In this document: positions 1-41,093 of the stretch, in pieces
Position numbering within the stretch: the first letter of the stretch is position 1
Layout: every line of letters begins with the position of its first letter
Sequence record: DRR378314_1063
DNA length: 41,093 nt
Strand: one strand, 5' to 3'
Notes under the pieces: generated by a model
Told to the model about the DNA's origin: nothing
Databases searched by the model: none
The model's input: the letters and a program-made list of their open reading frames with translations, nothing else
Made by a program: the position numbers and the translations under genes

Positions 1-13
1 GAAAGAGATGCGT

Positions 14-78
14 ATTCTACAGAGCTCACTCGGACTGTCAACGCGGTTTTTAATATTTTCTCAAAAACCTTATTTTCT
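14..78 (-). promoter_or_regulatory. Strong sigma70 promoter with AT-rich UP element, probably driving an rRNA operon off the left edge
   Basis: Minus strand: TTGACA (41-36), 16-bp spacer, TAGAAT (19-14), preceded by an A/T tract at 47-78. The 16-bp spacer, UP element and position downstream of tyrS are typical of gammaproteobacterial rrn promoters. Confidence 0.75.
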
Positions 79-80
79 GA

Positions 81-1283
81 TCAATCCGTGATCACTACAC
101 GGGCAATCTTCTTCTTTCCCGCCTGTACAACGCAGTCGTCACCCAGATTAAAGAAGCGATCCCCTTCGTGCTTTTCACCGTCGATGAAGACAGCGCCACG
201 CCCAAGCACATCCCTGGCAGCCGCTCCATTCTTCACCAGCCCGGCCAGGCGAAGCACCGTGGCTAACGGCAGCTGCTCTTGTCCAGCCAGGGAAACCTCG
301 ATTGTTGGCACGTTCTCCGGTATCTCACCCAGGCCCACCCGGTTACCCGCGGACTTGTGCGCCGTCGCCGCCGCATCGGCATTGTGGAAGCGCGTGATGA
401 TTTCTTCCGCCAACAGCTTTTTGTAGTCCTGAGGGTTTTCACCCCCAGAGACTGCGGCGCGGAATTCATCAACTTCCGCCAACGGCCGGAAACTCAGCAG
501 CTCAAAATACCGCCACAGGAGATCATCCGGCATGGAAAGCAGCTTGGTGTACATTTCACCAGGCGAATCATTAACGCCCACATAGTTGCCCAGCGATTTT
601 GACATCTTCTGGACACCATCAAGCCCTTCCAGTAACGGCATGGTCAATACAGCCTGCGGCTTCTGACCATAGTGCTTCTGCAGAATACGCCCCATCAACA
701 AATTGAACTTCTGGTCTGTTCCACCCAGTTCCACATCTGCCTCGAGGGCGACCGAATCGTATCCCTGCACCAGCGGGTAAAGGAACTCATGGATAGCGAT
801 AGGCTGCTCAGATCGGTAGCGCTTGGTGAAATCATCGCGCTCGAGCATGCGGGCAACCGTATACTGCCCGGCCAGACGGATCATGTCAGCCGCAGAAAGC
901 TTGCTCATCCAGTCGGAGTTGAACACCACCCGCGTCTTTTCCCGATCCAGGACCTTGAACACCTGCTCTTTATAGGTGATGGCATTCGCGGCAACCTGCG
1001 CCTCCGTCAACGGCGGACGAGTCGCACTCTTGCCGGTGGGGTCACCGATCATTCCCGTGAAATCCCCAATAAGGAAGATTACCTCATGCCCCAGGTCCTG
1101 AAACTGTCGCAGCTTGTTGATCAGAACCGTATGTCCCAGATGGAGATCGGGGGCCGTGGGGTCAAATCCGGCTTTTATCCGGAGGGGGCGCCCCTCCCGA
1201 AGCTTCTCAATCAACCCTTCCTCGGGGATCAACTCATCCATGCCGCGCTTGATTACGGCCATTGCCTCATCAATAGATGCCAT
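81..1283 (-). CDS. tyrS: Tyrosine--tRNA ligase
   Basis: [13 protein letters not shown] (HIGH-type) and KMSKS motifs, C-terminal S4-like domain. Start moved to ATG 1283, downstream of a GAGGA SD. Confidence 0.97.
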
Positions 1284-1580
1284 GTACCACACATCCTCAA
1301 TTCTGATCATTTGGGCCGGACGACAGTTACAGAGATCTACAAAAGAAATCTGTGCGTTACCAGCACCCCTGTTAAAGTGTACCTGCTCAGTTTTTGAACA
1401 AAGCCGCGCATTTAAGGCCGGGCATTATAACAATCCCGGCCCCAGAAATCCGGCCAGTATGCCAGTAACGGTAATGTTTGATGCTGTCCTGAGCGCATTT
1501 TATACGGTAATCTGTTGGACTATACTTGAACAACAGCTTTAATTAGGTAGTACAACCTACCGGAATACCGATTAAAACGG

Positions 1581-3017
1581 ATGCGACACGTGCTGAAAAT
1601 GTTTCCGAAAACCCATATCACCATTGCCGCTGCGACCAGTGTTGTCGTTGCAGCCGCTATTCTGATGAGCCCCAGCGCCAATGTAGAAGCCAACAGAATG
1701 GCTTATTCGCTGGATCTCAATGAGGGCACCGTCAAGGAGTCAGGCACGCCATCTCCTCGTCCGAGCGAGCAGCCTGTGGACGGCAAGATGCCTGAAGAGA
1801 AAGCAACAGCAGCGCCTGAGCTCGCATCCATTAGCAAAGAGCAAGAGCCTCAGCTACCCGAGGCACTGGACACCGCTGCGGCCATGGCCGAGGTCAGCGG
1901 GCCAGAGCTGCAATGGCAGGAATACAAGATCAAGTCCGGCGACACGCTTTCCTCTCTGTTCGGCAAAGCCGGCTTTAACGATGGCATCATGCTGTCTGTT
2001 ATCCATGGCTCTGGTGAAGCCGATAAACTTCAGCGGCTCTATGCTGGCGAAACCATCGCTTTTGCAACGGATGAGGCCGGCGAACTCGCCGCCATTGATC
2101 TTCAGCGCAACCTGCTGGAAACCCTTCACGTTGAAAAAACCGAGGAGGGTTTTTCCGGAGAAACCGTGGTCCGCGAACCCGACGTCAAACCCGCCTTCGC
2201 CTCAGGCGTTATTGACGGCTCCCTTTATGTCGCGGCGCGCGAAGCCGGCATGAGCGACAGACTTGCCATGGAAATGGCTGGGATTTTCGGGTGGAACATC
2301 GACTTCGTCTACGACGTTCGCAAAGGTGACCGGTTCGAAGTGGTGTATGAGGAACTGTATCTGGACGGCGAGAAATTCGACACCGGCAACATTCTGTCTG
2401 CCCGCTTCATCAATCAGGGCAAAGAGGTCATCGCCCTGCAATACACCGACAGCAACGGTGATACCGACTATTACAGCCCGGACGGCAGCAGCATGCGCAA
2501 AGCGTTTCTGCGCACGCCTATCAACGCCCGCGTCTCATCCTCCTTTAACCTTCAGCGTCGCCACCCGGTGCTGGACGTCGTTCGCCCGCATGAGGGCACT
2601 GACTATGCCGCACCTCCAGGCACGCCTATTAAGGCAGCAGGCCACGGCCGGGTGCAGTTTGCCGGATGGAAAGGCGGCTATGGCCGCACGGTCATTCTCA
2701 AGCATGGCGACAACATTACCACTCTCTATGCCCACATGAGCCGTCTTGGCAAAGGCATCAAGACCGGCACCAAGGTTAAACAGGGCGACACCATTGGCCA
2801 TGTTGGCTCTTCCGGCATGGTCACCGGCCCCCACCTGCATTACGAATTCAGGGTCAACGGCTCTCCGAGAAACTCACGGACGGTCAAGCTTCCTGATGCG
2901 AAACCAGTACCCAAGTCAGAAATGGCCCGCTTCAAGGGATTTGCGGAGCAACAAGTTGCCAAGTTCGAACTGTTCCGCCAGAACTACCAGCATCTAGCCT
3001 TGGCCGCTGACGAGTGA
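1581..3017 (+). CDS. M23 family peptidoglycan DD-endopeptidase (OapA/MepM-like, LysM-like region)
   Basis: N-terminal anchor, YKIKSGDTLS LysM-like segment, HEGTDY (HxxxD) and PHLHYE zinc motifs. True start may be 1590 or 1599. Confidence 0.92.
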   Translation: MRHVLKMFPKTHITIAAATSVVVAAAILMSPSANVEANRMAYSLDLNEGTVKESGTPSPRPSEQPVDGKMPEEKATAAPELASISKEQEPQLPEALDTAAAMAEVSGPELQWQEYKIKSGDTLSSLFGKAGFNDGIMLSVIHGSGEADKLQRLYAGETIAFATDEAGELAAIDLQRNLLETLHVEKTEEGFSGETVVREPDVKPAFASGVIDGSLYVAAREAGMSDRLAMEMAGIFGWNIDFVYDVRKGDRFEVVYEELYLDGEKFDTGNILSARFINQGKEVIALQYTDSNGDTDYYSPDGSSMRKAFLRTPINARVSSSFNLQRRHPVLDVVRPHEGTDYAAPPGTPIKAAGHGRVQFAGWKGGYGRTVILKHGDNITTLYAHMSRLGKGIKTGTKVKQGDTIGHVGSSGMVTGPHLHYEFRVNGSPRNSRTVKLPDAKPVPKSEMARFKGFAEQQVAKFELFRQNYQHLALAADE

Positions 3018-3022
3018 ACTGA

Positions 3023-4120
3023 ATGAAAGCCTGGATTGGATTGATGTCAGGCACCAGTATGGACGGCATTGATGCCATACTGGTGTCGTTCAGCGACCAG
3101 ACCATCCAGGTGCATGCCACTCACACCACCGCCTACCCAGACGACATACGCCGACGGCTGTTCAATCTCGGTCAGAACCGGGGAACGCCGGATGACGTTG
3201 GCGAGCTTGATCACGCAGTCGGCTTACTGTTCGCCCTCGCAGCGGAAACCGTGATCGCGAAATCCGATTTCCCGGCATCATCCATCAACGCCATCGGCAG
3301 TCACGGCCAGACCCTGCGACATCACCCTGATAGTTCTGCACCTTTTTCCCTGCAAATTGGCGACCCCACCGTTATCACCGAGAGAACCGGCATCACGACC
3401 GTGGCAGACTTCAGGCGGCGCGATCTAGCAGCAGGCGGCCAAGGCGCGCCACTGGTGCCGGCGTTTCATAAAGCCTTCTTTAGCTCTGAAGGCGAGGGCC
3501 GATGCATCCTTAATCTTGGCGGCATCGCCAATATCACCTACCTTCCAGCGGACGCCAATGAGCCGATCGCCGGTTTTGATACAGGCCCCGCGAATGCGCT
3601 GATGGATGCCTGGTGCATGGATCAGACTGGCCGGGCGTTTGACGAGGATGGCGCATGGGCAGAGGAAGGTGAGATCAATCAGGCGCTGCTAAGCGACCTG
3701 CTTTCGGATGCCTACTTTTCGCGACAGCCACCCAAGAGTACGGGTACCGAAAAGTTCAATCTTGAGTGGATCAAGACTCAGTTACGCCGCCACCCAGACC
3801 TCTCCGGCGCCGACGTACAACGCACGCTGCTCGAGTTAACGGCCGTGTCTGTCGCGCAGCAGTTGCCACAAGTGCCTGGAATGACGATATTCGCGTGCGG
3901 GGGCGGGGCCAAAAACAGGGTTCTGATGCGGGCACTGCAACGAACCTGCAGCCCGGCCCGAATCGCATCAACAGAGGATCTTGGCCTGGACCCACAGTGG
4001 GTAGAGCCGGCGGCCTTCGCCTGGCTTGCGAGCCAGACCCTGTCCGGCAAACCCGGAAACGTTCCGGAAGTGACCGGTGCAGAAGGGAAAAGAATACTTG
4101 GGGCGGTGTACTACGCCTGA
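3023..4120 (+). CDS. anmK: Anhydro-N-acetylmuramic acid kinase
   Basis: GLMSGTSMDGID, GSHGQT, GGQGAPL, FDTGPAN motifs. Confidence 0.96.
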   Translation: MKAWIGLMSGTSMDGIDAILVSFSDQTIQVHATHTTAYPDDIRRRLFNLGQNRGTPDDVGELDHAVGLLFALAAETVIAKSDFPASSINAIGSHGQTLRHHPDSSAPFSLQIGDPTVITERTGITTVADFRRRDLAAGGQGAPLVPAFHKAFFSSEGEGRCILNLGGIANITYLPADANEPIAGFDTGPANALMDAWCMDQTGRAFDEDGAWAEEGEINQALLSDLLSDAYFSRQPPKSTGTEKFNLEWIKTQLRRHPDLSGADVQRTLLELTAVSVAQQLPQVPGMTIFACGGGAKNRVLMRALQRTCSPARIASTEDLGLDPQWVEPAAFAWLASQTLSGKPGNVPEVTGAEGKRILGAVYYA

Positions 4121-4129
4121 ACGCGCGTG

Positions 4130-4483
4130 TCAGATCGAGAAGGAACTGCCACAACCGCAGGTAGAACTGGCGTTGGGGTTCTGTACAACAAACTGGGACC
4201 CTTGCAATCCTTCCTGGTAATCGACAGTTGCTCCGACCAGATATTGGTAACTCATTGGATCCACAAGCAACATCACGCCATCCCTTTCGATGACGGTGTC
4301 TTCCTCATCCTGAGCGTCGTCGAATGAGAAACCATACTGAAAACCGGAACAGCCACCACCGGTCACAAACACGCGAAGCTTGAGGTCAGAGTTACCCTCC
4401 TCGTCCACCAGCTCACGTACTTTGGATACCGCACTGTCGCTGAAAAACAGCGGTGCCATTGCCTGTTGCTGAACTACACTCAA
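4130..4483 (-). CDS. erpA: Iron-sulfur cluster insertion protein ErpA
   Basis: [17 protein letters not shown] and C-terminal TCGCGSSF. Confidence 0.95.
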
Positions 4484-4522
4484 GTCCGCCTCCGGTTACA
4501 GATTACAGATACATCTGGCCTG

Positions 4523-4555
4523 ATTATCATATTCCTGACTAAAACAATCAACTAT
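4523..4555 (-). promoter_or_regulatory. erpA sigma70 promoter overlapped by a type 1 IscR operator
   Basis: Minus strand 4555-4531 reads ATAGTTGATTGTTTTAGTCAGGAAT, close to the IscR type 1 consensus ATASYYGACTRWWWYAGTCRRSTAT. It contains -35 TTGATT (4551-4546), 17 bp from -10 GATAAT (4528-4523). Confidence 0.8.
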
Positions 4556-5028
4556 TCCTTGCCGGACACCTCTGTCGACTGCTTTTCCTCCGGTTTCTCT
4601 TCCGGAGCGGCTTTACCGGCAGAATCAGGTTGCTTGTCTCTGCTCAGCAATCCTACGGGCTCGTTCTGATGAACAAGACTTCCGTTGACAGATGCGCCCA
4701 TCGCCATCTCTATCAAATTGTAATAGACGTTGCCATGGATGGAGGCTTTCTCAGCCAGTTCAAGGTGCGTTGACGCGTATACGTCACCATGAACTGTGCC
4801 GTTTACAATCACATGGGGCGCAACAATATCACCCTCCACGGAGCCCACTTCGGACACCCTCAACACCGCGTCACCGCCTTCCTCGGCAACGACTCGGCCG
4901 CGGATAGTGCCATCCACATGCAGCCCACCGGAGAAATGCACATCCCCCTCAACCGTCGTGCGGGACGAAACCAGGGTATCGAAGTGCCCAGCGGGGCGCC
5001 TAGGTTTCTGTTTCTTTTTGCCAAGCAT
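4552..5028 (-). CDS. Bactofilin (CcmA-like polymer-forming cytoskeletal protein)
   Basis: Beta-helix repeats (VEGDVHF, LHVDGTIRGRV, VIVNGTVHGDV, IHGNVYY) and a basic N-terminal tail. Confidence 0.92.
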   Translation of the reverse strand: MLGKKKQKPRRPAGHFDTLVSSRTTVEGDVHFSGGLHVDGTIRGRVVAEEGGDAVLRVSEVGSVEGDIVAPHVIVNGTVHGDVYASTHLELAEKASIHGNVYYNLIEMAMGASVNGSLVHQNEPVGLLSRDKQPDSAGKAAPEEKPEEKQSTEVSGKE

Positions 5029-5029
5029 C

Positions 5030-5770
5030 TCAGTTCTCCGTCAATTCATCCCAATCAAAAGTTCGTTCGGCCTGGGACGATTTCCTGCCTTCAGCACGGG
5101 CGACCACCTGCAGCTCAATCGGCTCGAAACCGTCCGGCACTCGCAAAAGCCCCTCTATATCCTGAAAATACCGGAAGCGGAACTTGACCCCCAAATCGTC
5201 AATATCGTCAGACAGGTCCCGTAGCGCGATCACTTCCTTCTCTTCATTCCGCATACCGATGACGTTCACTGCAACCACGCCCGATATATAGCTTTTATTG
5301 TCGCCAATCTGGGTTAGCACCAGCTTGAAACCGTAGGTGTCGTCCTGGCGCCCGCGCTGCATCGCGAAACGATCAACCTGAAGCCCTTTGCTGGTTTCAG
5401 AAGGCGCCATGATGTTTTTATAGAAAGTCAGGTCCGCTTTCAGTGACGCGATCCGGGTTTCCAGATCAACAATGCTTCTTCTCGCCTGGTTGAGGGCTTG
5501 AGCGTCAATGGTTCGCCCCCGCTCCAGGTTGACCAGTTGCTGGCTGGCCTTGCGGTTTTGCTCTCGAAGGTCTTCAACCTGTTCTTCCAGCAGGTCGCGG
5601 GACTCCTCGGCGGTTGAAAAGCGGAATCCGCCCTGCGCCATGCCGGTCACATACCCCAGCACCGCAGCGATGACGGAAAACGTCAGCAATATCAAACTGC
5701 GGCGCAATCGGTAACCCGGGCGATGCCGGATCACAACGTATTCTTCAGCGGGTTTTCTGTGTTCGCTCAC
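5030..5770 (-). CDS. DUF6776-like membrane-anchored coiled-coil protein
   Basis: One TM segment, a coiled coil, and DLTFYKNIMAP and FRFRYFQ motifs. Sits between argC and bactofilin. Confidence 0.75.
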   Translation of the reverse strand: MSEHRKPAEEYVVIRHRPGYRLRRSLILLTFSVIAAVLGYVTGMAQGGFRFSTAEESRDLLEEQVEDLREQNRKASQQLVNLERGRTIDAQALNQARRSIVDLETRIASLKADLTFYKNIMAPSETSKGLQVDRFAMQRGRQDDTYGFKLVLTQIGDNKSYISGVVAVNVIGMRNEEKEVIALRDLSDDIDDLGVKFRFRYFQDIEGLLRVPDGFEPIELQVVARAEGRKSSQAERTFDWDELTEN

Positions 5771-5779
5771 CGGTCAAAC

Positions 5780-6817
5780 CTATGGTAGCAGCGCGGGCGC
5801 TTCCAGCCCGAGGGTTTCCTTGAGGTCGAACATGATGTTCATGTTCTGGACCGCCTGCCCTGCTGCGCCCTTCACAAGGTTATCAATGACCGATGAAACG
5901 ATCACAATGTTGCTCTGCTCCTGCCTGTGAAGGGCCATTCGACAATTGTTGGCACCGCGGACGCTACGCGTTTCCGGGTGGCTGCCAAATGGCATCACAT
6001 CCACGAATGGCTCATCCCGGAAGCGGTCTTCGAACAGTGTCTGGAGGCGGTCAAAATCATCGGGGTTCCGGAGCTCGGCGTAAAGCGTCGCCTCTATCCC
6101 CCGAACCATCGGAATCAGGTGCGGCACGAAGGTAACCCCAACATCACCACCCGATGCCTGCGACAAACCCTGACGAATTTCCGGGAGATGACGGTGGCCG
6201 GATGCGCCATAGGCCTTGAAGCTCTCGCCTACCTCACCGTGCAGCATGCCAATTTTGCCCTGACGCCCAGCACCGCTCGCGCCCGACTTGGCATCCGCGA
6301 TCAATCGCGACGGATCGACCAGCCCGTGTTCCAACAACGGAAGAAAGCCCAACTGGACAGCGGTGGGATAGCAGCCGGGATTGGCCACCAGTTGCGCTGT
6401 ACGGATCTTGTCCCGCACCACTTCCGGCAGGCCGTAAACCGCTTTTTCTGCCCACTCAGGACTTTCGTGGGGCATGCCGTACCATTCGGCCCAGACATCA
6501 AGATCCCGAAGGCGGAAGTCCGCCGACAAATCCACAACGCGGGTTCCCGCGGCCATCAGCTCAGGCATCATGCGCATGGCGACCCCGTGAGGCGTTGCGA
6601 AAAAGACCAGGTCACAGGCTGCCAGGGTGCTAACATCCGGCTCAGAGAAAGCAAGATCGTAGTGGCCACGCAGGTTCGGGTACATGTCGGCGACCGGCAT
6701 GCCAGCCTCCGATCGCGATGTAATACAGCTCACTGTCACATCCGGATGGACCGCAAGAATCCTCAGAAGCTCCACACCGGTATAACCGGTCCCACCTACA
6801 ATGCCTACTTTTATCAC
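5780..6817 (-). CDS. argC: N-acetyl-gamma-glutamyl-phosphate reductase
   Basis: [15 protein letters not shown] (catalytic Cys), [11 protein letters not shown]. Confidence 0.97.
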
Positions 6818-6950
6818 CAGTTTCTCCAGCTGAAATCGAGTTCTCTAAACCCGCATAGTCTAACATGATAAACCAATGACTTATTGCAGCCCCATCGGTG
6901 CTGGTTACAATATCGTCAAGAAATCACCCATCTCTGGAAAACCGGCGTTC

Positions 6951-8729
6951 ATGCGTAAATTCTGGAACAAGATCACTGGGAACCTGATTCCGGTTTTCCG
7001 GCGTCGACTGTCCGGTGTCGACGCTTTACCGCAACTGGCGGTTCTCGGCTTGCTTTCGGGCCTTTTCACCGGTGGTGTGATCCTGGTTTTCCGCCTGGCC
7101 ATCGAATGGCCGCTTGAATACTTCCTGCCAGGTGATGGCTCCGAATCGTTCGAAGAGCTGACGATCCTTACCCGTGCCATCCTGCCTCTGGGGGGTGCCG
7201 TTGCGTTGGGCCTGCTGATGCACAATCTGGCCACCCATGATAGGAAGGTGGGCATCGTGCACGTAATGGAGCGCCTGAACTACCATCAGGGTTATATTTC
7301 CGTTCGCAGCGCCCTTGTCCAGTTCATCACCGGTGTCGGCACCGTTGTCACCGGGCAATCCGCAGGCCGGGAGGGCCCGGCGGTACATCTTGGCGCGGCC
7401 TTTTCCAGCCTTATGGGGCAATGGATGCGGCTGCCGAACAACAGCATCCGGACCCTGGTTGCCTGTGGCTGCGCGGCCGCCATTTCCGCTTCGTTCAACA
7501 CGCCTATATCCGGCGTTATTTTTGCCATGGAAGTGGTAATGATGGAATACACCATCGCCGGGTTCACACCCATAATCCTGGCGTCCGTCACCGCAGCGGT
7601 GGTGACTCAGGCCACGTATGGCTCAGAGCCAGCGTTCAGCGTGCCGCCACTGACGATGAACTCCCTGCTGGAAATTCCCTGGATTATTGCCATTGCCATC
7701 ATTATCGGGGTCGCGGCGGCGGCCTTCATACAACTGGTCGACACCACCGGCCGACACCATCACCGTCCGGTACTGTTGCGGCTCACCATTGCCGGACTTC
7801 TTATGGTGCCTTTTGCCGTGGTGGTGCCAGAAGTGATGGGTATCGGGTACGACACTGTGCAGCTCACCATCGACAACCAACTGCCGTTCTGGCTTTTGCT
7901 GGGCGCCGGCATTGCCAAGTTGTTAATCACGTCGGTCGCTCTCGGCCTTGGCATGCCCAGTGGCGTGATTGGCCCCACTCTGTTTATGGGGGCTACCCTG
8001 GGAGGCGCCATGGGGCTGATCGGAGCCCAGGTATTGCCGGACATGGCTTCTTCCGTGGGGTTCTACGCCATGCTGGGCATGGGTGCGATGATGGGGGCGG
8101 TGCTGCAGGCGCCCCTGGCGGCGCTAATGGCATTGATGGAACTCACAAGGAACCCCAATATCATCCTGCCGGGCATGCTGATCATTACCACGTCGAGCCT
8201 CGTCACCAGCGAAGCCTTTGGGAAAAAATCGCTGTTCCTGACCATACTCAAGAGCCAGGGTCTGAGTTATCAGAACTCACCCGTTATCCAGGCATTAAGA
8301 CGAGTATCCGTCGGTGCCATCATGGACAGGAACATCCTGCGCACCGAACGTTTCCTATCGCGGGAAGACGCCAGGAAGATTCTCAAGTCCGAGCCGAAGT
8401 GGCTGGTGGTGGAAGGCAGTAGCGGCCCCACAGGCCTGTTGCCCGCGGTGGATCTGGCGCGCTACATGGAAGACACCAAGACACCGGTAGCGGAAAGCGA
8501 AGAAGACCCAGAGCCGGAACAGATCGACCTGATGGACATTCCCGCCAATCGCCGCGACATCGCACCGGTGCAGTACCAGGCAACCCTGGAGGAAGCACTG
8601 AACGAATTTGATCAGACCAGCGTAGAAGCCCTCTACGTTCAGCGTCACGTTGCCCCGATGATCCAGCGCGTTTACGGCGTTGTGCTGAAGTCGGATATCG
8701 AGAGTTACTACCAATACCGACGGAGTTGA
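6951..8729 (+). CDS. ClC-family anion channel/transporter with degenerate C-terminal CBS region
   Basis: GREGP motif, AAISASFNTPISG, many TM helices. ATG 6951 preferred to 6876. Confidence 0.88.
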   Translation: MRKFWNKITGNLIPVFRRRLSGVDALPQLAVLGLLSGLFTGGVILVFRLAIEWPLEYFLPGDGSESFEELTILTRAILPLGGAVALGLLMHNLATHDRKVGIVHVMERLNYHQGYISVRSALVQFITGVGTVVTGQSAGREGPAVHLGAAFSSLMGQWMRLPNNSIRTLVACGCAAAISASFNTPISGVIFAMEVVMMEYTIAGFTPIILASVTAAVVTQATYGSEPAFSVPPLTMNSLLEIPWIIAIAIIIGVAAAAFIQLVDTTGRHHHRPVLLRLTIAGLLMVPFAVVVPEVMGIGYDTVQLTIDNQLPFWLLLGAGIAKLLITSVALGLGMPSGVIGPTLFMGATLGGAMGLIGAQVLPDMASSVGFYAMLGMGAMMGAVLQAPLAALMALMELTRNPNIILPGMLIITTSSLVTSEAFGKKSLFLTILKSQGLSYQNSPVIQALRRVSVGAIMDRNILRTERFLSREDARKILKSEPKWLVVEGSSGPTGLLPAVDLARYMEDTKTPVAESEEDPEPEQIDLMDIPANRRDIAPVQYQATLEEALNEFDQTSVEALYVQRHVAPMIQRVYGVVLKSDIESYYQYRRS

Positions 8730-8732
8730 TAA

Positions 8733-9155
8733 ATGCTGTGGGTCAAAGCCCTGCATATTGTGTCCATGGTGTGCTGGTTCGCCGGCCTGTTCTACCTGCC
8801 AAGACTGTTCGTCTATCACGCCGCCTGTGAGGACGAGCCTGGGCGCCAGCGCTTCAAGATCATGGAGCGCAAACTCTATCGGGGGATTACCACGCCATCC
8901 ATGGTGGCGACGGTTGTTTTTGGTCTCTGGCTCATCAGTTACAATGTACAAGGTTACATGAGCCAAGGCTGGATTCACGCCAAACTGCTGTTGGTTGTCC
9001 TGCTGATCGGCTACCACGTCTACTGCGGGTACCTCGTGAAGGTGTTCCGCGATGACCGGAACCACCGCAGCCACGTGTTCTATCGCTGGTTTAACGAGAT
9101 GCCCGTTCTGGCACTGGTCGCTATAGTCATTCTTGCTGTTGTCAAACCGTTCTGA
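8733..9155 (+). CDS. hemJ: Protoporphyrinogen IX oxidase HemJ
   Basis: LWVKALHIV, WFAGLFYLPRLFVYH, RWFNEMP. Confidence 0.93.
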   Translation: MLWVKALHIVSMVCWFAGLFYLPRLFVYHAACEDEPGRQRFKIMERKLYRGITTPSMVATVVFGLWLISYNVQGYMSQGWIHAKLLLVVLLIGYHVYCGYLVKVFRDDRNHRSHVFYRWFNEMPVLALVAIVILAVVKPF

Positions 9156-9166
9156 GGAGCCTCACC

Positions 9167-9955
9167 ATCAACCTTCACAGCCGTCCTCACGTTCTGATTA
9201 TTTCTGGGCTGGACCCCTCCGGCGGCGCCGGCATCCAGGCTGATATCCAGGCGATTACCGCCCTGGGCTGCCACCCGCTACCCGTGTTGTCCTGCCTGAC
9301 CGTGCAAGACACCCGCAACGTTTACAACGCCACCGCGACGGATCCCGACATCGTACGCCAGCAACTGGAATGCCTGGCTGCAGACACCCCTATCCACGCT
9401 ATTAAAACCGGCGCCCTGGGCAACGCTGATGTGGTGGATGCGCTGGTGGACTTTCTCGCCAACCATCCGGACATCCCGTTGATTACCGACCCGGTGATCA
9501 AGGCCGCCGGTGGTGGTGACCTGGCCGACGAAGCACTGATTGCGCGCATGAAGGAACGCCTGTTCCGCCACGCAGAGATCATTACGCCAAACAGCATCGA
9601 ACTGGCGTTACTGGGCGAGGATGAAGACCCGGCGCAAGCAGCCCGCAACCTTCTAAACGCAGGTTGTCGGTCGGTACTGGCCACGGGGGGACATGGCGAA
9701 GGCGAGAAGATCATAAACACCCTCTACCATCAGACAGAAAACGCTTCCCATTTTTACGTTGAACGGATTGGCGGCGAGTATCACGGCACCGGCTGCACCC
9801 TGGCGGCTTCGATTGCCGCCGGCAGAGCCTCGGGCCTGTCAGCCCGGGCTGCGATTGGCCAGGCGCAGAATTACGTCCTCCATGCCATTCAACACGCACT
9901 TCGGGTCGGCAACGGGCAACCGGTCCCCGATCGGGGCATCCCATGGCAGAGCTAA
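9167..9955 (+). CDS. thiD: Hydroxymethylpyrimidine/phosphomethylpyrimidine kinase, probable ATC start
   Basis: The frame extends 39 codons upstream of the ORF-track start and encodes the conserved ISGLDPSGGAGIQADI. HGTGCTLA is present. SD GAGGAG at 9154-9159 precedes ATC at 9167. Confidence 0.9.
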   Translation: MNLHSRPHVLIISGLDPSGGAGIQADIQAITALGCHPLPVLSCLTVQDTRNVYNATATDPDIVRQQLECLAADTPIHAIKTGALGNADVVDALVDFLANHPDIPLITDPVIKAAGGGDLADEALIARMKERLFRHAEIITPNSIELALLGEDEDPAQAARNLLNAGCRSVLATGGHGEGEKIINTLYHQTENASHFYVERIGGEYHGTGCTLAASIAAGRASGLSARAAIGQAQNYVLHAIQHALRVGNGQPVPDRGIPWQS

Positions 9956-10656
9956 CGCCTTCCGGCACCTTCAGCGCCCGGGCGATCGCCAAGGGACTGA
10001 AGCCAGGCCTCTACGCCATTACCGACGGCCACCTTTTGCCGGAAGATCAGCTACTGGTCGCGGTTGAAGCGGCCATTCGAGGCGGGGCCGTGCTGGTGCA
10101 ATACCGTGAGAAGGCCGCGCCACAGCCGGAGCGGCTGAGACAGGCGCAGGATCTCGCGGCCCTTTGTTACAACGCCCGCGTACCACTGATCATCAATGAT
10201 GACCCCGAGCTGGCCCGTCGCTGTGGGGCCGCTGGCGTACACCTGGGCCAGTCCGATGGCTCCCTGGCCCTGGCCAGGCGACTGCTTGGTGATCATGCCA
10301 TTATCGGCGCAACCTGCCACGCCGACATGGCCCTGGCGTCCCGTGCTGACGCGGACGGTGCCGACTACCTGGCCTTCGGCCGCTTCTTTAACTCAAGCAC
10401 GAAGCCTGACGCCCCCGTGGCCGAGCTCTCCGTCCTGACCGAGTCACGGCAGCTTGGCAAACCCGTGACCGCCATTGGCGGCATCACCACGGACAACGGC
10501 GAAGGCCTGATTCGCGCCGGCGCCGACCTTCTGGCCGTCGTCGGCGGCCTGTTCGATGGTGATGTCGCCATCGTTGAAGAACGCGCACGCCGGTTCAGCC
10601 GGCTGTTTGCCCATCATCACCCACTTTTTTCATCGTCCGTACCTCAGGAGTCCTGA
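9943..10656 (+). CDS. thiE: Thiamine-phosphate synthase
   Basis: GLYAIT, VQYREK, IINDD, GVHLGQ, TK and AIGGI motifs. Confidence 0.94.
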   Translation: MAELTPSGTFSARAIAKGLKPGLYAITDGHLLPEDQLLVAVEAAIRGGAVLVQYREKAAPQPERLRQAQDLAALCYNARVPLIINDDPELARRCGAAGVHLGQSDGSLALARRLLGDHAIIGATCHADMALASRADADGADYLAFGRFFNSSTKPDAPVAELSVLTESRQLGKPVTAIGGITTDNGEGLIRAGADLLAVVGGLFDGDVAIVEERARRFSRLFAHHHPLFSSSVPQES

Positions 10657-10659
10657 ATC

Positions 10660-11940
10660 ATGACCCAGTCCGAAACCCTATTCGAACAGGCCCAGAAATA
10701 CATCCCGGGAGGCGTCAACTCTCCGGTCCGGGCCTTTCGGGGCGTCGGCGGTACCCCGCTGTTTTTCAAGCACGCCGAAGGTGCCTACCTGTACGATGAA
10801 GACGATCGCCGCTACATCGACTATATCGGCTCATGGGGCCCCATGATCCTCGGCCACGGCAACCAGATCATCAAGGATGCGCTCCACGCTCAGGTGGATC
10901 AGGGCATCGGTTACGGCGCACCGACAGCGATCGAAACCGAAATGGCCAAGAAAGTCTGCGAACTGGTGCCTTCCATTGACCTGGTCCGCATGGTCAATTC
11001 CGGCACTGAAGCCACCATGAGCGCGGTTCGCCTTGCCCGCGGGTACACCGGCCGCGACAAGATCGTTAAATTCGAGGGCTGCTACCACGGCCATGTGGAC
11101 TCCCTGTTGGTGAAAGCCGGCTCTGGCGCGCTGACGCTGGGCGTTCCCAACTCACCGGGCATTCCCGCCAGCCTCGCAGAACACACACTGACCTTGACGT
11201 TCAACGATATTGAAGGCGTGCGGGAAACCTTTGCAAAAATGGGCGATGACATCGCGGCCATTATTGTTGAGCCGGTGGCCGGCAACATGAACTGCATACC
11301 GCCGGTACCCGGTTTCCTGGAAAGTTTGCGGGAGGTGTGCGACGAGCACGGCACCGTGTTGATTTTCGATGAGGTCATGACAGGCTTCCGGGTCTCCCTC
11401 GGCGGGGCGCAAGGCCTCTACGGCGTCACTCCGGACCTGACGGCTCTTGGCAAGGTGATCGGCGGTGGCCTCCCCGTTGGCGCGTTTGGCGGCAAACGGG
11501 AAATCATGGAACACATTTCGCCGCTGGGGCCGGTTTATCAGGCAGGCACTCTGAGCGGCAACCCGCTAGCCATGTGCGCAGGACTGGCCACATTGAACGC
11601 CATTTCAGAGCCGGGATTCCACGACAGGCTGACGGAAAAGACCAACGCTGTTCGCGATGGGCTAAAGGAGGCCGCAGACAGCACAGGCGTGCCCCTGGCA
11701 GTGCAAAGTGCCGGCGCCATGTTCGGATTTTTCTTTACCGATGCCCCCCAGATCACACGCTTTGACCAGGTCATGGCCTGCGACGTCGAGCGGTTCAAGA
11801 AGTTCTTCCAGGGCATGCTAAAGGAAGGTGTGTATCTGGCACCTTCGGCCTTTGAAGCCGGCTTTACCAGCGCCGCCCTGACCGATGACGATATCCGACA
11901 GACAACGGAAGCGGCTCGCCGAGTCATGAAAACACTCTAA
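10660..11940 (+). CDS. hemL: Glutamate-1-semialdehyde 2,1-aminomutase
   Basis: [37 protein letters not shown]. Confidence 0.98.
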
Positions 11941-12236
11941 CCGTTGCCAACTCACCTGCCCCCGAAATTCTGTCCGCTGCCAGGGCATGTCTTTCGGGGC
12001 CCCAGGAGTGACTCCCGTCACACTTCTGACCGCCCAAACCGCCCCGGCCCCTCCGGCCGTTGACTTGACTCATCCCATGATCAAATTATGGTCAGATCTC
12101 AGAAAAGAGATGCACTGACTGCGACCATCTAACAATCACAAGACAGAAGTCAGCGCATGGACGCCACGCAGTACTGCCTTGGACTGCCCGGAAAAGCAGT
12201 ATTCGGCACAACCTGTTAGGTAGAGCCGCAGTTTGA

Positions 12237-13190
<954 letters not shown>

Positions 13191-13231
13191 CCCAATACCC
13201 CATGGCTGGATACGGATGTCCGGCCTTGGGC

Positions 13232-14545
13232 TCAAAATACGGTTTCAAGACCGAGCATGACTTCCCGGCGACTGTAGTCATAGCGCTCGATGGTGCTGTG
13301 GTTGTCCAACATGCTCCATTCCGCCAGCATCATCCATTCGCCGGCCAAGCGGTATTCCGCCAGCAGGGAACCGCGCAAGCGGTTATCCCGACGCCGTTCT
13401 GACACCAGCGTCCCGTTCGAGACAAACCTGTGATCATCCTTGTAGCGGGAGTAGCGAACATCGGCCTTGCCGCCCAGCGAAAATCGCCCGGACACGTAAT
13501 GACGAACTTCAGCCGATAAAAGATTGCGCACAGGGGACACACTGTAAAACTCCTGCTGGGTCGACAGGTCTCTACGATAGTTGTCCTCCAACTGATAGTG
13601 GCCGCTAAGAACCCAGCTTCCCAACGCTTTGTCAGCGCTGGCATTGAATCGCAGCATCTCACCATCGTAAGCACGGTAACCGCGGCCACCCTCAATGGTC
13701 GAAACCGATCCGCTGACACTGCATTCAACGCCGGGTACGACAGGGCCCAACACACACTGATCGGGACGATAAAGCATCTCGACTCGAGCCTCGCGTTCAA
13801 GGGTGTCACCTCCGAACCAGGAGGTGGACAGGTCCAGTGTCGACGTTAGCTCACCGTCTTCCAACTGATTCAGCCACGACGCACCCGCGCTGAGATAACT
13901 GTTGTCAAAGGCGGCGTTACCGGGGTATTGGCGGGTATAGGCGACCCCGTGCACACTGACATCCGTTTCACCAAGCTGGACATTCCCCACTGTCAGCACA
14001 TCGGCAAAGCCGCCTTCCCTGTCGCTGGACGCAGCGTCCGGGGTTCCAGCAATGTTGTCGTCGTAACCTCCCGCGAGTGCGAGATAGCCGGTACCGAGGG
14101 TGGGTTCAATTGGGGATGGTGCGGCCCTATCCGTCAGCTGTCGACGAGCCAGGGCCTGGACTTCTTCAGGCGAATCCGGGCTGGCAGCGCGTTGGAACCA
14201 TTGACGGGCATCGTCAGCGTTCCCCATTCCTTGCTTTACCAGGCCAAGATTGTAATAAGCCAGCGGCGCATGAGGCGTTTCCAACAACTTCAGGAACACC
14301 GTTTCGGCTGACTCCAGCTGGCCAAGGCGGAAGTAGACAACACCAAGATTGTAAAGCAGGGATGGCGAGTGTGTACCATTTGCCTTTGCTCGCTCGAAAT
14401 AGATCCGAGCCTCGACCAGGTTTCCTTGCCGAAAGGCTTTTACACCGGCATCAAAGTCCGGCGCGCCGGAAACCTCCGTCGCCATCGCCATGGGAACAGA
14501 GGCCATCAGGCCAATAAACAGAATGGCTAATCGTGGGAACCCCAA
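13232..14545 (-). CDS. TPR-containing outer membrane beta-barrel protein (Slam/DUF560-like architecture)
   Basis: Signal peptide, TPR motifs (YNLGVVYFRLG, YYNLGLVKQGMG), then GYDDN and amphipathic beta strands ending in a C-terminal Phe. TTG start with GGAG SD. Confidence 0.75.
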   Translation of the reverse strand: MGFPRLAILFIGLMASVPMAMATEVSGAPDFDAGVKAFRQGNLVEARIYFERAKANGTHSPSLLYNLGVVYFRLGQLESAETVFLKLLETPHAPLAYYNLGLVKQGMGNADDARQWFQRAASPDSPEEVQALARRQLTDRAAPSPIEPTLGTGYLALAGGYDDNIAGTPDAASSDREGGFADVLTVGNVQLGETDVSVHGVAYTRQYPGNAAFDNSYLSAGASWLNQLEDGELTSTLDLSTSWFGGDTLEREARVEMLYRPDQCVLGPVVPGVECSVSGSVSTIEGGRGYRAYDGEMLRFNASADKALGSWVLSGHYQLEDNYRRDLSTQQEFYSVSPVRNLLSAEVRHYVSGRFSLGGKADVRYSRYKDDHRFVSNGTLVSERRRDNRLRGSLLAEYRLAGEWMMLAEWSMLDNHSTIERYDYSRREVMLGLETVF

Positions 14546-14684
14546 GCCTTACTCCGGAAATACACTGTGGTGGCGCCCCTCGCACCAACCTATTCATGTG
14601 CGAGGGCGACAAAACCGGGAGTATAGCAACTGACGAAGTGCTTCGTCGCAGGAGGAAAATTACGATGCCGTATAGTGAAGGCCA

Positions 14685-15071
14685 CTATGGCTGCTGCGGG
14701 CGATCCGGACGATTGGTCACTTCTGGCCGCCCGGGAGAATCCGGACGCCCCTTGCCCGCATTCTGGTTACGAACTTCCCGCGCCCGCTCCGACGCCGCGT
14801 TGGCGGCTTCCCGCCCTTTCTCACGTGCGCCCTCGGCCTGGCTCTCAGGATTGGCCCGCTCACCGGCGGCGCCATTTTTCGCAGGTCCATCCAGTGACAC
14901 CGGTTCACGCAGGTTTATCTCACGCACAACGGACTCTGTGATGTCATCGTCATCTGTAACCATTCTCATGGTCACATCCAGATCGTCACTCGCAAACGTT
15001 ATTGATGGCGCCGCCAAAAGTACGCTGAGACAGCCGAGAAACACCATCGTCTTCCAGGTTCCCGACATCAT
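14685..15071 (-). CDS. Small secreted/periplasmic hypothetical protein
   Basis: Signal peptide ending TFA, acidic DDLDVTMRMVTDDDD segment, charged low-complexity tail. Start overlaps the anti-sigma stop (ATGA). Confidence 0.75.
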   Translation of the reverse strand: MMSGTWKTMVFLGCLSVLLAAPSITFASDDLDVTMRMVTDDDDITESVVREINLREPVSLDGPAKNGAAGERANPESQAEGAREKGREAANAASERAREVRNQNAGKGRPDSPGRPEVTNRPDRPQQP

Positions 15072-15811
15072 GACGAGGGCTCCGGGCTTCCATTGATGGC
15101 CGGGTCATTGAGACTGGCACGGAATGTCTTGGTTCGTTTGCCATCATCAAGATGGGCAACGAGATCGCCCTCACCAGCAAACAGTATATTTAACGGCAGG
15201 TTTACCACGTTTTCGCCTTTATCCAAGTCTACCCTCCAGCTTAACCGTTGATGCCCGGGATACTCCGAGACCTCAACGTGGGGAGGTAACTCAACGGTCA
15301 AGGTAACACCCTCCAGCGCTTCCTTGGACCGGAACGCAAGTCGGACGTTCCGGGCAACCGGCTCCAGCACAAGACTTTCTTCCGGGCGCTCATCCACCAC
15401 TGCTGCCGGAGACTCACTCGCTGACTCAGTTCCAGAATGCGTCAACTCATTCACTGGCTCCTGGTCTGCACGCCAGCCAAACCCAAGTGCAATCCCTAAC
15501 ACCAGGGCCGCTGCAATGGCGCCCCCTGCCCACGGCGTACTCCAACCATAGGCTGCAAGGCTTTTGCGGGAACGTCCACGTCTTCCGCACGCAACGTCCA
15601 GAGCACGCTTTTCAAAATCCGGTGACGGGGGAGGTATATCCTGGCTTTCTCGCATCGCTGCGAGGACGGCCATTTCATTATGTGCAGCAATAGCACAGTC
15701 CTCGCAGTCAGCAATATGTTGCTCAATGCGGTCAGCCTGAGCAGCCGGCAACTCGCCCTTGGCCCAGGAACACAGACTGTTTTTGCACTCGTTACACACC
15801 ATTGCCATCAC
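15068..15811 (-). CDS. Zinc-binding (ZAS/zf-HC2) transmembrane anti-sigma factor
   Basis: HIADCEDC (HxxxCxxC), one TM helix, beta-rich periplasmic domain. Lies directly after the ECF gene. Confidence 0.88.
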   Translation of the reverse strand: MMAMVCNECKNSLCSWAKGELPAAQADRIEQHIADCEDCAIAAHNEMAVLAAMRESQDIPPPSPDFEKRALDVACGRRGRSRKSLAAYGWSTPWAGGAIAAALVLGIALGFGWRADQEPVNELTHSGTESASESPAAVVDERPEESLVLEPVARNVRLAFRSKEALEGVTLTVELPPHVEVSEYPGHQRLSWRVDLDKGENVVNLPLNILFAGEGDLVAHLDDGKRTKTFRASLNDPAINGSPEPSS

Positions 15812-15812
15812 C

Positions 15813-16400
15813 TCATTCTTTCACACGCTCGGTGTGCGGAAAAAGTTCCGGGCGCCCAAGTAATTTTTTCCTCAGAGCGGCGCGACAACGATGAACCCTG
15901 GATTTCACAGTGCCAACCGGGATCTCCAGCACCTGAGCGATGTCTTCCTGGCTCCAACCATCCACATCATGCAACAGCATCAGTGACCGCTGATCAGGCG
16001 ACAGAGTCTGGATCACTTCATCCATGATGGGCTTTAAACGTTCGGCACTGATCTGCTCACTGACATCGGGTATGTCCGCAGCGTAGGAGTCCAGAAAGGA
16101 GGACTGCTGCTCCAGCTCTACGACATCGCTCACTGGCCTGTCCGCACGACGCCCTTTACGTCGAACCTGATCAATAAAGTGCCGGTACAACACACGGTTC
16201 AGCCACGGCCTTAATTGCTCCACGGACTCCAGTTCCGAAAGGCGCGGGTACAGCTTCAAGACAACGTCCTGAACCAAATCCTCCGCATCCTGCTGCTGCC
16301 CGGACAAACGGTAGGCAAACCGATACATCGCCTCCAAATGCGGCTGCACCAGTTTTTCAAATCGCTTGGCCCGAGAGGGATTAAAGGAAAGTAAAGCCAA
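15813..16400 (-). CDS. ECF RNA polymerase sigma factor
   Basis: Region 2 (DAEDLVQD, PWLNRVLYRHFID) and region 4 (EDIAQVLEIPVGTVKSRVHR). Confidence 0.95.
   Translation of the reverse strand: MALLSFNPSRAKRFEKLVQPHLEAMYRFAYRLSGQQQDAEDLVQDVVLKLYPRLSELESVEQLRPWLNRVLYRHFIDQVRRKGRRADRPVSDVVELEQQSSFLDSYAADIPDVSEQISAERLKPIMDEVIQTLSPDQRSLMLLHDVDGWSQEDIAQVLEIPVGTVKSRVHRCRAALRKKLLGRPELFPHTERVKE
15824..15849 (-). promoter_or_regulatory. Putative ECF-dependent promoter inside the 3' end of the sigma gene
   Basis: Minus strand GGAAC (15849-15845), N17, CGTG (15827-15824), just upstream of the anti-sigma start. Confidence 0.6.
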
Positions 16401-16538
16401 AACCGGTACTCGTCTGATTAGTCGCGCAAAAAAGAGGGGCAGTTTACAACACTATCTGCACTTAAGTATTGGCCTACCACCCAAGCACCTCTCAAATTTG
16501 CATCCGTCTTAACATGAGCAAAGGTTAACAGAACTTAT

Positions 16539-16564
16539 GGAACGGCGAACGACAGTTCAGCGTT
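16539..16564 (+). promoter_or_regulatory. Putative ECF-dependent promoter for the lipoprotein gene
   Basis: GGAAC (16539-16543), N17, CGTT (16561-16564), about 65 nt before the start codon. Same geometry as the site at 15824-15849. Confidence 0.6.
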
Positions 16565-16627
16565 AAGCCCCTGTGGCCATCCAACATTTCTTCAACAGGC
16601 CAGCGTCTTTCCTATAGGAGGTTTGCA

Positions 16628-17530
16628 ATGAATCAGTCTCTCAAATACCTGACAGTAATTGGCTTTACCGGGGCACTGGTTGCCTGTGGCGGCGACAGCG
16701 ACAGCAGCAGTCTCAGCGGAGGAAAAACAGGCAGCGTGAGCGTCGGACTGACAGATGCACCTGTAGACAGCGCCCAGGAAGTAAACATCGAGGTCACCGC
16801 GCTGGTACTGCAACCGTCCAATGGTGATCGACGCAGATTCGAGCTGGAATTCCCCGCGCCGATCAATCTTCTCGATCTGCAGGGTGGTTCATTTGAAAGC
16901 CTCATCACGGATGAGGAAGTTCCGGCTGGCAACTACAACTGGATGCGGATCGAACTCGGCAACGACAACACCGTCGTAAACGACTCGGGCACTCATATGC
17001 TTACCACGCCGTCAGCCAGGGGCGTCCAAACATCTGGCTTCACCGTTCCTGCGGGCGGAGAAGTGAGCTTTACCATCGACTTTGACGTTCGCAAATCCCT
17101 CGTGAACCCCGTCGGGCAAAATGGGTACAAGCTCAAACCCGTTCTCAGGCTGGTCGACAATTCAGAAACCGGCACCATTGAAGGAACCGTGGCGGGCGAG
17201 CTGATTACCCAGGAGTGTGGCGATGCTCTCACCCCGGAGTTTGCCGGCAATGTCTACATTCATGAAGGCGCAGGCGCTCAACCAGACGATATTGGCAGCG
17301 CCAACGAGCCTGTGGTTGCGGTGCCGGTTGAAGAAAATGGAAACTATTCGTACATCGCCGCCTTTATCCCGGCAGGCGACTATACCGTCAGCTATACCTG
17401 CGGTGACGATCTGATCGAGGACGATCAGGGAGACCCGTCAGACGATGACATCACGTTCGTAGGCGCACAAAACGTGACGGTCGTGGCTGAAGAAACCTCA
17501 ACGGCTGACTTCGAGATTCAAGTACCGTAA
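16628..17530 (+). CDS. DUF4382-like acidic lipoprotein
   Basis: Strong AGGAGG SD, lipobox LVAC then a G/S linker, VGLTDAP, INLLDL, TIDFDVRKS and YKLKPVLR motifs. Confidence 0.85.
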   Translation: MNQSLKYLTVIGFTGALVACGGDSDSSSLSGGKTGSVSVGLTDAPVDSAQEVNIEVTALVLQPSNGDRRRFELEFPAPINLLDLQGGSFESLITDEEVPAGNYNWMRIELGNDNTVVNDSGTHMLTTPSARGVQTSGFTVPAGGEVSFTIDFDVRKSLVNPVGQNGYKLKPVLRLVDNSETGTIEGTVAGELITQECGDALTPEFAGNVYIHEGAGAQPDDIGSANEPVVAVPVEENGNYSYIAAFIPAGDYTVSYTCGDDLIEDDQGDPSDDDITFVGAQNVTVVAEETSTADFEIQVP

Positions 17531-17541
17531 CAAGCCGAACA

Positions 17542-17574
17542 AAGGGCTGGGCAGCGATCAGATGCCCAGCCTTC
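17542..17574. terminator. Hairpin between convergent genes
   Basis: GGCTGGGCA (17545-17553) pairs with TGCCCAGCC (17563-17571). Confidence 0.6.
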
Positions 17575-17597
17575 CTACCGCAAACGGAGGATCATGC

Positions 17598-18173
17598 TTA
17601 CAGAGCGGACGCGCGCTCCTCAGCCTGATCCGCCCCCGCGAGATTTCCCCTGGCACGGCGAATATCCGCCAGCAGCAACCACCCCGCACGCTGCAGTGAC
17701 GAGTCACTACCCGCCAGCGACAGCCCTTTCAGGGTGAACTGCTCCGCCGAGCCCAGTTGATCCAGTGCCACATAGGCTTGCGAAAGCTTGAAATACACCT
17801 GCGCCGAGCGTGGGGCGATCCGTTGTGCCCGCTCCAGCTGCGCCACGGCCGCCTGGGTCTCGCCGGACGCCATCAGGCTGTCCGCCCGCTGGATAAGGCT
17901 TCGGGCGGCGGGTGACAGGGCGTCCCCCTCATCCTGGTAGCTTGGCGCCGTGCGCTCTGGCTGCATCACCGGCTGATCGGGTTGTTCGCTGTTGCGTTCC
18001 ACCCTCGGCTCGTCACGGGGCCCGCTGGTTTGTGGCGGCGGGGGTGCTTCGTCCTGCGACGATTGGCCACCGGCTGGCACATAGATTGAGCCACCACCGG
18101 GGCCGGAAGCACAGCCGGCCACCATCAGCGACAGGGTCATTAAACCTGCGCATCTGAACGTATTCGATGTCAT
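17598..18173 (-). CDS. lpoP: TPR lipoprotein, LpoP-type activator of PBP1B
   Basis: Lipobox VAGC, Pro-rich linker, TPRs (AQLERAQRIAP). ATGA-coupled to mrcB, as in Pseudomonas. Confidence 0.8.
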   Translation of the reverse strand: MTSNTFRCAGLMTLSLMVAGCASGPGGGSIYVPAGGQSSQDEAPPPPQTSGPRDEPRVERNSEQPDQPVMQPERTAPSYQDEGDALSPAARSLIQRADSLMASGETQAAVAQLERAQRIAPRSAQVYFKLSQAYVALDQLGSAEQFTLKGLSLAGSDSSLQRAGWLLLADIRRARGNLAGADQAEERASAL

Positions 18174-20494
18174 TGGAAGAGTCCTTCAAACCAGCCCCGT
18201 ATCCGCCGCTCGAGGTTGCCTCCGCAGGATACCTCGACATCAGGCTCACTGCCGGTGATGAACGGCACGAGGCGTGCATTGTCACAATGTTCTTCAGTCA
18301 GGGCGACCTCATCGGGGTTAACCCAATGGTATTTCACACCATCAGGCACCACCGGCGAGAACCCATGCTGTGGCACCTGGCTCATAAACCGGGACCACAC
18401 TGGTAGCGCGCCTGTGGCGCCGGTCAGAGAGGTAGGCCCGTTGTCGTCACGGCCCACCCAGGTCACCGCGAGCAGGTCCCCGCTGAAACCGGCAAACCAG
18501 GAATCGCGGCCATCATCGGTGGTTCCGGTCTTGCCTGCAAGGGTGAGCTCCCTCGGAACTGTTCGGTATGCAGAACGCCCGGTGCCCTCCTGCATGGTTT
18601 CCTGCATCACATACTGCACAAGGTGCACGGCTGCGGGGTCGGCCACCTGATCCACTTTCAGGCTATAGCGCGACAGGGCCTCACCTTGTGCATCGGTGAC
18701 CTGTCGAATGGTTCTCAAGGGTGTATTGAACCCGGAGGTGGCCAGCCCCTGATAGATCTGGGCGACCGTGACCGGGGTCATCGAAACCGAGCCCAACAGC
18801 ATGGAGGGGTACTCGGAAATACCGCCGGTCACGCCAAACCCCTGGAGGGTGGATTTCACCGCATCGATTCCCACATCCAGCCCTACACGCACGGTGGGCA
18901 GGTTGTACGAGTGGGACAGCGCCCTATGCAGTGGCACCTTACCGCGCTGCTCCTCATCGTAATTCTTGGGCTCCCAACGGCGGCCGTCGTCAAACACCAG
19001 GGAGAACCCTTTGTCCTCGACCGGGGTGATCAGCGTATACCGGTCCGGTTGCTGCAGCGCGGTCAGGTACACGAAGGGTTTGACCAGAGAGCCAATTGGC
19101 CGGCTTGCGTCGACAGCGCGATTGAATCCGGCGAATTTCGGATCGCGCCCACCCACCAGGGCCAACACCTCCCCACTGTCCCGCGAGGTCACCACCATGG
19201 CGGATTCCAACGTGGTCTCGGAACTCCCTTCCATTCGGCTGAGCATATCCTTCACGGCAAACTCCGCCGCGTACTGGATCGCCGGGTTCAAAGTGGTGAA
19301 GATGCGAAGCCCCTCACTCTGCAGGTCTTCCTGCTTGTAATCCCTGGCCAGGTGACGCCGGACCAGGTCGATGTAGGCCGGGTACCGGTTTTCCGAGTAG
19401 GAGGCCCGGGCCGTAACGCCAAGTGGCTGGGCCCGGGCCCGGGCAGCATCCTCCTCGCTGATGAGATCGGTTTCAGCCATCACATCAATCACCAGGTTGC
19501 GGCGGGACAGGGCCCGATCGGGATGGCGCCGGGGATTGTAGTAACTCGGTCCCTTTACCAGACCGACCAACAGGGCAATCTGATGGGCCTCAAGATCACG
19601 CATCGATTCGCCGAAATAGAACTGGCTGGCCAGCCCGAACCCGTGAATGGCCCGAGTGCCCGCCTGCCCCACATAGACTTCGTTGAGGTAGGTTTCCAGG
19701 ATGTCGTTCTTTTCGTAGTGGAGCTCCAGCAGCAGCGACATCAACGCTTCATTGCCCTTGCGCAGCAAGGTCTGATCACGGGTCAGGAAGAAGTTCTTTA
19801 CCAACTGCTGGGTCAGTGTGCTGCCACCCTGCACAATCTGCCCTGCCTGAATATTGGCAAGCATTGCCCGGCCGATGGACAGCGGCGCGATGCCGACATG
19901 TTCATGGAAATTCCGGTCCTCTACTGCCAACAGAGTGTCGGTGAAGAGGTCGGGGACATCCGCCAGTTGGACCAACACCCGATCTTCTTTATGGGCCGGA
20001 TAGATGCCGCCAATCTGAGCCGGCTCCAGGCGCACGATCGGTGAAGGGTCGCCCGACAATACCCGGAAGTCCTGCACCTGGTCGCTGTAGATGTTGAGCG
20101 ACAGGCGTCTTCGAGGCTCCAACCCATCGGTAAATAGAAACCCCCGCGTGCTGATAATAAAATGGCCGCCATTGCGGCGATAGGTACCAGCCTGGCTGCC
20201 ATCGCCGGCACGATAGCCGGACAGCTCGAGCTCACGCTGCAGTGCGCCCGAGCTGACGCTCGCGCCATCATACAGCTCCAGTGGTCTCGCATAGACCCGG
20301 GAGGGCACTTCAAAGCGGCGACCTTCAAAGCGCGAGGTAACCACCGCATCGAGGTAAACCATCCAGCCCGCGAGCAGCACCACGCCGATAAAGAAGACGC
20401 GAAGAAACAGGCGCCAGAACCAGGGGCGGCTGGTGGATGTTCCCTTGCGAGGGTTTTTCTTGGGCGATTTCCGGGGAGAGGCAGATTTTTTCAT
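18170..20494 (-). CDS. mrcB: Penicillin-binding protein 1B
   Basis: TM, UB2H region, EDRNF and GGSTLTQQLVKN (transglycosylase), SLVK, SYN, KTG (transpeptidase). ATG 20494 preferred. Confidence 0.96.
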   Translation of the reverse strand: MKKSASPRKSPKKNPRKGTSTSRPWFWRLFLRVFFIGVVLLAGWMVYLDAVVTSRFEGRRFEVPSRVYARPLELYDGASVSSGALQRELELSGYRAGDGSQAGTYRRNGGHFIISTRGFLFTDGLEPRRRLSLNIYSDQVQDFRVLSGDPSPIVRLEPAQIGGIYPAHKEDRVLVQLADVPDLFTDTLLAVEDRNFHEHVGIAPLSIGRAMLANIQAGQIVQGGSTLTQQLVKNFFLTRDQTLLRKGNEALMSLLLELHYEKNDILETYLNEVYVGQAGTRAIHGFGLASQFYFGESMRDLEAHQIALLVGLVKGPSYYNPRRHPDRALSRRNLVIDVMAETDLISEEDAARARAQPLGVTARASYSENRYPAYIDLVRRHLARDYKQEDLQSEGLRIFTTLNPAIQYAAEFAVKDMLSRMEGSSETTLESAMVVTSRDSGEVLALVGGRDPKFAGFNRAVDASRPIGSLVKPFVYLTALQQPDRYTLITPVEDKGFSLVFDDGRRWEPKNYDEEQRGKVPLHRALSHSYNLPTVRVGLDVGIDAVKSTLQGFGVTGGISEYPSMLLGSVSMTPVTVAQIYQGLATSGFNTPLRTIRQVTDAQGEALSRYSLKVDQVADPAAVHLVQYVMQETMQEGTGRSAYRTVPRELTLAGKTGTTDDGRDSWFAGFSGDLLAVTWVGRDDNGPTSLTGATGALPVWSRFMSQVPQHGFSPVVPDGVKYHWVNPDEVALTEEHCDNARLVPFITGSEPDVEVSCGGNLERRIRGWFEGLFQ

Positions 20495-20625
20495 GGCGGG
20501 ATTATAACGAATCCGGGCATCAGTGAGGCAGATCATCCGTGTGTTATTTCTGTAATCTGCCGGTTATGCTCGTTATGATGGGAACGATAAAAATCAACGA
20601 GTTCAAGGAACCCAAGGAGAGAGCC

Positions 20626-22203
20626 GTGAGCGATACACCTTCTGATAACCTGATTCTGGCATTGCAGGATCCGGCGCAGTATGACCACCCGGTGAAAGAC
20701 TTTCAGGTTATCGAAACTCACATCTCATGGGTCATCCTGACCGGCGATTACGCCTATAAAATCAAGAAGCCGATGGACTTCGGCTTTCTCGACTTCTCGA
20801 CCCTGGAGCGGCGCAAACGGTTCTGCGAAGAAGAACTGCGGCTAAATCGGCGCCTTGCCAGCAATCTATACCTCGACGTGTTGCCGATCACCGGCTCCGC
20901 CGATGCCCCAACACTCGGCGGTGATGGTGAGGCGTTCGAATACGCCATTCGCATGCGCCAGTTCGACCAGAACGACCTGTTCGACGTGCGACAGGAAAAC
21001 AGCAACCTCAGGCCGGAGCTACTTACCAGTCTTGCCCGACAGGCAGCGGAGTTCCACGACAAGCAACCTCCGATTGAAGCCGGCAAGCCGCTGGGAACGC
21101 CGCAAGCGGTCCTCGCTGCGATGCAGGAGAACTTCGATCAGATCCGTCCGATGATTGATGATGACGCCCTACTGCTTCAACTCGACAATCTTGAGCAATG
21201 GACCCGCAGCACGTTCGAGCGCCAATCGGCGCTGATCTCCGAGCGCCACGAGGGCGGCTTTGTGCGGGAGTGCCATGGCGACCTGCACCTGGCAAACATC
21301 ACCGTTCACAACGGCGACGTCACGGTGTTCGATTGCATCGAATTCAGCGAACCCTTCCGCTGGATTGACGTCATTAACGACCTGGCATTCCTGTTGATGG
21401 ACCTGGAGTCACGCCGGGAGCCCGAGCTGGCGAACCTGGTGCTCAATACCTACCTGGAATACCGGGGTGACTTCGAGGCCCTGCCACTGCTGCCGCTCTA
21501 CAAGGCTTACCGGGCCATGGTCCGAGCCAAGATTGCTCTGTTTACCATGGGCAACCCATCGCTGACCGACGCCGAGCGTCAGGGGCTGATGCAACGCTAC
21601 CGCGATTACGCCCAATTGGCGGAAGACTACAGCGCCATACCCAACCCCTACCTACTGGCCACCACTGGGCTCTCCGCCAGCGGGAAATCCTGCGTCAGTG
21701 GCTCCCTGGCGGCGGAGTTGGGGCTAGTCCGGCTGCGTTCGGATGTTGAGCGCAAGCGACTCTTTGGCCTGGGCCCGTTGGACCAGAGTAAGTCTCCGAC
21801 CGGACAAAAACTGTATACCGAAGAGGCCAACCAGCGCACCTATGAGCGCCTGGCCTCTCTGGCCGGCGCGCTACTAACCAGCGGCCTGCCAGTCGTCATA
21901 GACTCTGCGTGCCTGAAACAGTCCGAGCGGGAGATGATGGCGGATGTGGCCGAGAGCCGGGGCATGCCGTTCTCACTGCTACACTGTGAAGCGCCTCTGG
22001 AAAGCCGCAAGGAATGGGTTCGCAACCGCTCAGGCGACGCCTCAGAGGCCACCGAAGACTTCCTGGACGAGCAGCAAGACTGGTTTGAACCCCTGACCAC
22101 CGAGGAAAAAACCCACACCATTCACTTGTATACTGACCAGGAACATGTCGCGGAGGCCGTCGCGGACCGAATACGCCAGCATTTCGGCCTGCCCGGAATG
22201 TAA
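20626..22203 (+). CDS. Bifunctional APH-like phosphotransferase / P-loop kinase of unknown function
   Basis: ETHISW, YKIKKP, ECHGDLHLANI, FDCIEF, then GLSASGKS and RSDVERK. GTG 20626 follows an AAGGAG SD. Confidence 0.88.
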   Translation: MSDTPSDNLILALQDPAQYDHPVKDFQVIETHISWVILTGDYAYKIKKPMDFGFLDFSTLERRKRFCEEELRLNRRLASNLYLDVLPITGSADAPTLGGDGEAFEYAIRMRQFDQNDLFDVRQENSNLRPELLTSLARQAAEFHDKQPPIEAGKPLGTPQAVLAAMQENFDQIRPMIDDDALLLQLDNLEQWTRSTFERQSALISERHEGGFVRECHGDLHLANITVHNGDVTVFDCIEFSEPFRWIDVINDLAFLLMDLESRREPELANLVLNTYLEYRGDFEALPLLPLYKAYRAMVRAKIALFTMGNPSLTDAERQGLMQRYRDYAQLAEDYSAIPNPYLLATTGLSASGKSCVSGSLAAELGLVRLRSDVERKRLFGLGPLDQSKSPTGQKLYTEEANQRTYERLASLAGALLTSGLPVVIDSACLKQSEREMMADVAESRGMPFSLLHCEAPLESRKEWVRNRSGDASEATEDFLDEQQDWFEPLTTEEKTHTIHLYTDQEHVAEAVADRIRQHFGLPGM

Positions 22204-22222
22204 AGCGTCTACACTGTTTAGT

Positions 22223-22244
22223 GCCCGGCCGTTGGCCGGGCTTC
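22223..22244 (+). terminator. GC hairpin, weak terminator or stabilizer
   Basis: GCCCGGCC-GTT-GGCCGGGC followed by a poor U-tract. Confidence 0.4.
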
Positions 22245-22270
22245 TGTGAATCGACTCCGGGAGCACCATC

Positions 22271-22627
22271 ATGGATACCGATGCCGTTCGCCACATCAAT
22301 GACCCGCTGTACGACAAGCTTCGCAGCGAAGACATTGACGCGTTCAATACCGCAAAGAACAAATTGACTGAGTTCCCAAGCCTGGCGCATGGAGACTTCC
22401 GCGGGCTGGACCTTCGCGGGATGAACGCAAAGGGGCTAAACCTCAGCCACGCCTATTTTCGCGGTGCGGACCTGCGCGGTATCGATTTCAGCCAGACCAA
22501 CCTGGAAGGTGCGAGCATCGCCGGCGCCAAAATCTCGGGCTGCTACTTTCCTTCACAACTGCACTCGGACGAAATCATCCTGTCGCTCAATCACGGCACC
22601 CGGATGCGCTACAACATCCTGAAATAA
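22271..22627 (+). CDS. Pentapeptide repeat protein
   Basis: GDFRG-LDLRG-MNAKG-LNLSH-AYFRG-ADLRG-IDFSQ-TNLEG repeats. Confidence 0.92.
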   Translation: MDTDAVRHINDPLYDKLRSEDIDAFNTAKNKLTEFPSLAHGDFRGLDLRGMNAKGLNLSHAYFRGADLRGIDFSQTNLEGASIAGAKISGCYFPSQLHSDEIILSLNHGTRMRYNILK

Positions 22628-22632
22628 CCGGA

Positions 22633-23361
22633 TCAAGCCTCCAGGATAACCGGCACGGCCTCCCCCAGTGAGATATCCCCGTCCGGCCCCTGCGGGCCGG
22701 ATAGCCCTGCCCTGTATGCCAGCAACTCCACGCCAGCCGCCTTCGCCTCACGCAGAAGAACCCCGTAGGCGCTGTCGATATGGTCAGCCGGCCGTACGCT
22801 GTCGATGCCCGTGTGGTTGACCACAAAAAACAGCACCGCACGCTCCCCCGCCCTGGACTGAGCCATCAGCTCCCTTAGGTGTTTCTGGCCACGAGTGGTT
22901 ACGGCATCGGGGAAAAAACCCTGTCTACCCTCGCACAAGGTTACGTTCTTTACCTCCACCCAGGCATCCGGGAGACTGACATGGCCGCTCAGGTGAAGGT
23001 CGATACGGCTCTTTTCCTCGCCGTAGCGTACTTCCGCCCTGCAGTTTTCGTAGCCCGCCAATTCCGGAACACCCCCGTTTTCAATAGCTTCGCGGGCCTG
23101 CGCGTTCGGTCGCGCCGTGTTGATGCAGGCCACCTCCCCCGGGGCGGTTTCAACCAGCTCCCAGGTGTATTTCAGCTTTCGCTTGGGATTGTCACTGGCA
23201 CTGAGCCAGACCCGGGCCTCGTCAGGCTGGCATCCCAGCATGGAGCCCGTGTTGGGGCAATGGGCAATAACTTCATTGCCATCCGGTAACCGGACATCGG
23301 CCAGGAACCGCTTGTAACGCCTTAACAGACGGCCTTCGATCAGTGGTGCGGGCAATTTCAT
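22633..23361 (-). CDS. sfsA: DNA/RNA nuclease SfsA
   Basis: [42 protein letters not shown]. Confidence 0.95.
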
Positions 23362-23536
23362 TTCGGACTCCGTGCAAAAGTAGGCATCACAAGGCTGGCA
23401 CCCCTGTGACTAATCTGCTATTTTCCGCAAATTCCCGTTTCAGGACGAATGCTTTTTCCAGGGTACAACCGGCCGGTATTCGCTGGCCGCCGGAAATAAA
23501 GCGTTCTTGCGAAGTACAAACATGAGGCCGGGTTCA

Positions 23537-23977
23537 ATGGCAAATACTGCAGAACAACCACGCGAACGTTTTACCAACTTCACCCCTTATGAAATGAAGA
23601 AGGGTGAAGAGTACATGAGTGCGGAAATGCTGGAGCACTTCAAGAATCTGCTGCTGCAGTGGAAGCAGGAGCTGATGGAAGAAGTGGACCGCACGATGCA
23701 CCACATGCAGGAAGATGCAGCAAATTACGCGGATCCCAGTGACCGTGCAACCCAGGAAGAGGAGTTCAGCCTGGAATTGCGCACCCGCGACCGCGAGCGC
23801 AAACTGATCAAGAAAATTGACCAGACCATCGACCGCATCGACAAAGACGACTACGGGTTCTGCGACCAGTGTGGCGTTGAAATCGGTATCCGTCGCCTCG
23901 AGGCACGGCCAACCGCAACATTGTGCATTGACTGCAAGACCCTCGCTGAAATCCGCGAGCGCCAGACTGGCATTTGA
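23537..23977 (+). CDS. dksA: RNA polymerase-binding protein DksA
   Basis: DPSDRATQEEEF coiled-coil tip and C4 zinc finger. ATG 23537 preferred. Confidence 0.97.
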   Translation: MANTAEQPRERFTNFTPYEMKKGEEYMSAEMLEHFKNLLLQWKQELMEEVDRTMHHMQEDAANYADPSDRATQEEEFSLELRTRDRERKLIKKIDQTIDRIDKDDYGFCDQCGVEIGIRRLEARPTATLCIDCKTLAEIRERQTGI

Positions 23978-23993
23978 TCTCACGCCTCTGAGT

Positions 23994-24024
23994 ATGCCGG
24001 CTCCCGAACCCGGGGCCGGCATTC
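23994..24024 (+). terminator. Hairpin between dksA and gluQ
   Basis: ATGCCGGCTCC (23994-24004) pairs with GGGGCCGGCAT (24012-24022). Confidence 0.6.
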
Positions 24025-24031
24025 GCCAGCC

Positions 24032-24904
24032 ATGACCGATTCCCACTATCGCGGTCGATTTGCGCCGTCACCAACCGGACCACTGCATTTTGGCTCCCTG
24101 GTTACGGCCGTTGCCAGCTATCTGGAGGCTCGCAGCCGCAATGGTACCTGGATGGTGCGGATCGAAGATCTTGACCCCCTTCGGGAATCCCGCGAAGCCA
24201 CGCAACGGATACTGGGAAGCCTGGACGCTCACGGCCTGCATTCCGATGAACCGGTGCGTTTTCAGTCACAACGCCACGCCCATTACCGTGTCTTGATCGA
24301 CCGGTTGCTCGACCAGGGACTGGCCTATCGCTGCGCCTGTTCACGAAAGCAGCTGAGGGAACACCATGGCCGCCACCCGGAGCACTGCCGTGACGGCAAG
24401 TCGCCCCCCGGGGAGCGGCCGTTCGCTGTGCGCTTTGCGCTCGACGACGAGCACAGTGAGTGGCACGACCAGCTGCTGGGCCCGCAGGTGCAACAGGTAC
24501 ACGCGGAACTGGACGACCCGGTGATCCTGCGCAAGGAGGGTTTCTACGCTTATCAACTGGCGGTGGTTGCCGACGATATAGACCAGGGCATCAGTCACGT
24601 GGTCAGGGGCTCCGATTTACTGGACATGACCGCCCAGCAACAGCAGATCTATCGGGCAATGGGTGCCCGCCCGCCACACTGGATGCACATTCCCGTTATC
24701 CTGAATGCCGACGGCCAGAAGCTTAGCAAGCAGAACCATGCCCCGGCCCTGGACGATCACAGGGCAAAAGACAATCTGGAACAGGCCCTCGCCGCGCTGG
24801 GCCAGGACCCGCGTTTGTTGGCAGGGGCATCAGACATCGGTACCCTGCTTGCCCGAGCCGCAGCGAACTGGGCACCGGAGCGGATTCACCTGACAGCCCG
24901 GTGA
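24032..24904 (+). CDS. gluQ: Glutamyl-Q tRNA(Asp) synthetase
   Basis: GRFAPSPTGPLHFGS, RIEDLD, KLSKQ. No anticodon domain; follows dksA. Confidence 0.96.
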   Translation: MTDSHYRGRFAPSPTGPLHFGSLVTAVASYLEARSRNGTWMVRIEDLDPLRESREATQRILGSLDAHGLHSDEPVRFQSQRHAHYRVLIDRLLDQGLAYRCACSRKQLREHHGRHPEHCRDGKSPPGERPFAVRFALDDEHSEWHDQLLGPQVQQVHAELDDPVILRKEGFYAYQLAVVADDIDQGISHVVRGSDLLDMTAQQQQIYRAMGARPPHWMHIPVILNADGQKLSKQNHAPALDDHRAKDNLEQALAALGQDPRLLAGASDIGTLLARAAANWAPERIHLTAR

Positions 24905-24954
24905 GCGACGTGTTATAAACCCTTTCACAAGCGACAGTGCGGATATCATGCCTG

Positions 24955-25131
24955 ATGTATATCTACCGTCTGGTCTTCCTTCTGGTTCTGGCCATCTACA
25001 TTTTTTCCCCCAACATTCTTGACTGGTGGACGTCACCCGGGAATGCCTGGTACAGCCCCTATGTGATCTGGGCCGGCTTGATTGCCATCGGCTTCTGGCT
25101 GGAATGGCGACGAGATCCCAATGAGTTTTAG
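24955..25131 (+). CDS. cbrX: CbrX-like small membrane peptide (58 aa)
   Basis: MYIYRLVFLLVLAIYIFSPNILDWW...AWYSPY, two hydrophobic segments. Stop overlaps the cbrA start by 11 nt. Confidence 0.8.
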   Translation: MYIYRLVFLLVLAIYIFSPNILDWWTSPGNAWYSPYVIWAGLIAIGFWLEWRRDPNEF

Positions 25132-28081
25132 TGCACCCGGCCTGCTACTGGCCAGCCTGCTATACCTGATCCTGCTGTTCGGCATCGCCTGGATTACCGA
25201 CAAGGGCGTGCTGCCCCACAGCTGGATCCGGCACCCCCTGGTTTACACATTAAGCCTTGGCGTTTATGCAGGCATCTGGGCAGTTTATGCTGCCGTTGGC
25301 ATGGCTGCGGAATCCGGTTTTGGCTTCCTGGCCTACTATCTGGGCATAAGCGGAGCCTTCCTGCTCGCTCCAGTCTTGCTGAATCCGGTAATGCGGATTG
25401 GCCGCGCCTACCAGCTCACCTCCCTGGCCGACCTGTTTGCCTATCGGTATCGCAGCCAATGGGCCGGCACTCTGGTTACCATCTGCTCCGGGGCTGCCAT
25501 CCTGGCGTTGCTGAGCATGCAGATCCAGGCCGTATCCACGTCTGCCAGCCTGCTCGCCCCCGACACGTCTCCCCGACTCATCAGCGTGTTGTTCAGTATT
25601 ATTGTGGTGGCATTCGCCATGCTGTTCGGAACACGGCGCAGCCAGGGCTCCGAGAACCATCAGGGCCTGGTATTGGCGATTGCCTTCGACTCGCTGGTCA
25701 AACTGTTCTCCCTACTGATCCTGGGGGGCGTCATCCTCTTCAGTGTCTTTGGCGGCATGGCGGGACTGGAAACCTGGCTGGCGGATCAGAGTACGCCGGT
25801 GAGCACCATGACCATGAGCATCGACGACGGCAGTTGGCGGGCGTTAATGCTGATGTCTTTCGCCGGCGCCCTGGTGCTTCCTCACATGTACCATATGACC
25901 TTCAGCGAAAACCCGTCGCCCAAGGCTCTGGCGAAAGCCAGCTGGGGACTTCCCCTCTACCTGCTACTGCTTGGCCTGCCGGTTCCACTGATTCTCTGGG
26001 GGGGCCAGGCACTGGCGGCCACCACAGGGCCGGACTTTTACGCCATTGGAACCGCCCAGGCCCTTGGAAGCCCAGCGCTGACCCTGATGATGTACATCGC
26101 CGGCCTGTCCGCCGCCAGCGGCCTGATGATCGTCAGTACGCTGGCGCTGGCTGGCATGGTGCTGAACCACGCCGTTCTCCCCCTGCGTACGCCAAAAGAC
26201 CATGGTGACATCTACCATTGGCTGAAATGGGTCAAGCGCCTGCTCATCGCGGCCATCATCTTCGCCGCGCTGCTGTTCCACGAAACCCTGGGTAAGAACC
26301 TGGACCTGTCGATCCTCGGCGCCATTTCACTGTCCGGCATGCTGCAACTGCTGCCTGGTGCGCTTGGCGTTATCTATTGGCCCGAAGGCAATCGCCGTGG
26401 GCTGATTGCCGGCCTGGCCTCCGGGCTGGTCATCTGGGTGGTAACACTGGTGTTGCCGTTCTCACACACCGCCAACCTGCTGGACTTCATAGGCGCCCCC
26501 CTGGTGCCGGATTACAGCAACTGGCACATCTTCACCTTTGTCAGCCTGACGGTGAACGTCACCATCTTCACCCTGATCTCGGTACTCAGCTCCAGCTCCG
26601 CCGATGAAATCGGTGCGGCACAATCCTGCTCCCTTGGCGCGTTGTCACGACCTCAGCGCCGTGAACTGCTGGCCACGTCATCCGCCGATTTTATTCGCCA
26701 ACTGTCGGTGCCGCTGGGGCTTGGGGTCGCCAGACGGGAAGTGGAACGAGCCCTCACTCAGCTCAAACTGCCCAATGTGGAGTACCGCCCGTACCAACTC
26801 AGGCGCCTGCGAGACCGAGTGGAAGTCAACCTGTCCGGGTTGCTGGGCCCGGCCGTGGCCCGCGACCTGGTCAAACGTCACCTTGGCTACAAACCCATGG
26901 CCAGCGGCGGCACAGCCCAGGACATCCGTTACGTTGAGAGGGCGCTCGGAGACTACCAGAACCGCCTGACCGGGCTAGCCGGGGAACTGGACAATCTGCG
27001 CCGCCACTATCGCCAAACCCTTCAGAACCTACCGATTCCCGCGTGCTCTGTCGGCGAGGACGGTGAAATACTGATGTGGAACAACGCCATGGAGGCCCTC
27101 ACAGGCATCACCGCCGACGACGTAGTGGGCGCACGACTGATGGCCCTGCCAGAGCACTGGCACCTGCTGCTGGATGACTTCAACAGCGGGGAGGACCTGC
27201 ACCGGTACAAACACCGGCTGGACCTGAAAGGGCGCCCCCACTGGCTCAACCTGCACAAGGCAGCCTTGAGCGGCCCCGACCACACCGAGGGTGGCAGCAT
27301 CATCCTGGTGGAAGACCAGACCGAAACCCGCCTGCTGGAAGATGAACTGATGCATAGCGAGCGCCTGGCCTCGGTCGGCCGGCTGGCGGCGGGTGTCGCC
27401 CACGAGATCGGTAACCCCGTCACCGGGATATCCTCGCTGGCGCAGAACCTGAAACTGGAAACCGACGACCCGGACATTCTGTCGACAGCGGACCAGATCC
27501 AACAGCAGACCCGGCGCATCTCAACCATCCTCCAGTCGCTGATGAACTTTGCCCGGACGGGCAATCATGCCCACGCCAACCGCTATGAACCGGTGGACAT
27601 TCGCCGTTGCGTGGATGAATCCATCAACCTGCTGTCACTCAGTGACAAAGGAATGGGTATTCATTACCGTAACGACTGCCCGAATGAACTGATGATACTG
27701 GGCGATGAGCAACGGCTGGTGCAGGTCTTTATCAACCTGTTGGCCAACGCCCGGGATGCTTCACCCATTGGCGGAGAAGTGCGTATCAGTGGAAACCGCG
27801 ACGGCTACTCCGCTATTATCGAGGTCACCGATGACGGCTCCGGCATACCCAAGGATCAGCTGGACCATATCTTCGAGCCTTTTTACACCACCAAGGCCCC
27901 CAATAAGGGAACCGGTCTGGGCCTGTCACTGGTGTACAGCATCATTGAAGAGCACTACGGCAATATCCAGGTGGACAGTCCGGCGGATGCCGACTCCGGC
28001 CGGGGAACCTGTGTACGCATGAGGTTGCCGGCCTACGAGCCGGACACCGGAAACACCATCAGCCAGAACCAAGGGTCGTAA
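25121..28081 (+). CDS. cbrA: CbrA-type sensor kinase (SLC5 transporter domain, STAC, PAS, histidine kinase)
   Basis: About 13 TM SSS-like domain, PAS, AHEIGNP H-box, N/G1/F/G2 boxes. Context gluQ-cbrAB-pcnB. Confidence 0.92.
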
Positions 28082-28088
28082 ACGCGTT

Positions 28089-29495
28089 ATGCCTCGCATT
28101 CTGATTGTAGAAGACGAAGAGATCATCCGCTCAGCCGTTCGCAAGCTGCTCCAACATGCCGGCTACGATGTTGCCGACGCCGGTTCCGTCGAGGAAGCCG
28201 AAGACAACCACGACCCCAGCGAATTTGACCTGATCATCTCCGACCTGCGGCTGCCTGGTGCACCGGGAACAGAGTTGATAAGGCGCGCACCGGACACCCC
28301 GGTACTGATCATGACCAGCTACGCCAGTCTCCGCTCCGCGGTAGATTCCATGAAAATGGGCGCCGTAGAGTACATTGCCAAGCCGTTCGACCACGATGAA
28401 ATGCTGGAGGCCGTGGAGGGTATTCTCGCCAGGAAGCCCCAGGCTGCCGCCTCTCTTCAGACCTCGACGGAGCGCGACAGCACCAGCGCAACGGACAGCG
28501 ACCCGGCCAGCATCATGTTCGGCGATTGCGACGCCATGCAGAAGGTATTCACGCTGATACGCAAAGTGGCCCCGACGGAAACCACGGTGCTGATCCAGGG
28601 CGAATCCGGCACGGGCAAAGAACTGGCCGCCCGCGCACTCCATCTTATGAGCCCCCGGGCTGCCAGGCCGCTGATTTCTGTAAACTGCGCCGCGATTCCG
28701 GAAAGCCTGATCGAGTCAGAGCTGTTCGGGCACGAGAAAGGCTCATTCACGGGCGCGGTGTCGGCGCGCACAGGCCTGATTGAAGCCGCGGACGGCGGCA
28801 GCCTGTTCCTGGATGAAATCGGCGAACTGCCGGCGGAAGCCCAGGCACGGCTGCTGCGGGTACTGCAGGAGGGTGAGATCCGCAAGGTCGGCTCTACCCA
28901 GAGCCGCCAGGTGGATGTCCGCATGATCGCCGCCACCCACCGAAACCTGAAGGCCATGACACGAACCGGTGATTTCCGCGAAGACCTGTTTTACCGACTG
29001 AACGTGATGCAGGTTCGTATACCCCCGCTGCGGGAAAGACAGTCGGATATCCTCGGACTGGCCCAGCGATTCCTGCAGCGCCAGGGCGAGAAAATGAGCA
29101 AGCCCGGCCTGAACCTGACACCCGAGGCCATGCGCGCACTGGAACGACACCGCTGGCCCGGCAACGTCAGGGAACTGGAAAATGCCATTGAGCGCGCCAC
29201 CATTCTCTGTGACAACGATCTGATCACCCCGTCGTTGCTGGATCTGGACGGTGAAGGCGGCGACGTCAACATTCCTGAAAGCCTGGTGGACGGGAACAAC
29301 GAACAGGCCCCTGCCCGAGAAGCAGAGGCCACCAGCGACCTGTCCCTGGAAGACTACTTCCAGCACTTTGTACTGGAGAACCAGGATCGCATGAGCGAAA
29401 CCGAGCTTGCCCAAAAGCTGGGCATCAGCCGAAAGTCCCTGTGGGAACGCCGCCAGCGACTGGGTATCCCGCGCAAGAAAAGCTCTGGGAACTAA
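28089..29495 (+). CDS. cbrB: CbrB-type sigma54-dependent response regulator
   Basis: Receiver domain, [22 protein letters not shown], and a C-terminal [13 protein letters not shown]...[15 protein letters not shown] characteristic of CbrB. Confidence 0.93.
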
Positions 29496-29519
29496 GACAT
29501 TCCGGCAAACCTTGCGAGT

Positions 29520-29610
29520 TGTTACCGTGAAGGTGTGAACTCGCGCTCAGTTGTTACCCTGTGTTCCTGACGGTAACACCTGAGATCTAAAAAACGCGAC
29601 CTCAGTAACA
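29520..29610 (+). promoter_or_regulatory. CbrB upstream activator sites
   Basis: TGTTAC at 29520 and 29552; GTAACA at 29573 and 29605. Confidence 0.8.
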
Positions 29611-29684
29611 CTTAAGTCTTACGACTCACCTTTCCAGACAGTCACGAAATACTAACCTACTGTTAATAAACAATTTTCAAAAAC

Positions 29685-29700
29685 TGGCACACGGACTGCA
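29685..29700 (+). promoter_or_regulatory. Sigma54 (-24/-12) promoter
   Basis: TGGCACACGGACTGCA: GG (29686-29687), N10, GC (29698-29699). Confidence 0.88.
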
Positions 29701-29711
29701 CTCTATAGGGC

Positions 29712-30093
29712 GCACAACAACAAAAACAACAGTGACAACGCAGCGCCAACAACAAGAACAAAAAGCTGTAGAAGACGTTCGGTAACAAAAACAAAAACAG
29801 AACGTGAGCGAACTGAGTGTTTTGGGTACTTTGCTTTTTAGTGGTCCCACGGCACGTGCGAGTTGTAGATGTAGAGAAGAATCGTCTTCCAGGCGGCACT
29901 GCATTTACCCAATAACTTGCCCGATGTCTCTGACTGCTCTGTGTATTCAAAGCTTTCCGTTTGCACTCCTGAAGTCCCCGTGCTTGGGGATTGACAGTGG
30001 GGTACAAAAACGAAGAAAAATCCCGGTAAAAACAAAAACAATGCAGATCGTCAACGCTTTCAGGGCGGGTTCGTGTAAACGGATCCGCCTTTT
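29712..30093 (+). ncRNA. crcZ: CrcZ-like Hfq/Crc-sequestering sRNA, about 380 nt
   Basis: Between cbrB and pcnB. Starts GCACAACAACAAAAACAAC just after the sigma54 promoter, has five A-rich AAN clusters and ends in an intrinsic terminator. Confidence 0.85.
30064..30093 (+). terminator. Intrinsic terminator of the sRNA
   Basis: GGCGGGTTCG-TGTAAA-CGGATCCGCC-TTTT. Confidence 0.8.
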
Positions 30094-30235
30094 GATTATC
30101 TGGCCCAGCCGTTTCCCAGCGTGGCCGTTTTCGCCCTTCCCTCGGCTGTTTTCACCAGCTTATGGCGCCAAACGTGTGCAAATCCCGCCCAAACCGTTAA
30201 ACTCTCGCTTTTGCTCAGCGCAATAACGGAATTCA

Positions 30236-31579
30236 ATGCTTAAACGACTATTGTCATACGTATCAGGAAACGGGAAGAAAAAAGCCCGCACCTATCAACG
30301 TCAGGAAATCCCCCGGGACCAGCATAACGTCTCCCGCTCGGAGATCAGCGAGCCCGCCAAAAAGGTGCTCAGCCGCCTGAACAATGCCGGCTACGAGGCC
30401 TACCTGGTGGGTGGCGGCGTTCGCGACATCCTGCTTGGCGGAAAACCCAAAGATTTTGATATCGCCACCAACGCCACACCGGAAGAAGTGCACGACCTGT
30501 TCCGCAATTCGAGGCTGATTGGCAGGCGCTTCCGCATCGTCCACGTGCTGTTCGGTCGGGAAGTCATCGAAGTGACCACCTTCCGTGGGAACGCCGCGGA
30601 AGCGGAAGAGGATGACGACGATGATGACCGCCGCACCAGCGAGCACGGCTTGCTGCTAAGAGACAATGTCTACGGCAGCCAGGAGGAAGACGCCCTGCGT
30701 CGGGACTTCACCGTCAACGCACTCTATTACTGCATCCGCGACTTCACAGTCGTCGATTTCGCCAACGGCATTGAGGACCTTGAAAACCGCCAGATGCGAC
30801 TGATTGGCGACCCGGAAACCCGCTATCGGGAAGACCCGGTGCGCATGCTCCGAGCCGTGCGTTTCGCCGCCAAGCTGGGTTTTGATATCGAACCCGACAC
30901 CGAAGCCCCGATCCGGGAGCTCGCGCCACTGCTGACGCACATTCCGCCCGCCCGGTTGTTCGAGGAAGTACTTAAACTGTTCTCTGCCGGTTACGGTGAA
31001 GCCACCTACGACCTGCTCAGCGAATACGACCTGTTGGCGCCCTTGTTCCCCGAAACGGTACAGGCCATCAACAACGGCGAGCCGGATGAACTCATCCGCA
31101 AGGCGCTGCGCAATACCGATGCCCGCATTGCCCAGGGCAAATCGGTAACGCCCTACTTTCTGTTTGCCGCCATGCTCTGGCCGGCCCTGCAGGCAGAATG
31201 GCGTAAACGCCAGGATAATGGCGAGCCAGTACAACCGGCCTTGCACATGGCCATCGCCAAGGTGATCGGCCGTCAGGTCCAGGCCACCTCGATACCCAAG
31301 CGTTTCTCCGGGCCGATGAAGGAAATCTGGGAACTGCAGATGCGCCTGCCCCGTCGCCAGGGCAAGCGCGCTTTCGCGACCATGTCGCACCCCCGCTTCC
31401 GGGCCGCCTATGATTTCCTGTTGGTACGGGAGGCCTCCGGTGAAATCGAACCGGGGCTGGGCCAGTGGTGGACGGAGTTCCAGGAAACGGACGAACGCGG
31501 CCAGGAGCGCATGCTGACACAACTGGGCAGCGACGGCCCCAAAAAACGCCGCCGCAAGAAGCCCGCGAAAAAGGCCTGA
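30236..31579 (+). CDS. pcnB: Poly(A) polymerase I
   Basis: VGGGVRD, KDFDIAT, LIGRRFRIVHV signature, RRDFTVN, EDPVRMLRA. Confidence 0.97.
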   Translation: MLKRLLSYVSGNGKKKARTYQRQEIPRDQHNVSRSEISEPAKKVLSRLNNAGYEAYLVGGGVRDILLGGKPKDFDIATNATPEEVHDLFRNSRLIGRRFRIVHVLFGREVIEVTTFRGNAAEAEEDDDDDDRRTSEHGLLLRDNVYGSQEEDALRRDFTVNALYYCIRDFTVVDFANGIEDLENRQMRLIGDPETRYREDPVRMLRAVRFAAKLGFDIEPDTEAPIRELAPLLTHIPPARLFEEVLKLFSAGYGEATYDLLSEYDLLAPLFPETVQAINNGEPDELIRKALRNTDARIAQGKSVTPYFLFAAMLWPALQAEWRKRQDNGEPVQPALHMAIAKVIGRQVQATSIPKRFSGPMKEIWELQMRLPRRQGKRAFATMSHPRFRAAYDFLLVREASGEIEPGLGQWWTEFQETDERGQERMLTQLGSDGPKKRRRKKPAKKA

Positions 31580-31582
31580 CCC

Positions 31583-32098
31583 ATGGCGGCCTCGGATGTT
31601 TTTGTAGGGCTCGGCAGCAACCAGGCCGACCCTTCCGCTCAGCTTGCCGGAGCCGTGGCCCGGCTGGCCGCATTGCCGAACACCGAACTGGTGGCCCAAT
31701 CCCCTTTCTACCGTAGTAAACCGGTTGGCCCGCAGGACCAGCCCGATTTCGTAAACGGTGCCGTCTGGTTACGCACGGCGCTTTCCCCTCTGGAGCTGCT
31801 GGACCAGCTTCAGACCATCGAACAGGCCCATGGCCGTGAACGAGTGCAGCACTGGGGCCCAAGAACCCTGGATCTGGACCTGCTCCTGTATGGCAATGAA
31901 ACCATCCACAGCGAACGGCTCACAGTGCCCCACGCCGAACTCGCCAACCGCGACTTCGTCTTGCAGCCATTGCTGGACCTCCAGCCTGGACTGGTACTGC
32001 CGGACGGCCGCTCCATTGAACAACTGCGGCAACAATGCCCGGACAACAGCCTGAAGAAGCTCCATCCGGTGGCACGCCCCCCTTTCCCGCCTGGCTAG
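31583..32098 (+). CDS. folK: 2-amino-4-hydroxy-6-hydroxymethyldihydropteridine diphosphokinase
   Basis: GLGSN, QPDFVN, WGPRTLDLDLL. Confidence 0.95.
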   Translation: MAASDVFVGLGSNQADPSAQLAGAVARLAALPNTELVAQSPFYRSKPVGPQDQPDFVNGAVWLRTALSPLELLDQLQTIEQAHGRERVQHWGPRTLDLDLLLYGNETIHSERLTVPHAELANRDFVLQPLLDLQPGLVLPDGRSIEQLRQQCPDNSLKKLHPVARPPFPPG

Positions 32099-32215
32099 AG
32101 CAACAGCCCGGCGTGCGGCTATTGCCACGAACACACCCCCGGATTACCCTAAAGGCCTGGATGCCGGCATATACCCGGCCCGGTCTGGCCCATCCACCCA
32201 CAAGGCAAGGATTCT

Positions 32216-33010
32216 ATGGCTGTTACCATCAATACTCTGCGAGACTACAAGCAGAAAGGCGAAGCCTTCTCCGTTCTGACCTCCTACGATGCGACCTTTG
32301 CTCAGATCGTCAGTGAGGCCGGCGTTGATGTCATCCTGATTGGCGACTCCCTTGGCATGGTACTTCAGGGACATGACAGCACACTGCCCGTTACCATGGA
32401 CCAGATGGTGTACCACGTGTCGTCCGTGACCAAAGGCAACCGCGGCTCGCTGATCATGGCAGACATGCCGTTCATGACTTATGGCACCACAGAGGCCGCC
32501 CTTGAGAACGCCGCCGAGCTGATGCGCGCCGGCGCCCACATGGTCAAGTTGGAAGGCACCGACTGGATGAAAGACACCATCCACGCCCTGAGCGAACGCG
32601 GCGTGCCGGTATGCGCCCATCTGGGCCTGACACCACAATTCGTCAACAAGTTTGGCGGCTATAAAGTCCAGGGCCGGGATGAGAAGCACGCAGAACTGAT
32701 GATTGAACACGCCTGTGAACTGGTCGCAGCCGGGGCAGATGCAATCCTGCTGGAGTGCGTTCCTGCGCCACTGGCAGCCCGTATCACCCAGGCCGTCCAG
32801 GCACCGGTGATTGGCATCGGTGCCGGCGCTGACACCGACGGCCAGGTGCTGGTTGTCCACGACATGCTGGGCATGACCACTGGCCGTAAACCACGCTTCG
32901 TAAAAGACTTCCTGGCGGAATCCGGTTCCGTCAAAGGTGCCATCGAAGCCTATGTGGCCGCCGTTCGCGACCGCTCATTCCCCGCCGAGGAGCATACGTT
33001 CAAGGCATGA
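32216..33010 (+). CDS. panB: 3-methyl-2-oxobutanoate hydroxymethyltransferase
   Basis: TSYDA, IGDSLGM, ADMPF, VKLEG, HLGLTPQ. Confidence 0.97.
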
Positions 33011-33855
33011 GAACCGTACATACGCTTAAAGAACTCCGCGCCATGCTGCGCAGCTACCGCCAGCAAGGGAAACGTATCGGGCTGGTTCCCACGATGGGCA
33101 ACCTGCATGAGGGGCACATTTCATTGGTCAGGAAGGCCCGTGAAGCCGCCGACATTGTGGTGACCAGCATTTTCGTGAACCCCATGCAGTTTGGTGCTAC
33201 TGAAGATCTGGACACTTACCCGCGCACACTGATTGAAGATCAGGAGCGGCTTGAGGCTGCAGGAAGCACCTTGGTCTTCGCCCCCTCCAATGACGAGATC
33301 TATCCGGAGGGGCTGGCGCGGCAAACCCGCGTTATCGTGCCCGAAGTCAGTGAGGGGCATTGTGGCGCCAGCCGGCCCGGCCACTTTGAAGGTGTCGCCA
33401 CGGTTGTCACTATGCTGTTTAACATGGTGCAGCCAGACATCGCTGTGTTTGGCGAGAAGGATTTCCAGCAGCTTGCCGTCATTCGCAAGCTCGCGAGAGA
33501 CCTGATGATACCGGTGGAAGTAATTGGCGCACCCACCATCCGCGAAGACGATGGCCTCGCCAAGAGTTCCCGTAACGGCTACCTCACCGAGCAGGAGCGC
33601 GCCGTGGCCCCAGTGGTTTATCGCACGCTCCAGACAACCGCCGAGCAGATCAACCAGGGTCGAACCGACTTTCAGGCACTGGAAGCAGAAGCCAATAAGG
33701 CACTGTCTGAGGCTGGACTGCGCCCGGACTACTTTAATATTGCCAGCAGCCTGACCCTGAGACCGGCCAACACTGACGACACCGAACTGACATTGCTGGT
33801 GGCGGCGTTTCTTGGCACCACGCGACTGATCGACAACCTGTCGATTACCCGCTGA
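33007..33855 (+). CDS. panC: Pantoate--beta-alanine ligase
   Basis: [30 protein letters not shown]. Confidence 0.97.
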
Positions 33856-33886
33856 ACCGACACCCACTGACCGAAAGGATTCCACA

Positions 33887-35551
33887 ATGCCCCAGGGCTC
33901 TGCACCACTCACCAGCCGGCCCGAGTGGCAGGCGCTGAAGACACATCAGGCGGAACTGGAAAGCACCCACATGAGGGACCTTTTCAGCAGCGATCCAGGC
34001 CGGGCGAGCCGCTTTTTCATCCGCGGTGGCGGCCTGTCGCTGGACTACTCCCGCAACCGCATGATCGACGACACCATGGCAAAGTTGATGGCGCTGGCCA
34101 GAACCTGTGGCGTGCCGGAGCGTACCGAAGCCATGTTTCGCGGTGATCACATTAACGTGACGGAAAAGCGCCCGGCATTGCATGTCGCCCTGAGGGACAC
34201 CAGCGGCGATCCCCTTCTTGTCGACGGCACCAACATCACGCCGGAAGTGGAAACCACACTGAATCGCATGGCGCAGTTTGTGGACGACGTGCTCAGCAAA
34301 CGCTGGTTGGGCCATACCGGCAAGGCCTTTACGGATGTGGTCAGTATCGGTATCGGCGGCTCGTTCCTTGGCCCCAAACTGGTGTCTGAAGCCCTTCGCC
34401 CCTACTGGCACGGTCAGTTAAACGCCCACTACGTGGCCAATATCGACGGCACTCAGATCGCCGAAGTGCTGCGCCGGGTCAACCCGGAAACCACCCTGTT
34501 CCTGATCCAGTCCAAGTCCTTCCGCACCCAGGAAACCCTGGAAAACAGCAAAGTGGCTCGCACCTGGTTCCTGGACAACGGCGGCAGCGAAGACCAGATC
34601 GCCAAGCACTTCGTGGCGGTGACGGCCAATACGCCGGAAGCAGTGAACTTTGGCATTTCAGAGGACAACATTTTCCCGATGTGGGACTGGGTGGGCGGGC
34701 GCTATTCGCTATGGTCCGCCATCGGCCTGCCCGTGGCGCTGACCATCGGCATGAACAATTTCCGCGCCCTGCTATCGGGTGCCAATGCCATGGACCAGCA
34801 TTTCCGCAGTGCCCCGCTGGAACAGAACCTGCCCGTGGTCATGGCCATGCTGGGGCTCTGGTACAACAACTTCTGGGGCGCCGAAACCTACACCATCCTG
34901 CCCTATGACCATTACTTGCGTAGCTTGCCGGCACACCTGCAGCAACTGGACATGGAAAGCAACGGCAAGAGCGTTACCCAAAGCGGCGAGCCGCTGACCT
35001 ACCAGAGTGGCCCGGTGATCTGGGGTGGCGTGGGCGCCAATGGCCAACACGCCTTCCACCAGTTGTTGCACCAGGGCACGCGGCTGATTCCGGCGGACTT
35101 CATCATTCCCCTGGAGACCCAAAACGAGGTGGCCAGCCATCACGTCACCCTGTTTGCCAACTGCCTGGCCCAGTCAAGGGCGCTGATGTCCGGCAAGACC
35201 CTGGAGGAGGCAAAGGCGGAACTGAAGGCCGAGGGGATGAGCGCTGAGGAGATCGACCAACTGGCGCCCCACAAGGTGATTCCCGGCAACAAGCCCAGCA
35301 ACACGCTACTGATGGACAAGTCGACGCCGGAAACCGTCGGCGCCCTGATTGCCCTCTACGAGCATCGCACCTTTGTGCAGGGCATCATCTGGGACGTGGA
35401 TTCCTTCGATCAATGGGGCGTGGAGCTGGGCAAACAGATGGGCAAAGGCATACTGGACCGGCTGGCGGGCGATAGCACCGAAGGCGAGGAGGCCATCGAC
35501 AGCTCAACGGCCAGCCTGATCCGGCTATACCGTTCGCATCACCAGGCGTAA
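33887..35551 (+). CDS. pgi: Glucose-6-phosphate isomerase
   Basis: IGIGGS, WVGGRYSLWS, DMESNGK, FDQWGVELGK. Confidence 0.97.
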   Translation: MPQGSAPLTSRPEWQALKTHQAELESTHMRDLFSSDPGRASRFFIRGGGLSLDYSRNRMIDDTMAKLMALARTCGVPERTEAMFRGDHINVTEKRPALHVALRDTSGDPLLVDGTNITPEVETTLNRMAQFVDDVLSKRWLGHTGKAFTDVVSIGIGGSFLGPKLVSEALRPYWHGQLNAHYVANIDGTQIAEVLRRVNPETTLFLIQSKSFRTQETLENSKVARTWFLDNGGSEDQIAKHFVAVTANTPEAVNFGISEDNIFPMWDWVGGRYSLWSAIGLPVALTIGMNNFRALLSGANAMDQHFRSAPLEQNLPVVMAMLGLWYNNFWGAETYTILPYDHYLRSLPAHLQQLDMESNGKSVTQSGEPLTYQSGPVIWGGVGANGQHAFHQLLHQGTRLIPADFIIPLETQNEVASHHVTLFANCLAQSRALMSGKTLEEAKAELKAEGMSAEEIDQLAPHKVIPGNKPSNTLLMDKSTPETVGALIALYEHRTFVQGIIWDVDSFDQWGVELGKQMGKGILDRLAGDSTEGEEAIDSSTASLIRLYRSHHQA

Positions 35552-35558
35552 AACCGCA

Positions 35559-36077
35559 TTACCGGGCAGCGGCCTGCGAGATGCGCCGGCCCTGCCAGGT
35601 AAAGTCCACCGGCCATAGCTTTTGGTCGCGGTCATAGGCCTGCCACAGCGCCGCATAACGCTCGCCGCAGACCGGATGGACGTCCGCCGGCGCAATTTCC
35701 GCCAGGGGCAGAAGCACAAACGCGTTTTTTAGAATCTCGCCCCGAGGCAGCTCGACACCGTCAACCCGGCCCACCGTGTTATCGTAGGTGAGAATATCCA
35801 GGTCCAGGGTCCGCGGGCTGAATTTTGGCACATCCCGCCGCCGGCCATTGTCCGCTTCCAGCTGTTTGAAGCGGACCGACAGCTCAGCCACACTCAGGCC
35901 GGTATCGACACCCACCACCAGGTTGTAGAAAGGCGAGCCATCGAAACCAACGGACTCACTTTCGTATACCGACGAAATAAGCAGGTCGTCGAACCAGCCC
36001 GCCAGCGCGTCCAGCGCTGCCGTGATGTAACGATCGCGATCAATGTTACTGCCGATACTGATATATACCCGCGCCAT
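35559..36077 (-). CDS. folK: Second HPPK (FolK paralog)
   Basis: SIGSN, FYNLV, SPRTLDLDIL. Coupled to folB. Confidence 0.92.
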   Translation of the reverse strand: MARVYISIGSNIDRDRYITAALDALAGWFDDLLISSVYESESVGFDGSPFYNLVVGVDTGLSVAELSVRFKQLEADNGRRRDVPKFSPRTLDLDILTYDNTVGRVDGVELPRGEILKNAFVLLPLAEIAPADVHPVCGERYAALWQAYDRDQKLWPVDFTWQGRRISQAAAR

Positions 36078-36433
36078 CAGCGGCTCCCCCGTTCAATCTT
36101 CACACCCACGGCTGCCGCGGCCGGTACAACACCGGGCTTGCGAAGAGTCAGGCGCAACCATCGAACGCTGAACTCGTCCTGCAGCAGCCTGGCAATGCCC
36201 TCAGCGGCGGTTTCCAACAGTTGTGGCTGCGCCTGGACCAGATAGGCTGAAACACGTTCGCTGACCAGCGCGTAGTCCAGAGCATCCCTGACGTCGTCCG
36301 AGGCCGCCGGCACCCGGTTGTCCCAGGCCATTTCCATGTCCAACAATAGCCTTTGGCTGACTTCCCGCTCCCAGTCGTAGACGCCGATAACTGCCTCAAC
36401 GGCCAGACCTTCAATCAGTACACTATCTGTCAA
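36077..36433 (-). CDS. folB: Dihydroneopterin aldolase
   Basis: IGVYDWER, Q, LDYA, LLET, RKP motifs. TTG 36433 after GGGAG preferred to 36538. Confidence 0.93.
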   Translation of the reverse strand: MTDSVLIEGLAVEAVIGVYDWEREVSQRLLLDMEMAWDNRVPAASDDVRDALDYALVSERVSAYLVQAQPQLLETAAEGIARLLQDEFSVRWLRLTLRKPGVVPAAAAVGVKIERGSR

Positions 36434-36592
36434 CGGAGGCACTCCCGGGCTTACACTCTTTGCTGATTGAATAACGCGCAGGCAGCGGATACTGTGTAAA
36501 ATCTGACCTGCTTCGTCGCGGGGCCGGCATTTTCTCATAAATGACCAGTACGCGTCTTTGCGTCTTTTTCACTTTGCCAACGAACATCGCCA

Positions 36593-37186
36593 ATGAGTTT
36601 TCTGAGTGACCCGGTACTGACCGTCCTGCTCTGCGCCCTGGCCTATCTGGCGGGTTCGGTGCTGTTTGCGCTGCCGGTCTGCCATGCCTGGCACCTGCCG
36701 GATCCGCGCGCTCAGGGCTCCGGCAACCCCGGCGCCACAAACGTCTACCGCACCGGTGGATGGCCGCCGGCGGCACTGACGCTGTTCCTGGATGCGGCAA
36801 AGGGCTGGTTGCCAGTGTGGCTGGCACACCAGGCGGAGCTGACCATCCTATCCCAGGCCATGGTGGCACTGTGCGCGGTGACAGGGCACATGATTCCGCT
36901 GTTCTATCGCTTCAAGGGTGGGAAAGGCGTGGCAACGGCACTGGGTGCCGGAATAGCACTGGCGCCTGCGACCACCCTGCTGCTGGCCGCCATCTGGGCG
37001 CTGGTGATGTGGCGATGGAAGATTTCGGCGCTCGCTTCGATAGTGGCGATTGTCAGCGGCCCGATCATCAGTGCCCTGATCGAACCGGACACCCTGCCCC
37101 TGTTTGGCCTGCTGGCCATACTGATTGTGGTACGCCACCGCAACAACCTGATTCGCATGGCCCAGGGCCGGGAACCGGGCTTCTAG
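36593..37186 (+). CDS. plsY: Glycerol-3-phosphate acyltransferase PlsY
   Basis: [24 protein letters not shown]. Confidence 0.96.
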
Positions 37187-38238
37187 TCTACGAGGCCGTT
37201 CGCCCGGGGCTCGCCCACCGCCGGCAGCGTATTCATCGGCCAGCGCGGCACCGCCACGATCCGATCACCATCCTGCTGGCCGGCGTTCATCCGCTGGCAA
37301 CCCGCGTAGGCAATCATGGCGCCATTATCCGTACAGAACTCCGGGCGCGCATAAAACACGCCTGCGCGGAGCTTTTCGGTCATCTTCTCCAGCCCAGCTC
37401 TCAACCGCTTATTGGCGCTCACGCCACCGGCAATCACCAAACGCTTGCTACCGGTCTGCTCCAGGGCACGACGGCATTTGATGGTCAGCGTGTCCACCAC
37501 CGCGGCCTCGAAGGCCAGGGCGATATCGGCACGGGTTTGGTCGTCCAGCCCGCCGGCGCCTTCTGCGGCGGCAACGGTATTCAGGGTAAACGTCTTCAGG
37601 CCACTGAAACTGAAATCCAGCCCCGGCCGGTCCGTCATCGGGCGCGGGAACCGGTAGCGCCCCGGCGTGCCTGTTTCGGCCAGTGCAGCCACCCTCGGCC
37701 CGCCGGGATAATCCAGCCCCAGCATCTTGGCGGTTTTGTCGAAGGCTTCGCCAGCCGCATCGTCCACGGATTCACCGAGCATTTCGTACTCACCAATGCC
37801 CTTTACCAGCACCAACTGGGTATGGCCACCGGAGACCAGCAAGGCGACGAAGGGAAACGCCGGAGGATTGTCCTCCAGCATCGGCGCCAACAGGTGGCCT
37901 TCCATATGATGCACGCCCAGCACGGGCACCCCCAGTGCAAATCCCAGCGCGTGGGCCACGGAACCACCCACCATCAGAGCCCCTACCAGGCCGGGGCCTG
38001 CGGTGTAAGCAATTCCCTCGATATCAGCGCGCCCCTTGCCGGCGTCTGCCAATATTTGATCGCACAAAGGCAGCAGCTTACGAACATGGTCACGGGAGGC
38101 CAACTCTGGCACCACGCCGCCGTAATCGGCGTGCATATCAATCTGGCTGAACAACGCATGCGCCAGCAGCCCACGTTCGCTGTCATAGAGGGCAACGCCG
38201 GTTTCATCACAGGAGGTTTCAATACCGAGGATCAGCAT
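37183..38238 (-). CDS. tsaD: tRNA N6-adenosine threonylcarbamoyltransferase
   Basis: [28 protein letters not shown]. Confidence 0.97.
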
Positions 38239-38327
38239 AAATAAGGGCCACAACTCCGGGCTAGCAAACGTAAACGACGCATTTTAGCAGAAACCCGAAA
38301 CCCTCTGTCAGTTTCATCGAACAAACA

Positions 38328-38357
38328 TTGACCTTGGCCATGGGCAGGCGCTATCAT
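38328..38357 (+). promoter_or_regulatory. Sigma70 promoter of the rpsU-dnaG-rpoD operon
   Basis: TTGACC (38328-38333), 18 bp, TATCAT (38352-38357), GC-rich discriminator. Confidence 0.6.
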
Positions 38358-38477
38358 TGCCGGCCTTAAATACGCACTGGTCGAGTTTTAGCCAATCTGA
38401 CCAGGTATCGAGTCGATCTGACAAACCGGTCGATCAGACAAAACAGAAACCGAATCAATCAGGTAGGTGATTTTCGA

Positions 38478-38693
38478 ATGCCAGCTGTTAAAGTGAAAGA
38501 GAATGAACCGTTTGACGTAGCCCTTCGTCGCTTCAAGCGCTCCTGCGAAAAAGCAGGCGTTCTGTCGGAAGTACGTCGCCGTGAGCACTACGAGAAGCCG
38601 ACAGCCGTGCGCAAGCGCAAGGCAGCTGCAGCCGTCAAGCGTCATCTCAAGAAGCTTCAGCGGGAACAGCGCAAGTTCGAGCGTCTGTACTAA
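38478..38693 (+). CDS. rpsU: 30S ribosomal protein S21
   Basis: [27 protein letters not shown]. Confidence 0.99.
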
Positions 38694-38762
38694 GCTTTAC
38701 CGGACGCCGCTTGACTGCAAGCCTATAATCGCCTGTATAGCCACAGGTTGCACAGAGCGATA

Positions 38763-38802
38763 CCAAAATGCCGCCGAGGCCTGGCTTCGGCGGCATTTTT
38801 GG
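38763..38802 (+). terminator. Intrinsic terminator between rpsU and dnaG
   Basis: AAAATGCCGCCGAGGC-CTG-GCTTCGGCGGCATTTTT. Confidence 0.85.
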
Positions 38803-38845
38803 CTGTACTTCCAGGCCCGGCACTTTCCGCGCGACCGGAGACATC

Positions 38846-40579
38846 ATGAGTGGACTGATCCCGCAACGTTTTGTTGAAGACCTGCTCGACAGAATAGACC
38901 TGGCCGAGCTGATTGGATCACGTATCACCCTGAAAAAGGCCGGCGGCAACTACAAGGCCCGCTGCCCCTTCCATGATGAAAAAACGCCGTCTTTCAACGT
39001 TCGGCCGGACAAGGGCTTCTACCACTGCTTTGGCTGTGGCGCCCATGGCGATGCCATCAGCTTTGTCCGCGAGTTCGACGGCCTGGGCTTTACCGACGCG
39101 GTAGAGGAACTGGCCCGCCGAGCCGGCATGGAAGTGCCCTACGATCAGAGCGCTCGCCAGGAAATGCAGCAGGCGCGGACACTGACGGACGCCCTGGATT
39201 ACGCCAGCCGCTTCTATCAGTCTGCCCTGAAGGGCCAGCAAGGCGAATTCGCACGGGACTATCTCAAACAGAGGGGCCTGGACGACAGCATTATTGAACA
39301 ATACCAGTTGGGCTATGCGCCCGGCACCGGTACCGCCCTGTTCGACAGTGCCAGCAAGGATTTGCAGGGACCGTTAGTCGAGACCGGCACCGTGTCCGAC
39401 CGCTACGGCCGGCCGAGGGACCTGTTCCGCAACCGGGTGATGTTTCCGATCCGCAACAGCCGCGGACGGACCATTGCCTTTGGCGGTCGCACACTGGGTG
39501 ACGACAAGGCCAAGTACATCAACTCTCCGGAGTCTGATGTGTTCCATAAAAGCCGCGAAATCTATGGCCTTTATGAAGCCAAGCAGTCGATCCGCCAGCT
39601 TGACAGACTGCTGGTGGTGGAAGGCTACATGGACGTCATTGCGCTGGCGCAAAACGGCATCCACTTTGCGGTGGCCACACTGGGCACGGCCACCAACCAG
39701 GACAGCCTGGCGGCCCTGCTGAAGCAGGTGCGACACCTGGTGTTCTGCTTTGACGGCGACCAGGCCGGTTACCGGGCCGCCGACAAGGCCCTGGACAACG
39801 CACTGGAATTGCTGACCGACGGCCTGCATCTGCAGTTCCTGATGATGCCGGACGGCGAAGACCCGGACACACTGGTGCGCAAGGAGGGCCCCGACGCGTT
39901 CCAGGAGCGCATCAACAGCGCCACGCCCCTGTCCCGCTACCTGTTCAACCGACAGAGCGAAGGGCTGGACCTGACGCTGCCGGAAGACCGGGGCGAGCTG
40001 AAGGCACGGGTAGAGCCGCTGCTGAAGAAAATGCCCAGGAGCACCCTCAGGGACGCCATGTGGCATGAAATGCTGCGGCTGTGCGGCAACAACCGGGGTG
40101 ACTGGCAAAACCGCCGCCAGCCGAATGGCAAGGGCGGCTACGGCGAGCGCCGGGTGCAGGAACAACGGATTGACGTAAAACTCAGCAAGGACACCCAGCT
40201 TTGCCTGGCCCTGCTGGAAGCACCGGACATGGCCAGTGAAATGGCCGAACTGTGCCGCAGCAGCCGCCAGTACCGGCAAGCCGGCCAGTTTGCTGGCTGG
40301 ATCCTGGAGAACGCGGTTAAAGACCGGCGCTCTCTGGTCCGCCAGTTGGCGACGGACAATCGCGCCAGGGAACAGTTCTACAACCTGTTCGACGGCATTG
40401 AACACGTACCTGCGCGGGAACAGACCCTGGCAGGTGCCCGGGAAATGCTGAACCCGAACCGGGAAGTGGCACGCAAGCAACGGCTGGCGTCGCTGTTGTC
40501 GGAAAAACGTAGCCTGGCAGACCTGACCGCTGAAGAGCGGCAGGAACTGAAGGCACTGACCGGACAGAACGACGACTGA
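38846..40579 (+). CDS. dnaG: DNA primase
   Basis: CPFH...CFGC zinc finger, FGGR, KYINSPE, VEGYMDV, FDGD. ATG 38846 after GGAG. Confidence 0.97.
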   Translation: MSGLIPQRFVEDLLDRIDLAELIGSRITLKKAGGNYKARCPFHDEKTPSFNVRPDKGFYHCFGCGAHGDAISFVREFDGLGFTDAVEELARRAGMEVPYDQSARQEMQQARTLTDALDYASRFYQSALKGQQGEFARDYLKQRGLDDSIIEQYQLGYAPGTGTALFDSASKDLQGPLVETGTVSDRYGRPRDLFRNRVMFPIRNSRGRTIAFGGRTLGDDKAKYINSPESDVFHKSREIYGLYEAKQSIRQLDRLLVVEGYMDVIALAQNGIHFAVATLGTATNQDSLAALLKQVRHLVFCFDGDQAGYRAADKALDNALELLTDGLHLQFLMMPDGEDPDTLVRKEGPDAFQERINSATPLSRYLFNRQSEGLDLTLPEDRGELKARVEPLLKKMPRSTLRDAMWHEMLRLCGNNRGDWQNRRQPNGKGGYGERRVQEQRIDVKLSKDTQLCLALLEAPDMASEMAELCRSSRQYRQAGQFAGWILENAVKDRRSLVRQLATDNRAREQFYNLFDGIEHVPAREQTLAGAREMLNPNREVARKQRLASLLSEKRSLADLTAEERQELKALTGQNDD

Positions 40580-40646
40580 CCAGCGCCAGAAAACAGGGCC
40601 GGCGGGCCAATAAAACGCAATAAGTGCCGCCGGAAACGGCACTGCA

Positions 40647-40714
40647 CTTGAAACTTGGAGTGTTGATCACCATCTAACCATCCGGTGGCAGAGCAACCGA
40701 GCGACAGCTATAAT
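40647..40714 (+). promoter_or_regulatory. Tandem sigma32 and sigma70 promoters for rpoD
   Basis: CTTGAAA (40647-40653), N14, CACCATCT (40668-40675); then TGGCAG (40686-40691), N17, TATAAT (40709-40714). Confidence 0.7.
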
Positions 40715-40760
40715 GGCTGTTTCACTTTTTTCCTTTTACCAGCGAGTTCACAGGGTGTCT

Positions 40761-41093
40761 ATGTCAGGCAATTCGCAGAAATCACGTCTTAAAGACCTCA
40801 TTGCACGAGGCAAGGAACAAGGTTACCTGACTTACGCCGAGGTAAACGACCACCTCCCGGAAGACATTGCTGACCCGGACCAGGTCGAAGACATCATTCG
40901 CATGATCAACGACATGGGCATCCAGGTGTCTGAAGTGGCACCGGACGCAGACACGCTGTTGATGACCGACGGCGACTCCACCGCTGATGAAGCAGCGGCC
41001 GCCGAAGCCGCCGCCGCCCTCGCCGCCGTTGAATCCGACGCCGGCCGCACCACTGACCCAGTCCGCATGTACATGCGCGAAATGGGCACCGTG
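40761..41093 (+). CDS. rpoD: RNA polymerase sigma factor RpoD (5' part, runs off the window)
   Basis: MSGNSQKSRLKDLIARGKEQGYLTYAEVNDHLP...GRTTDPVRMYMREMG. Absent from the ORF track because there is no stop in the window. Confidence 0.98.
   Translation, partial: MSGNSQKSRLKDLIARGKEQGYLTYAEVNDHLPEDIADPDQVEDIIRMINDMGIQVSEVAPDADTLLMTDGDSTADEAAAAEAAAALAAVESDAGRTTDPVRMYMREMGTV

Follow-up and report, generated by a model that had tools for sequence, protein, structure and literature searches.

A candidate sigma-controlled, Slam-like surface-lipoprotein module with possible new cargo classes in Marinobacter

The window analyzed here, a stretch of Marinobacter DNA of 41,093 nucleotides, harbors a compact cluster of five genes, all of which are recovered as real by open reading frame and domain searches and lie where the original prediction had placed them. 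On the minus strand, the gene for an ECF sigma factor (15813..16400; 195 aa) is followed by those for an anti-sigma factor (15068..15811; 247 aa), a small secreted protein (14685..15071; 128 aa) and a protein combining TPRs with a beta-barrel (13232..14545; 437 aa); facing this unit on the plus strand is a gene for a DUF4382 lipoprotein (16628..17530; 300 aa). The first three genes do abut or overlap, as had been claimed: a 1-nt gap lies between the sigma and anti-sigma genes, and the anti-sigma and small-protein genes overlap in an ATGA. A gap of 139 nt, in which no terminator-like site was found, separates the small gene from that of the barrel. Two matches to an ECF-type motif, GGAAC-N17-CGT, are promoter candidates: one on the minus strand inside the 3' end of the sigma gene (15825..15849), and the other on the plus strand (16539..16563), with 64 nt between the motif end and the ATG of the DUF4382 gene; the other two matches in the window are intragenic. 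Among the proposed housekeeping flanks, hemL and the gene for PBP1B (mrcB) stand, as do thiD and thiE in addition, while the 191-aa TPR lipoprotein encoded upstream of PBP1B is LpoP-like by architecture only. The stretch between hemL and the barrel gene also encodes (12270-13190) a 306-aa secreted alpha/beta-hydrolase lipase that is missing from the earlier description. In agreement with that description, there is no TonB-dependent receptor among the locus proteins or 10 other large window ORFs scanned; the same set yields no match to the FecR domain, and no glycosyltransferase or polysaccharide genes were seen in the locus or the neighbors scanned.

The adjacent regulatory genes encode the ECF sigma and ZAS-type anti-sigma pair that had been proposed. 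The sigma factor, of group IV, comprises regions 2 and 4 only, matched by Sigma70_r2 and Sigma70_r4_2, and scores over the cut-off of TIGR02937 (E 2.8e-31). The anti-sigma is a single-pass protein with a zf-HC2 match (E 1.5e-6), a match to NF052375 that falls under the cut-off of that model (E 2.6e-9), an HxxxCxxC signature whose H32, C36 and C39 do not vary across 33 homologs, and a conserved periplasmic domain of ~85 aa (residues ~150-235). No ECF group with such a gene context appears in the main text of PMC7826278 or in 14 of the 16 places in its supplement where "tetratricopeptide" occurs. Across 78/78 Marinobacter-group loci, the internal motif lies 14 nt before the anti-sigma start, with the same spacing and distance and a variable spacer sequence; 16 of 20 distant loci have it as well. 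At the divergent site, 69 of 72 loci show the motif directed to the divergent gene and 0 of 72 show it directed to the sigma gene; shuffled sequences average 0.3 per 72. Two loci (L075 and L079) retain the operon and lack both the divergent promoter and the lipoprotein. We infer that the sigma of the locus uses these GGAAC-N17-CGT motifs, the internal one being a predicted sigma-dependent promoter for the anti-sigma, the small protein and the barrel. Since that promoter would drive both the anti-sigma and the barrel, it would provide negative feedback along with induction of the translocon.

The barrel protein begins with a signal peptide, has Pfam TPR matches at residues 37-126 and ends in the Phe that had been pointed out (...GLETVF). 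Its AF2 model (pLDDT 88) contains 8 helices (29-139) and the expected 14 strands (151-436); it thus has the ~140-aa N-terminal periplasmic TPR domain that, followed by a 14-strand barrel, makes up the DUF560 architecture (PMC8406197). The relationship to DUF560 is, however, largely invisible to the existing model: PF04575 (SlipAM/DUF560) has no match in the window barrel at E <= 0.1, and over the M. salarius genome it leaves the orthologous barrel, 89% identical to that of the window, unmatched at E <= 10. At E <= 0.01, SlipAM and TPR_Slam are each matched by 15/86 members of the barrel family, and the curated SlipAM cut-off is passed by two family members from distant genomes that have sigma and anti-sigma genes alongside. 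Comparison of profiles reveals strong remote homology: with hhalign, the 86-member family aligns with 16 SlipAM-matching proteins over 396 columns (100%, E 4e-40) and with seven strong DUF560 proteins, taken as those with PF04575 E <= 1e-26, over 343 columns (99.0%, E 2.6e-18). The label "Slam-like" is supported by the TPR domain, the 14 strands and the profile homology; the SlipAM model of Pfam itself misses the window protein. Other barrel families also leave traces. BBP2_2 (PF10082) is matched by 48/86 family members, with a best E of 2.5e-9, and by the window barrel at E 0.008 (15.5 bits, not reaching the cut-off of 23.7), and EpsL matches the latter at E 7e-5 (22 bits, not reaching the cut-off of 275). 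A search of the PDB with the DUF560 profile found no solved DUF560 barrel; in Foldseek, the best match overall is BcsC, itself a TPR-plus-barrel protein, and the barrel domain alone best matches the monomeric 14-strand porins OmpG (TM to target 0.69) and CymA. On the strength of the profile alignments, the barrel belongs, as a divergent branch, to the DUF560/SlipAM (Slam, T11SS) superfamily.

The small protein has the signal peptide and acidity ascribed to it (mature pI 4.8), and no match in Pfam or NCBIfam. It displays a conserved acidic N-terminal motif, SDDLDVTMRMVTDD..ITESVVREINL, followed by a basic, Pro-rich low-complexity tail; the motif is conserved across the Marinobacter-group loci, and a related DVTMxV...IELP motif is found in 12 of the 20 distant loci. 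In one of the latter (L130), the small protein and the barrel occur beside a two-component system, where neither a sigma nor an anti-sigma is matched, and this pairing disfavors the small protein being an accessory of the anti-sigma. A complex prediction for the small protein with the anti-sigma periplasmic domain, bearing on the earlier idea that the two might sense cargo or assembly state, is weak: it scores 0.46, where the best control has 0.00, a mark reached by 51/78 solved complexes and 2/108 mismatched pairs, in a range (0.60 or under) that holds 5/78 solved complexes and all 4 passing mismatches (of 180); at least 82% of contacts are shared between runs, with partner pLDDT of at least 52. 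The small protein would be a partner, in the periplasm, of the barrel, the anti-sigma or both.

The divergent gene encodes a lipoprotein of mature pI 4.05 with the lipobox LVAC-GG. Gly at +2, as found here, predicts sorting to the outer membrane and does not tell the leaflet. PF14321 (DUF4382) matches residues 34-171 (E 7.6e-32; 110.8 bits against a cut-off of 25), and the AF2 model (pLDDT 76.7) has two all-beta domains, namely DUF4382 and a second beta-sandwich-like domain; for this lipoprotein, Foldseek returns Ig-like adhesin and pilin folds at low TM scores. The caveat that this protein has no TbpB-like C-terminal barrel is borne out by these results, PF14321 being its sole domain match; in contrast, known T11SS cargo is marked by a C-terminal 8-strand barrel (TbpBBD/lipoprotein C; PMC12282271). 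DUF4382 occupies the divergent site in 58 of the 60 loci that have both flanks present, and the gene behind the divergent motif encodes a lipoprotein by lipobox pattern in 63/67 ORFs and, by eye, in three more. Where the same genomes have a second operon copy at another site, it faces a ~1000-aa lipoprotein in place of DUF4382; both of the two such lipoproteins that were scanned match the VolA/Pla-1 family TIGR03502 (E 2e-48 and 3e-38, below the 383.9-bit cut-off), and VolA is reported to be an outer surface lipoprotein (PMC3656444). No common domain that might serve as a targeting signal was detectable between DUF4382 and the VolA-like lipoprotein. The functional link that had been posited between the barrel operon and the lipoprotein is corroborated both by the conserved divergent ECF-type promoter and by these second copies with their VolA-type lipase lipoproteins. 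Further afield, DUF4382 lipoproteins lie behind the motif in two distant loci (L123 and L129), and SBP_bac_5, MtrC-like, DUF2202 and TTHB210-like lipoproteins are paired with the operon in others; no obvious adjacent lipoprotein was seen in 14 of the 20. Within the Marinobacter group, DUF4382 identity drops to 42-51% between loci with near-identical sigma (97-100%), barrel (85-98%) and hemL (98-100%). Strains that are otherwise near-identical differ by swapped DUF4382 alleles, a pattern expected of exposed proteins that suggests surface exposure. The DUF4382 protein is accordingly best seen as a predicted outer-membrane lipoprotein, a predicted sigma target and a candidate cargo.

As a unit, the four operon genes are well conserved: 76/80 Marinobacter-group loci have the full set of sigma, anti-sigma, small protein and barrel, two of the four exceptions being cut by a contig end, and sigma, anti-sigma and barrel occur together in 19/20 distant gammaproteobacterial loci. 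The co-occurrence envisaged by the original prediction thus holds for these four, whereas the lipoprotein partner varies or is missing in some loci. In a sample of 300 gammaproteobacterial genomes, the barrel family is matched at E <= 1e-25 in 26.

We consider it reasonably probable that the locus is a self-contained, sigma-controlled and divergent T11SS/Slam-like surface-lipoprotein module with new cargo classes, and its organization suggests a previously undescribed system for regulated surface display. We envisage its action as follows. The membrane-bound ZAS anti-sigma would hold the ECF sigma; once released, the sigma would read two GGAAC-N17-CGT promoters. The one within the end of the sigma gene would supply the anti-sigma, the small secreted protein and the TPR-barrel, and the second would supply the divergent outer-membrane lipoprotein, DUF4382 here and a VolA-type lipase at the second copies. 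The barrel of the locus would then carry this lipoprotein to the cell surface as its likely translocation substrate.

Three alternatives deserve weighing against this proposal. The barrel and small protein might instead be an outer-membrane sensor that signals, independently of TonB, to the anti-sigma periplasmic domain, with the lipoprotein being only an output gene. Such an arrangement, which we regard as improbable, would account for the barrel and small protein being fixed in the regulatory operon (76/80) next to a variable or missing lipoprotein partner, and for the weak complex prediction between anti-sigma and small protein. It sits poorly with the whole-length homology of the barrel to the DUF560 translocons, with an internal promoter that makes the barrel itself a sigma output co-induced with the lipoprotein, with the occurrence of small protein and barrel by a two-component system where sigma and anti-sigma are not matched, and with the lack of FecR or TonB-dependent transducer domains among the locus proteins and other large window ORFs scanned. 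Similarly unlikely, in our assessment, is that lipoprotein and barrel form a stable complex in the outer membrane, of plug-and-barrel or porin-accessory type, with the lipoprotein facing the periplasm and the ECF pair acting on the complex as an envelope-stress-type regulator. The leaflet-neutral Gly +2, the resemblance of the isolated barrel domain to OmpG and CymA, and a lipoprotein devoid of the known T11SS targeting domain are all compatible with it. However, the same operon type is shared by the unrelated DUF4382, VolA-like, SBP_bac_5, MtrC-like, DUF2202 and TTHB210-like lipoproteins, and a carrier with diverse clients accounts for this better than an unchanging structural partner would; surface exposure is reported for the VolA family (PMC3656444); and the deep replacement of DUF4382 alleles is probably more typical of exposed proteins. 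Finally, the prevalence of BBP2_2 matches, the weak EpsL match and the top Foldseek match to BcsC might be taken to mean that the barrel, being of the BBP2/EpsL type or akin to BcsC/PgaA, exports polysaccharide or some other substrate that is not a protein, with closeness to Slam at the superfamily level only. This is very improbable given no glycosyltransferase or polysaccharide genes in the locus or the neighbors scanned, 14 rather than 16 modeled strands, an end-to-end profile match to DUF560 and a predicted regulon made up of proteins.

The surface-display module might also be wired for secretion-coupled signaling, a more speculative elaboration that we think has a low chance of being correct. 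Here, the small protein, with its signal peptide, DVTMxV...IELP motif and disordered tail, would both bind the anti-sigma periplasmic domain and act as a client or plug of the barrel, such that the state of the translocon—idle, lipoprotein-engaged or blocked—would be read by the sigma switch and set its activity. The logic would be FlgM-like, moved to an outer-membrane translocon, and, if true, would amount to a TonB-independent form of cell-surface signaling widespread in Gammaproteobacteria.

When set beside known systems, the locus shows partial likeness to several. With the BBP2_2/EpsL barrels it shares weak matches and a GYDDN-type first strand motif, but the matches are under the cut-offs, a PEP-CTERM or polysaccharide context is lacking, and the TPR domain and DUF560 homology set the barrel apart. 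Like RpoE-RseA-RseB, it has one operon for a sigma, its membrane-bound anti-sigma and an accessory protein of the periplasm, with an internal promoter for the downstream genes; in contrast to that system, it has no RseA/RseB homology beyond a marginal RseA match (E 0.024, far under the cut-off), includes its own barrel in the operon, and has a predicted regulon that, as seen, is local, with two motif sites. In the FecI-FecR-FecA system, likewise, an outer-membrane barrel is encoded together with an ECF sigma and a single-pass anti-sigma that has a periplasmic domain, and the targets are adjacent; yet the window locus is without a TonB-dependent transducer, a FecR domain or a signaling domain, its anti-sigma is ZAS-type, and its barrel is Slam-type and itself lies behind a sigma-type promoter. 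The large lipoprotein facing the second copies resembles VolA, the surface lipoprotein lysophospholipase of Vibrio cholerae, in matching TIGR03502, though with scores under 383.9 bits and from outside the window; should the proposal hold, the module would be a candidate for the route by which VolA-type surface lipases are exported.

The closest parallel is with the Slam/T11SS outer-membrane proteins (DUF560), such as Neisseria Slam1/2, Xenorhabdus NilB and HrpB. The experimentally tested T11SS proteins are from the animal-associated cluster 1 only, and their cargo is recognized via its C-terminal barrel (PMC12282271); the word "sigma" is absent from that paper and from PMC8406197. The ~140-aa TPR domain with a 14-strand barrel, the full-length profile homology and the neighboring lipoprotein gene are common to both. 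On the other hand, the window barrel lies under the Pfam threshold, its gene shares an operon with those of the ECF sigma, the anti-sigma and a conserved small secreted protein, and its candidate cargo, DUF4382 and VolA-like, is without the C-terminal 8-strand barrel. If the proposal is correct, T11SS would gain: (i) a branch mostly missed by Pfam; (ii) for that branch, a regulator of its own, made up of an ECF sigma and anti-sigma, together with a small partner protein that is conserved; and (iii) new cargo classes in DUF4382, the VolA-type lipases and possibly MtrC-like cytochromes. The predicted two-promoter regulon of this Slam/T11SS relative is small and should be readily testable in a marine genus that is culturable and non-pathogenic.

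The locus is best read as a sigma-controlled, Slam-like module that probably takes an outer-membrane lipoprotein to the cell surface. All five genes of the original prediction are present where it had placed them. On the minus strand these are an ECF sigma factor (15813-16400; Sigma70_r2 and r4_2), a single-pass anti-sigma factor with a zf-HC2 match (15068-15811), a small secreted protein of 128 aa from no known family (14685-15071) and a 437-aa protein that contains TPR repeats and ends in Phe, henceforth the barrel (13232-14545). Facing them on the plus strand is an acidic lipoprotein (16628-17530; lipobox LVAC; pI 4.05) matching DUF4382 at E 7.6e-32. The sigma and anti-sigma genes abut, the anti-sigma and small genes overlap as ATGA, and no terminator-like site lies between the small and barrel genes. 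The HxxxCxxC motif of the anti-sigma factor is invariant across 33 homologues. The genes thiD, thiE and hemL flank the locus on one side; those for PBP1B and a TPR lipoprotein flank it on the other. A gene absent from the original account lies between hemL and the barrel gene, convergent to the latter, and codes for a secreted alpha/beta-hydrolase lipase (12270-13190, plus strand; Abhydrolase_1, E 9e-15). Further out, divergent from PBP1B, a 554-aa protein without an NCBIfam name combines an APH-like kinase domain with AAA_33 (20539-22203, plus strand).

ECF promoters are usually recognisable by AAC at -35 and CGT at -10. The intergenic region carries GGAAC-N17-CGT on the plus strand (16539-16563), with 64 nt between its end and the ATG of the lipoprotein gene; this divergent motif recurs in 69 of the 72 loci with enough upstream sequence, facing the divergent gene in every case and sigma in none, against 0.3 per 72 (maximum 3) in shuffled sequences. 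A second GGAAC-N17-CGT lies on the minus strand (15849-15825), within the final codons of sigma. In 78/78 loci this internal motif keeps a spacer of exactly 17 nt, and its end lies 14 nt ahead of the anti-sigma start; the sequence between its two boxes varies among loci, and such fixed boxes and spacing around a variable spacer argue that the DNA, and not the C-terminus of the sigma factor, is under constraint. By manual count, 16 of 20 loci from distant gammaproteobacterial genomes have the internal site and 10 have a further site upstream of sigma. The window holds four matches to the motif versus 1.56 expected, a number that is not significant alone; the other two (2293 and 31330) both fall within long ORFs. 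We infer that the window's sigma factor reads the GGAAC-N17-CGT sites. Two further conserved elements, a GTTAACA box which in most loci precedes the -35 GGAAC by 8-9 nt (16523-16530, plus strand) and an extended -10-like TGnTATA(G/A)ACT some 60 nt ahead of the start of sigma (~16440-16452), may represent a regulator site and a sigma-70 promoter from which the sigma gene is transcribed.

Nearly every named homologue of the barrel comes from Marinobacter. A scan of species genomes recovered 249 relatives, and the best 80 loci, which were retained, are labelled Marinobacter, Halospina or Oleiphilaceae, save one Nocardioides-labelled MAG and three labelled only Pseudomonadota. The neighbourhood co-occurrence on which the original prediction depended is borne out: sigma, anti-sigma, small protein and barrel were all detected in 76/80 loci, the four misses being two cut by contig ends and two lacking the small protein by tblastn, and among the 60 loci with both flanks the DUF4382 gene is present in 58 and the lipase in 42. 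Seven loci, six long and one short, occupy other genomic sites, and several of these are second copies in genomes that also carry the hemL-site copy; these off-site loci keep the four-gene operon, and DUF4382 is absent from them. Individual loci depart from this layout. In M. salarius R9SW1 (L013, 4731-5846) the anti-sigma and small ORFs run on in one frame of 371 aa and both barrel gene copies of the genome look split into two frames, either through assembly frameshift errors or as pseudogenes. One locus (L053) keeps the divergent promoter motif with no ORF of at least 80 aa behind it, and two (L075, L079) retain the operon with neither the divergent promoter nor the lipoprotein.

In Pfam, the barrel matches TPR families and, below threshold, BBP2_2 only, and in NCBIfam there is a weak EpsL match. 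Its AlphaFold2 model (34-sequence alignment; pLDDT 88) has eight helices in residues 5-139 and, as had been expected, 14 strands in residues 151-436. Foldseek relates the whole protein to BcsC and the barrel part to the 14-strand porins OmpG and CymA. Against the PDB, TPR proteins dominated the matches to the full-family profile, the sole match of the barrel-only query was spurious, and a DUF560 profile detected no solved DUF560 barrel. The family is large: its profile has 894 matches at E <= 1e-30 among 1.84 billion representatives, and the best 150 matches listed all have E <= 1.7e-89 and are nearly all about 400-460 aa with near-full profile coverage. Scanned singly, 86 members match BBP2_2 (48), SlipAM (15) and TPR_Slam (15). 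Alignment-to-alignment comparison used SlipAM-matched proteins from a sample of 300 genomes belonging to the same class, a match being present in 16 of these genomes: the family aligns with a set of 16 matched proteins at 100% probability (E 4e-40) across 396 columns that span the TPR through to the final strand, and with the seven strong ones (PF04575 E <= 1e-26) at 99.0% (E 2.6e-18) over 343 columns. Further, two SlipAM matches above the curated cut-off are themselves family members with sigma and anti-sigma genes alongside. These profile matches and SlipAM-passing members place the barrel, at the level of sequence, as a homologue of the Slam/T11SS barrels in a branch mostly missed by the Pfam model. 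The "Slam-like" label of the original prediction thus holds for profile homology and the 14-strand model, but not for a direct match, as the barrel has none to SlipAM/DUF560 at E <= 0.1 and a search of two Marinobacter genomes with the SlipAM model did not match the barrel gene either. A Slam/T11SS-like working is predicted for it; that it is a sensor and not a carrier seems unlikely.

A different barrel occurs in M. algicola DG893 (L081:691-2325), a 331-aa protein without TPR that passes the SlipAM cut-off (E 3.8e-9). BLASTP gave nothing significant between it and the window's barrel and hhalign against this single sequence gave only 17% probability; the alignment-to-alignment comparisons were used in its place. 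Ahead of this 331-aa barrel is a secreted, Ala/Glu/Arg-rich protein of 198 aa which lacks the DVTM motif and whose composition is similar to that of the small protein's tail in the window.

Beyond the close relatives, the family profile at E <= 1e-25 finds members in 26 of the 300 sampled genomes. In a neighbour census of 20 of these 26, with gene models from ORF heuristics, sigma, anti-sigma and barrel occur together at 19/20 loci, the barrels being 24-34% identical to the window's in best local BLASTP alignments. Two loci (L123, L129) have a DUF4382 lipoprotein behind the motif, one (L131) a beta-propeller protein with a doubtful lipobox, and others adjoin an SBP_bac_5 lipoprotein (L124) or a TTHB210-like lipoprotein (L113); apart from these loci and L125, the remaining 14/20 have no obvious adjoining lipoprotein. 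At L125 (5862-9033) the end of the barrel gene overlaps by a few bases the start of a gene for an MtrC/MtrF-like multihaem cytochrome lipoprotein, a DUF2202 lipoprotein gene comes next, and this barrel could possibly be an export route for surface cytochromes. Three loci (L114, L118, L127) have downstream of the barrel, and convergent to it, a secreted DUF255/thioredoxin-like protein of 625-666 aa.

The small protein shows DDLDVTMRMVxDDxxLTxSVVREIxL directly after its signal peptide, with V33, T34, M35 and L54 invariant and neighbouring residues nearly so, followed by a variable, charged, Pro-rich tail. A related motif, DVTMxV...IELP, is found at 12/20 distant loci in a small secreted protein encoded upstream of the barrel gene, a thirteenth match being judged spurious. 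In one low-GC genome (L130:1945-7347) a small motif protein and barrel adjoin a response regulator and histidine kinase of a two-component system, and a search for sigma and anti-sigma there gave no match. This motif distribution, together with the low-GC locus, indicates at the sequence level that the small protein accompanies the barrel no less faithfully than it accompanies the anti-sigma factor. Complex prediction without supplied alignments gave 0.46 for the anti-sigma periplasmic region (140-240) with the small protein (28-110), the best of three controls scoring 0.00; the score mark is reached by 51/78 solved complexes and 2/108 mismatched pairs, and scores of 0.60 or under include only 5 of 78 solved complexes and all 4 passing mismatches (of 180). 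With runs agreeing on at least 82% of contacts and partner pLDDT of at least 52, the models tentatively suggest a contact between the two.

An ORF lies behind the divergent promoter in 67 loci, with a lipobox by pattern in 63 and, by eye, L(A/V)ACGG in three more; only L051 lacks one. Loci at the hemL site have DUF4382 in this position, and five off-site copies have lipoproteins of 978-1037 aa; two of these were scanned, and both fit the VolA/Pla-1 phospholipase model at E 2e-48 and 3e-38, below the cut-off. VolA is described as an outer surface lipoprotein (PMC3656444). No common targeting domain was detectable between the DUF4382 and VolA-like lipoproteins beyond the signal peptide. The VolA-type lipase at second copies and the lipase beside the window's barrel hint at a lipid-use theme. 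The DUF4382 model (pLDDT 76.7) has two all-beta domains, resembling Ig-like adhesins and pilins at low TM scores, and no TbpB-like barrel, as had been anticipated. DUF4382 is only 42-51% identical between otherwise near-identical loci (hemL 98-100%, sigma 97-100%, barrel 85-98%), while the window-type allele is 67% identical between lineages with 42%-identical barrels. Allele replacement of this kind would be expected if the protein is exposed at the surface. A stable, periplasm-facing complex of barrel and lipoprotein is improbable. Export of a non-protein substrate by the barrel is very unlikely.

Briefly, we advance the following mechanism for a sigma-controlled module of surface transport. 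The anti-sigma would hold sigma; once released, sigma would fire the internal promoter, for anti-sigma, small protein and barrel, along with the lipoprotein promoter. The Slam-like barrel would then carry the outer-membrane lipoprotein to the surface, and the small protein would assist or gate this transport and may report to the anti-sigma.

Among the matches listed, we found no literature joining T11SS/DUF560/Slam to ECF or anti-sigma factors, the only ECF match listed for Slam, DUF560 or type XI secretion being a Serratia review, and none on DUF560 in Marinobacter; that on DUF4382 was confined to archaeal glycoproteomics. The available portion of the ECF reclassification has no group matching the window's gene context, and a group description may exist in its supplement (PMC7826278). 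In the accessible parts of two T11SS papers the word 'sigma' is absent; there, T11SS is divided into ten sequence clusters, of which only cluster 1 has been tested, and its cargo is defined by a C-terminal barrel (PMC8406197, PMC12282271). In contrast to cargo so defined, the DUF4382 lipoprotein of the window lacks a TbpB-like barrel.
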